A stretch of DNA of 64,000 nucleotides from Octopus sinensis (taxonomy: Eukaryota). The DNA is taken from NCBI RefSeq assembly GCF_006345805.1, contig NC_043008.1, forward strand, positions 47,430,001 through 47,494,000, read 5' to 3'. This document shows positions 1-64,000 of this stretch, in pieces (positions within the stretch are counted from its first letter, which is position 1; every line of letters starts with the position of its first letter). The notes below the pieces were generated by a model. The model was not told the DNA's origin. It made no database searches and worked only from the letters and a program-made list of their open reading frames with translations. Position numbers and translations under genes: made by a program.

Positions 1-257
1 GATACGAACAATCTGAAACTAACCAACTCTCTACTTGTATACTTAAAACCTTTTTAAATTACTTTTACATTGCATGCCATGATTTAGACCACCACTGCCT
101 TCTTAACAGCGAAATGACATTATTTTGTCAATGTGACATATATATATATATATTTTTCATAAAACTTTGTCTAAATATTTGGAATTATTTTTGCAACGAA
201 TCACTTATTTATATGTGTTTCATCTTGTCTGCAAGCCATGCTGGTAAATTTGAAGGA

Positions 258-310
258 TAATATTATTAGCTATTATTATTATTATATTATTATTATTATT
301 ATTATTATTA

Positions 311-347
<37 letters not shown>

Positions 348-472
348 TTATTATATTATTATTATATTATTATTACTATTATTATTATTATATTATTATT
401 ACTATTATTTTATTATTATTATATTATTATTATTATTGTATACATTATTATTATTATTGCCATTATTATCTT
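258..472. repeat. (ATT)n microsatellite
   Basis: Read directly; source of the poly-I/L/Y ORF 238..522. Confidence 0.95.
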
Positions 473-750
473 CTTCTATTTTCATATCTGTCGGTTTCCT
501 TTTTCCCCATTGCTCGTTATAATTCAACAACAATTATGTTGACTGCACAGGATTTCACTGGGTTCTCCGTAGTGAAAGAAATGAAAATACACAATTTAAT
601 TCCAAACTGAAAACAGGAGAGAAAAAGTAGTTTCCAACATTTGCATAAAAAAGTCTTCTTCTTATTATGCACCTCAGCCAGTTTTATTTATTTATTTATT
701 TTTCTACTTCAAATTTAAGTATTTGTGTCATAAACAGATGTCGACATGAA

Positions 751-795
<45 letters not shown>

Positions 796-809
796 CATAC
801 ATACATATA

Positions 810-887
<78 letters not shown>

Positions 888-1146
888 CAGATTTTGTTAT
901 CATAGTTTTGTTAATAATTATCGTTTTTATAATATAGTATGTTGATGAGAAAAAGAGAAAATAAAGAAGGTTTTTGAAGGAGATAGAATATTGCAATATT
1001 ACAGGTAATATACGATTACAATGAGAATAAATGTGTAATACACGGCACAAAATACCAAATATTTATACGTCGTAGAGAAAATTTGGAATAAAATATTGAA
1101 ACAACTGCAGACATCATATACAATTATATTTAACAAGTCTCATATT

Positions 1147-1207
<61 letters not shown>

Positions 1208-1407
1208 TATATTATTGTAATTATAATTATTTAGTGATGTATTTATATATAATCTTATATATATTATATATATATAGTATATATACACTTGCACAAACAT
1301 TTATGCATATATATTGTACATATGTGTTTTATATGTATATATATATACATATATATATATATACATATATACATACACACACACACACACACACCACATA
1401 TATATAT

Positions 1408-1440
<33 letters not shown>

Positions 1441-1496
1441 GTATATATATGTATGTATATATATGTAATATATATATGTATTTATATAATATATAT

Positions 1497-1547
<51 letters not shown>

Positions 1548-1706
1548 GTGGATTTTATAGCGTTAAAACCTCTTTTGTAGTGTCCTCTCATTTGTACATC
1601 TGCTCGAGGTAATAATGTTCAGTCACCAGAAATTGAAGGTACACCGAGGAGAAAACACATAGAAATGTTGAGTGTGACACTGTGCAGTGAACCGTCGAAC
1701 AGCATC

Positions 1707-1806
1707 TCACCACACTGAGCACTTCTTCTCTGGATTCATGTAGCTGCCTTTTGGGCAGTTGAAGGCTTCTGAAAATTCCTTCGAATTATGCAGCGTACCA
1801 ATAACC
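1707..1806 (-). CDS. M13 (neprilysin/ECE-like) peptidase, last coding exon: (R)[32 protein letters not shown]
   Basis: Manual translation gives the canonical M13 C-terminus. Acceptor tttgcaacAG, TGA at 1709-1707, phase matches the previous exon (CG|G = Arg). Confidence 0.97.
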
Positions 1807-2927
1807 CTGTTGCAAAACGAAACAAAAATTTTCCATTATAATAAATATTTACATATTTAAACCAATTATTTCAAGGTTGTGATAACATTTATGCGCTGCT
1901 AGTTTCAGATTTCGTGTTATTATATTTCCTAGTATGACTTCTTAAATTCATTGTTGAATAATTTCCATACATATTCTGTTTATAGAGAGAGATTTCGTTC
2001 GGTTGCTTTTGAAAATTCTAATCTATTATTGGAAGTATCTAACCTGAAAACAATCTTTTCGCTGTATAGGAACGTAAGACCAAGCTATGTGCTTATATCG
2101 CTAGAAACATCATATCACTACCATCATTTTATGTACATTTTCTGTGGAATTTGCATTACTTTTATTGGTTCATTTCATTTTTTCTTCTCTGTATAACTAC
2201 ATGCCGTTCACTAATTAATACACCATGTATCAAATGTGGTAATGCTAAAGTAACTATTACGATCTTTTCAACCGGGTAACGCTTCTAAATAATTTACTCT
2301 CAACAATTGTATTTTTCTAAACCAGTTCCAATATTTTACATTTCATGACAACATTTTTGGAAAAGCTACTTCGTGAAGTTTTGTGAAGTTCATCGGTAAA
2401 GTCATTATAAGCAATGAACGTGTCTTTACCTGTCTTCCCTATTGGTCATAATAAATTAATCCCAATCATTGACTTATAATGGCTTCTGTTTGTTTTTATT
2501 TTTTCATTTACTTTAGATTTATTTCTTATTAGATTTATGTCTCTCCATTAAAATGCATTAAATATTTAAGCTTTAACTTAACTTGTTATTCACGTGGATA
2601 GCACGTCGGCTTTATCTATTTCTCAGATGGAAAACAGTCAAGTGAATTTATATATGCCATCGAGAAAGACAAATATGTTTTCAGACTAACTACCAGACAC
2701 AGTCAAACAAAGGATGGCATATGGCACACAAACAATGTCTCTCAGCGCTCCGCTCACAAAATCCTATACAATGCTTTTAACGGACAACAATGTTATTGTT
2801 AGAGCAGTTGTATACTGCCAACTTAACGTGACAGTTCCGTAAAGGGGAATCAAACCACCGCTATTTAGCCCTGACACATTTCCTGTTTACAAAGGGGAGA
2901 CAAGCATCCCCAACAGCTAGGGTTGCA

Positions 2928-2970
2928 TCCAGAGAACATGTTTCTGAATCTTGCTCGTCATCAGTGTGGA
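2928..2970 (-). ncRNA. degenerate type I hammerhead-like motif (probably PLE-derived)
   Basis: Minus strand: TCCACA CTGATGA C GAGC AAG ATTC A GAAAC AT GTT CTC TGGA. Core intact, palindromic ACATGT stem III, but stem I pairs only distally. Confidence 0.4.
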
Positions 2971-3239
2971 GTAGCATGGCCGGCTAGCTGAGGATTCTTG
3001 TCTAATATTATTGTTAAGCTTGTAATTATCTTCAGGAAATCTACGGAGAAAAGGCGATCGTAGCTGACGTCTCTGCTCTGAAATATCAGTTCGTCTCTAG
3101 CAACACTGTTCTTCATTTTGTCGTCCGTGTTGGTGTTCCATTTTGTATTGGATGCACATATTGTAGTTGTTGTTGTTTTTGTCGTCGTCAGCGTTGTTGT
3201 TGTTTTCCGTTGTTGTTGTTGTTGTTGTTGCTACCATGA

Positions 3240-5066
3240 ATAACTCTCGGATAGTCCTTAATTACCGGTTGTTCTTTACTTGAAAGCAGGCAATAACAAA
3301 TCACCAAAGGTTTCAAGTAGTGCCTTCTCCTGTGACTCAAAGAGACAGTAGTCTCCTTAGAATGTGAGATGTACCCAATAACGCTGTCTTCTGGATCACT
3401 GTGAACCTGAGAGCAGTTCCAATATTCTTAATAGGTTAATATGATAGAAGGTGTCAGCTGCCCACAGCCAGCAGACCAAGTTGATATTTGTTTACTGGTC
3501 ATGCTTCAAGAACCCTGTGAAGAATTCTTGCTGTTCTAAGTAACGCTGATTTCTGGAAGGGCTTTACCTTTACATTTGTACCAAGCTTTTTCAGCCATGC
3601 TGGTATTTAGGTACTGATACTGCCAATTGCACTAATTACTATTGGTTATACGTCTACTCTCCTCATTGACCACAACCTTCGTATTTCCCACTTAAAATTT
3701 TCGTAGTCTTTTCAGTTTTTCTTCTTTATCTTTGAACGTGTTTTCACCGGGATTATCATGTCGATTATCATGCACGTTCTCTCTTATTCACCGCAACAAT
3801 GTCCGGTTTCCGATGTCTGGTCAGGTGGTTGCCCTGTATCATTACACGGTATAGGATTTTGCAATTTTCGTTCTGAGCGACTCCTTTTGGGGTTTGTTCG
3901 TACCACGTTTTCGTTCGTTGAAGGCCGTGATATCCACGGAGCGGATCATTCTTGCCACATTGGCATGTCTTTTGTATTCGCAGGCATTCCACAACGATGT
4001 GCCATACCATTTCATCCCTCTCACCACACATTCTTCATCTGTTGCTGTCAGTAGTGTTGTCCATTCTGCATTTCCCATAGTTAGTCCTGAACGTTTGTGT
4101 TTCTGCTGCGCATATAAGTGTTTCTGTCTCTATCTTCAGGTCACTCCTCTTCATCTATAGCCACCGGTCTTCTGTACCTATCTGGACGTTCGTACCTCTT
4201 GCAACCTGACCGTACACTTTTTCTCCCTTCATGCTGTTTCATTCTTTGTGTTCTTTACCTCTTTAAGGTTTTTATTCTTTGGTACACAGTTATCAGTTTT
4301 AATGACGCCAAACTTCTTCACGCATCACAACATCGGTTACGTGGTATTTTTTATTTAACATCCTAAGCTCTTTTCCTGTTTCGACGCAATCCCGGCAAAC
4401 CTATCCCACCCTTCTCCAGGATTTAGTTGAATTCTAGTATGCCAAGGTATTTGTAACCCTCTTTTCAATTTGTTTAATGAGTTCTCTGTTAGATAATTCT
4501 ATCTCTGAGAGGGAGTGCACCTTACCTCTTTTGAAGTACATTATGCCACAGTTCTTGAGACCGAATTCCATTCGAATATCAGCATTAAAACAGAGGACCT
4601 TCTTCACCAGAGACCTCACTTGTGCCTCATCGTTGCCATACAATTTCAAATTATCCAAGAATAGGATATGGTTAATTGTTTGGGATTTTCCATTTAGCTG
4701 AAATCCCAGATTTATTTTTCTAAGTACCAAGATCACAAGGATTATGCAGAGAACAAAAAGTAATGGAGATAAGTTATCACCTTGGAAAATCCCTCTTCTG
4801 ATGCCCAGGGTCCCTGATCTTTGTCCATAGGAGATCAACTTAGTTTTCCACCCCCACCATACCCCTCTTCAGAAAACACGTTACATTCCTCGCAATTCCA
4901 AACAAATCTAAGCATTGGATGATCCATGAATGTGGAATCATATAATAAGGTTTGTGATAGTCAATCCAAGCCATTCCCAAATTTGTTCTCCTTCGTTTAC
5001 AATCTCGCATTAACATTTTGTCTCTCAATTATTGGTGTTTGGTATCTCTGTATCTCTCCTACAACC
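3240..5066 (-). mobile_element. 5'-truncated, decayed R4/Dong-type (RLE) non-LTR retrotransposon
   Basis: RT motifs AWIDYHKPY..IPHSW, RRGIFQGDNLSPLLF, HILFLDNLKL; CCHC-like CGERDEMVWHIVVEC; RKPDIVAV endonuclease. Ends in a (CAA)n tract; boundaries approximate. Confidence 0.85.
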
Positions 5067-5076
5067 TTATATTATT

Positions 5077-5117
<41 letters not shown>

Positions 5118-5134
5118 TATTATTATTATTGTTA

Positions 5135-5193
<59 letters not shown>

Positions 5194-6066
5194 TTATTGC
5201 TCCCCAAATTCAGAAAAATTTGCGTTGTTTGGTTGCCTAAGGACTCATATTGCAAAATCATTTTAATATTCGACAAACCATAATTTCAACACAGGAACTC
5301 TGTTGCTGGGGAATGGGTAAATAATCACTTCTCACACATAACCTCACTTCTGTTTTTTATTTATTTTATGTTATACTTGTAGATGCCGTAGGGAATACGC
5401 CTGATTAGGAATTTGTTCGTATATAATAAAAAAAACAGACCATTTAAAATTCACTTCTACTACGACAGCATTTGCGAACGATCGGTTTGCCAAAAGATCC
5501 AGACAAATTGACAATAAGCGGCCGATCAGTTGGAGTCCACATCTGTCTGCAGGCAATAAATGGATGTTTTTGTAACACTATTTTACCGTTCAACAACAGA
5601 TCATTAACTACATAATACACTGTAAGAACAAATTAATTAAAGTTATACTATTTCGTTATTTCAGTCGATGTATATAATCCCTTGTCTATTCTGAGGCCAT
5701 CGTGAAAATATACACTCCTGTTACAAAAAGGATTTAGAAGCCCACAGCATTCAAGAAAAGTCATTTTGGGTCATTTTTATTGAACGGTATTTCTCTCTAA
5801 TCGATCATTTTTTTAAATCTACATACTTTTGAAATATTTCAGCTGTCTTATAATAAACTAAATATTTCTATCAAATGAACATTGATATTATAATATCAAA
5901 ACTCCTATAAAAATACTTCATTGGCGTGACTTTGAGTGATAATGATATTAATTCGTAAAAACAAGGTTGATTGGAAATATGTCTGGACTTTGCTGAATTA
6001 TTCAAGAGAAAAAGAATCAGTTTGGAAGCTGGAACACAACAGATAAACGCAACACACGTGAGAGAC

Positions 6067-6173
<107 letters not shown>

Positions 6174-6268
6174 ATGGAATTTCATAGAGAAGCATAACGG
6201 CAGGAAACTCTCTTTCAATAATATTTTTCATATCCGCACACACAAATACTTATTTACAGACATATATT

Positions 6269-6301
<33 letters not shown>

Positions 6302-6302
6302 G

Positions 6303-6395
<93 letters not shown>

Positions 6396-7008
6396 CGTAT
6401 ATACATATACATACGCGCACACACTTATTTACATACGTATATACATATATGTATATATATATGTGTGTATATAATATACATGCACACACACAGACACTCA
6501 CAAAACACGCACACACGCAATACACACACACACTACGAATGTGTAAATTGCATGGCTACTTAAGCTTGTCCGATGAGACGTACATAGATCCAACCATGAC
6601 CTGACAGAAGAAAACTGACTATATTTCTTATAGTGCTACTGGAGTTGCGTCGACTTAAAGTTATAATTGTCTCCCCTGAATAGTTTATCTTCAAGAGTTG
6701 CTTCCCTTGATGTCCTGTACGTTCATCCACACCTTTCATCACCCATTTACACGTATACACGCGCACACGCACGATGAGAGACAACTACAATTTTTCTATT
6801 TCGGTGATTGGAAAATCGACGCAACAATCCTTTACATCCTGTCGACTTGCGAACAGCGAGTTGCCAGTGTTTCTGGCTAATACAATCTCCACAATGCGAA
6901 AAAAAATGGACTAATTGGCCACAAATATTTGCTAGGTATATTTAATGAGCAAGTTAAAATGTCTGAGTGACAAGTAAGATTAAGATGTCATAGAAAATGT
7001 TGTCTTAC

Positions 7009-7085
7009 CGAAATCGACCCGGGCTGTGGTACCCAGACAAAATGCGGTTCTGTGCATACTGGGGCCGCATGTTCCCACACCAAAC
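7009..7085 (-). CDS. M13 peptidase exon: VWCGNMRPQYAQNRILSGYHSPGRF(R)
   Basis: 77 nt, ttattccAG acceptor, GTAAGA donor. Contains the WC and HSP..FR motifs. Confidence 0.96.
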
Positions 7086-7506
7086 CTGGAATAAAGTCAG
7101 AAACATTCAATCTTACGCTCATTGGTTGAGTCTTATAAAATCTATTGCAACTGTTGTAACTGGTAATCGAACTACAACAACAACCATCACTGATATCAGC
7201 AACGGCCACGTGGTTTGCCAGGATGAAACCACGTGGAGATGTTATAAACGCTCATTACACGTGACACGCGCAATCCCAGTAAACAACTGCTTCGTATTTA
7301 AACAATCAAAAAGGTTTATCGCGTGCGCTCACTCACTTTCATATCTACATACATATGTGTATATATACATACATATGTGTATATATACATACATATGTGT
7401 ATATATACATACATATATGTATATATACATACACACACACTCGCGCACATATATTCATATATATAGTAGATGAATACACGTGTGAGTTTCCAATTCTTTT
7501 CAAACA

Positions 7507-8538
7507 TACGAGGGAGAGTTAACAATTATACGTAACCCTTTTATTTCCAATGTATTTACACAGAGGCAGGGGATAAACAAATACGTCTTTTTTCTATAAA
7601 GTTTCCTTCCTTTTCGATGCTCTTGGTCCAGCGGTCCCCGAGCTTGCGTATTCCCTCCACGAAGGAGGTTTTGGGTTGTTCGTGCAACCATTTATGAACC
7701 TCTTCCTTCGCATCTTCATCTGTAGTAAATCGATGACCACGTAAACCATCTTTGAGCCGTCCAAAGATATGATAATCAGAAGAGACGCGATGGGCTGCAG
7801 GCAGGTTGTTCCAGCACCTCAAAACCCAATTGGTTACTGGTTTCAACGGTCTGTGCGGCCGTGTGTGGGCGTGCATTGTCATGCAACAACAAAACTTTCT
7901 TCGACAATAAGCTTCGGCATTTGGCACGAATTGTTGGCCAGCAAAGCACTGTATCTTGCACTGTTGATCGTACACTCCTTTTCCAGCTAGCCTTCCAGTA
8001 TAGGCCCTTTTTGAGTCCCAAAAATGAGTTAGAATCACCTTTTTCCGAGGAAGACTGAGTCTTGAATTTCCTCGTCGCTGGCGAGCCAACATGTTTCCAC
8101 TCCATACTCTGTCTTTTGGAATCTGCCGCATAAGGATAGACCCACGTTTCATCTCCTGTGACTATCGCGCTTTAAAATTCATCTCCCTCATTTTTGTAGC
8201 GATCGAGTAAACGTTGGCAGACCTCAAAATGCTTGCACTTGTGCTCTGCATTAAGCTCTCTTGGCACCCATATAGCCTCCGATAAATTCCAGCACCTGAC
8301 ACACATTCCGACCAGAGAAATCGGATCAGGGCTCTTTGTTCCTCTTTGGTGCACATTGCTAGCGGAGCGGTCAGGCTTACGTTGTAAGGTCAGAAAGAAA
8401 AATAGCGCCGTCAAGCTCAACCTTGATCATGTGACCAACTATATTACCGACTATAAGCACGCATGCGCAGAAGGCAACGTGACTATAATACAGATATGTT
8501 ATGGCGAAAGTGCGGATAATTTTTTACTTCCTCTCGTA
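7507..8538 (-). mobile_element. mariner (DD34D) transposon, internally deleted and frameshifted
   Basis: TA-flanked imperfect TIRs (TACGAGGGAGAG.../...CTCTCGTA). Transposase fragments [35 protein letters not shown]. Confidence 0.92.
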
Positions 8539-8603
8539 CTACGAGGTAGAAAGAATATGTTACAATACTCACTCACGGTAAATAACTGTTTCAAACCACT
8601 AAC

Positions 8604-8702
8604 CTGCGCAAATCCCAGGAAGAACAATTGTTCATGGGTATAGTTAAGACCGGGTAGTTTCGGCTCTTCTGCTCCTCGCTTACGGATCCAGTTCTTGTAA
8701 GC
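8604..8702 (-). CDS. M13 peptidase exon: [33 protein letters not shown]
   Basis: 99 nt, cattttAG acceptor, GTTAGT donor. LPGL and QLFF..FAQ motifs. Confidence 0.96.
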
Positions 8703-9011
8703 CTAAAATGTGAATAGAGAATTCATGCAATGGCTTCCTGGAAATTCCATCATATTTCAAGTTGCTTAACAAAGAAAATTGGCAAATGATATTATTCAAC
8801 ATATTCCCTGCTTAGAGTCGGACATTTATTGCAGTGGTCCTTCAGTTTTCTAAGCCATTTAAAGAAGGTAGGACCTCCAATCAGGCGTTTTGTGGAATAC
8901 TCGAAGCCAAGAACACTTCATCCCTCAACCACACGTATGTCACAAAGTATTTGCGAGAATCTATGATGTTTCGTTGGCATTGTGTGTGTGAGAGAGAGAG
9001 AGAGAGTGTGC

Positions 9012-9099
<88 letters not shown>

Positions 9100-9531
9100 A
9101 CATATATACACACACATGCACACACGCATACACTCTCTAGGATTCAGTGCGCGTGTGTGTGTGGAGGTGTTTGCATGCGTCTCTCTGTCTGTCTGTCTCT
9201 CTGTCCCTCTTTCCCTCTGTATATATATATATATAGAAAGCGAGAGGGAGAGAAAGAGAGACGCATGTAAACAACTCCACACACACGCGTGCGCAAACGT
9301 AGAGACTGTTTCATCGATTTTGTCTCCGTGCCAGGGTATTTGTTATCCCGATGTTGTTGAGTGTATTAACCATGGGACAGGAGGAGAGCGCTTCTTTTTA
9401 AAAGCAGAATTATTATTATTATTATTATTGGATCAGAAGTTATGGAAATGTTTGTGTTGGGAAAGCTTCCTATTTTTATCAAAGAATTTATATGGGTAAT
9501 TATGAAAATGTGGATATGATAGGAATTTTTT

Positions 9532-9706
9532 TAAAAGGTGCTTACTAATTAAAAGTGTGTTTCCTAATTAAAAGGTGTTTACTAATTAAAAGTGTGTTTA
9601 CTAATTAAAAGTGTGTTTACTAATTAAAAGGTGTTTACTAATTAAAAGTGTGTTTACTAATTAAAAGGTGTTTACTAATTTAAAGTGTGTTTACTAATTA
9701 AAAGTG
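9532..9706. repeat. minisatellite, about 9 units of TTACTAATTAAAAG(T)GTGT-type sequence (18/19 bp)
   Basis: Tandem units read directly. Confidence 0.95.
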
Positions 9707-10492
9707 AAATAAATAATATTGAAAATAATGTTGAATCTCATAAGAATCAGCAAGCCAGGGGAGGTAACTCTAAAGTTTCTTGCAGAAATGATGCAAGGCT
9801 GTGGTGAAAAACAAGGGGGATAACTCTAAATTACTATACTGAGTACTTATTTTCTTAAGGTTTGTTTATACGAGACTCTTTTTTTTACTCTTTTACTCTT
9901 TTACTTGCTTCAGTCATTTGACTGCAGCCATGCTGGAGCACTGCCTTTAGTCTAGATATTTATCTATCTATCTGTCTGTCTGTCTCTTTTTCTATCTATC
10001 TATCTAGATAGACAGATAAATGGATACATACATACATAAACACAACACACAAATACTTACATACATAAATACATACATACATACATATATACATACATAC
10101 ATACATACATACATACATACATACATACATACATACATACATACATACATACATACATACATACAATTATAGTTAGATGGACAAACAGACAGACAGACAT
10201 TTTAATATCGATAATCGATCATATCTTAAATTGATTCCATTTTCTCATTAAATTTGATGTTACCCTTTATGAACTCTTTAGAGTATTTATTATTAAGTTG
10301 TGTGCTATAATCTATTTTTCTTTAAGTTATCCGAAATAAAATGCTTAGTTTTCTCCGTATCGTCTGCAAATGGTTTGTAAACCTCGTAGCGATGCAATGA
10401 GATTCTTGTAAACATGTATCAAACGATTTGTTTCAACAAATGTATTTAACGAGACAAAGAATAAGACAACGTAATCCGAAGTATCTGCCTAC

Positions 10493-10558
10493 CCGGAATG
10501 ACTGCTTCAGTCCACCATTATCGGCGATATTTTCACCCAGGGTATTTCGCCCGTTGAT
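10493..10558 (-). CDS. M13 peptidase exon: INGRNTLGENIADNGGLKQSFR (third zinc ligand Glu)
   Basis: 66 nt, tttaaacAG acceptor, GTAGGC donor. TLGENIADNGG signature, visible inside ORF 10433..10675. Confidence 0.97.
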
Positions 10559-11280
10559 CTGTTTAAAAATACAATAAATAGAATACGTTATGCAACATAA
10601 ATAAATCGTAATATTTCGACAGGAATTCATTTGTTCATAGACACAAGTTTGCGCTGATGTTATTCTTCGTTTCAAGTTCTTTTCCTTTCTTTTTCGCTGT
10701 CATCGACAGAAAGAGACTCTTGAAGCCAGGACAGAGTCACGGTGGAGACCTAGCTTCCACTAAATAAGTAAAATGCATTCTCTATATATTTAGTTTATTT
10801 TGGTGTTGTTTGTGAACACACACCACACACACACATATATATATACACACCACACATACACACACACATATACACACATATGCACACACACACACACACA
10901 CACTGTATAGATATACGTTCAGTTATTTGCTCGCTTCCAGATGTAAATCTGCTAATGAGAGAAATCAGAAGTGATTGGTGATGTGGTGGCAAGTGCTGAT
11001 ATTATGTGTGATATACGCGTGTGTGCGTGTGTATGTTTTTGTGCTTCACTCTCTGTAGTGACGTGGCAGTGGGATGCCAATTAATATCATAAATTAATTC
11101 CCTTTATTCACTTTTCTTTTTTCGTGACACTTTTAGGAAAATTATGACTGTGAGAGAAACCTAGGTGAATGCATAAAAGTTAAAACAGAGTCCACCGCAG
11201 ACTTGTATTAAGCGTAGGCATTAAACAGGAAATCTTATAAAATAATTCCTAATACATCTTAATATTATTCTCATGAAGCG

Positions 11281-11382
11281 GTTTGCGGAATCTTTGGCGG
11301 AATCTTTGGCGGAATCTTTGGCGGAATCTTTGGCGGAATCGTTAGCGGAATCGTTGGCGGAATCTTTGGCGGAATCGTTAGG
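11281..11382. repeat. 12-bp tandem repeat GCGGAATC(T/G)TT(G/A), about 8 units
   Basis: Read directly; encodes (DSAK/DSAN)n in minus ORF 11221..11613. Confidence 0.9.
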
Positions 11383-11946
11383 ACGCCGACGAAAATTCTC
11401 AGCAACTTTTCTTCCGTCTATACATTCTGAGCTCAAACTCCGACGATGATCACAATGGTTTATTCCGTCTTCCGAATCCGCAGACCCTGTGCCAAAACTT
11501 GAAACCATTATTATTTCCGTAAAGTATAGAGTCTGCTGGACTTTATAACCTTGTGAGCAAACTGATTTACGATATTCTTTTACAAACACATGAAGTGTGA
11601 TTTGAAATCTCATCGTATCTTCTTTCTCATCAATCCAGCATCGCTAAATGTCCTGAATTAACGCCGAGGAAACCAATAACTTCCCCAATCGATCCCTGAT
11701 CTTTTTCCTCGCCTACAAATCAATAATACATAATCAGTACTCTAACAATATTTCCTGGAGCAATGCAACAAAGTCTGCATACATTAAGTGAGCCGACATC
11801 TTAGACATCAAAACAATATACAAAGCAAAAGGACTCTTTATTATCAATTTATGAGGAATAGGTTACTTCTAATTCTATATCACTAATAACTCTACATAAC
11901 TCTCTCTCTCTCTCTTTCTCTCTCTCTCTTTCTCTCTCTCTCTCTT

Positions 11947-11977
<31 letters not shown>

Positions 11978-12197
11978 TTCTCTCTTTCATATATATGTAT
12001 ATGTATATGTATGTGTGTGTGTGTCTAAAAGTTATGACTCCACATTACTTATTATTGTGTACTAATAAAGAAATCCGTATTACCCAATTCATGAAGAATA
12101 TCTTATTTGGCTCTGCACTACTTTCTCTTACTTCCTATGGCTGTGTATTAGTTAAGAGCTTTGGATTAGCAATTCATGAGAAGTATTTCTTACTTAC

Positions 12198-12328
12198 CTT
12201 CATGTTCGCCTCTGGAACAGAATAATTAGAATATTGATTTTCAATGCAGTCGGCCTTTTTAGTAAACCTTTTGATGACGTCCGTACTCCACCACTGCCTT
12301 AGGTTTCCCTCCCTATCAAATTGACGCC
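12198..12328 (-). CDS. M13 peptidase exon: (G)RQFDREGNLRQWWSTDVIKRFTKKADCIENQYSNYSVPEANMK
   Basis: 131 nt, ttgtttcAG acceptor, GTAAGT donor. GRxFDxxGNLxxWW and C...QY motifs. Confidence 0.96.
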
Positions 12329-12941
12329 CTGAAACAAATAGAATTTTCAATTATATATCTGTGTGTGTGTTTGTGTGTGTGAAAGAGAGAAGGAGAGAGA
12401 GACAGTGAGTGAGTGAGTGAGAAAAGAGAGACATCTTTTATTCTTTTATATGTTTTAGTCATTGGGTTAAGGCTATACTGGAGCCCTACGTTGAAGCGTT
12501 TCTTTTATTAGATCGATTCCAGATTTAAGTTTAAGCCTGGTGCCATCTCTATGTCAGGTGCTGTGCTTCGCTGACATAAGCAATAAAAAGACGATATAAA
12601 AGCACGCACGCACACACACACATACACACGCACACACACACACACACACATACACGCGCACACACACGCGCAAACACATACAGACACACACACGCATGCA
12701 CACACATGCACACGCACATACGCACACGCACACAGACACAGATAATTCACTGACAAAGGCTTTGGTGTGATCGTATTGCAAAATCTGCGCTGAGATGGGA
12801 ATTCCCATGACCCTTTCATATCTAGCCTGATCACAGTATATATATATATATGTATGTATGTATTATGTATGTATGTATGTATGTATGTATGTATTATGTA
12901 TGTATGTATGTATGTATGTATGTATGTATATATATACATAC

Positions 12942-12973
<32 letters not shown>

Positions 12974-13189
12974 ATGTATATATATATATGTGTGTGTGTA
13001 TATATATATATATATAAGTTGAATAAAGTTAAAACATGGGCTGGTTTTCACGATTTATATTATGGTATTTAAAATTTTTAAAAATATATTGAAATGCATG
13101 TAAAGTTAAATTAGTGCTTTCACGCAAAAAGTAATCATCAGCTTTCAAATGTGTTCAACTGACCGTTGAGTTCTCGACAACTGTAGTAC

Positions 13190-13460
13190 CTCTTAGAACG
13201 CTTCAAGAATTTCAATGTTTAGAATACAGAGGTTCTAATCCAAGCAGCCCCAAACTAAATTCGCCCTCAGACAAACATCACCCTCAAAGGAGTCGAGCTG
13301 AAGTGTGTGGAAAGCTTCAAGTAACTTGGCAGCACAATTTAAGCCACTGGGTCACTGAACAGCAAAATCTCATCCAGCGCTTAGAAGACTGAGAGTGAAA
13401 GTTCTCCACCGGAAAGGTATCGGACATAATTCCTCGTCTCTTAAGTATAGAACTGTATTA
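13190..13460 (+). mobile_element. RTE-clade LINE RT fragment
   Basis: Translation with stops: TEVLIQAAPN..QTNITLKGVELKCVESFK*LGSTI..ALRRLRVKV, typical post-YADD RTE sequence. Confidence 0.7.
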
Positions 13461-14609
13461 TGAAAAAAAATATCTCTACAAACTTCTGTTTTAGAAGATT
13501 GAATATAAACTGCGGAATGTAACATCATTCCTTTAATAGCAGGAACCCCTCTGAACAGAACTGTGTCTCATGTGATTCAATTTGATAAAGGGGCGATTGA
13601 AGGTGTTGTAATCGATATCATACTGCTGAGAACTAATCTCCCGTAAAGATATTGTCAAATTGTGAGTGAATCAGATTTTTTTCTTATTTTGCAGTAAGGA
13701 TTATGCCAGACTTTATCTGTTTCAATAGATCGATATTATTTGGGAAACGAACATAAAATCTTTCAGGTGAGTCGAACTCAACTGAATGCCATTTTACGTT
13801 TTCTCTCCCGCATGATGAAGTTACATAGAGTTATCTCCCTTCACATATAGATCGCTTGATTGTTAATTCGGTCCATTACAAGATTATGAACAGATCGAGA
13901 TTGAGAATAAACAAGCATTACCGTCGGCCAACTTGCCCTTGTTTTCTCTTGTTGTTAAAATAATCCTTATAAGGGATTTTTTCAGCAGATCCAAAGAAAG
14001 CTCAAACCGGCAAGTCTGTTGGCTAGCATTATTTACCTGCCCTTCCCATCTTCTCTATTTCGAATACTGCAACTTTTACGGGTCCAGCAATTCTAGCAAA
14101 GTCGGGGGTTCTAACAATATTTTGTCTCTGAGGGACAAACTAATAGAACAAACTGAGAACCAGCTACTACGTGTTCTTCACTGTTACTCGACCTGCTGGA
14201 AATAACAGCCAAGATTAGCATTTTACCTTCTCAAAACACAAAGGCTGCATTTGCCATGTTACAAAGAAGCTGTACCTGAAATAGATGGGCAGGGCAAAGG
14301 TGTGAACCAACTAAACAGCGACCAGTGTAACTCTGTGTGTGTGAGAGAGAGAGAGAGACAAAGGGAGAGGGAGAGAGAGGGGGAGAGAGAGAGAGAAAGA
14401 GAGAGTCGTTTGTAGAATATGTATATCATATAAGTCTCTGTTCTGTTTTAAGTGTGTTTTTGTGCATGCATGTAGAACATATAAATATCATATACGAAGT
14501 TCCATACTATTTTAAGTGTGTACATGTGTGTATGCATGTATGTAAACATATTTATGTAATATATAAAGTTCCTTTATATTTGTGAGTGTGCCCGCGTGTG
14601 CATGTGTGT

Positions 14610-14659
<50 letters not shown>

Positions 14660-14788
14660 ATGTGTGTGTGCGCGCGCGCGTGTGGTGTGAGTATATGCCT
14701 GTATGTGTTTATGCTTACATTTTCCTTATGTTTTTCAGTAAAGAACTAGACATATATACCAAGTCCCATGGATATAACGAAACCTTAC

Positions 14789-14856
14789 CTCTGTCATCGA
14801 AGCCGTGTGTTATCTCATGACCAATCACCACACCAATAGCTCCATAATTCATCGAA
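14789..14856 (-). CDS. M13 peptidase active-site exon: (S)[22 protein letters not shown](G)
   Basis: 68 nt, taattacAG acceptor, GTAAGG donor. HExxH zinc motif followed by GFDD. Confidence 0.98.
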
Positions 14857-16855
14857 CTGTAATTAAAACAAAATACCAAAATATGAATACAAATTAGTAT
14901 TTTGGTGTTAGTTAAGTATTTTAAAATAAATTATGGAAAGATCTCCATAATTTGGACTTTTTTTTAGATAACAAAAGATATAAAGTCGATGAATTTAACT
15001 CCACAATAAACGACAATTTCTTTATCGATGATAAAGATTTTGAAAATAAATATCAAATTAGAGAAATAACAAATGTAATCACCCTGTATTTAGTCGAAGA
15101 ATAAACCGTTCCTGAGAAACCAACCCGATAGTTGCAGTAGAAAATAGGTTAATTCAATAATTTCCCTTAATGTATTACTGGTATTAACTTTATGAATCCC
15201 CCGTAATTGCTAGCCTTGTACTAAATTTGAAACCACTTTTCTGTGTCCTAGAAGTAGCAATCACGTAGACAACAAAATATTTGACACCACTTTTTTCTCT
15301 TGTTATCTACTCAGCAAAAAATTAATTGCGCAGAGTTTTATTAAGATAGCACGATGTGTTTCTATTTGGAATTCACTATTTCGTTTATAAACTAAATTTA
15401 TGATTTCGTTTATGAGGGTAATATTTGCATTTGGAAAGTTAATTTTATCATTTGTATGAGATAAAAAGAGCGTGATTGTTGTCTTTCAAATCTTCCATCA
15501 ATGTTTTTGTAGCCCAAGTGGTTTGCAGGAAATCTTCATTCTGTAGGTCTCAGAGGGGAAAGAGGATTTATTTCCTTTCGGATTTTGCCAGGATGAACAA
15601 TGGTTTTGCAGTTAACGAAATGGGGCCAAAATCTTTCACTCTTCACACGCCCCAAAATGGCTCCGTCAAAAATTTATTATAGACCGGTTCATCTTAAACA
15701 TCGTTGAGTCAATTTCACTCTGACAACATCAAATAATAGGAACTTCAATGGGAAGATCTCCAGAGGCTCAACATCATCTTGACCTGGTCGGCTCTACGCA
15801 TGATGACGTCTCTGGGACCACTAACTTGGGATGACCCCAGCCTTATCAAACAAGAGCATGAAAGAATGAGAAGAATGAGCGCTACAAGACAAAGAAAAGG
15901 GCGCAAAATAAATCCAATGCAATGGGAACCATTTAATGGATGAAGAGGACGAACGGACATAGACTGGGGCTGATCTAAACGATAAGAAAATAGTCTTCGA
16001 TGAAGTCAAAGATAGAACCATCACCTCGAGACATCAGTCTTCTTTTATCTACCGAGACAGACATAAACTAACGAGGAATACCTTAAATGTGTTGGTCTCA
16101 ATACTTTCGCCAGTTTCTTAATTGCCGGACGAAAATCGCCATTGACTCCGCTAATGCGAACTCCAAATCCCGATGATAAGAAATGCAACTTGTATATTAA
16201 TTTATTCATGTTTTACTCCTGATGTTCACAACAAAACAAATTGAACTTCAATAGAAACTTCCAGTAAACATGTTCTAAGCATTATTCCTGTTCCTATGCA
16301 TGGTTTTCGCTTCAATGATTACAAATCGCCATCAATATACAAAATGTTGAGATGTAATCTTAATAGAAATTCCAAGTTAAGCTTTAGTAATGTGTTCTGT
16401 GACTAGCAAAATGATCTTCTCGATATCGTAAATTTCGTATGCAAGTAAATTTAGTTTAATGGATGCATTCTCTCCTGTCTTGGCATCGATTTATTAAAAG
16501 CAGGTTGAAATAAGGCGTAGCAGATCATTCAGAAGTTGAAATCGCTTGCTAGTTGTTCTGGGAATTTCTGTTACAACCACATTCTCAATGTCTAAACTAT
16601 AACGATTAAGCAAAAGTCTATTCCGTAGAACATGTTTTTTCTCTTCTGGTTCTAATATGCAAAACTTTAACTACTTCATTATCAATAGCTAATTATTAAT
16701 ACTATTAATTATTCTGGAAGTCCCCGGATGGCAGAATAGTTATAATGTTCGACTAAATGTCTTCCTCTGTTTAATCAGTTTCATTTAAAATCTTGCCGCA
16801 GTCGATTTTGCCAAGTATTTCTCACAGATAGCTAAATTGAGTACATCCAGACATT

Positions 16856-16913
<58 letters not shown>

Positions 16914-17497
16914 TAATAATGAAATGATGATGATGATGATGATGATGATGAGCAAGAATTTTAGGAAGGTTACTGAGCCGTTGTTTGAAGGGAACTTCTC
17001 CCCTTTCATTTTATTTATTGTTTGAGTATTTTATTGATAATCCATTGAATAAAATCGATCTCTCCCTTCTATTTGTCCCGGAGCCAATGTAAGACATCTA
17101 TAATAATAATAATAATTAGTCATCACATTTTCTTTTGGACTGTAATTTGAGTGCGTCAATGCAAAAACAGAGTTGATGCTGGAATATGGAAAGAACGTCT
17201 CTATTGCAAAAAGAAAATAATCAACAATATCCAACATTATCAAACTGGCAGCATTACGGGGGTAGGTGGGTGAAAGAGATGTCGTAAACTAAATAAATAA
17301 ATTAATTAAATGGCTCGCGGGATTTGATAAGGGACCAGGTTGCAACATAAAGGGAATTGGTATTCAATAGGAATCTCAATATGCGTGTACGTGTGTGTGT
17401 GTGTGTGCGTGTGTATGTACATATTATATATGTACATACACATATATATATATATATATAAATACACACACACACACACATAAATACAAACATACAT

Positions 17498-17576
<79 letters not shown>

Positions 17577-17820
17577 ATATACATATATAGTTTTCAATTA
17601 GTCAATTTAGGGTACCAAAAAAAAATTCAATAGAAATTTATCGCTACCAGCGGCCTGGTGGAAAAGAGAAAATAGTCATCGACTAAATATATAAATATAA
17701 CAATTTAGGAGTGACCCTAACGGGTCATTCGTCCACCAGAAAGAGCAGCCATAACTCACACCGCCAAGTAGTAGTATTCAGAAATTAGGTGAAAATTTAA
17801 AAACATTTACCCTAATTCAT

Positions 17821-17919
17821 CTTTTAGACGTTGCAACGTTCTGTGTCATTAATGATTAAATTAGCTTAATTAAATTAAATTAAGCTAATCTACCATAGGT
17901 TACACTTCATCAGTAAAAA
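17821..17919 (-). ncRNA. type I hammerhead copy with one core A missing (GAAC instead of GAAAC)
   Basis: Reverse complement of the 18492-18591 motif except for a 1-nt deletion. Confidence 0.6.
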
Positions 17920-18491
17920 ACCTGGGAGAGACAAATATACACGAGGCGTCTGTATCGATGCCTACGGAATATCTGTCTTAAAATTTTCAAGACTGACGTA
18001 TTCGCGCCAAACTTATCAGCAGTAAATATAAACTGCCGATTAAATCTCAGAATTATTCAGAAAATTATCAATTAGTCAATTTAGGGTAGCAAAAAAAAAT
18101 TCAATAGAAATTTATCGCTACCAGCGGCCTGGTGGAAAAGAGAAAATAGTCATCGACTAAATATATAAATATAACAATTTAGGAGTGACCCTAACGGGTC
18201 ATTCGTCCACCAGAAAGAGCAGCCATAACTCACACCGCCAAGTAGTAGTAATTCAGAAATTAGGTGAAAATTTAAAAACATTTACCCTAATTCATCTTTT
18301 AGACGTTGCAACGTTTCTGTGTCATTAATGATTAAATTAGCTTAATTAAATTAAATTAAGCTGAGATTGAATCGGCAGTTTATATTTACTGCTGATAAGT
18401 TTGGCGCGAATACGTCAGTCTTGAAAATTTTAAGACAGATATTCCGTAGGCATCGATACAGACGCCTCGTGTATATTTGTCTCTCCCAGGT

Positions 18492-18591
18492 TTTTTACTG
18501 ATGAAGTGTAACCTATGGTAGATTAGCTTAATTTAATTTAATTAAGCTAATTTAATCATTAATGACACAGAAACGTTGCAACGTCTAAAAG
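18492..18591 (+). ncRNA. type I hammerhead ribozyme with long branched stem II
   Basis: TTTTTA CTGATGA A GTGT...ACAC A GAAAC GTTGCAAC GTC TAAAAG. 6-bp stem I, intact core, palindromic ACGTTGCAACGT stem III, GUC triplet (cut after 18585). Confidence 0.8.
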
Positions 18592-18719
18592 ATGAATTAG
18601 GGTAAATGTTTTTAAATTTTCACCTAATTTCTGAATTACTACTACTTGGCGGTGTGAGTTATGGCTGCTCTTTCTGGTGGACGAATGACCCGTTAGGGTC
18701 ACTCCTAAATTGTTATATT

Positions 18720-18752
<33 letters not shown>

Positions 18753-18786
18753 GAAAAAACAATGCTAAAATAATTTTATAAAGAAC

Positions 18787-18832
18787 ATTTCAGTACCGGT
18801 TTCGGTCATTTTGAGAACTTTTCAACTGTAAC
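18787..18832 (-). ncRNA. minimal type I hammerhead, U3-A8 covariant core
   Basis: GTTACAG TTGAAAA GTTC TCAAAAT GACC GAAAC CG GTA CTGAAAT. Palindromic ACCGGT stem III, GUA triplet, one mismatch each in stems I and II. Confidence 0.7.
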
Positions 18833-19019
18833 GATTAAATAATTAAATTTAGAAAAATTAAAAGAAAAGTTTTTTTAAAGGAATATTTGTATAGTGTTCA
18901 AGTATAAGTGACATTCTGCCTTTCTCTGTCTCCCTTGTTTGCACTTGTGTGTTCGAGGTCGTTGTGAATTCTGGTAGGGTAGAAGAAGAAGAAGGTTGAT
19001 GAGGAGAGGGGGTAGAAAA

Positions 19020-19084
<65 letters not shown>

Positions 19085-19086
<2 letters not shown>

Positions 19087-19310
19087 TGGTTTCAAATGTT
19101 GGCATAAAGCCAGCAAGTTCGTGAGAGGAGTAAATTGATTATGTCGTTGACCAGGATGCTCCACTGGTGCTTATTTTATCGATCCCGACAGGTTGGAAGT
19201 CAAAGTGAACCATGGAAGAATTTCAACTCAGTATGGTCGGATTAAACACCGCTAAACATTTTGCCAGGTGCTCTAACGATTCTACCAGCTCACCGCTCTT
19301 TATATTTTCT
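19085..19310 (-). mobile_element. SINE copy (family also at 30845, 52518, 53330)
   Basis: Reverse complement resembles the ...GACTTTGCC...GATAAAATAAGTACCAGT...ATCGA body seen in the other copies. Confidence 0.6.
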
Positions 19311-19333
19311 CTCCTCTTTATATATATATAATA

Positions 19334-20422
19334 TACAGGGGTTGGACGAAATAATGGAAACACCTAGCATCGTACTATCATAATTTTGAAAAATCTATAA
19401 AACTGACAAAAGCTTGTTACTTTTGTGCTTTTTTAAATTTATTATTAGCGTTGCTTAATATGTTTTGCTAAAATTGTTGTTTCTTTTCAGATATCATCAG
19501 AAAAAGGTAATTAAAATTCCTTGAAACGACAGATCTTTCGAAGTTTCAAAGAGGTAAAATTGTTGGTGCCCGTATAGCAGGCGCTAACGTAACGAAAACA
19601 ACCGAAGTATCGTCTCGAAAGTAATGACAGCCTTTGGGAAAGAGGGAAATACCTCATCTTCGAAACAAAACTACGGAAGAAAGTCAAAACTTTCAGACAG
19701 GGACCGTTGGACTCTTATGCGTATTGTTAGAAAGTATCACAAAAGTAAACCTCGCAAAATTACTGCAGAACCAAATGACTACATTGAGAACCCAGTTTCC
19801 ACAAAGACTGTTCGCTGGGAGCTGCACAAAGCTGGATTTCATGGGAGGGCTGCAATCAGAAAACCACTAATTTCAAAAACAAACGTCGCAAAGCGTTTAG
19901 AGTGGAGTAAAAACCTACAGAATTTGTCCATGGAGTAGCGGAAGAATGTTATTTTCTCGGACGAGTCATCCTTTACCTTATTTCCGACTACCGGCCGAGT
20001 ATACGTGTGGAAACATCCAAAAGAAACATTCGACCCCAACTGTCTTCTTCTAACTGTTAAACATGGCGGAGCATTTGTTATGATGTATAACTTGGAAATC
20101 CGCCGGCCCAGTGGTTCCCTTCATGGCATAATTAATAGTCTAGACTATTTAAGTATTTTATCTGATCAAATTCATCCTATGGATGGGGAACTGTTGCCGG
20201 AGGGAAGCGCAATCTTTCAGGGTGATAATGAACCAATTCACACAGCTAAAGTTGTTACTCAATAGCACGTGGAACATTCAAGTGAAGTTGAACATCGTAT
20301 CTGGCCACCACAGTCCCCAGATCACAATTGTTCAGAACATTTATGGTGCATTTTAGAAAAACAGGTAAGGGGTCGATATCCTCCACCATTATCACTACAA
20401 GAACTACAGACTGTTTTAGCTG
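19334..20422 (+). mobile_element. Tc1-family transposon, 3'-truncated
   Basis: TA|CAGGGGTTGGACGAAATAATGGAAACAC left end. Transposase GRKSKLSDRD, RKPLIS, IFSDES, VKHGG, FQGDN..IH, WPPQSPD. Right TIR not found. Confidence 0.9.
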
Positions 20423-21165
20423 ACAGTGACGTCGTCCGCGTATACAGACACGTTCCTCCCGCATCCCAGCTCTTGTGAGATGCCCCTCAGCGTCGCCAGC
20501 TTCCGCAGTACTGGCTCAAGCGACAGTATATACAGAAGCGACGAGAGGGGACATCCTTGACGAACCGAACGCATGATGTTAAATGGTCTGGATAGAAGAC
20601 CATTTACGCGAACTACCGAGTGGATGCCGCAGTATAAGGCAACGATCTAACCGCGGAAGATGGGACCGAAACCAGACGCTCTAAGGACAGCCTCCAAGTA
20701 GTGATTGATCCAAATTGATCAGCGGCCCACCCATTCCATGTTCCTTAACTACTCTGTCTATGATGTAGCGGATCAGATGGAGGTTGTCATGGATACTCCC
20801 ACCTGGCACGGCGCTCGTTTGCGCCTTGTCGACTAGTTTCTCGGTGACAAGCGCCAACTTCAGCTAGCACCTTGGCCACAACGTTCAAGTCTGCGTTGAG
20901 AAGAGTGATGGGCCTGAAATTATCTACTACGTTCCCCTTGTTTGGATCTTTCTTTAGCAGTGCTACGGCTCCTCGCTTTACAGAGACGGGGATACTCCCA
21001 TTTTGCTGCCAGTTGCAGTAGACAGCTGCCAAGGCGTCTCCAAACAAGTCTGGGATGTGACAATAAAGTTCGTAGGGCAGACCATCCAAGCTTGGTGACT
21101 TGTCTCTTGCGTAGCCTGCCATCGTTTCCGGTACGCCCGCGTCCCTGCTGGGTCTTTCACAACAC
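20423..21165 (-). mobile_element. L1/Tx1-clade LINE RT fragment
   Basis: KSPSLDGLPYELY, LLKKDPNKG...NFRPITLLNADL; downstream frames give NLDQ, GCPLS-like motifs. Confidence 0.85.
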
Positions 21166-21505
21166 TCCACCTCTCTTACTGAGACAAGCAGACAGACAGA
21201 CAGACAGATAGAAAGATACACAGACAAAGAGCTAAACAGGCAGTCAGGCAGATAGTCAGTCAGAGAACACAGCTTGTCATTCATGCTAACTTGTTTCGCC
21301 ACAACCATCTCTCGAGCTTCTTGAACTTTAACGTTAGTGGTGGAACTTGATGGGCGTACTACTTCCTATATATATATATGTGTGTGTGTGTGTGTATATA
21401 TATATAAGATATATATCATATATCATATATATATATATTTGCATGTAAGTAAATATTTATACATGTACATGTACATATATATATGCTTATATGTACATCT
21501 ATCTA

Positions 21506-21579
<74 letters not shown>

Positions 21580-21775
21580 ATATATGTATGTATGTAGATA
21601 TAATATATGTATGTATGTATGTATATATATATATTTCGGAATGGTCATTTTGCCAGTTTAGCCAATAAAAACACACGCACTATATATTTGGTGTTATTTG
21701 CTTCAGTGTTATTTATTTTTTACATTAATCTTAATCTTATTTCGGCATATCACCTCTCCGTTCCTCGTGCGCTGA

Positions 21776-24036
21776 ATGAGCTTCTGTAGGCAGATTTTAG
21801 GATTATACATTAAGAGACAGAGACAGAATAAGACAGATGCCCAACAACTAGGGATTAAACCTGCATGTGGCCTACAGAAGCTCATTCAGCGCACGAGGAA
21901 CGGAGAGGTGATATGCCTTCCCACAGATAAGTCCGGCAGGATGTCAATAGACAGCTTACCGAACTACACCCAGGCAATGCAACCTCATATCGCCAATACA
22001 AAAGTAACAACTGTACAAGCGCATGAGGAGAGAGAAAAGGTCCTCAATGCCCACATGATGATGGGGACAATTGTTCTGGGACCCCAGAAACGTACTGCAA
22101 AGAATTTCCAAGCCTGGAACAATGATATCCCGGCACTGTATGGACTTCGCAAGGACCATAAAGTTTTTACTGACCCTATAGCAGGACCACCAACCAGACC
22201 AGTCTGTGGAGCGAATATCGCTAGCAATTACAGAATCTCCTACTTCCTCTCAATGATCATACGCCCTATAATCAGGATGTCACCTGATGTGTGTGACAGC
22301 ACAGAAGATCTCCTCAGCAGGATCAGTGACTGTAACAAAACTTGTGACTTGACAGGATGTATAGTAGGTAGCATGGATGTGGTATCCCTATACCCATCGA
22401 TTGACGTAGATTTTGCAGTGGAGAAGTGCGTGGAGATGATCAACGAAAGCCAAGTGGAGTTCTGTAATGTGAACACAGAAGAACTGGGCCTCCTACTTAG
22501 ACCAACTTGTAATAATGAATACTTAGATAAACATAATCTTAGTAGTTTCTGCTCCAGTAGATGTTTAAGAGGTAGACCGCCTACAATTACTTATATGGCT
22601 AGGAAGACACATATAGAAAGATTGGCGCGGATGGACCAGAGTCATACGGAGCCCCGCAAATGTCCATCAGGTAAAGAAAATGATCGCACATGCAATAGGA
22701 GCTAGTATAAGAGTTACCCTAAAAGGCCACATGTTTAAATTTAATAATAAAATATATGCCCAGGACGAGGGGGCAGCCATCGGTGTTAGTATCGCTGGTG
22801 ATGTGGCCAACCGTTTCATGATATGGTGGGACAGAAGGCTTAAAGAACGCCTACTGCAGAAATCCATACTCGTAAACATGTACTCTCGCTATGTTGATGA
22901 TATCAACATAGTGGTAAAGGCACCCCCACAAGAGAGTAATGTTGATATAATAATAGAAACTAATACTATGGAGAGCATCCAGCAAATAGCTAACTCCATC
23001 CACCAGAGTGTTAGGTCACAATAGACTACCCCACTAAACACTCCAACCATAGACTACCAGTACTAGACACTGAACTCTGGCTAGAAATTGTGAATAATAA
23101 AACCCAAGTCCTTCATTCATACTATGCCAAACCTATGGCCTCAAAATACCTGATCCACCGGAACTCAGCCATTGCGGGCAATGCCAAATTCAATATTTTG
23201 ATGGCAGACCTCGTCAGAATAATGAGAAATGTGTCACGCATGTGCGAGCCTACAGAATTAAAGAGACACATTCAGTATTTCATTCACCGCATGCAGTTCT
23301 CAGGCTACAGCCATAAAGAAAGGATCAGAGTATACATAGGAGCCATGAAGAAATTTGATAATATATTATGTAATGATATGAATGGGATTTGCCCACTCTA
23401 TAGGAACAAGTCATGGAACACTATAGAAAGGACAAAAAAAAAAAGAAAATAGGGAAGGCCAACTCTTGGTATGATAGCCATAAATACCAGAGTGTCATGT
23501 TCGTTGACACCACCCCTGAAGGTGAACTGGCGTACCGCTTTAGAAGGACCCTAGATAAACTTAAGCTAAGAATTAAGGTTGTTGAAAAGCCAGGCAACAC
23601 TATCAAATCTATAATTGGTAGAACCTATCCTTTTAGTAGAACCCCCTGTACGGATAAGTACTGTACTGTATGTAGATTTAGCCAACAAACAAACTGTAAA
23701 GCCAGAAATGTAGTCTATAGTATAAAATGTATAGAGGGACGATGCAGTAACAAGACAACGACATACGTAGGGGAAACGGCAAGAAGCATAGGAGAGCGGG
23801 TAAATGATCATTGGAGACAAATCAAGGAAGGTAAAAGCTCATTGATTCTGTACCAACACGCCGAACAGGAACACGGGGAATCAATCAATAACATAGAAAT
23901 TAAGATATTGTCCACACATAGAACAGATGCAACAATTAGACAAATTACAGAAGCTACACATATAATAGAAAATAAACCTAGCCTGAATAGAAAACTAGAA
24001 TGGAGCAATAGCACACACCACAACATAGGACGATAG
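21776..24036 (+). pseudogene. frameshifted PLE RT/GIY-YIG polyprotein (ORFs 21776-22705, 22680-23024, 23090-23452, 23413-24036)
   Basis: Consecutive ORFs in changing frames give colinear PLE motifs. Confidence 0.9.
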
Positions 24037-24444
24037 AGGATCCCGAAAACATAATAAATACGCAGATAAATAAACAAATAGAAATGAATAACTATATATA
24101 TTTTTTTTTTTCGATTAGATTTATTATTATTATTACTAATATTGTTGTTATACATACATACATACATACATACAAGCATATGTAATGATAATAATGGGTG
24201 GATGTAAACACATAAACAAAATTAGAACAAAAGCAACAACAACAAAAACAAAATACAAATTACAAATTACTTGAATGTATATAAACAGAAGATACAAATA
24301 TTACAGACATCCCCCCCCCACACACACTAAATAAACATAGACGCACATAGAGATATAAGCATGCGCAAATGAAGACATATACTAGAAATACAAAATGGCT
24401 GACGGTTAGTAAGGAGAGACACAAATAAGAAAGAAGAAAACAAA

Positions 24445-24489
24445 GGACCACTGATGCGGTCACAGGAGTGTGACGAAAGAACTCTGGCC
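24445..24489 (+). ncRNA. type I hammerhead in the PLE pLTR, core-mutated (A9->C)
   Basis: GGACCA CTGATGCG GTCACA GGAG TGTGAC GAAAG AA CTC TGGCC. Perfect 6-bp stem II, stem I with one bulge, CUC triplet (cut after 24484). Confidence 0.7.
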
Positions 24490-24666
24490 GAAATAAGATT
24501 AAGATTAATGTAAAAAATAAATAACACTCAAGCAAAATAACACCAAATATATATAGTGCGTGTGTTTTTAATGGCTAAACTGGCAAAATGACCATTCCGA
24601 AATATAACAATATCTGTTTCAGCACACGACTTCACATAAAAAATCTTGCACAACAAATATTTAAAC

Positions 24667-24834
<168 letters not shown>

Positions 24835-27699
24835 AAACCATATGTGATGTGTATGCATATAGGTCTGTGTGCGTGGATGCGGTGTGACAGTGTGAAAGAT
24901 AGACCCATTTATGTGGCGGCAGTTATTCGATATTATCTTCTCCTCTGCAACTAACAGGAATTGCGTCTGGAACTTTTTAATTACATTTTTTGTTTACCAT
25001 AGCTGCTGAATGTTTTGTAATCATTCAGCAAACGATGCGATGCAATTTTATATGAATGTTTGTAATAAACTTTCGTCCTCGCAGCGTCCAACCTCAGAAG
25101 CCAATAACATATTTCTGTCGGCCTATTACAGATACCTACTTTTGATGTTAATTGGACTTTATGTTATATCTAATAACGTTTATATTTATATTTATCAGAC
25201 AAATTTTCTTTCAGCGATTACTCCAGACAATTACTTAGTGACGTTTGTTAGGATGCAGTTATAAAATTATTTATTTATTTTCTTCAAAGCTCAACGAATT
25301 AGTATGTTCCAATAATGAATTATTGAAAGAAATATAAAGCAAAAAATCATAAATTCTCATCGTCACTTTGTGGTTATATCTACTTTCATTGTTGTAATAT
25401 TATTCGCCGGGACAGAAAAAGCGAGAAACAACATCGCCTAAAGGACGCTGTAGAGCAAAGGCTAAAAAATGTACAAAAACTAGAATGCAATAATTCCGAA
25501 CGTAATGGTTATTGAAGTTATTTCATTTCGCTTGTGTTAATAAAACTGCGTTGACCATCATAATTTCGCTTTCCAGAATGTGTGTATATTGTATCGTCTC
25601 AACTTATGTGGCTTTGTTTTATCATGTGGGAGAAACCGTTGTACATATTAGGTTTTCATCAATGAATTGGAACCAAAATCATTCGTTTCTTTGTGGCTTT
25701 GGCTCTAACACGAATTGTTCCATCTCAACCGACAGACAAGGTTTAGGCACAGGACCGTTCCAGGTTGATCGCTCTAGAAGACTTGTATTATGGCCACCGC
25801 TACATAGGTTTAACCCCTTGACGCTGAGGAAACTGAGATTAACAAGTGAGATTATGGAAGGCCGATTCCACGGACGAGGTTATAGTCTAACTTCTGTTTA
25901 ACCCTTCCGCTTTCAGATTATTGTCAAATGCGAAGCTTATTTATTCACATCATTTTTAATTCATCCTACATTATTTTGCAATTTTGAGATTTTGATGATG
26001 TGATTCTGTACTTTTAGACTGGCACTTTACGGTAGACGTGAAGGCCTGAATGTGGCCCAGTTTGAACTTAAAACAAGTAGAATATTTTGGCTGAATATGA
26101 CCAGTTTAAATGTTAAGAAATTAAAGATGTGTTTGGATCAGGCATCGAAGAATTATATTTGAAATTAGGAAATAAGAAATAAACGAAAATTATCTACCAA
26201 GGCCAGGCGGTTCGTTGTTTCTAAGATATATCACAACACTAAACATAACCCTATCTCTAAAATGATGCTAATTAGCAACGCTTATTTTGTATTGCGAAAT
26301 GATTTTTGTCTTTTGTTTGTTTTTGTATAATTATCCTAATAGAAACTCCCCTTAAACGTTATGCACTTAATATTTATCGCCACTTAAACTTCGGAACAAT
26401 CTATACTGCGACAGATACCACGAGATAAACTCTCTTATTGACTTTTGGTGGAAAATTCATTCTAACTTACATTGCTAGCGGGGAGAGAAATCCCCGCCAC
26501 CCACAGAACACGTAACTTCGACCTTCCTTGACCTTGTAAATGATGGACACACGACCGCTAGAAATAGCAGCGACTCATCCCCTAAACAGCGATATATAGA
26601 ATAGCAGTACTGGTGTCGCGATTAGCCAGTGAGCTTGTTAAAAGAAATAGAATTAGAGACAGAGACAGTATTCATATTGCGAGGTAATATTTATGCCCAC
26701 TTAAATGTCGATTGTATGTTAGAAGAAACTATACTACGGTAGATACCAATGGAGGCACCCTCAGTTTCCCTTTTGGTGCAAAATGTGCCCTTGTTTATAA
26801 CGCTAGCGGGCAGATAAATCTCCGCCACGTCCAGCACCGACACCACCAGATCACGTGATCTCAGCCTTCCTTGGTTTTGTCAATGATGGGCGCTCGACTT
26901 GCACTTGAAGCCAATAAGAGAGTTTCTCTCGTGGTATCTACCGCGGTATAACTTGTTCTAACAGAACAGCCATGTTCAAATGGTGATAAATAATTCCTTG
27001 TCTTTGTGAATACTGCCTCCATCGTTAATATATATTTGTAATGCATTTAATAAGTGCAGCAGCCGCACAGAATCTTTTCCATGAACTGAACAAATGATGT
27101 ACAGTTGATAGAATTCAATAAGCTATCAACGCCACGTGAAGCCAGAAGATCACTTGTACACACACCTGTGTAAAACAGATGTGAGATAATGTATTGATGA
27201 TACCTTTGATTGCAATCAATAGAAGTACGTACCACTCTAACAGATATCTTGCGTATAACAGTGCTGGGTCACCACGAGATCGATTCAGAAAACACACACA
27301 CAACAAAACAATGATTTCCTGAGAAATTGTTATTTAAGCAATGCATTGCAGGTTTAATATGACCATTCAATCACGACACACACACACACGCGCGTACATA
27401 GGCAAACGTGCACATAGACATACATGTGCGTGTGTGTGTGTATGTGTATGTGTGTGTGTGTGTGTGTATTCTGTGCGGCGAGAGAACTATTTGAATAGCG
27501 TTACACTATTCCTGCCAAGGTCAATAAAATAAAGTACCATTCAAGCAAATTTCAATCAATTTCAGAGATTAACCTTGAACCCCCATCCCCACTCCCACAC
27601 CACTCATGCCCACCTCTAGAAGAAATCTGGCATTTTGTCTCTATAAAAAACAAAACCCTTGCCCTCAGGTTTTTTGCCTATTTCCTCTATCCGTCTGTT

Positions 27700-28370
27700 C
27701 AAATCTTTAGGGATGCTTACTAATGCAATTATAATTACGGGGATACATTTTACCCGCACTTTCCTTTGTCTCTGTAAGTCATTAACTTGGTCCTGGGTAC
27801 CTAGCCATTTTCTCTATACCTTTCATATTGACTTACTCATCACTTGGTATGTTTTAAACTCAGAGAACTCTGAGATGTTCAAGTGTCTTATTTTCGTACA
27901 AGATCTTACAGCAAGCGAAGATACAGAAATTCGGGTAAGAATTCTTTCTTAATTGGAACAAGCAAACCAAGACCTAACCATACACTCCCTGGCAGTAGAA
28001 TGCCAAAGGATGGTTAACCCGAAACACAATGTTGAAAAAATTCAAGGAAAGGATTCCTCAAAAATACAGATGTACCGACCGGGAAAAGTACAACCAAAAA
28101 AGAGCGCCACGTCCTAAACCATGTTATGGATGTGGGGGAATATATTTCAGAAAAGACTGTTAATTTAAACATCAAAAATGCTACAGTTGCAAAAGAATTG
28201 GTTACAGGAGTTCACACTGCAAAATAAAATTACAAAGGTCAAACGTTAAAAATCCTAGAGTGCTGTCAGCATAAACAAAAGTCAGCACGTGAAAATAAAT
28301 GGAATACATATTAAACTGGATACTGGAAGTGATATTTCAATAATAAACATGGACACACGGAAGAAAATAT
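27700..28370 (+). mobile_element. Gypsy LTR-retrotransposon gag/protease remnant
   Basis: FKCLIFVQDLTASEDTEIRVRIL..LEQ..DLTIHSLAVECQR; zinc knuckles CYGCGG and CYSCKRIGYRSSHC; protease KLDTGSDISII. Confidence 0.8.
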
Positions 28371-28633
28371 GGGACATACAGAAGAAAAGATGAGACAGAT
28401 GGAAGAAAAGATGAGACATAGAGAAGAACGAAGGATGATAGCAATGGGAGTTTTCTATGATATGTTTGAAGAACCGGCACCGAGAGATATCGAACCCCGT
28501 AGAACTAGCAGTTATTTCACTATCTGTGAGTCTTTTATTTCTGAAGATATCCTTCCTTAACATTTGGTGACCTGTTTTCGTCCAAATATAGTCTGCTCTC
28601 TTGATTTCGTGCTATCATTATAATTATAATTAT

Positions 28634-28680
<47 letters not shown>

Positions 28681-28689
28681 ATGGTAGTA

Positions 28690-28752
<63 letters not shown>

Positions 28753-29171
28753 ATAGTAGTAATCTCTCTTGAAAGTGAACTTACACAAGAAATGTTCTGG
28801 ATTCTTTGACTTTAGAACTCATTAACAGAATCTCTGCGAAATTAATGTTGACGAATTAACTAATTAACTAATTATCGTTGATTTTCACGTCAGCTGACAT
28901 TTAACAAAATGTATTTCTAACAACAAAGTGTGCTTTTGTTTCAACAAATATATATTCCCATCTTTAGTATACTTAGACAATCTGTAGGTGTTTAAAAACC
29001 AAAATGTATTGTATGTACAATCTACGACATTTAAATAAAAACAAAATGAATATTTATTTTCCAGCGAACAATTGTTTGCGGAATTCTAAACGTTTATGGC
29101 GAATTGAAGAATTTTTAACAAGTACTATAGTAAAGAGAATGAAAGTTGCTAAGAATTTGAAGTTCAACCGA

Positions 29172-29371
29172 GAAGACAGACAGAGAGATAGATAGGTAGG
29201 TAGGTAGGTAGGCAGGTAGGTAGGTAGGTAGGTAGGCTGGTAAGTAGGTAGGTAGACAGGTAGGTAGGTAGGTAGGTAGGTAGGTCGGTAGGTAGGTCGG
29301 TCGGTAAGTAGGTAGGTAGGCAGGCAAGCAGACAGACAGATAGATGTATACACACACATACACACTCATAA

Positions 29372-29402
<31 letters not shown>

Positions 29403-29452
29403 CATACATACATACATACATACATACATACATACATACATACATACATACA
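29172..29452. repeat. compound (GACA)/(GTAG)n/(GATA)n/(CATA)n microsatellite
   Basis: Read directly. Confidence 0.95.
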
Positions 29453-30844
29453 TAAAAAATAAAAGATGAAAAAGCAAAACGTTTGACTCCACACGAAAAA
29501 CTACTTAATTCCGATAGAGAATATAAACATCGAGTCTCTTACAGCTGTTTCTAGAATAGCCAAGTATGTGGATCTTGTCACTTAGTACGGGTTCCATGAT
29601 CTGAGTAAGCGATAATCAATGAGGGAGAAGCCAGAAAAATATAAAACTTAGGAATTATCCCCAATGGGGTGTACTAGTATATTCCAATTTGTCAAACGTG
29701 AAGGAAGGATCAGAGTAAACTAGGTATTTGTTACGCAGTTCCACGATCAAATAATTAGTAAAGTTATGGGCAAGGTCCCTTAGCAGTTTCAAACGAGAAT
29801 GTTCGATGATAACCCATGCTAAGGAATAGTGGAAGTTACTAGTTCCATTCTCGAATAGAGAGTGAATGAGGATCGAGTAGGAACAATATACTACAGAATG
29901 GAGGAAATATTGAATAGATAGTATATTGATGGTATGCCAATCGAAAGGGGTTAGGGGCTGCATATTCATAGACAGGTAGATAAATGGATAAAGAATAGCA
30001 GATATGAGAAACTTCCATCGTCTAACTGACCACTAGCACTGGCCAGGATTCAAAGATGGCAACAGTAGGAGCGATGGGTATTATGATGGTAATGGAGTAG
30101 ATGTACAAAATAATGAAGATCTTGATGTATAGTGGGCATAATACTACTAGAGGTAAAGTGAAATTAGGGTTCACCAGGTTATAATGGTGCTAGAAGTAGA
30201 TACCCATAATATTAATTAAAAAATAAAATTTTTTAGTGTTAATGAAGGGATATCCTTGTCAGGAATCGAAGAAAAACAAAGATGACGCATCTAAAATAAA
30301 TATATAAATGGTATCTATTTATTAAGTTGAATGAAGTTTTAGGGTCCTTAGATGAAGGAAATATAGTGATAATGGACAATGAAAAATAGATATAAGTAAA
30401 TTAATGAAAATGATCTGGAAAGTTAATTTGATTACATATATTTTATTGCACAGTGTATCACTCCGTGGTGTGAGAAGAGAATGCCTAGTGGTGTTTAATT
30501 AACAATAGTGTTGTAACGGAAAGGGTATTCGATTAGTTGTAATCTAGGTGAGACATATGAAATATAAATTAATGGAAAGAATCAGAATCTATAAAATAAA
30601 GAAGGATGTGGTGATACTGTAGATATAATTTAATTAAGTGAGCTTATATGATGTTTAAACTATACATTAGTGAGGGTCAGAAGTAATTGTTTCACCACAA
30701 TTCGACCAGTGGTAATACTTGAATGATTTCAAATATTTATGGAAATACGCAGAGGAGTTTTGGTGTTGCTTGTTTAATACTTGTGTGGAATTATTTTATA
30801 GAATTTGTATAGGTTCCCTCAGGGCCTTCCTTTGTCCTTCTTTT

Positions 30845-31105
30845 CGTTCTGAGTTCCAATTCTACCGAGGTCGACTTTGCCTTTTATCATTTCAGGATCG
30901 ATAAAATCAGTTCCAATTGAGCACTGGAGATCGATGTAATCGACTTGCCCCTACCCCCGGAATTGCTGGCCTGAATTTGAAACCATTCTTCTTATCTTTC
31001 TTCTGCGAGCTAGCAGAATACCAGTGGTACACTGAGGTCGATGTAATCGACTAAGCCCAGTCCTTCAAAATTTCACACCTTGGGTCTATAATAAAAAGGA
31101 TTATT
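30845..31105 (+). mobile_element. SINE copy
   Basis: TTCCAATTCTACCGAGGTCGACTTTGCC...GATGTAATCGACT, shared with 52518-52660 and 53330-53455; (ATT)n tail. Confidence 0.7.
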
Positions 31106-31375
31106 ATTATTGCTAGTGTTGTTGTTGATTGTGGTGTAGTTAACTGCTAGTAGTAGGGGCAGCAGTAGCAGCAGCAGTTCCAGTAGTTGTTGTTGTTGTT
31201 GTATTCAATATCCATAACTTTAACATTGAATTTTTCTGTGACGAAGAAACCAATTTACGCTCATGTTCAAATCGTTTGACCTTTTACAAAACACTGTGTT
31301 TGTATTTCGCGTATCTATATACTTATATACATTTATATATATGTGTGTGTGTGTATGTATATATATGTATGTATG

Positions 31376-31414
<39 letters not shown>

Positions 31415-31802
31415 TATATATATATAATATATATATATATATGTATGTATGTATGTATGTATACACCTTTACACACACAAACACACACTCACATATACAT
31501 ACATACACATACGTATGTTTATATGCATATATGTATATATCTTTAAATGTATACGTACACGTGTATTTGTATCTTTTATATGTTTAGGCAGTCTGTAGGC
31601 GTTTGAAAACCAGAAAGTATTGTATTGAAAATGCAAGACATTTAAATAAGAAAGAAAAACCTTTATTTTCTCTCTGATCTATTGATTGAAGAGTTCTAAA
31701 CACTGAGGCCGTATTAAATAATTTTTGAAGAAATACGTGACGAAAAACAATGAACATTGTAAAGAATTGTATGTTCCACCTCTTCTTTCTTTACACTGTC
31801 TG

Positions 31803-31878
<76 letters not shown>

Positions 31879-33405
31879 TATATACATGCGCATACACACT
31901 CATATGCATACATATATGTGCGTGTGTATGTATGCGTGCGTGATCACGTGCATCTGTTTATGTGTGTGTGTGAGTCTGTGTGTCTGTGTAGTATTTTCAT
32001 TCCAGCATTCGTTCACGAGTTCACTGATATGCTTCGAAAATGTTGATCTTCGCTAGACTAATAAGAGAGAAATAATCTCTGCCTAGTGTGACCGTCTGAA
32101 GGGGAGAGGGAAGACGGAAAGCGAGGAGGAGGGAAAGGAAGAGCGACGGAATGGATGGATGGAATTAAGGAAGAAAAAAATCAAAGAATTAGATTCGTGT
32201 AGAAGCGAATAAACACATTAGGAAAACTTGTTCCTCTTATCCGTAGCAACTTGGCCCTTGCTCTTCCTCCATCACCTTGCTCTTCTTAATTCCGTACAAA
32301 CACCTGCGGTCTATCTTCAGTACGTTCAAATAATGGTTTTTAAGTTAATTACTGCCTGCCCTCACCCCGCCAATCAATTAATATAATTATTTTCCCTAGT
32401 AATATGTGTGTAACGTTTCATTGAATTTTGTCACATAACATAATTTTCAGATTTCTTAGATTTCTTAGATTTAGGAAATTCCACTTCATAAGCTTTTTTT
32501 TTTTGTTTTCGTTGAACTCTTCATTTTAGAGGTTCAGCTCTCTTTAACAGAATTTACATTACATTTTCTTTTGCGATTATCCCATAACACTACCAGAAAG
32601 ACCGCCCTGAAGGCGGTTTTCTCTTAGTCGCTAAATAATATTTAGATATTTTCAATTAGTGTATTTTTTCTGATATTTACGTCTAATTTTCTTTTTTTTA
32701 TGTCATTTGTTCATTTTTTATTCATTTAATAATCGTCAGTCGCCGAGTAAAATAAATTTAGAATAATACCATGCACTCAAAGACAGCGTTCGAATTTATG
32801 AAGAATTCCGGTATTTTGTTAACTTACATTTGGTATAATTGATGTAAATAAATTAAAACCACTTTTTTTTATTCAGCTTTCTATTTCTTCAACGATATTC
32901 AACTGATATGAAAGAATACTGGAATCAACACGATTTGGCTGGCGCTGGATTAAACTTATAATTGGACTAATGTTTTTACTGATATGTTTGTAGAAAGTAG
33001 CATCACAAATATTTAGGCAACATTTGTATTTTCAGAAGTATAGACAAAGACGTTAACAGCCATTGTGTTGCAGTAAGTAAAATTGCTTTACTCATTAAAC
33101 TGTGACGTTGAAATATTCAATAATAAAGGAACTTTTGAAACCGCATTTTATTTTTTTTAATATTTTAAAATTGACATTTATACGAATTTCTTACACCGTG
33201 GAGAATTTAATAATTGCTTACTTTTAGTAAAAGTTAAAAAACTCAAGCTAATTAATAAGCAGCCTTGAAAATATTATCTACGATTTGTACTCCTTATGTC
33301 GTGGTTATATTCTTTAAAACTCTCAGCTTTCATTAATTCTAACAAACAATGATAATGCTAGCTGGAAACCATGTTCTCAAACATGGATTATAACATTTAC
33401 ATCAT

Positions 33406-33489
<84 letters not shown>

Positions 33490-34084
33490 TAGAGAATATG
33501 GAAACAGGTATATCGTCAAAACTTATTTCCTTTTATTTTCCAATGCCATACACTCGATCTTTAAGGTTACGACTCCCTACACGTGTTTCCGCGGCACATA
33601 ATAGTATGTGTTCTTGTTGCATATGCAGCTGGGCACAATTTCCTGTGCAGCTGCGTTCAGTCTTTCAACCAGCTTGGCTCGAATCGAACTGAAATCAACC
33701 ACCTGTTTATTTCTCATGTTTGAGAGAGAAGCGAACGGAGGTTTGTTTTGAATCTAAAATCTGCTCTGTTTATAAACTAGTGCGGTTGATCTCTCAGTTT
33801 CACACCGGTTGCTGACCAACGTCAGGTTAGATCTAATTAGGTAAATGCTTATGTTCTTGCTTTGGCAGTTTTCTTCTGTACTCGATAGGAACTTAATAAG
33901 CTTACTTTCAAGTGTAGATCTTGTAATGTATTTTATTTTACACTGGTTCAGTTCTATGTACTGTTCTTAGTTATTCAGATATTTATGCTGGGTAGTAGAG
34001 AGGAGGTTAGTTAAAAAAGATTATGTATTTGAGAAGTTTAGGATAAGTGCTTCTACCCACCTCATCCATCAGTGGGTTGGATAT

Positions 34085-34520
34085 TGAGTTATCTAGAACG
34101 TGTGTTAAATTTCTTAAATGTTTTGGTATGTTTATGTAAGCATCTGAAGGCGTATTCCTGACTGCTAGAAAGTAATTTGTATTTCGATGTAAAGATTTGC
34201 TACATTTCTTCTATATATAACTCACATCTGTTTCCTCTTGTTTGATACGGTTTAGTCGTACTAATTATCACCCACTCAGTGGTAAATCTTAGATTGCTTA
34301 AACTTCTGCACTTCTTACTTCTATCTCTAAATGAATTTGAAAGATTAGCTCGTCTTTTTTTTATAATATAGCAAGCTGTCCCCAATATAGAAGTACGTCC
34401 TTTCCTCAGAAGTGATTTTGCATCGTTATACAAGGCTCTTCGTCAAACAGCTAGAGTTTATGGGGCATACTTCATTCCTAGCACAATTACAGAGATCTAA
34501 TTCCCTGTTACTGTTATCTT
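34085..34520 (-). mobile_element. decayed PLE GIY-YIG endonuclease C-terminus (second PLE family)
   Basis: LCNCARNEVCPINSSCLTKSLV*RCKIT...YFYIG and W.IISTTKPYQTRGNRCELYIEE...RCLHKH. Confidence 0.8.
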
Positions 34521-35010
34521 TTTGGTTGTAGTTTCTACTACATGTTTCTGTTCCCCTAATTTTTTTATCAATTTACCATTTCTCCTAATCTTTCTCTTTA
34601 TAGGTGTTTGTGAGTGCTATTTTTAGCGATTCCCGCGACCTATCTTGAGGAGGTAAAGGCTTGTGTTGAAGTTGTCTTTCCTTGACTGCTGCTCCTTACT
34701 GTATTACCACTCACCACTACACTGAGTACAATGTTGATACTAGTGTTCCAGTCTCTTCTGCTATTGACCATTCCTGTCCAGTCACCCGGTTTACCATTAT
34801 CAATATTCTCTTTAATAGGATAATATTACCATCCAGTGAAGCGAACATGGAATTATTCATCGGATCAATTTACAGCGTGAGTGACAAGCGACAACACCTC
34901 GTAGTCATAGACGTTAAATACTAATCGATGCGGCTAGCCTAACCTGGAGCACACCTGAGAGCTATCACGGTATCCTCCAGGATAACATATCCCTTCAAAC
35001 TTACAAATTG

Positions 35011-35053
<43 letters not shown>

Positions 35054-35558
35054 TACCCACTACCTGTTTCCCCTCCTTCCACGAGACCATGGTTCAGCCA
35101 AGCCTGACCATTCTTTCTTGGTTTGACTACTATCCGTGTAGCATCTCTCGTATTTCTTGCCATGACCCTTATCTATGTCTCTGCCGTAAGGCTTCACTTC
35201 CACACACGACACCTTATTTCGATTCGTCCCAAGTCGAAAGAGACCTATTGTTTGTATTTGTAATTGTGCACCATTTCCCTGTTTTTGTTTTGTTTTTCTT
35301 TGTTTTTCGTCCTTGTTTTCATATATATTAGCTTGCTTCCTTACAAAGAATCTTGTGCTCTTAGCTTAGATTTCCTTGGGACCTGCCTGATTAGAGCAGT
35401 CTCAAGATTAACCGAACGAAACTACAAAGACGATCTGCTTCTCGACCGAAGATTGAAAGCTCCTAATGACCTGCCCTTGTTCTTTTCTGTCGTTACTATG
35501 ACAACAGTTCACATATTTATTGATCAGACCATGTATATATATATATATATATATTTAT

Positions 35559-35589
<31 letters not shown>

Positions 35590-35703
35590 TACATACATTC
35601 ATACTTACATACATACATACAAGCACATATATACACCTTTAATGCTCACAGTCGGAAAGAAGTGTACTCAACACTATTGTAGAGAATAAGTCTCTTCTAT
35701 TTT

Positions 35704-35780
35704 GGTCGAGCTCTCGGCCTGATGATCCTGTGAATGCTCAGGCGAAACTCTGGCGTATCAAGTAACTGATTAGACCAAAA
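35704..35780 (+). ncRNA. degenerate type I hammerhead (PLE pLTR fragment)
   Basis: CTGATGA T CCTGTG AATG CTCAGG C GAAAC (35719-35748). Distal TTTGGTC/GACCAAA closure, proximal stem I/III eroded. Confidence 0.5.
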
Positions 35781-35873
35781 TAAAAGAAATACTATATATT
35801 ATATTACATAATATTACAAGCGTACGCGCGCAGACGCACATATATATGAATACGTATATTTATATATATGTAT

Positions 35874-35941
<68 letters not shown>

Positions 35942-36023
35942 TGATACATACATGTATACACACGCAACACACACACACACATACGCACACATATATATAT
36001 ATATATACATATATACATATTTA

Positions 36024-36067
<44 letters not shown>

Positions 36068-36124
36068 AATATGAGAGAGAATCCACTATGTGGACGCTCT
36101 TACGCTAGAGATAGATCCGCAAGG

Positions 36125-36159
<35 letters not shown>

Positions 36160-36336
36160 TACATGTTTATATACATATATGTTACGAGTGCATACATGAA
36201 TACATATGAATGTATGAATAAATGTTCGTGTAAGGCTTTGTGTTGCACGAGGAGCAAACATATGAACAAAATCAATAGAATATATTTGAAGATAGATTTG
36301 CAGGAGATGAAGAGAGGATAAAGGAAATTGACGTAC

Positions 36337-36388
36337 GATGGCTGCTGTTTGTCATAAAACGGTAACTGGAGTATTCCTGCTGGGAAAG
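36337..36388 (-). CDS. M13 peptidase exon: (S)FPAGILQLPFYDKQQP(S)
   Basis: 52 nt, tctttttccAG acceptor, GTACGT donor. FPAGILQxPF motif; phases join both neighbours. Confidence 0.95.
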
Positions 36389-38739
36389 CTGGAAAAAGAA
36401 TGGAAAATAGATCTTTAGATTTTGTTGCAATATAATAAACATATGTGTATATACAAATCTATCATCCTATGAATATATGTGTTCTAGTCTCTCCCTCTCT
36501 TCTCTCTCTCTCTCTCTCTCTTTTTCTCAGTCTGTCCTTAACCCTATCCATGGTTTTGTTTTAAATCTTTATCTCTTTTCCTCTTTCTTCTTTCCATACA
36601 ACATGAAATGATCTTAATGAAAACTGCACTAGAGTATACAACTTTTTACATCTCTACAATGAACAATATTCAGAACCTTTGCTGACAGCACAGCTCGATA
36701 CTTAGTGTAAACTATGACTTCGTACTATTACCGTATAATGAAGCAATATTCCATTGTAGGTTCGGTGACCCCTGATTATAGACGGGGATGTGAGCTCCCG
36801 GTAAATTTCTAACCTTTGCTCCACTTCAATATTTTCTCTTTCGTCGGGTTGCATTGCTTTCAAAGCCTTAGAATTTATCCGTCTGTTTTAAATACATTTT
36901 ATTAAAATCATAATCTTCCAGTTCTAGCCTAACCGTTTCCATTTAATTATTCCTTTTCCAAAGTTAAAGAGGTTTTTATTCTTTCTTTATCCAGAATCGA
37001 CCCAAAACTATTTGTTTGTCTTCCTTTACGCTGTACATAATTACTCGGTTTCAAAATGATATCCTATAAACTGTTAACATTTCTAAACTTAATATTGTCC
37101 TGTTTAAGTATTTCAATAAAAACGCTGTCAGCAAACTGCATTTAAAAACGCATTATGTTCCCAGTTATTGAAATGGTAATGGAATACTTTTATTTCAACG
37201 TAACTCTTTTGCATCCTTAGAGTCTAAAAAAAAGGATAATTCATGCCGAAAATTACTCATAAATATATTTCTACAACTAACGACTCATAGATCTTAAAGA
37301 GATCTATGAACATTTTGTCAAAAAAATCTATAATATGTATTTCTTCTCATCTTTCAATCACCTTTGAAAAGGCCAAAAACGGCTTTGGAAACTAAAAATT
37401 CGATTTTGAAATGTTTATTTTCTATAATACCAACACACTATTCGTTTAAGTATGACAGTTATTCAAAGATTAACACAATTTTTTTCGCTTTCTATTCATT
37501 GACATTTTCTTTAGATATTTCACATATTTCACCAAAGTTTCCAGATGAAAGCAAGCTCTGCTCTAAAAGCTGTACTTATTTTCTATTTAGAAAAAATAGG
37601 AAATATAAAGTTATTCGATTTTTTTTCCTGTTTGCATTTTTTAAGGCTGAATGAATGTTAGATCTGTTAAATGGAAAGAAAAAGAATATTTATCGAGCCT
37701 GGTTTTGATAACTTAATCAAAATTCTGAAATATTAATAGAGAATGCTGAAATATCACAAGATGGCTATTTATTTAATTATTTATTTTGTTTTTCATTTAT
37801 CACGTTCAATGCCAACCAAATCCGATTTGACAGTGTGAGTGTGTGAGGCATGTACAGGGGAAGGGTGTTTGCCTTGATATAAGTTACTTCAGACAAATCA
37901 AAGCAACTTTTTTTATATCATAGCTGGATCATTAGTTTGTTTTGTTTGGATATTTTTATTGAAGTTCCCATTTTATTGAATAATTTCATATCGTAGGGTT
38001 TGAAAAAATAAATAGAATAATTTAATGTGTATAACATAAACTAATAGTTTATCAGGGACATATTTGTTAGGTTATCGGAAATATTTATAATGCAAATATT
38101 CACTCCCCCCCCACACACACACAACAAAAGCAACTGCAAATGCATATACACACATATATTCATATATTTATATAAGAGCATGTGTGTGTATCTGTCTGTG
38201 ACTGTTTGCGTGTGTGTGAGTGTGTGTGTATGTCTATGTGTGTGCATATATGTATGCATGTATGTGCGTTTGTATACTCTCAAACATATACATATACATA
38301 TACAGAGCTATGTACATAAATATACATACACATCTATGTATGTATACTATATACATGTGTGTGTGTGTGAGTGTGTGTGTGTGTATGTGTGTGTGTGTGT
38401 GGATAGGGTGAGCACCACGAGCTATATACACACTTTAACTGCTGATAACTCAATTTTCATTTCCTTTTAGTTTTAACCCGTTGGACATAACGAGGGGAAC
38501 CAGACTAAACTTTGAACAAAGGAAACTTACACTAAATTGTTACAGAAAAAGTCTGAAAATGCACTCCAATGGCGAAGACAATGTAGGACAGACTTAAAAA
38601 CAGATCCTCATAAATGACTGCCATTACTGGATTTAGAGATAACTTGAAAGCAAATGCAACCGTATTTGAGCAAGAAGCGTCCTGAAAGACTGCAAACATT
38701 AACGAGTCCCACAAACGAAGAATTTATGCTGAAAATGTT

Positions 38740-39409
38740 TTAGAAAAGTTGAAAAAAAATCTTTCCTAAAAACGAGTCACGCGATAGAAATTTTAGAATG
38801 AAGCCTCCATCGCACTTCGAAGCACCTTCTCAATGGAGATGCTCTGAATGGAGATGCTCTGAATGGAGTTGAACTGAAGAGTAGAGCTTAACGAGCCGTA
38901 TTCGGCAAGATGTGCAGACGACTTTCCAAACAAGATTCTTTGGAGTGATGAGGTTACATTTAAAGTAACTGGCTAAATTAACCATAAATAATTGTACCAA
39001 CTGGAGACCGAAGAATCCACATATTTCGGTGGATCTCAGGCTAATTTTCCAGGAGTTAGAATATGGTGCTGCTATTATCAAAAGGAATAACTGACCAATT
39101 CTGTTTTAACGGTTTTCTGACTGATTCCATTTACTTGTTACGTCATACAAAACCGACAACAGTCACCGAAGCAGTCATTGAATGATAATGCACACCAATA
39201 TCGGACGGAATGTTCCATGGTGGTTGCGATTCCACTGCGTCCATTATCAGCAATGCCCGGATCAGAATATTCGTCAGTTTGCGAAGAGATATTCTTCAAA
39301 TTAGTTTATTTCTGTATATTCATAGACATTTTGAAAATGTCTTGTATTTTCAGAAACATTGATTGTATAAACATTCAAGGTAAACATACATTTCTGGGGA
39401 CACCCTGTA
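38740..39409 (+). mobile_element. Tc1/mariner superfamily (maT/DD37D-like) remnant
   Basis: FPNKILWSDEVTFKVTG.INH, C-terminal QQCPDQNIRQF, right end GGGGACACCCTGTA. Internally deleted. Confidence 0.7.
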
Positions 39410-39423
39410 TTCATATATATATA

Positions 39424-39516
<93 letters not shown>

Positions 39517-39795
39517 ATGCACGTATGTGCCGCGCGCGCGTGTGTGTATGTGTGTGTGAACGTGTGCGTATGTATCTGCATGAGTGTGCGTGCGTTTGTA
39601 TGTGAGTGTGTGTGTGTGTGTCTGCCTGACTGTGTGTCTGTATGCCTGTCTGTAGGTAGCAGCAAAAATTGGAGTGTCAGATAAAACGGTTTTTGGTATT
39701 CGTTACGTCTTTCTCTCCTCCGAGTTCAAATCCCCAGTATTTCGGCAATTGATAAATACAATGGTCTATAATAAGAATTGATTTCTCTCTCTCTC

Positions 39796-39833
<38 letters not shown>

Positions 39834-40144
39834 CCCCTTTCTCTCTTTCTATAAATCTATCTATCTTTCTCTATCTCAATCTCTCCCGTGTTCTCTCTCC
39901 TGTTTTGTGCATGTTAAAATTCCACCCTTTCCACACAGTATTACACTGATTTGCCCGAAAGTTTGTGTTACGTGTGCATGTCTGCGAAATACTCAGCCAC
40001 ATAGATTTTAATTTCCTGTGAACAATCAATGGAAGAGGTTTTTTCGTTTGAAGTTTGAGAACACATTAACGTCTCGCTGTGTGAACGAGTAAAGATCAGT
40101 TTAATATGTATATCTACATGTATATAGACACACGCACATACATA

Positions 40145-40189
<45 letters not shown>

Positions 40190-40816
40190 AACCATGCGTA
40201 CACTCATGCAGCATATCTGCACATATACGCATACACATACGTGTATATCGATGTGTGTGAGTGTGTATGTACGTCTCTCTCTCTCTCTCTCACTCTACAT
40301 ATATATACACACACACAAACACATACATGCAAATACAGCCATACACAGGCAGACACATAGAACTATTTATCACCGTTTCACCACTTTCACCATTCATGGT
40401 GTGCATTTTCAGTTTTTCTAATTTCATTTTAATCACTAACGTATTTTTGCGAAGACACAATCATCCTAATTGCCATTCTAATTGTACTTCGCATCTTAAC
40501 TCCTCGCTAGAAAAGGCACTTCACCATTCTGTCTCCCAGTTGTTATAACGTCGGTATTTCAAGCTGAACACGGATTGGCTTTCCATAAACGCTTGTCGAT
40601 ATAATACAATTAAGTTGCTCCTCCATATTGCAGCTTGTTTACCACGTCTTGTGATTGAAGGATTATGAATGACGCAAAGAAGGAAAAACTGAGCCAAAGA
40701 TTTAGAGATATAAATAATTCTAGTAAATAATTCTAGCTAACAATCTTATTAACGAGATATCTAGTTTAGTTACATATCTTAGATAAATAGATAAGTAGAT
40801 AGATAGATAGAGAGAG

Positions 40817-40898
<82 letters not shown>

Positions 40899-40911
40899 GT
40901 AGGTAGGTAGG

Positions 40912-40942
<31 letters not shown>

Positions 40943-41101
40943 GTTGGCATGTAAGTAATCATACGGGTAAGTGGGTAATTAGATGGGTATATATGCACAC
41001 ATACATATACGTATATATTTATGTACATATATAAATGCATAGGAGATACATATATACACACATACATATGTGTGTGTATGTGTGCATCTCCTATATATAT
41101 A

Positions 41102-42348
41102 TTGTGTTATCCCATAAATAATGCGGTTTTTTTCAATTGCATGAACTAAAAGTCGGATAGGGACAGGATAAGCTGCCTGCATCTAAGTAGGTAGTAATTC
41201 TGCCTTCTCCTTATTCTTAGTGCATGTTTTGAAGAGACATTTTTTCAAAGCTATAATGGATGCGACAAAGGTGCATATTCGGCATATTTTGCTTTATGAG
41301 TTCAATAAAGGAAACAACTCAATGGAAAGTGTGGGGAATATTAATGAAGTATATGGAGATCGGACAATATGCGTAAGCCATTGTCAACGGTGATTCCAGA
41401 AATTCCGAGCCAGAAATAACAGCCTAGAAGACAAGCCACTTCCTGGCAGATCTGCAGAGTTCGACGTGTATGTCCTGCAATCCCTGGTATAGCAAAATCC
41501 TACCGTAACTGTTGAGGAAATAGCGAAGAAGCTTACATTTGATGCTTCCGCCATTCATCGACACCTGTGTGCCATCGGAAAAGTCAGCAAATTGGGTCAA
41601 TGGATTTCTCACAAACTTTCCGAGTCTAATCGCGCGCAGAGAGTGAATGTGTGCTCTTCTTTGCTGTCACGTCTCATAAATGAACATTTTTTGGACCGAA
41701 TATTGACTGGTGACGAGAAATGGGTTCTCTGTTAAAATGTCAAGCGCCGAAGACAGTGGATAGGGAAAGGAGAAACACCGGCACCGCAGGCAAAGAAGGG
41801 CTTCACCGAAGTAATGTTTTGTTAACTGTTTGGTGGAATATGAAAGGGTTAGTCCACTTTAAAATTTTAAACCCAAACCAAATGGTAACAAAGAAGATTT
41901 ACGGTGAGCAACTTGCGTGGCTTAAGTTAGCACTAGAATAAAAATGACCATCTTTGGTTTCAAAACGGAAGGTATTCTTCCATCAGAATAATGCTTGGCC
42001 ATATACAGCAAGGATGACATTCCAAAGGTTGGAGCAGTTTGAATGGGTAACGATGCCCCACCCATTATATTCGCCGGACATTGCCTCATCTGATTATCAT
42101 TTAAAATCATTTGGACGGAAAAATATGAATTCTGTGGACGAGGTCAGAACAGTACTGGAGGAATATTTTTTGTCATGGTCAAGTGAATTTTGGAAGTGGG
42201 GCCTTGCAAGTCTACCAGATAGATGGATGGAAGAGCATTGTAGAAAATGAAGGAGAGTATATTTTAGATTAAAAAAGAACTTTCTTTATTTTAATTTTGA
42301 AAAATAAAAGAAGTATTAAAAGTATGCCATATTTATGGGATGACCCAC
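41102..42348 (+). mobile_element. near full-length decayed mariner
   Basis: TIR-like TTATCCCATAAATAATGCGG / ATATTTATGGGATGACCC. From ATG 41256: HIRHILLYEFNKG, GQWISHKL, ILTGDEKW, HPLYSPDIASSDYHL, with stops. Confidence 0.92.
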
Positions 42349-42421
42349 CATAGATAGATAGATAGATAGTTCAAAAGATGAAGGCAGATGTATTAGTTTA
42401 ATGCTCGGGAAGAATGGAGAT

Positions 42422-42462
42422 GTCTTTGACGTTTCGAGCCTAAGCTCTTCAGCAGAAAAGAC
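42422..42462 (-). ncRNA. minimal hammerhead variant (dimer type)
   Basis: GTCTTT TCTG CTGAAGA GCTTAGGCTC GAAAC GTC AAAGAC. Loop-less palindromic ACGT stem III, GUC triplet, 6-bp stem I with 4-nt bulge, weak stem II. Confidence 0.55.
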
Positions 42463-42562
42463 TGAGAGGAAAAAACGGAGAGAGAACGAAATATGTGTGT
42501 ATATATATATATATATATACATATTTCATTCTCTCTCCGTTATATATATATATATATATATA

Positions 42563-42938
42563 AATTTATATATAGAGGGCATTATACATACATGCCAGAA
42601 GGCATTATACATACATGCCAAACGCTAAGAGGGACAATCAGTCATTTCTACCAAAAATATTACTAATCCCACCGAATGCAATTTTTCAAAGTAAGACATT
42701 TAAAAATATAGACCTGTATCACAGTGATTTCATACTTACGTAATCATCAGCAGGCCTGAATGTAATACATTCAGGCCTGCTGATGATTACGTAAGTATGA
42801 AATGTCTTACTTTGAAAAATTGCATTCGGTGGGATTAGTAATATTTTTGGTAGAAATGACTGATTGTCCCTCTTAGCGTTTGGCATGTATGTATAATGCC
42901 TTCTGGCATGTATGTATAATGCCCTCTATATATAAATT
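42563..42938. repeat. fold-back palindrome (centre 42765) of a PLE pLTR-like segment
   Basis: Arms match base for base except 29 bp (42698-42726) absent from the right arm, bounded by ATTT microhomology. Confidence 0.95.
42710..42757 (-). ncRNA. type I hammerhead ribozyme on the neprilysin pre-mRNA strand
   Basis: AGGCCTG CTGATGA T TAC GTAA GTA T GAA ATCA CTG TGAT A CAGGTCT. 7-bp stem I, intact core, 4-bp stem III, AUA triplet (cut between 42717 and 42716). Confidence 0.8.
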
Positions 42939-43053
42939 AATATGTTCAATAAGAAATAATTATTTTCGAATTTTTTTCTCTTATGAGGTTTTTACGCTAT
43001 CTACCTGACAATTTCTTGTTAAGTTTTCCTTATTAAGTAGTTGTCCTTAATTG

Positions 43054-43091
<38 letters not shown>

Positions 43092-43378
43092 ACAGGCGGT
43101 GAGGCAGGCAGAGAGACAGAGTGCTGGTCGAAGAGTTGAGGAAACATACTTTTGTGTGTTGTGTGTGTGTGTTGTGTGTGTGTGTGTGTGTGCGTGCGTG
43201 TTTAACGAGAACAAGAATAATAAACAACTAAAATTTTTTGATAATTATCGTCTGTGGTTTTGTCTGAAGATCAGATAATGATATTTAATGTTATTGTGAG
43301 AGACAACCTGATATATAATGCATCAGTCAGACAGTATGGAACACAGAATATGTCCCAGTAAACAAAAAAATTACTTAC

Positions 43379-43437
43379 AGATAGAATTGCGTGTTGAGCT
43401 GTAAAATGCATTGACCACGGCTGGTTGTGTAATCCAC
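43379..43437 (-). CDS. M13 peptidase exon: WITQPAVVNAFYSSTRNSI(S); most 5' exon recognised
   Basis: 59 nt, tataaaatAG acceptor, GTAAGT donor. VNAFY substrate-binding motif. Confidence 0.95.
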
Positions 43438-44223
43438 CTATTTTATAAAAAAAATAAAAGCAGAAATTAATTTAGAAGAGATTAATCATAAAAAGAGGAA
43501 GCGAATTTATCAACTGGTGAATGGTAGCAAGTATTATCAAGATAAATGAATCGAAACAGAGCCGTACAAAAGGTGAAATAAGAGGCTGAACACTTTCCTG
43601 TATACAAAGAAATTTGTGTTTTTGCAGAACGGGGTGCCACTGAATGGTAACAAATATCCCAACATCGCCATTACAAACATACATACATACATACATGCAT
43701 AGTTTTGTTAGTAAATGCACAAAGAAGAATCTGGATAAACTGGGATTTTCAGAAAGAGAAATGACCGGCTAATTCGTACATTACGAATGCAATTCGAGAG
43801 TGGAACAGTAAAAATATGCAAGACTTTTCTCAAGTTCCAAATGTGAATTTGTCTTTGTTAACTACATCCCAAAGATAGAGTCTTGTATCTTTGTTGGAAA
43901 CCGGTTCCCTCCTCAGCGGAAGATTTATAATAATCAAACAATAGATGAGATATACATACATATGCGTGTATATCATGTTTCGTTGAGCTCCTTCAGTCTA
44001 ACGTATGCTCTCCACAAAGGCTGATAAATTTTATGATGTTTTGATTTCCAACTCTGTGGATGAAATGCCCGTCTGGACTTCGAACTTTTATAATTTTATA
44101 TTACTTACACTCTTTTTGTTGGCTTCAATGGAATGTCGTATTTATATGTGAGATCTATATGTGCTCTCGTACGTCGTATGCCAAGAGATTCAGATACTTT
44201 TCTTAGTATTGAATCATAATAGT

Positions 44224-44580
44224 GTGGTGGCGCTATAGCCCAGTGGTTAGGGCAGTGGACTCGCGGTCATAGGATCGCGGTTTTCATTCCCAGATCGGGC
44301 GTTGGGAGGCTCCGGCAGGGGATTGTGGCGAACCCTGCTGTAGTCTTTCACCACAACTTCCTCTCACTCTTTCTTCCTGTTTCTGTTGCACCTGTATACC
44401 TGTATTTCAAAAGGCCAGCTTTGTGACACTCTGTGTCACGCTGAATCTCCCCGAGAAATACATTAAGGGAACACGTGTCTGTGGAATCCTCAGCCACTTG
44501 CACGTTAATTTTACCAGCAGGCTATTTGCGGTGGTCGATCAACTGGAAGCCGCGTGATCGTAAACGACGGAGTGTCACGA
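44224..44580 (+). mobile_element. tRNA-derived SINE
   Basis: A-box TAGCCCAGTGG and B-box-like GGTTTTCATTCC; body homologous to 50800-51130. Confidence 0.75.
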
Positions 44581-46984
44581 ATGATGTTTTGTAAATAGAA
44601 CAGCAATAAACCGACGCAACTTCCTCGGAGATTTATTACACTAGATGAAACCTTTGCATGCATTGGTTATCTTCGAGGTCATAATTCGAGATCATCATTT
44701 AGATAGTTGAGTGTGCAATTACTGTTTCCGTTTGTCCGACTGTAAACACACATGTTATCAACATAAAAGGTTTGAGAAATCACAGTTGCATGAATACGGC
44801 AGACAGAAGTGTCTTCTTTAATTACTACAACTTTAATGTGGCGCATCTAAACCTAAGTCTCCTTAATTTCATCTTTAGGTTGACGATGGTTAACGATGAG
44901 ATAAGTTTCTTTATGGGCAGATTATTTGTAGAAATTCTGTCAAACAACGCTTCTAGCAACGATGCGTGGGCAGAAACATCGAATGGAATGTTCTAATTGT
45001 ATGTCACTTCCACAGATTCTTTGCGTGTGACACCACTTCTGACAACACAGTATCTTTGATACAAGCTTGTTCAACATATCCAAAAATACAATTTCTACAG
45101 AATTTACAGCCTGCAGTAACAATTTCAGACAAGTTGCACACAGTTTCCTGTCAGATTCTGACAGAAAAGTCAGAAAAGTGAATTAGGTCTATTCTTTGCT
45201 ATAAGCCTGCTATCTGCAAGTGCCAATCAACACCGTATATTGAATTTGCTTCACGTGGATCTTAGGGATATTGGTTAATAGATGCACATTTTCAAATAAA
45301 TTTCGGTGAACATCGTCTTAAACATTATTAAGTCATAGGTATAAAAACAGGACAATTTTCGGTTATTATTTCGTAGACATTTACAGTGTTTCGTTTAAAA
45401 ATATTTGTCTCTTTCCAGAGATTGTTAAAGTATCTATATTCACATAAATTCATCTCATACTTCGGAAACATTCTCCAACAAAATCATTTAGATATATTTT
45501 GTAATAACACAGAGTCACTATACATATCACCAACACTTTATCAATCTCCAGACAAATACGATCAATACATAAACAAGTCCTTCAACATCGCTGACCGATT
45601 CCAAGAATCACCAACATCACTGATGGTCCAGAAAGTACATTACCTCACAACAAGTGTTGGGTCCTCTTTAGAGTTCAGAAGAAATTCATAACAAATTTCG
45701 ACTCTCATATAAAGAAAGATTCTTCTTCATTCAATCGTATTTTGGCATTGAATATCTTTCTTTTAAGAATTTTCTTCTCATTCTGGAGAATCTGCTTGAT
45801 ATCTTTTCAATTGAAATTCCTGTATTAGCGATTTTACTTCGGATTTTGGTGTTTTCAGATGAGAATTTATATCAAGTCATTTTCTTTGCTTTCCTTACGA
45901 ACGTTTATGGCCCAGGTCAGTCATATTTGAGAAAACTTAGGATCAAAAGCGTTCAATTTGTGACCATCCAGTATTTTATTACAACCACGATTTTTATGAA
46001 GGTTTATTGTAATTTGAGGAAGATTTTGACTGCTATTTTAAACAAGTGTTCTTGTCATTGTTGATTCTGTACGGTGAGCTGATCAACTAAAATTATCCAA
46101 GCAATTAGAATTCAGAAACTTCCTCTACTGATGGTTAAAATCTAAACACAACTAACAATCAGGATTACTCGGACAAAATCATTAGCTTGATAATTTTTGA
46201 CAAAAAAGCCAATGTTGATTGGAACGAATCAGCAATGCAGAGATCGATAGATTTGATCTTGCTGTTGATTAAATATTCTCTACATTCCAACTGAACAAAA
46301 TCCTGGTTATTCGACAGGATCACCATGTCACTTTTTTCTGTAACAGTACATGCTTGATTCACTCTGTTTTTGCACTTTTACGATATCAAAGCGTGATCTC
46401 AGAGTTGGATGTTATTCCTTGCAGATAGAGCAGCCACCTAGATGCCTCCTTCTTATTTCCAATTAAAAAAAGTCGCACAAAGTTACTAATATTATTGAAA
46501 GCATGTACTGTTACAATGAACAGCTCTGATTTCTTTATTGCTAAGTGCAGAACTAATTGTCATGTCAAAGGGTGAAGGCCAGTTGAGCACTTTTACGTCA
46601 CACATACTTTGATGGTGACGTGCTCATAGAACTATGTCTGGTCATGTGTCTCATGTGCGTCGGATTACATCGCTCACTTTCGTAACGCAGAGTTCTTTAG
46701 TTCGGAATTTTGATACGAATATGGTTCCTTATACTTACTTTACATACAGCAAAGTTATAATTTATCATTACAGTCATTTAACTAATTAATTTAATTAGGA
46801 ATAATATTTGCTGCGATTTGCTTTCAAACGCTTCAGTCTAAAGTATCTTTTGACACCATTTTCTATCATTTAATATAAACATGGCAAATAAATTCTTAAC
46901 CCTTGCTTACTGCGTAGCTGGCGTTACTGGTAGTGGTAGTGGTGGTACTGGTGGTGATGGTGGTGATGCTGTTGTCGTTATTGT

Positions 46985-47075
46985 TGGTGGTGAAGGTTGA
47001 GGTGGTGACGGTGGTGGTGAAGGTTGAGGTGGTGACGGTGGTGGTGAAGGTTGAGGTGGTGACGGTGGTGGTGCT
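46985..47075. repeat. 27-bp tandem repeat x3 (GTGGTGAAGGTTGAGGTGGTGACGGTG) in a GGT-rich tract
   Basis: Read directly. Confidence 0.9.
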
Positions 47076-48720
47076 CCTACTGTTGGTGGTTGTAGTTGTT
47101 ACCAATACATGAAGTTCAACTGCGACGCTAGTAATGACAATTCTGCTTGGCGAATTGGAATTCATATGGAGAAAGAATCTACTATCTTGAATCAAATATT
47201 CCTATGAAATTTCTATTCCGACTGATACCTGTTATCGTTATGATATCATTTCCTATCAGATTTTAAACTAAATATTACTTATTGATTTCCGACATAGGCA
47301 TGTAAGATCAGAGTTGAAGTAGAATATAAACCAGAATGAGATTACTTGACATCCATGCTTCTTCTATAGATTATTAATGTCGTAGATGAGGAGAAATGTG
47401 GGTCATATATTTCTTATACCAACAACTTAACCTTTCTCTTCGCCGCTCGCTACAACATCGAGCATTTCGTAACATTTAATCGACCTTTGCATGAAATATA
47501 AAGTTGTGGTTTTTGGTTGTTTATTTGTTTGCCTTTTATGTTTTATTTTTCGATAATATCTATCTTGTATTTAGAAAGCTATGAAGCCACATCGAAAAGT
47601 TCAATAAATACGTCGTCTTGAGATGCTGCTTTTGTAATTTATATACTTTATTCATATCTGTTATATTCATAGCTTATCTTTATATTTTACCTGTATCTTT
47701 GTAACGTTCCTTCAATTACTCAACATTACACAATCGCGATACTCTTCAACATACCACCACAGAAACATTATAGAATCTGTAACTGAGACTGAATCAAATG
47801 TTTTCAGGAATTAAGAGACGTTACTATCAAGTACAAGTCTGCGATAATACAGTAATCTATTTATAAGATCTATAAACTCTAGTTTAAATATATTAAAAGG
47901 GAAATAGAAAGACGTGTGTAAGGTAAATTAAAGATAAGAACTCAAATTAGCGACCAGGTAATAACAAGATGTATGTCCCTTACACCTCGCGAAAACTTTG
48001 CAAAATTAAGGAAATACCAAGATGATATATTTAAAATGTGACAGGAAACAATGGATTACAAACAGAACAAATTTAACCCAACAATGAAATAAAGAAATGA
48101 AAATATTCTATTTCATACGATGTTATTTTCGTCAGAATCTCAGATAACGATTTTAAATGTAAATTTTAAAAAATGCAAAATATAATCTACATCGTATTTG
48201 TCAAAAGGTGCACTGGGGGACAATGGTGCTTGGCACGAAGGCGCCAGGTACGTTGCAAAAATAATTAAATTCTAATTGAAAATGAGAAAAATAGAAACAC
48301 AAAATAAATTAATCTTCTGTTTATCATCAATAGAGTTAAACATAAGGAATAAGCATCATACTCACGATTCCTATTCGTAAATATGTTTCATTTACTGAAC
48401 AAAGATGTACAAACTTAATATTTTCTGCTAGTTTCAATTTTGAGTAGACATACCTATGACCTTTCTAATACATTCTTTTAACTTGATGCACAAAATGTGG
48501 GGAAATATTTTTCTACTTGCTCCAACCATGAGCCACAATTAAGAAGAAAATTGGAAGCAGTGATATAACTAGGCTTCAAGACACTTATATTGAGATTCTA
48601 CAGAATAGAATGGTTAATATAATCAGGCTGTGATTTACCTGAAGCAAGAGGTATTCATTGCATTGCTAAAATCAGTAAAGCTCTACAATATATATATATC
48701 ATATATATATATATACATAC

Positions 48721-48760
<40 letters not shown>

Positions 48761-48764
48761 GCAT

Positions 48765-48828
<64 letters not shown>

Positions 48829-48852
48829 GACACTAATCTTCCATCTTCCATA

Positions 48853-49199
48853 TATCACTGGGATTCCAACATCACCATCAAAATACAGGTCCAGATACTG
48901 CAACAGCTTGGGTTTCGGAGGACCACAGCTCTTTAACATCCTCCCTAAATGCCTGAGAGACTTACATGGTGTGGATGTGGGTTTCTTTAAAACTAAACTG
49001 GATCTCTTCTTGTTGGGAGTCCCAGATGAACCTACCTCACGACAGGAGACACGGATGCGGGCAGCAGCATCGAACTCCCTTGTTGATCAAGTGCCACGTA
49101 TCAGAGGTGGATTCACAAACTAGTGTAGCTCATTCAGCGGTGGTGCCCCAGCATGGCCGCGGCCTTCGGGCTAAAACATTTTTAAGGATTTAAGGATTT
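48853..49199 (+). mobile_element. 3' end of a CR1/L2/Jockey-group LINE
   Basis: NSLGFGGPQLFNILPKCLRDLHGVDVGFFKTKLDLFLLGVPDEP, 3' UTR and (TTTAAGGA)2 tail. Confidence 0.8.
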
Positions 49200-49409
49200 A
49201 TATATACATACGTATATATATATATATATGTACGCATATATATGTATATATATATATATATATATGTACGCATATATATGTATATATTATATATATATAT
49301 ATATATTTATAGACACTAATCTTCCATCTTCCATATATATACATACGTATATATATATATATATGTACGCATATATATGTATATATATATATATATATAT
49401 GTACGCATA

Positions 49410-49446
<37 letters not shown>

Positions 49447-49519
49447 TTATAGACACTAATCTTCCATCTTCCATATATATACATACGTATATATATATAT
49501 ATATATATATGTACGCATA

Positions 49520-49590
<71 letters not shown>

Positions 49591-50799
49591 TATATAGACA
49601 CTAATCTTCCATGTGCTGACTTTCATCTCCAGGCTACTTAAAAAGACATCTCACCAGGAAGAACGGCTAAATTATGTGTGTTACAAGCTTTATTCTACAA
49701 AATAAGCTTTTGCTGAAGAAATCTTTCTAATTATATTTAGATATTAAATCTATGTAGGAAATCCATGAATCCATACTTTGATTCGATTTTTCATGAATAA
49801 ATAAAGAAACCGCAGAAAAGATTAACATTTCCTATGTTCGAAAGAAACATTCGCACCTAAGAATTTCACTTTTTAAATCAGCCAACAGTATTACAGCAAA
49901 CCTAGTTTTATTCTACAGGGTCGATGGCACATATTTGTAGGAGTGTTATGAATAACTTATTCAACATCAGCACTTTGATGCTATTGACACTGGACTGATG
50001 AAAATTATTGAGTCAACTCCGCATGACTCAGAAGATGGAGAAGACACACATGACTGACTATAACAATGAATAAGGCCCGGTTCTACCAATTCTGCTATCG
50101 ACGATTCTTAAACAGAAAACTTAAAGCAAATCTAAACTATAATGAGGGCTCTGTCTGCAAATGCACGTGCGATCTGTTTCTGCGAATAGCGCCTAATTCT
50201 AGACGCACCACCAGACTCTACATTGATAGATGCATTACAATGGTTTCATAGCATCGTTGAATCTCCAAAATGTCTTTGACATTCAAATTGTTCCTCTTGA
50301 ATTCTCATTTGCGAAACTTCCACATGTTCACATTTAGGTTCAAATGTTTGGACCAAGCGAAATGTTTGACTTGTCATTCTTCCCCGTATTTGTCGAAATT
50401 GAAACCGCTTTCGACGCTCCAATTCCTGTGATGACATGTTTACTACGCCTATTACATCCAATTAAATATTTAAAGAAACTGAGAAAATCCACAGAATCCA
50501 GTGGCGACGACAACCTCGTCGACGCCACCAGCATTCGCCTTAAGCAGCAGAACATAACAGCAACAGCACCAACACTATCTCTATCGTCCTCAGTGACTGG
50601 CGTATGGCAGGCAGAGGCTAGCGACATGTTACACGCTAGCGACATTTGTGAGCATCACCGTCACCACCACCGACAAAATATTTAGTACGAAGGCCATGGA
50701 AGAAGGTATCACCTGAAACAACCCAGTTCGCAACACAAGTCGTAACCACCACCACTTTTACGACTACCGCACCCAATGTGATCACAAGCTGCAATAGCA

Positions 50800-51130
50800 G
50801 TGGAGGCGCAATGGCCCAATGGTTAGGGCAGCGGACTCGCGGTCGGAGGATCGCGGTTTCGATTCCCAAATTGGGCGTTGTGTGTGTTTATTGAGCGAAA
50901 ACACCTAAAGCTCCACGAGGCTCCGACAGGGGGTGGTGGCGACCCCTGTTGTACTCTTTTGCTCCAACTTTCTCTCACTCTTTCTTCCTGTTTCTTGTCC
51001 CCGACTTCCTACGCAACCGCTGAGCCTGGATGCGCATTCATCCATCCGTCGATGCTCTCGGTGTCGAGGGTTGACCTGCTTTCTCTTCTGCGGGTTTTAC
51101 GAATAGCAAAGGACCACGTTTCGGACTTCT
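50800..51130 (+). mobile_element. tRNA-derived SINE
   Basis: TGGCCCAATGG A-box and GGTTTCGATTCC B-box; homologous to 44224. Confidence 0.8.
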
Positions 51131-51329
51131 CCCACTCTGGGACGAAGACCGTTCGCTCAACAGCAGCAACAGCAACATCAACAGCTGCAATAGCAACAGT
51201 ATCAACATTAATGATACTCTTAGAAAGAGCTGTGCAAAAGCTGATACTTTCACAGGAAGCAAAAGAAACTCGATGCATGCTAATCTAGATAATATGGAGA
51301 AACAAATAAGAGAAGACTCAACGCGCAAG

Positions 51330-52480
51330 TAGGCAGGAAGACTTTCATAACCTTAACTCCAGATATTATATAAGAGATCGTAAACCGAAAGATATGTTCA
51401 CTGGTCTATAAACTAAACGGCCAATGGGTTGAGGTTGGAATATAACAAACGTCACAGTTATGCCGCCTTATCGGAAATCGATTTGTTCGCCAATATACTG
51501 AAAGAATTTTAAGTTTACAACAGGAAACAACAGGGATATTGGTTAGGCTTGCAACTCAGTGTACGGAGAAGCAAGTTCTCAACTGGCACGAGGAATTGGT
51601 CTATATTTCTATTTCAATAAAAACGTAGAGGCTACTCCCACTCAAAAACAGCCTGAAAGGAATCGATCCCCGAATGATCAAGAAGGGTTAACAAAAGAAT
51701 TGCGTTGCAATTAGACAATTGTGGTGCAGTCCTGGAGTGGATGGTAGAGGGAAAAACAACATTGTTAATGAAAGATCGGTCAAAAGCAATGAGGTTGGCA
51801 ATTACCGACCCGTTGCTTGTTTCACCATCCTATGAAAAGTATTAACAGGTATCCTCGCAGGCAAAATATATAAGTTCCTTGCGGAAAACAATCTGCTAGA
51901 AGTAGAAGAAAAGGGATGCCAAAAAGGATCCAAGGGTACCACGAACCACTTTATGATAGACAAAGTTATAATGAAGGATTGTAAACGGTACCGAAAAAAC
52001 TTGTGCATGGCCTGGATTGACTTTAAAAAGGCTTACCACATGTTGCCGCATTCGTTTATTTTGGAAACACTCGACATGTGTGGAATAGCTGAGAACGTGT
52101 GTGCATTGATTAAGAAGATCATACGTAGTTGGAAAATACGTCTTCCTTGTAACAAGCAGCACTTAGTCGAGGTAACAATGAAAAGAGGTATCTTCCAAGG
52201 AGATTCTTGTTCACCTCTGTTATTTTTCTTATAGCCTTGGTCCCACTTTCTGTAGACCTACGCAACGTCAACGTGCACTGTGTGCTGTGAGAAAGAATGG
52301 ACCTCATCTCAACCACCTTGATTTAAAGTTGTTCGCATAAACAGATCCTGACAGGAAGAGGCTGGTTGAGACTGTGCAAAAGTGCAGCGAGGGTCTAAGG
52401 ATGGAATTCAGTATCTCTAGCTGGCAAGTCTTACTTTGAAGTGGGTGGAAAGAGTAAATTTTAGGGGCATAGAATTGCCA
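51330..52480 (+). mobile_element. R4/Dong-type LINE RT fragment (second, diverged copy)
   Basis: NYRPVACFTILWK-like, MAWIDFKKAYHMLPHS, KRGIFQGDSCSPLLF. Confidence 0.85.
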
Positions 52481-52517
52481 AATGGAAAACCCGAATGATT
52501 ATTTACGTGATTTACAT

Positions 52518-52660
52518 TCTGAGTTCAAATTCCGCTGAGGTCGACTTTGCCTTTAACGCTTTGAGAGTCGATTAATTAAGTACCGGTGAAAGTGTGGGGG
52601 TCGATGTAATCGACTAGTCCCCCCTACCAAATTTCAGGCTTTGTGCCTTTAGTAGAAAGG
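52518..52660 (+). mobile_element. SINE fragment
   Basis: GAGTTCAAATTCCGCTGAGGTCGACTTTGCC...GGGGTCGATGTAATCGACT followed by (ATT)n. Confidence 0.7.
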
Positions 52661-52700
52661 GTTATTATTATTAATATTATAATTATTATTATTATTATTA

Positions 52701-52760
<60 letters not shown>

Positions 52761-53329
52761 CAACATCGTCATATTTATTGTGATGACTGTTGTGGTTATT
52801 TTTGCAAAACTTTTCTTGTAACTTTTGTTTTTAATGTTCTTTCTCTCTCTCGCTTTCTTTTTTTCTCTCTCTCTCTCCCTGTCTTTTTCATGTCTCCCCA
52901 ATCTCTGTCTCTCTTTCACTCTCTCCCTCTCTCTCCCTCTCCCTCTCCTTCTTTCTCTCTCTGCGATTGTGCCGTATTGAACAGCTGCCAGGGAATATAT
53001 ATATAATTTATTTCCACAATAAACGAAAGTAGAAGCAGATGTCTAAATCTGGTGTTTGAAAAAAAAAAAGAAAAAAAAACCTGCCAATTTTCGTAAACAA
53101 ATTTAGATAGTTTCAATTTCGAAAGTAACAACTGACTGATCGATAATATTGTATTTGAAATTTGGTTTAGCATCCGACGTTGCTTGCCGTACACTTATAT
53201 CGTGGTGGGCAGATTTCAGAGCCTGATTAAGGCCAGCTGATGACCCAAGCACACCCAATGAATGTCAGCTCTCTAAAGTTTAACCAATGTTCACATAGAA
53301 TATATATTCGTCCGTCTTAACGTTCTCCG

Positions 53330-53455
53330 TTCAAATTCTGCCGAGGTCGCCTTTGTTTTTCATCATTTCGGGGCCATTGAAATAAGTATTAATTAAGCAC
53401 CGGGGTCAACTTGATCTCTCCGCGAAATTGCTGGCCTCGTGCCAAAAGTCTGAAG
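53330..53455 (+). mobile_element. SINE fragment
   Basis: TTCAAATTCTGCCGAGGTCGCCTTTG...AAATTGCTGGCCT. Confidence 0.65.
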
Positions 53456-54141
53456 CCATTAGATAATACATATTGTTTACATGCGCTTATTTGTGAGAAT
53501 ATAGTGGATAATATGCTTGTTAACTCTTTCATTGTAATTTTACGGACCTGCTTCTATTTACTGTTGGAAGATGTTAGGCACCGGTGAGATGGTGTATATA
53601 AAATCTAATCTGCGTAGAACATCAGTCAGATACCTCTTGCGATTTTAATTTCATTCGATTTGTCTTTTGACACGCGACTTCTTTCGCTCGACTTACACGA
53701 AATGAGCCAAGAAGAATGATGAAAGGAAAAACATCTCATCTTGAGGAAATTGCACTGACAGTTTGTTGCATTCAGATCTTAGCAAGATGTTAAGTGATGT
53801 GATGCTTTGTCATAAAACATGTACATTAAATTCAAAAGTTATTTCAGGATCAACAGACAGAGTACACAGTATTTTGTGTTTCAACTTTGGTAAAGAATAC
53901 TGAAAACACAACAACTTCAATATTTTTGCGTCGTTTATGATTTTCAATTTTGCTTTCTGGTTCTATTTTTCTTGACCGCCATATTAAGGATTCTTTTTAA
54001 AGCAATATTAACTGAAATCGAACAATTTCGAATCACGTGTAGAGGGTTTTCTATCGCATAGCCTCAAAATTCTACAGTTGGCAATAATTCTAGACTTTTT
54101 AAAACTTATTTCAAATCCTGGATGCGTTTAAGTATTTATGT

Positions 54142-54390
54142 GGAGGTGCATGGCTTAGTGGTTAGGGTGTTGACCTCATGATCGTAAGGTTGTGGGTTCG
54201 ATTCCTGGACCGGGCGATGCGTTGTGTTCTTGAGCAAAACACTTCATTTCACGGTTCTCCAGTCCACTCAGCTGGCAAAAATAAGTAATCCTGCGATGGA
54301 ACGACGTCCCGTCCAGCTGGGGAATTTCTACGTCACTGAAACTGGGAAACCGGCCCTTATGAGCCTGGCATGGCTCGAGAAGGAACATTT
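54142..54390 (+). mobile_element. tRNA-derived SINE (different subfamily)
   Basis: TGGCTTAGTGG A-box and GGTTCGATTCC B-box, then TTGTGTTCTTGAGCAAAACACTT body. No full cloverleaf, so not a tRNA gene. Confidence 0.8.
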
Positions 54391-55811
54391 TTTATTGAAG
54401 TATTTATAATTTCGTGTTGTTGAAGACATTGGAAGAAACATGCACAACGTTGTTTTGCGTGTAGTAATCCGTTTATATTAAGGTTGTTTTAGAAAGTAAT
54501 GGGTTGGAACCCTAGTCAATAGAACTGTTTTATATCCTGGCAAACATGAAGCACATGCAACTAGCTACAAATTCCCAACTTATTAGCCAGGATCTAGATT
54601 GTAGGATTGGATTATAAGCGATCTGTTACACAAAGCCTCTGTTTCAAACGAGTTACCAAACAAAAGGAAATGTGGAAATTACACAAATAAATCAAACTAG
54701 AACACAGTCGTGCCTTTAATACATATCGCGCAGTGTAAAAGAATCGAATCGAACCACATTATTATGCCTGATCCATTTGTTTTCTAGACTTTCTATTATA
54801 TACTTATTTATTTTCAGAATGTAAATTACAATTTTCGAAATATCACAAGATACTTTCTATTTTCAAAAGTGATTTTCATAATATATTTGGCAGATGTCAT
54901 ATTGTATAATCTGTCTCTCTCCCTCTTTCTCTCTTTCTCTTTCAGTCTCTCTCTTTCTCTCATTTACACACTCTCTCTCTTTCTCTCTCTCTCCTCTCTC
55001 TGTCTATGTCTCTCCTTTTCTCCATAGTTCTTTCTCTCTAGCATTTATATTCTCCATGACATTTTTTCTCACAATCCAACTATTCAACTACAACTACCAA
55101 CCAGCTTTATAGTAACATAAATGTTTAAATACTATTAAATAACCCATCATAATATCATCGCAATGCTAACAACACTAGCTTAAAATAAATATTCAAAGTA
55201 TTTCACTCAGTGCATGCGCAGCAGGTGGCTTCCTTGCACAACCGATATTTCTTCTCAATATAATATGCATCCACATTTTCGATGTCTTTGTTTACGTTTT
55301 TGATTAGAATTTATTTTCTACTTCGATTTGTTTTGTAAAACTTTCAACTTCTGTAAAATCTCAGTTAAATAAAATGAAGAATATTGAAACCAGCGTTGCC
55401 GACAAACTGTGCAAGTAAAAGTTAGGAACATTAAAGGAGTTTTCTACACTATGAACGAAAGGTTTATTATAACCACAAACATTTACTGCTATATCTTGAT
55501 ACACCTGTCAAATACACATAGGAATGAAAGCTCACACGCACACATATATTCACATACATAGACACATATACGTATACACATATACATATACTCACATATA
55601 TGCATAGATGTATAATTATGGATGAATGCTTATAACATTCGTTCATATGTATATATATATATATATATATATATGTTGTGTTTGTGTGTGTGAGCGTGTA
55701 TTTGTATACACACACATATATATAATATATAAATATACAATATGTATATATATATATATATATACATATACACATATGTGTATATGCACGTATGTATGCA
55801 CTTATATATAC

Positions 55812-55909
<98 letters not shown>

Positions 55910-56083
55910 GCACATATTACATACACATGTACAGGCACATACACATATACATACACACTAACACACTCGACACTCGCGCACACATGCGCACATGCACATA
56001 CACACATGCACAGACGCACACATACACACACACACACACACATATACGCATATACGCCCATACACGCCCAGACGTACACACAT

Positions 56084-56120
<37 letters not shown>

Positions 56121-56563
56121 GTACATACTACATTTTAGACATTCTTAAGTTGTACTGTTTTATTAAAAGGCATCTGGTATAAAAGATGGTATGTTTTGTT
56201 TAGTGAATAGCCGCTGGTTACAGATCGTACGCTATATAACAATACAGAAAAATTACTTATAGATGAGAACAAATCGAAGCGATGTCTCCTCCAACATACG
56301 AACATATGTGCTTTGAATATCTTGTTTATATTTCATTTCTACCGGTTCCTCTTTGATGCGCCGTCATTCATGAACCAACCGCAAGTTATCGATGTGAATG
56401 GCGCACATGAACTTATCTGCAGATATTATTACAATGGCACACAAATGCCTATACTCACATTAAACGCAAGTTTTACTGTATATATATATATATATATATA
56501 TATAAATACTAATATGGTCTCTCTCTCTCTCTCTCTTTGCTTCCTACATACATACGTATGTAT

Positions 56564-56801
<238 letters not shown>

Positions 56802-57250
56802 CAAGGGTTTTGATAAACTTGTCTAAAAGTTAAAACAGACACCGTAATTTTAAAAAATCAGTGATAGGCAGAGTCTGTAACAATGTATATCTTCTTGAAA
56901 AGCCTATTAACTTCTATGCTGGAGTGAGAACAGTATGTTCTTTGTCTATCTCCTTGAGTTCTTGGAAATTTTAGGTATAATTGTACTAATGTGTCCATCT
57001 CTACTAATTTAATTAAATTCTATGTCTTTGTGCAGCTGAAGATTGCTCTGCATTTTAAATTGATGTATTGATTGCATTGTTCAATTAAATGGTGTTGTAT
57101 GAAACGATCGTACTGCATTACCGCTGGATATCTTTGTTGCTTATTTCGATTTTAATCACCTTACTTTGAAATTGTACGGATAATACCGTACTAAATTCTG
57201 GTGCCACAACTTAAGTACCATATTCTTCTGAATCTAAATTTTTGCTGAAC

Positions 57251-57361
<111 letters not shown>

Positions 57362-57817
57362 TATTCATATATATATATATAGATAGATAGATATACTTAT
57401 ACACACACACATATCGTTAATATTTATTCATCTATGGAGATAAGTTTACCTCTATAAATACGATTCGGTATTTAAATATCATTTTGTCTGTTTCTGTATA
57501 TATGCGACCGCGTGTGCATTCGTGTGTACGAGTGTTTCTAATATCTATACAGAAACACTCGTTGAGCTTATTTAAACAGCATTTTTGCTGGCTACTTTAG
57601 GGTAATCTCTTAAGGTTAGTTCTTTCGCCCACGCAATATATCCTATACCTAGATAAACCATTGACTCTATTTTTGTATTAACTAGCTTTGTTAATCCATT
57701 GTATCCAGCGGGTATCTGCATGTCTATTTATATATAGGTATTTATATATAAATATACGAGTGTACGTGTGTGACTTTGGGATTTTTGTATTTTATATGAA
57801 TATATATATATATATAT

Positions 57818-57904
<87 letters not shown>

Positions 57905-57911
57905 TGTATGC

Positions 57912-58017
<106 letters not shown>

Positions 58018-58112
58018 GTAATGAGATAAAAAAAAAACCAAGGCTGTGCAGATTTTAGAACATTTATAAATGTTCTGAAATCTTCACAGCCTTGGTTTTT
58101 TTATCTCATTAC
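58018..58112. repeat. 95-bp near-perfect palindrome
   Basis: Centre 58066/58067; arms differ by 2 substitutions and 3 A in a run. Confidence 0.9.
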
Positions 58113-58271
58113 AAAAAACTTTTTATATACTCACGCTCATATATGTCCTACGTTGGACTCCTTATTTGCATAATCACCGAACCTGGAACTTAACTATGGT
58201 CTATCCATAGCACTTACTCACCATTACCTGACACCTTTGGGTCTCAATGATAACATTACCTCTCGTAACCC

Positions 58272-58305
<34 letters not shown>

Positions 58306-58530
58306 GTATATATATATATATATATATTTGTGTGAATATATATATATTTATATGCGTATATATATATATACATTATATACTTTACACATATATATAATAT
58401 ATATATTATATATATATATTATATATATATATATAATATATATATATATATACATTATATACTTTACACATATATATAATATATATATATATATTATATA
58501 TTATATATTATATATACTTATTCAGTATGA

Positions 58531-58751
58531 TCTCGTGAGTAAATTACTACTTTAATTGCTTTCCGAAATGTCAACGAAAACAAGAATTTGAATGCACAGC
58601 CATCAGTACACACATAAACACACGCACAAAGTGTGTATGTATTTACGTATGAATCTGCGTGTGGGTGCGTGCGCTTATGGCCGCACATTCAAACAATCTT
58701 GTTTACGTTGACATTTCGGAAAGCAATTAAAGCTGTAATTTACTCACGAGA
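58531..58751. mobile_element. MITE-like element with about 70-bp terminal inverted repeats
   Basis: TCTCGTGAGTAAATTAC..TTTAATTGCTTTCCGAAATGTCAACG and its reverse complement at 58677-58751. No clean TSD. Confidence 0.75.
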
Positions 58752-59511
58752 ATAGGAACTACAAATGAGATTGAAAGAAAAATAAGATCTTGCGGCCATA
58801 TATAAAAATATAACTGATTAGCGCTGTTTTATTATGTATAATTACGTCAACATACTTAAGAATAACAAAGTTCTTATAATGGAGAACCAAATTACATGGT
58901 GCCAGTCATGAAATTTAAGTAAATTGTGTTATAAGGAAAATGAAGTTTCTAACCGAAATTCGTGTGTATAGCGTTACACAAAGATTAGGTGTTTCTGGAA
59001 TAGATAGGTTTTGAAGCGATGCTCAATGTGGGTAACCACTAGATTGAGTTTACGATCAATCACCACAGATCCCGTTTATTTAGCTTCAAGGGAAATTGAA
59101 ATGGGAGAAGTTACAGCTTCTATGAGATAACGGTGGATACAATAGACTAGAACTCGTGTTTTCGAATCTGACCGAATATCTGACAGTATTGTTAAGCATC
59201 AATTATAGTGTGACGCACAAATCACAATACAAGATATCGATACGAATATAGTAGAACAGAAACTCATCGATAGCAACTAATACTAGATCGATCACTTCAT
59301 TTTGATCAACCGGATATAGCAGAAATACAGCAACTCTTTGTTGCTTTCTGTCTTACATCACTCCGAGTTAATAGCCAGCCGTGATATCGCGGAGCAGACC
59401 GATGGAAGCATGAGTTGTGGGCGGTATTCTAGAACCATGATTGCACGGATGCTGTATGCGCGCGTGTGAGAGAGTGTATTTGTGTGTGTCTATTTTATAC
59501 ATTTATAATAT

Positions 59512-59705
59512 AAACGGTAAAGACCTCCTTCGGTGATCAATGACCATCGGACTGCAGATAGAAAGTTATCCTCCGAGGCACAAGTCCGGGCAAGGTTGCG
59601 TATGGAAGACCAGCAGTTACCCATACATGCCAGCCTCCCCTCACCACGCCATCAACCCAAGGGAAAGTCAAAGGCCGATACAGCTTGTTACCTATAACGT
59701 CGCAA
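59512..59705 (+). mobile_element. interspersed repeat resembling a LINE 3' end or SINE
   Basis: GC-rich block CCTCCGAGGCACAAGTCCGGGCAAGG...AAAGGCCGATACAGCTTG; family assignment from recall only. Confidence 0.35.
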
Positions 59706-59834
59706 CTCATTTCTATATATATATATCTATCTATTTCTCTCTCTCTCGCTGTCTTCCTTACTCTCTATCTCTCTTTCTCTAGCTCTCCTTCTTCTCTCCC
59801 CCTCTCTCTTATATATATATACATATATATATAT

Positions 59835-60922
59835 ACTAGCAGTATCGCCCGGCGTTGCTCGGGTTTGTTTCGACCCGCTGGAATTGTAATTTTGAAAAGT
59901 AAAAATTTTGTGAACATTTTTCTGGTCGAAATACACCGAAAAGTGGCGACACAGCAGTGAAAAAATCGTAAAAGATAGGGATTTTCATAGAAAAAAGCAT
60001 CTTTTTGATGTAAATAATTTTTGATGTTAACATGGTCCGATTTGAATTTTATGTTCTACGGAAGGAAGAGCAACCCTTCTTCTACCATACTCTCAATTTT
60101 GGTCAACTTGCGCCGCAGGGTCTCGGAGGAGATAGTGTTAGTTGAAGGTTACCATTCTAGGTGCCTGAGTAACAACCTCGCGGATTTACAGATAAATGAA
60201 TTAATTGCTATTTTACAGAATAAAATTAAATAATTCTTGAAAATTAATTAATATTAATATTTTTTGAACAAAGTAAATAATTTTTAAAACTTAAATAATA
60301 ATTTTTTTTACACAAACGCGAACGGGGAAAAGGGGGTGGCGAATTCGATTTACATACCTAAATTTTTTCTTTTTCATGACATTGTAGCAAAATAGTAGTG
60401 AATTATATAAATACCAGCAGTACATTTTTTTTTCTGGGGTATTTTTCTTCAACCTCGTCACATATTTGCCCCTTTCAATTTAAACAAAGTCTTAATTAAG
60501 CAATTACGGCAGCTTAGCAATGGTTTCAATATAGGCGTGACATCTGTATCTCAATTGTTCAAAACCCTTCGAATTTTTTCGCACGTGATGATATCATAGT
60601 GAAAACTTTCAATTACGCGCGCTTAGAAGTACGCTGGCAAATTAATACTACCAAAATTTTGAAGTTCGCGCTCCGCTTGTGTGTGTGTGTGTGCGTGCTT
60701 TAGGTGTACGTAGGTATGTGTTTTTGTGTGTGTGTGTCACTGAAGCCATACATACATATATACATACATAACCTATCTCTCTCTTTTCTCTCTCAGTCAC
60801 TCACTACAAAAAGTGAATAAAAAAAGTTCAGTTATTTCTGTCTTTCACTCTGTCTGTCTCTTTACACACACTAACAAAAGCACTTCACTTACACACCACA
60901 CTTTCTGTGTCGCACAACCCAT

Positions 60923-60989
<67 letters not shown>

Positions 60990-61532
60990 GCACGCACACA
61001 TGTACATCAATGCTTTCGGAGTGAAATGTTAAAATATTGAGTTTTCTCGAATTTTGTCTTAATTGGGGGTGAAATTGAAAGAAATATATTATGGCATGAC
61101 CGAATGGAGTACTTTGAAAAATCTTAGGTAAACTCTAATTGAAGAAATTGTGTGAGGAGTAAATCGTTATGTATTTATTTGTTTCTGTTTGCTGTGTTTT
61201 TTTTATTTTTTGAGTAGTGGTTTAAATACTTTCAGTTTAGTCTTCCTCAAATCACTCTGTCGCTATTTACTTTCATTTTATTCGTTGCACACTGTGTGTG
61301 TGCGTGTGCGTGTGGTGTAAACCACATTAAGAAAAGCATTTAACATACACACCAGAATGTGAGTTTTCTGTAAATTTTGCTTAATTGGAGTTTAAATTTT
61401 AAAAACTGGACCTGGCATGACCCGATGCATTCTACTCTTAAAAGTGCTAGGTAAATTGTAATTGAAGAAATCCTATATTGTAGATTTCTATAAGTTACAA
61501 AGGGAGGCAGATAAAATCTACCTTTTATAATA

Positions 61533-61536
<4 letters not shown>
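59835..61536 (+). mobile_element. non-autonomous Helitron-like element in (TA)n
   Basis: 5' ACTAGC..CCCGGCGTTGCTCGGG hairpin, 3' CTTTTATAATAAGAT end, (TA)n on both sides, internal microsatellites and a diverged internal duplication. Confidence 0.6.
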
Positions 61537-61614
<78 letters not shown>

Positions 61615-64000
61615 TCAGAGAGAGGAGAAAAGACAGGCGATTATAGTAAATTTGGAGTCGTGAAAATCTAGGCTGATACAAAATCTGTTCAAAATGCATT
61701 GGCTATTTGATAACACACAAAACTTGTAAATTAAATTGAATTGGCTTTGATGAGGTGTAAAAAAAATTGGCCACACAACTAATACTTGTTCACTGACACT
61801 TTGAGTTCGAAAGACTCTCTTTGGTATTGTTTTAGCCCTTGGTCTCATTTAGTAAAGCAAGCCAACATCCCGTACTTCAACGGCTAGACAATATGTCTGA
61901 TCCATAAATCCCTTATAACATTTCTACGTCGAACAGAAAACTACACTGTACACTCCAACATCCAGCTATTTGGATTGCATACGATAAATAAATAATTTTT
62001 TTTCCTTCTGTCTTCTTTTAACTTGATAAGTTTGTCAGCTATATAGATAATGAAGGTGTGTTGGATAGTGCGGTTTCCTGGAACTAGGACCCCTTTTGTT
62101 TATATGCAATATCATTGATGGAGAAAATCACAGATTTGGGCTTATTCAATTGAGTGTATCTATTGGTGATTGACTCCGAATATTTTTCCTTGTATAGTTT
62201 ACGGAAGTAATCTGTGTAAAACGAGCGATGAGGCAAAGTGCGCTGTTCTATTTGTATTCTGCTAATGTTTGTGTTTAGATTGGAGTGTTTCAAACTATTT
62301 GAATCAGCTTAATTTAATAATGAATGTACTACTTAATTAAATTTAATCATGTATCTAACGGAAATAATTAACAGAATTCTTTGAGAAGGTTCACCATGAT
62401 TGATGAGTAATCAATAGCGTCTTCTGATCAGGAAAATTCAAGAAACTACATTTTTCATATTATATAATTTATACTCATATAAACTGTTTCTGAAAGAAAA
62501 TTCTTCGTTTTAACCTTCAGATGTATTTGCTCCGATAAGAATCAAGAAGTAGGTTACACCAAATTCAATAAACACACTGAAACACGTCTTCAGAATAATG
62601 ATAATAAACCTACTTAATGTCGAATGTAATTAATACGTGAAAACAGATTTCAATACATTCCGTTTATTGTAATGTTCATTATTATATGATTGTCAAGATG
62701 AAAGCTAAGAAGGTAGATTTTTGTTTATGACAGATGTGTGCAGAATATTTTGACTTCAGAATTATTAAAGCATTATAATCAGAATACAATCATCTTATAA
62801 TCACAATAAAATCATCTTATCTTTCTTCTCCATAATTTTTGGAAAATACAGCTGATATTATTTTCTAGAATTAGTAATGAAAGAAACTATTGAGTTAGTA
62901 TGTAATAATCTTTGCTCGATATTTGAAAATGCAAGGAATCGCATTTTTTCTCTTATGAATAACCGTCAAATATATCTCGTGTTAAATAACTTGATACGAT
63001 TCCAGACATGGTGCCTCTAAAAGTCACAAAGAAATGAGAGAAATTTAAAAGAAATGGTCAGTGTGTAGTCCCGTTGTCTTAAAGTACGTCAATTAAAATT
63101 TAGATTAGGTCGACTGAGATAATATCTGACATGGGAACAATGTTTAAAATATTCAGAGGTTGAGAATTTTAATCATCACAAAGATGGTGGTATTTAATTC
63201 ATTATGACCACCTTGTAAATAGATGGTGATGTGAAGAAGCGTTAATCGTTTCGAGCAGCAAAACCAAGGCAATGTTAAAGAATCATTTCTAAACTAAATT
63301 CATTCCAGTGATTTAGACACTACAACAGAAATGATTCCACTCTGTTCTCGGTTAATGAATGCACAAGTGATTTATATTAATTTCAGTTTGGTGTCTTAAC
63401 AAGTTGGAAGAGCTTTATGTCATGGATAATAATTAATAATAATGAATCTGTCTCACTGATCATCTTCAACTAAATCACTTATTGTATAATGGAAGAGAAA
63501 CGGCGATGTATAATCACTCGGATACGAGAGCATATGCACAGACACATAGAATGTCACGTAAGCATACATGCACACACACACAAACACAAACACAAACACA
63601 TAGACACACACAGAATCACACACATCAATGTACACACGTACACGCACAGACATACATAGAGTTAGATATATACATAAATATTGATACATTTATATTCGCT
63701 CATACATATATATATATATAACATACACATAATAAATACATATGTATATACACGAAATATATATATTTACATATATACGTATATATATATATATATATAA
63801 TATATATATATACATACACATGTATATTTGAATATATATGAGGATATTATTGTTTATAATAATACCAGTGGCTTAGCATTATTACCACATTAGTAAGAAA
63901 GTTATCAGTTAATGATTAAGGGTACTACCGTGCCGAAGCGGCATGCTAAATATAGCAGTCAAAATGACCAAACCACCAATTTTTCACTTAAGCACAAAGG

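What the first reader, a model, noticed from the sequence alone, without database searches (positions are those of the whole stretch)
42563..43055. Self-caged ribozyme: intact intronic hammerhead inside a fold-back whose other arm lacks exactly the cleavage half
Seen: a 376-bp palindrome. The left arm encodes, on the neprilysin strand, a complete type I HHR (42757-42710; 7-bp stem I, AUA site). The mirror arm lacks 29 bp (ATTT microhomology) covering stem III, the cut site and the 3' strand of stem I, so the plus-strand copy is dead. Inference: in the pre-mRNA the antisense arm is made first and should pair with the HHR 5' half, giving a dsRNA of about 170 bp with the cleavage site looped out. 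That would repress the ribozyme and create a strong ADAR substrate 440 nt from a splice donor. If the host is a coleoid, where A-to-I editing is extensive, editing or helicases could gate cleavage.
Basis: partly seen in the sequence, partly recalled or inferred. Interest (0 to 1): 0.9.

Follow-up and report, generated by a model that had tools for sequence, protein, structure and literature searches.

The report
Intronic palindrome with inert hammerhead look-alike
A young, almost perfect 386-bp palindrome sits in an intron of the octopus neprilysin-like 1 gene and happens to spell a weak hammerhead-ribozyme look-alike, but the look-alike is locked in a long RNA hairpin and there is no evidence that it is a working or regulated ribozyme.

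Summary
The sequence observation is correct. A 386-bp palindrome spans 42558-42943 (376 bp inside the single mismatch). One arm carries 29 extra bases bounded by ATTT. On the minus strand, 42757-42710 can be drawn as a type I hammerhead. The host is Octopus (vulgaris/sinensis) neprilysin-like 1, also on the minus strand. The palindrome starts 435 nt after a GTAAGT donor in a 6,990-nt intron.

The ribozyme reading is weak:
- **Stem II:** only 3 bp, with a U.U mismatch where hammerheads keep G10.1-C11.1.
- **Tertiary contact:** stem I has no loop for one.
- **Rfam:** at most 13.9 bits against a threshold of 52.
- **Fold:** the hammerhead fold is not the best fold even in isolation (about 0.3% occupancy).
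- **Copies:** no second copy or family was found.

In the transcript its 5' half pairs with the arm made just before it (38 perfect bp, -62.7 against about -8 kcal/mol). Editing every A of that arm in silico does not free it.

A motif of this quality is rare per window (about 4e-4), but on the order of ten are expected per octopus genome. The most likely reading is an ordinary young inverted duplication or foldback element next to a (TA)n tract, giving a generic ADAR/Dicer-type hairpin. Copy number and read support could not be tested here.

The parts
42558..42764 (-). Left arm of the palindrome (207 nt). Read on the minus strand from the centre outward, it carries the full hammerhead-like motif at its 5' end.
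42765..42765 (.). Single-base centre of symmetry.
   Evidence: I2: 38-nt arms, 100% complementary, 1 nt apart
42766..42943 (+). Right arm (178 nt). It is the mirror copy lacking the 29-nt segment, is transcribed first in the pre-mRNA, and pairs with the hammerhead's 5' half.
42710..42757 (-). Hammerhead-like motif of type I topology. Stem I is 7 bp, the core is CUGAUGA/GAA, stem II is 3 bp plus a GUAA loop with U.U at its base, and stem III is 4 bp with a 3-nt loop. The AUA site would put the cut between 42717 and 42716.
42702..42730 (.). 29-nt segment present only in the left arm. It can equally be placed at 42698-42726 because ATTT flanks it. It supplies most of stem III (loop and 3' strand), the cut site and the 3' strand of stem I, and is bulged out in the hairpin.
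42574..42619 (.). Tandem 23-nt duplication (AGAGGGCATTATACATACATGCC x2) near the outer end of the left arm. Its mirror is at 42881-42926.
   Evidence: D3, D4
42541..42575 (.). (TA)n-rich tract abutting the left end of the palindrome. A second (TA)n tract lies at 43054-43089.
42474..42541 (.). Separate 68-bp palindrome centred on (TA)n, directly next to the main one (34-nt arms, 91% complementary).
   Evidence: (I7)
43379..43437 (-). Exon of neprilysin-like 1 (aa ~522-541 of P0002). The consensus donor GTAAGT is at 43378-43373.
36337..36388 (-). Next exon (aa ~542-558). The acceptor AG is at 36390-36389, which closes the 6,990-nt intron holding the palindrome.

Best explanation
This is a young, nearly perfect inverted duplication (a 386-bp palindrome) lying next to a (TA)n microsatellite. 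It sits in a 6,990-nt intron of Octopus neprilysin-like 1.

Origin (inferred): either replication template switching or fold-back at the cruciform-prone TA tract, or insertion of a foldback/MITE-like element. A 29-bp deletion between ATTT microhomologies in one arm then broke the perfect symmetry.

Behaviour (computed): when the intron is transcribed, the two arms snap into a hairpin of about 178 bp.

Consequence (inferred from established ADAR and Dicer biology): the hairpin is a generic substrate for promiscuous A-to-I hyper-editing and possibly for small-RNA production, like inverted repeat pairs in other animals' introns.

The hammerhead-like motif is a sub-threshold look-alike. It may be a chance match or a decayed relic. 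Its 5' half is buried in the hairpin before its 3' half is even made, so it does not act as a ribozyme or as a switch.
For: - The palindrome and the indel are real and far beyond chance.
- Two further near-identical inverted duplications next to (TA)n lie in the same 64 kb: 17591-18725 at 98.7-100% identity, and 42474-42541. This points to a general process.
- The hammerhead models of Rfam give no hit at gathering score in the whole window. They give none at E <= 10 in 1 kb. When only 65 nt are searched they reach 13.9 bits against 52.
- The U.U at 10.1/11.1 contrasts with the 'highly conserved G10.1-C11.1' of animal and PLE hammerheads (PMC4209133).
- The isolated motif is no more stable than shuffles (z = -0.57), and the hammerhead fold has about 0.3% occupancy.
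- The cage helix is -62.7 kcal/mol against about -8 for the hammerhead fold, and it forms at every transcript length.
- In-silico editing of all A's in the cage strand does not release the motif.
- There is no second copy in the window.
- The arm's open frame has no relative among 5.8 billion proteins.
- One arm alone is not unusually structured, z = -0.57.
- A 29-bp asymmetry plus one substitution between the arms is what a real, partly stabilised genomic palindrome would show. A fold-back read artefact would not look like this (inference).
Against: - A motif this complete is rare by chance in one window: about 4e-4 for a stem I of at least 7 bp.
- Animal type I hammerheads are normally carried by retroelements that insert at (TA)n and form inverted arrangements. 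A relic of a true ribozyme therefore cannot be excluded.
- A U.U at the base of helix II occurs in an active axolotl family, with 22% cleavage in 1 h.
- Genome-wide copy number, presence in other Octopus assemblies or reads, RNA editing and cleavage could not be tested. All three cephalopod gene ranges were too long for DNA retrieval.
Confidence: 0.6

Rival explanations
1. Retroelement relic. The two arms are a head-to-head pair of 5'-truncated copies of a Penelope-like element end or an animal retrozyme. Such elements naturally carry a type I hammerhead. The pair inserted into (TA)n, and the hammerhead is real by descent but degenerate and now inert.
For: - Both arms read from the centre outward in hammerhead-sense orientation and end in TA-rich sequence.
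- PLEs show inverted 5'-truncated copies, microsatellite ((TA)n) targets and hammerheads near their 3' ends (PMC8557442).
- In S. mansoni, pairs of minimal hammerheads 100-700 bp apart on opposite strands mark truncated PLEs (PMC4209133).
- Helix III here is nearly palindromic, as in those families.
- The chance rate per window is only about 4e-4.
Against: - There is no G10.1-C11.1, which those families conserve strongly.
- No other copy lies in the window, and the arm's frame has no homologue.
- There is no tandem direct arrangement, and the arm RNA is not rod-like, z = -0.57.
- No cephalopod hammerhead family turned up in the literature searches.
- The reverse-transcriptase fragments in the window are 9 kb or more away and match only the general RVT_1 model.
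Confidence: 0.2
2. Assembly or sequencing artefact. The mirror arm comes from a chimeric fold-back long read and does not exist in the animal.
For: A 1-nt centre and 99% arm identity are what fold-back chimeras give. Three inverted duplications next to low-complexity TA tracts in one window could reflect mis-assembly.
Against: The palindrome is small, internal, and joined to unique sequence on both sides. The arms differ by a 29-bp microhomology-bounded indel and one substitution, which a mirrored read would not produce. No read data were available to test this directly.
Confidence: 0.1
3. This is an active intronic hammerhead held off by its antisense arm, and it is released by ADAR editing or helicases to cut the neprilysin pre-mRNA.
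For: The core letters and three helices can be drawn. The cage geometry and order of transcription are as described. The host is a coleoid with extensive editing (editing from established knowledge).
Against: - The motif is sub-threshold and has a weak stem II.
- The hammerhead fold is disfavoured even in isolation.
- Complete editing of the cage strand does not free stem I.
- Essential core adenines lie in the duplex and would themselves be editing targets.
- There is no evidence of conservation or of a family.
Confidence: 0.03
4. A functional hairpin-RNA locus. The inverted repeat is kept because it yields endogenous siRNAs or miRNA-like RNAs, or because it modulates splicing of the adjacent 59-nt exon.
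For: The hairpin is a very stable perfect duplex 435 nt from a splice donor. Generic miRNA-hairpin models align to it, although far below their thresholds at 55 against 100 bits.
Against: A perfect 178-bp duplex is unlike a pri-miRNA. There is no conservation data, and all scores are below threshold. Near-identity of the arms indicates youth rather than long-term selection.
Confidence: 0.07

Closest known systems
Intronic inverted-repeat hairpins that are hyper-edited by ADAR (for example inverted Alu pairs in primates and young repeat pairs across Metazoa)
   Same: Two inverted copies lie within one intron and fold into a long, nearly perfect dsRNA. They are expected to be edited promiscuously and need no sequence-specific function.
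   Different: Here the two arms touch (1-nt spacer) and are 99% identical. They were not shown to belong to a repeat family, and editing was not measured.
Type I hammerheads of animal retrozymes and Penelope-like elements (PMC7229834, PMC4209133, PMC8557442)
   Same: The topology is type I. The core has CUGAUGA...GAAA...UH and helix III is nearly palindromic. The setting is low in GC, TA-rich sequence is nearby, and there is an inverted partner on the other strand.
   Different: There is no G10.1-C11.1 and helix II has only 3 bp. Loops 1 and 2 make no contact. There is no tandem direct repeat, no detectable family and no nearby PLE ORF. Rfam models reject the motif.
Conserved intronic hammerheads of amniotes (Rfam Hammerhead_HH9 and HH10)
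   Same: The motif sits in an intron on the sense strand of a protein-coding gene, and HH9 is the best-matching Rfam model.
   Different: HH9 and HH10 are ultraconserved, carry full tertiary contacts and score above threshold. This motif scores 13.9 against 52 bits, and no conservation could be shown.
Palindromic AT-rich repeats and foldback/MITE elements
   Same: It is a near-perfect palindrome of a few hundred bp next to an AT-rich tract, with a small asymmetric deletion near the centre that limits cruciform formation. A mariner remnant lies 300 bp away.
   Different: Apart from their TA-rich outer ends the arms are not especially AT-rich. Because the target is TA-rich and self-complementary, no unambiguous terminal inverted repeat plus TA duplication can be defined. 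Copy number is unknown.

Membership tests
Hammerhead ribozyme (Rfam clan CL00010) | Conserved core: C3 U4 G5 A6 N7 G8 A9, G12 A13 A14, A15.1-U16.1, H17 | tested here: met
   Read directly from the sequence and recovered by my descriptor.
Hammerhead ribozyme (Rfam clan CL00010) | Three helices around the core, with helix II closed by G10.1-C11.1 | tested here: not met
   Helix I is 7 bp and helix III is 4 bp. Helix II is only 3 bp with U.U at 10.1/11.1, which the HH9 alignment flags as non-canonical. G10.1-C11.1 is 'highly conserved' (PMC4209133), but one active axolotl family has U.U.
Hammerhead ribozyme (Rfam clan CL00010) | Covariance-model score at or above the curated gathering score | tested here: not met
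   No hit at gathering score. No hammerhead at E <= 10 in 1 kb. The best score is 13.9 bits against 52 when only 65 nt are searched.
Hammerhead ribozyme (Rfam clan CL00010) | Loop 1 / loop 2 tertiary contact needed for activity at cellular Mg2+ | tested here: not met
   Stem I is an uninterrupted 7-bp helix whose flanks (UUC / AUAUU) do not pair, so there is no internal loop to dock on the GUAA loop.
Hammerhead ribozyme (Rfam clan CL00010) | The hammerhead fold is the favoured fold of the motif | tested here: not met
   -8.3 against an MFE of -10.3 kcal/mol, about 0.3% occupancy, z = -0.57 against shuffles.
Hammerhead ribozyme (Rfam clan CL00010) | Site-specific self-cleavage | not testable with these tools
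   Needs an in vitro transcription and cleavage assay.
Animal non-LTR retrozyme | Tandem direct repeats of 170-400 bp, each with a type I hammerhead, whose monomer RNA is highly self-paired | tested here: not met
   The arrangement is inverted rather than direct, with one full motif only. The single-arm RNA has z = -0.57.
Penelope-like element (truncated, inverted insertion) | Membership of a dispersed family related to a PLE with RT and GIY-YIG ORFs, with a hammerhead in the pseudo-LTR | tested here: inconclusive
   The geometry and the (TA)n setting fit. No second copy lies in the window, no homologue was found, and Octopus genome DNA could not be retrieved.
Intronic inverted-repeat dsRNA (ADAR hyper-editing substrate) | Two inverted copies within one transcription unit that fold into a long duplex | tested here: met
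   Both arms lie within the 6,990-nt intron. The hairpin is about 178 bp at -308.7 kcal/mol.
Intronic inverted-repeat dsRNA (ADAR hyper-editing substrate) | Clustered A-to-G mismatches in RNA-seq | not testable with these tools
   No octopus RNA-seq reads are accessible here.

The most novel reading that the evidence does not exclude
The motif is a catalytically competent minimal hammerhead that was duplicated head-to-head. Its antisense copy now acts as a built-in cage in the pre-mRNA. Helicases, slow transcription or heavy editing occasionally let it fold and cut the neprilysin-like 1 intron. That would make it a ribozyme gated by an ADAR-sensitive duplex in a coleoid.
Probability: 0.03. Interest if true: 0.8.

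Novelty: new member of a known kind. Interest (0 to 1): 0.2.

Why it matters
If my reading holds, this is one more intronic inverted repeat, of local interest only. It would be a likely hyper-editing hotspot and a possible fragile site in a roughly 400-kb octopus gene. It also shows that hammerhead-like strings of this quality arise about ten or more times per large genome without function. It would matter only if the motif cleaves and the cage is regulated. In that case it would link RNA editing to ribozyme control, which has not been described. The energetics computed here argue against that.

Tried and rejected
1. **Exact ORF look-ups.** I looked up the spurious ORFs spanning the palindrome centre and the 29-nt segment in public assemblies. 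Neither is on record.
2. **Protein search with the arm's open frame.** It found no homologue. This is a weak test, because non-coding repeats are rarely called as genes.
3. **Fetching the orthologous locus.** I tried O. sinensis, O. vulgaris and Argonauta hians. The gene ranges are 391, 406 and 253 kb, so no DNA was returned. P0002 itself has no contig on record.
4. **Metagenome scan.** An exact scan for the 24-nt core plus stem II found 0 matches.
5. **Identifying the assembly.** The C-terminal exons are identical in O. vulgaris and O. sinensis, so the source cannot be told.
6. **miRNA reading.** The generic miRNA-family hits (55 against 100 bits) only reflect a perfect hairpin, so I rejected this reading.
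7. **SINE origin.** No tRNA-like sequence was found.
8. **A family of hammerhead cores in the window.** The excess of hits without stem I is the same locus counted three times, plus two unrelated cores.
9. **Literature.** Searches for hammerheads in cephalopods found nothing specific, and the 2026 retrozyme preprint does not mention cephalopods.

Full report
**What is there**

The region holds a 386-bp palindrome. The left arm is 42558-42764 (207 nt), the centre is a single base at 42765, and the right arm is 42766-42943 (178 nt).
- The arms are identical except for one substitution at 42562 and a 29-nt segment present only in the left arm.
- That segment is bounded by ATTT on both sides, so its placement can slide by four bases.
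- Each arm carries a tandem 23-nt duplication near its outer end.
- The left end abuts a (TA)n tract, and another (TA)n lies 110 bp beyond the right end.
- As RNA the region folds into one hairpin of -308.7 kcal/mol, against -82 +/- 6 for shuffles.

**The host gene**

Conceptual exons on the minus strand carry the M13 peptidase motifs.
- A search with the unmapped N-terminal part masked as X returned Octopus neprilysin-like 1 (P0002, O. vulgaris) at 100% identity. O. sinensis XP_029643579.1 is in the same cluster.
- tblastn maps aa 522-738 onto eight exons in the window.
- The exon just upstream of the palindrome is 43437-43379, with a GTAAGT donor at 43378.
- The next exon starts at 36388 after an AG acceptor, so the intron is 6,990 nt and the palindrome begins 435 nt after the donor.
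- The whole gene spans about 391-406 kb in the two Octopus assemblies.

**The hammerhead-like motif**

Minus strand 42757-42710 reads AGGCCUG CUGAUGA U-UAC-GUAA-GUA-U GAA AUCA-CUG-UGAU A CAGGUCU.
- All core letters are present. Stem I has 7 bp with one G.U, stem III has 4 bp with a 3-nt loop, and the site is AUA.
- The 29-nt segment supplies most of stem III (its loop and 3' strand), the cut site and the 3' strand of stem I. The plus-strand mirror copy therefore stops after GAAAU.

The weaknesses are as follows.
- Stem II has only three pairs, with U.U at 10.1/11.1.
- Stem I is a plain helix with no internal loop to contact loop II.
- Rfam gives nothing at gathering score in the whole window. 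It gives no hammerhead at E <= 10 in 1 kb. It reaches 13.9 bits against a threshold of 52 for HH9 when only 65 nt are searched, with the U.U flagged.
- Folded alone, the 58-mer is no more stable than shuffles (z = -0.57).
- The hammerhead secondary structure scores -8.3 against an MFE of -10.3 kcal/mol, about 0.3% of the ensemble. This is because UGAU of the core competes with UGAU of stem III for AUCA.
- Published animal hammerheads keep G10.1-C11.1 (PMC4209133). One axolotl family with a U.U there still cleaves weakly, at 22% in an hour (PMC7229834). The mismatch therefore weakens the case without excluding it.

**Chance**

- My type I descriptor allows a 10.1/11.1 mismatch and requires stem II >= 3 and stem III >= 3. 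It finds this one full hit in the window.
- In 2,500 dinucleotide-preserving shuffles the rate per window is 0.0032 for stem I >= 5 bp and 0.0004 for >= 7 bp. It is 0 for >= 7 bp with stem III >= 4 bp. The reversed window gives none.
- That is rare for one window. For a genome of about 2.7 Gb (size from general knowledge, about 42,000 windows), on the order of ten or more such motifs are expected by chance.
- Other core-like strings in the window are the same locus counted again, plus two unrelated cores without stem I.

**The cage**

- Transcription runs from high to low coordinates, so the right arm is made first.
- In simulated transcripts ending at 42740, 42727, 42710, 42700, 42650 and 42558, the stem I 5' strand (42757-42751) is always paired with 42773-42779.
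- The inner 38-bp helix alone is worth -62.7 kcal/mol.
- By the same numbers, the hammerhead should essentially never form.

I tested the proposed release by editing.
- Turning all 23 A's of the cage strand into G leaves -73.4 kcal/mol.
- Forbidding those A's from pairing at all still leaves -25.5 kcal/mol, with stem I held by the A-poor GGCCUG/CAGGCC block. The hammerhead-only structure scores -9.1.
- A6, A9, A13, A14 and A15.1 of the core lie inside the duplex. Editing there would inactivate the core (inference from classical hammerhead mutagenesis).

**Is it a family?**

- There is no other copy in the window.
- The arm's open frame has no relative in the protein collection.
- The exact ORFs are not on record, and a metagenome scan found no match.
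- One arm alone is not unusually structured, z = -0.57, unlike retrozyme monomers.
- These are weak negatives, because Octopus genomic DNA could not be retrieved.

**Context that points to a general process**

- The same window has a complex at 17591-18725. A unit of about 470 bp is followed by a partial direct copy and then an inverted copy, at 98.7-100% identity. (TA)n tracts flank it on both sides.
- A 68-bp palindrome centred on (TA)n lies directly next to the main one.
- A mariner Mos1-type transposase remnant lies at 41954-42250 (E = 8e-15 to Mos1). Reverse-transcriptase fragments lie elsewhere.
- Penelope-like elements are described as inserting into (TA)n, forming inverted 5'-truncated copies and carrying hammerheads (PMC8557442; PMC4209133). 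A relic of such an element is therefore the main rival to chance.

**Verdict**

- The best reading is a young inverted duplication or foldback element at a TA tract, with a later microhomology deletion. It gives an ordinary intronic hairpin whose likely fate is hyper-editing or dicing.
- The hammerhead string is a look-alike or a dead relic.
- The 29-bp difference between the arms argues for a real genomic palindrome rather than a mirrored read, but reads were not available.
- Nothing in this work called for a referred step.

Noticed in passing
window 17591-18725: A complex rearrangement. A unit of about 470 bp (17591-18064) is followed by a partial direct copy (18065-18362, 98.7%) and an inverted copy of 17688-18050 (18361-18725, 99.2%). 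This includes a 201-nt inverted repeat at 100% identity. (TA)n tracts flank it at 17502-17565 and 18709-18763.
   Followed up: partly
window 42474-42541: A 68-bp palindrome (AACGGAGAGAGAA.GAAATATG...(TA)n...CATATTTC.TTCTCTCTCCGTT) centred on a TA microsatellite, directly adjacent to the main palindrome.
   Followed up: partly
window 41954-42250 (+): A remnant of a mariner transposase. The 98-aa ORF aligns to residues 243-334 of Mos1 transposase (E = 8e-15), although Pfam gave no hit. It ends about 300 bp before the palindromes.
   Followed up: yes
window 4437-4868 (-) and 51836-52231 (+): Reverse-transcriptase fragments (Pfam RVT_1, E = 3e-5 and 4e-9), probably decayed non-LTR retrotransposons in the introns.
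   Followed up: partly
window 35719-35764 (+): A second CUGAUGA...GAAA core with a 4-bp stem II (CCUG/CAGG) and one extra base on either side of the stem, but no stem I at all. It is consistent with the chance rate of 0.47 per window for such partial motifs.
   Followed up: partly
whole window; gene level: The neprilysin-like 1 gene is very large: 391 kb in O. sinensis, 406 kb in O. vulgaris and 253 kb in Argonauta hians. The window's 64 kb holds only the last eight exons (aa 522-738), and no further exon was found in the 20 kb upstream of 43437.
   Followed up: partly
window 42741-42748 and 42782-42789: The stem II sequence is the perfect octamer palindrome TTACGTAA, which I recall as a PAR-bZIP/CRE-like binding site. 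The stem I sequence CAGGCCTG is also self-complementary. Two of the three 'helices' therefore rest on short self-complementary words. Not tested.
   Followed up: no
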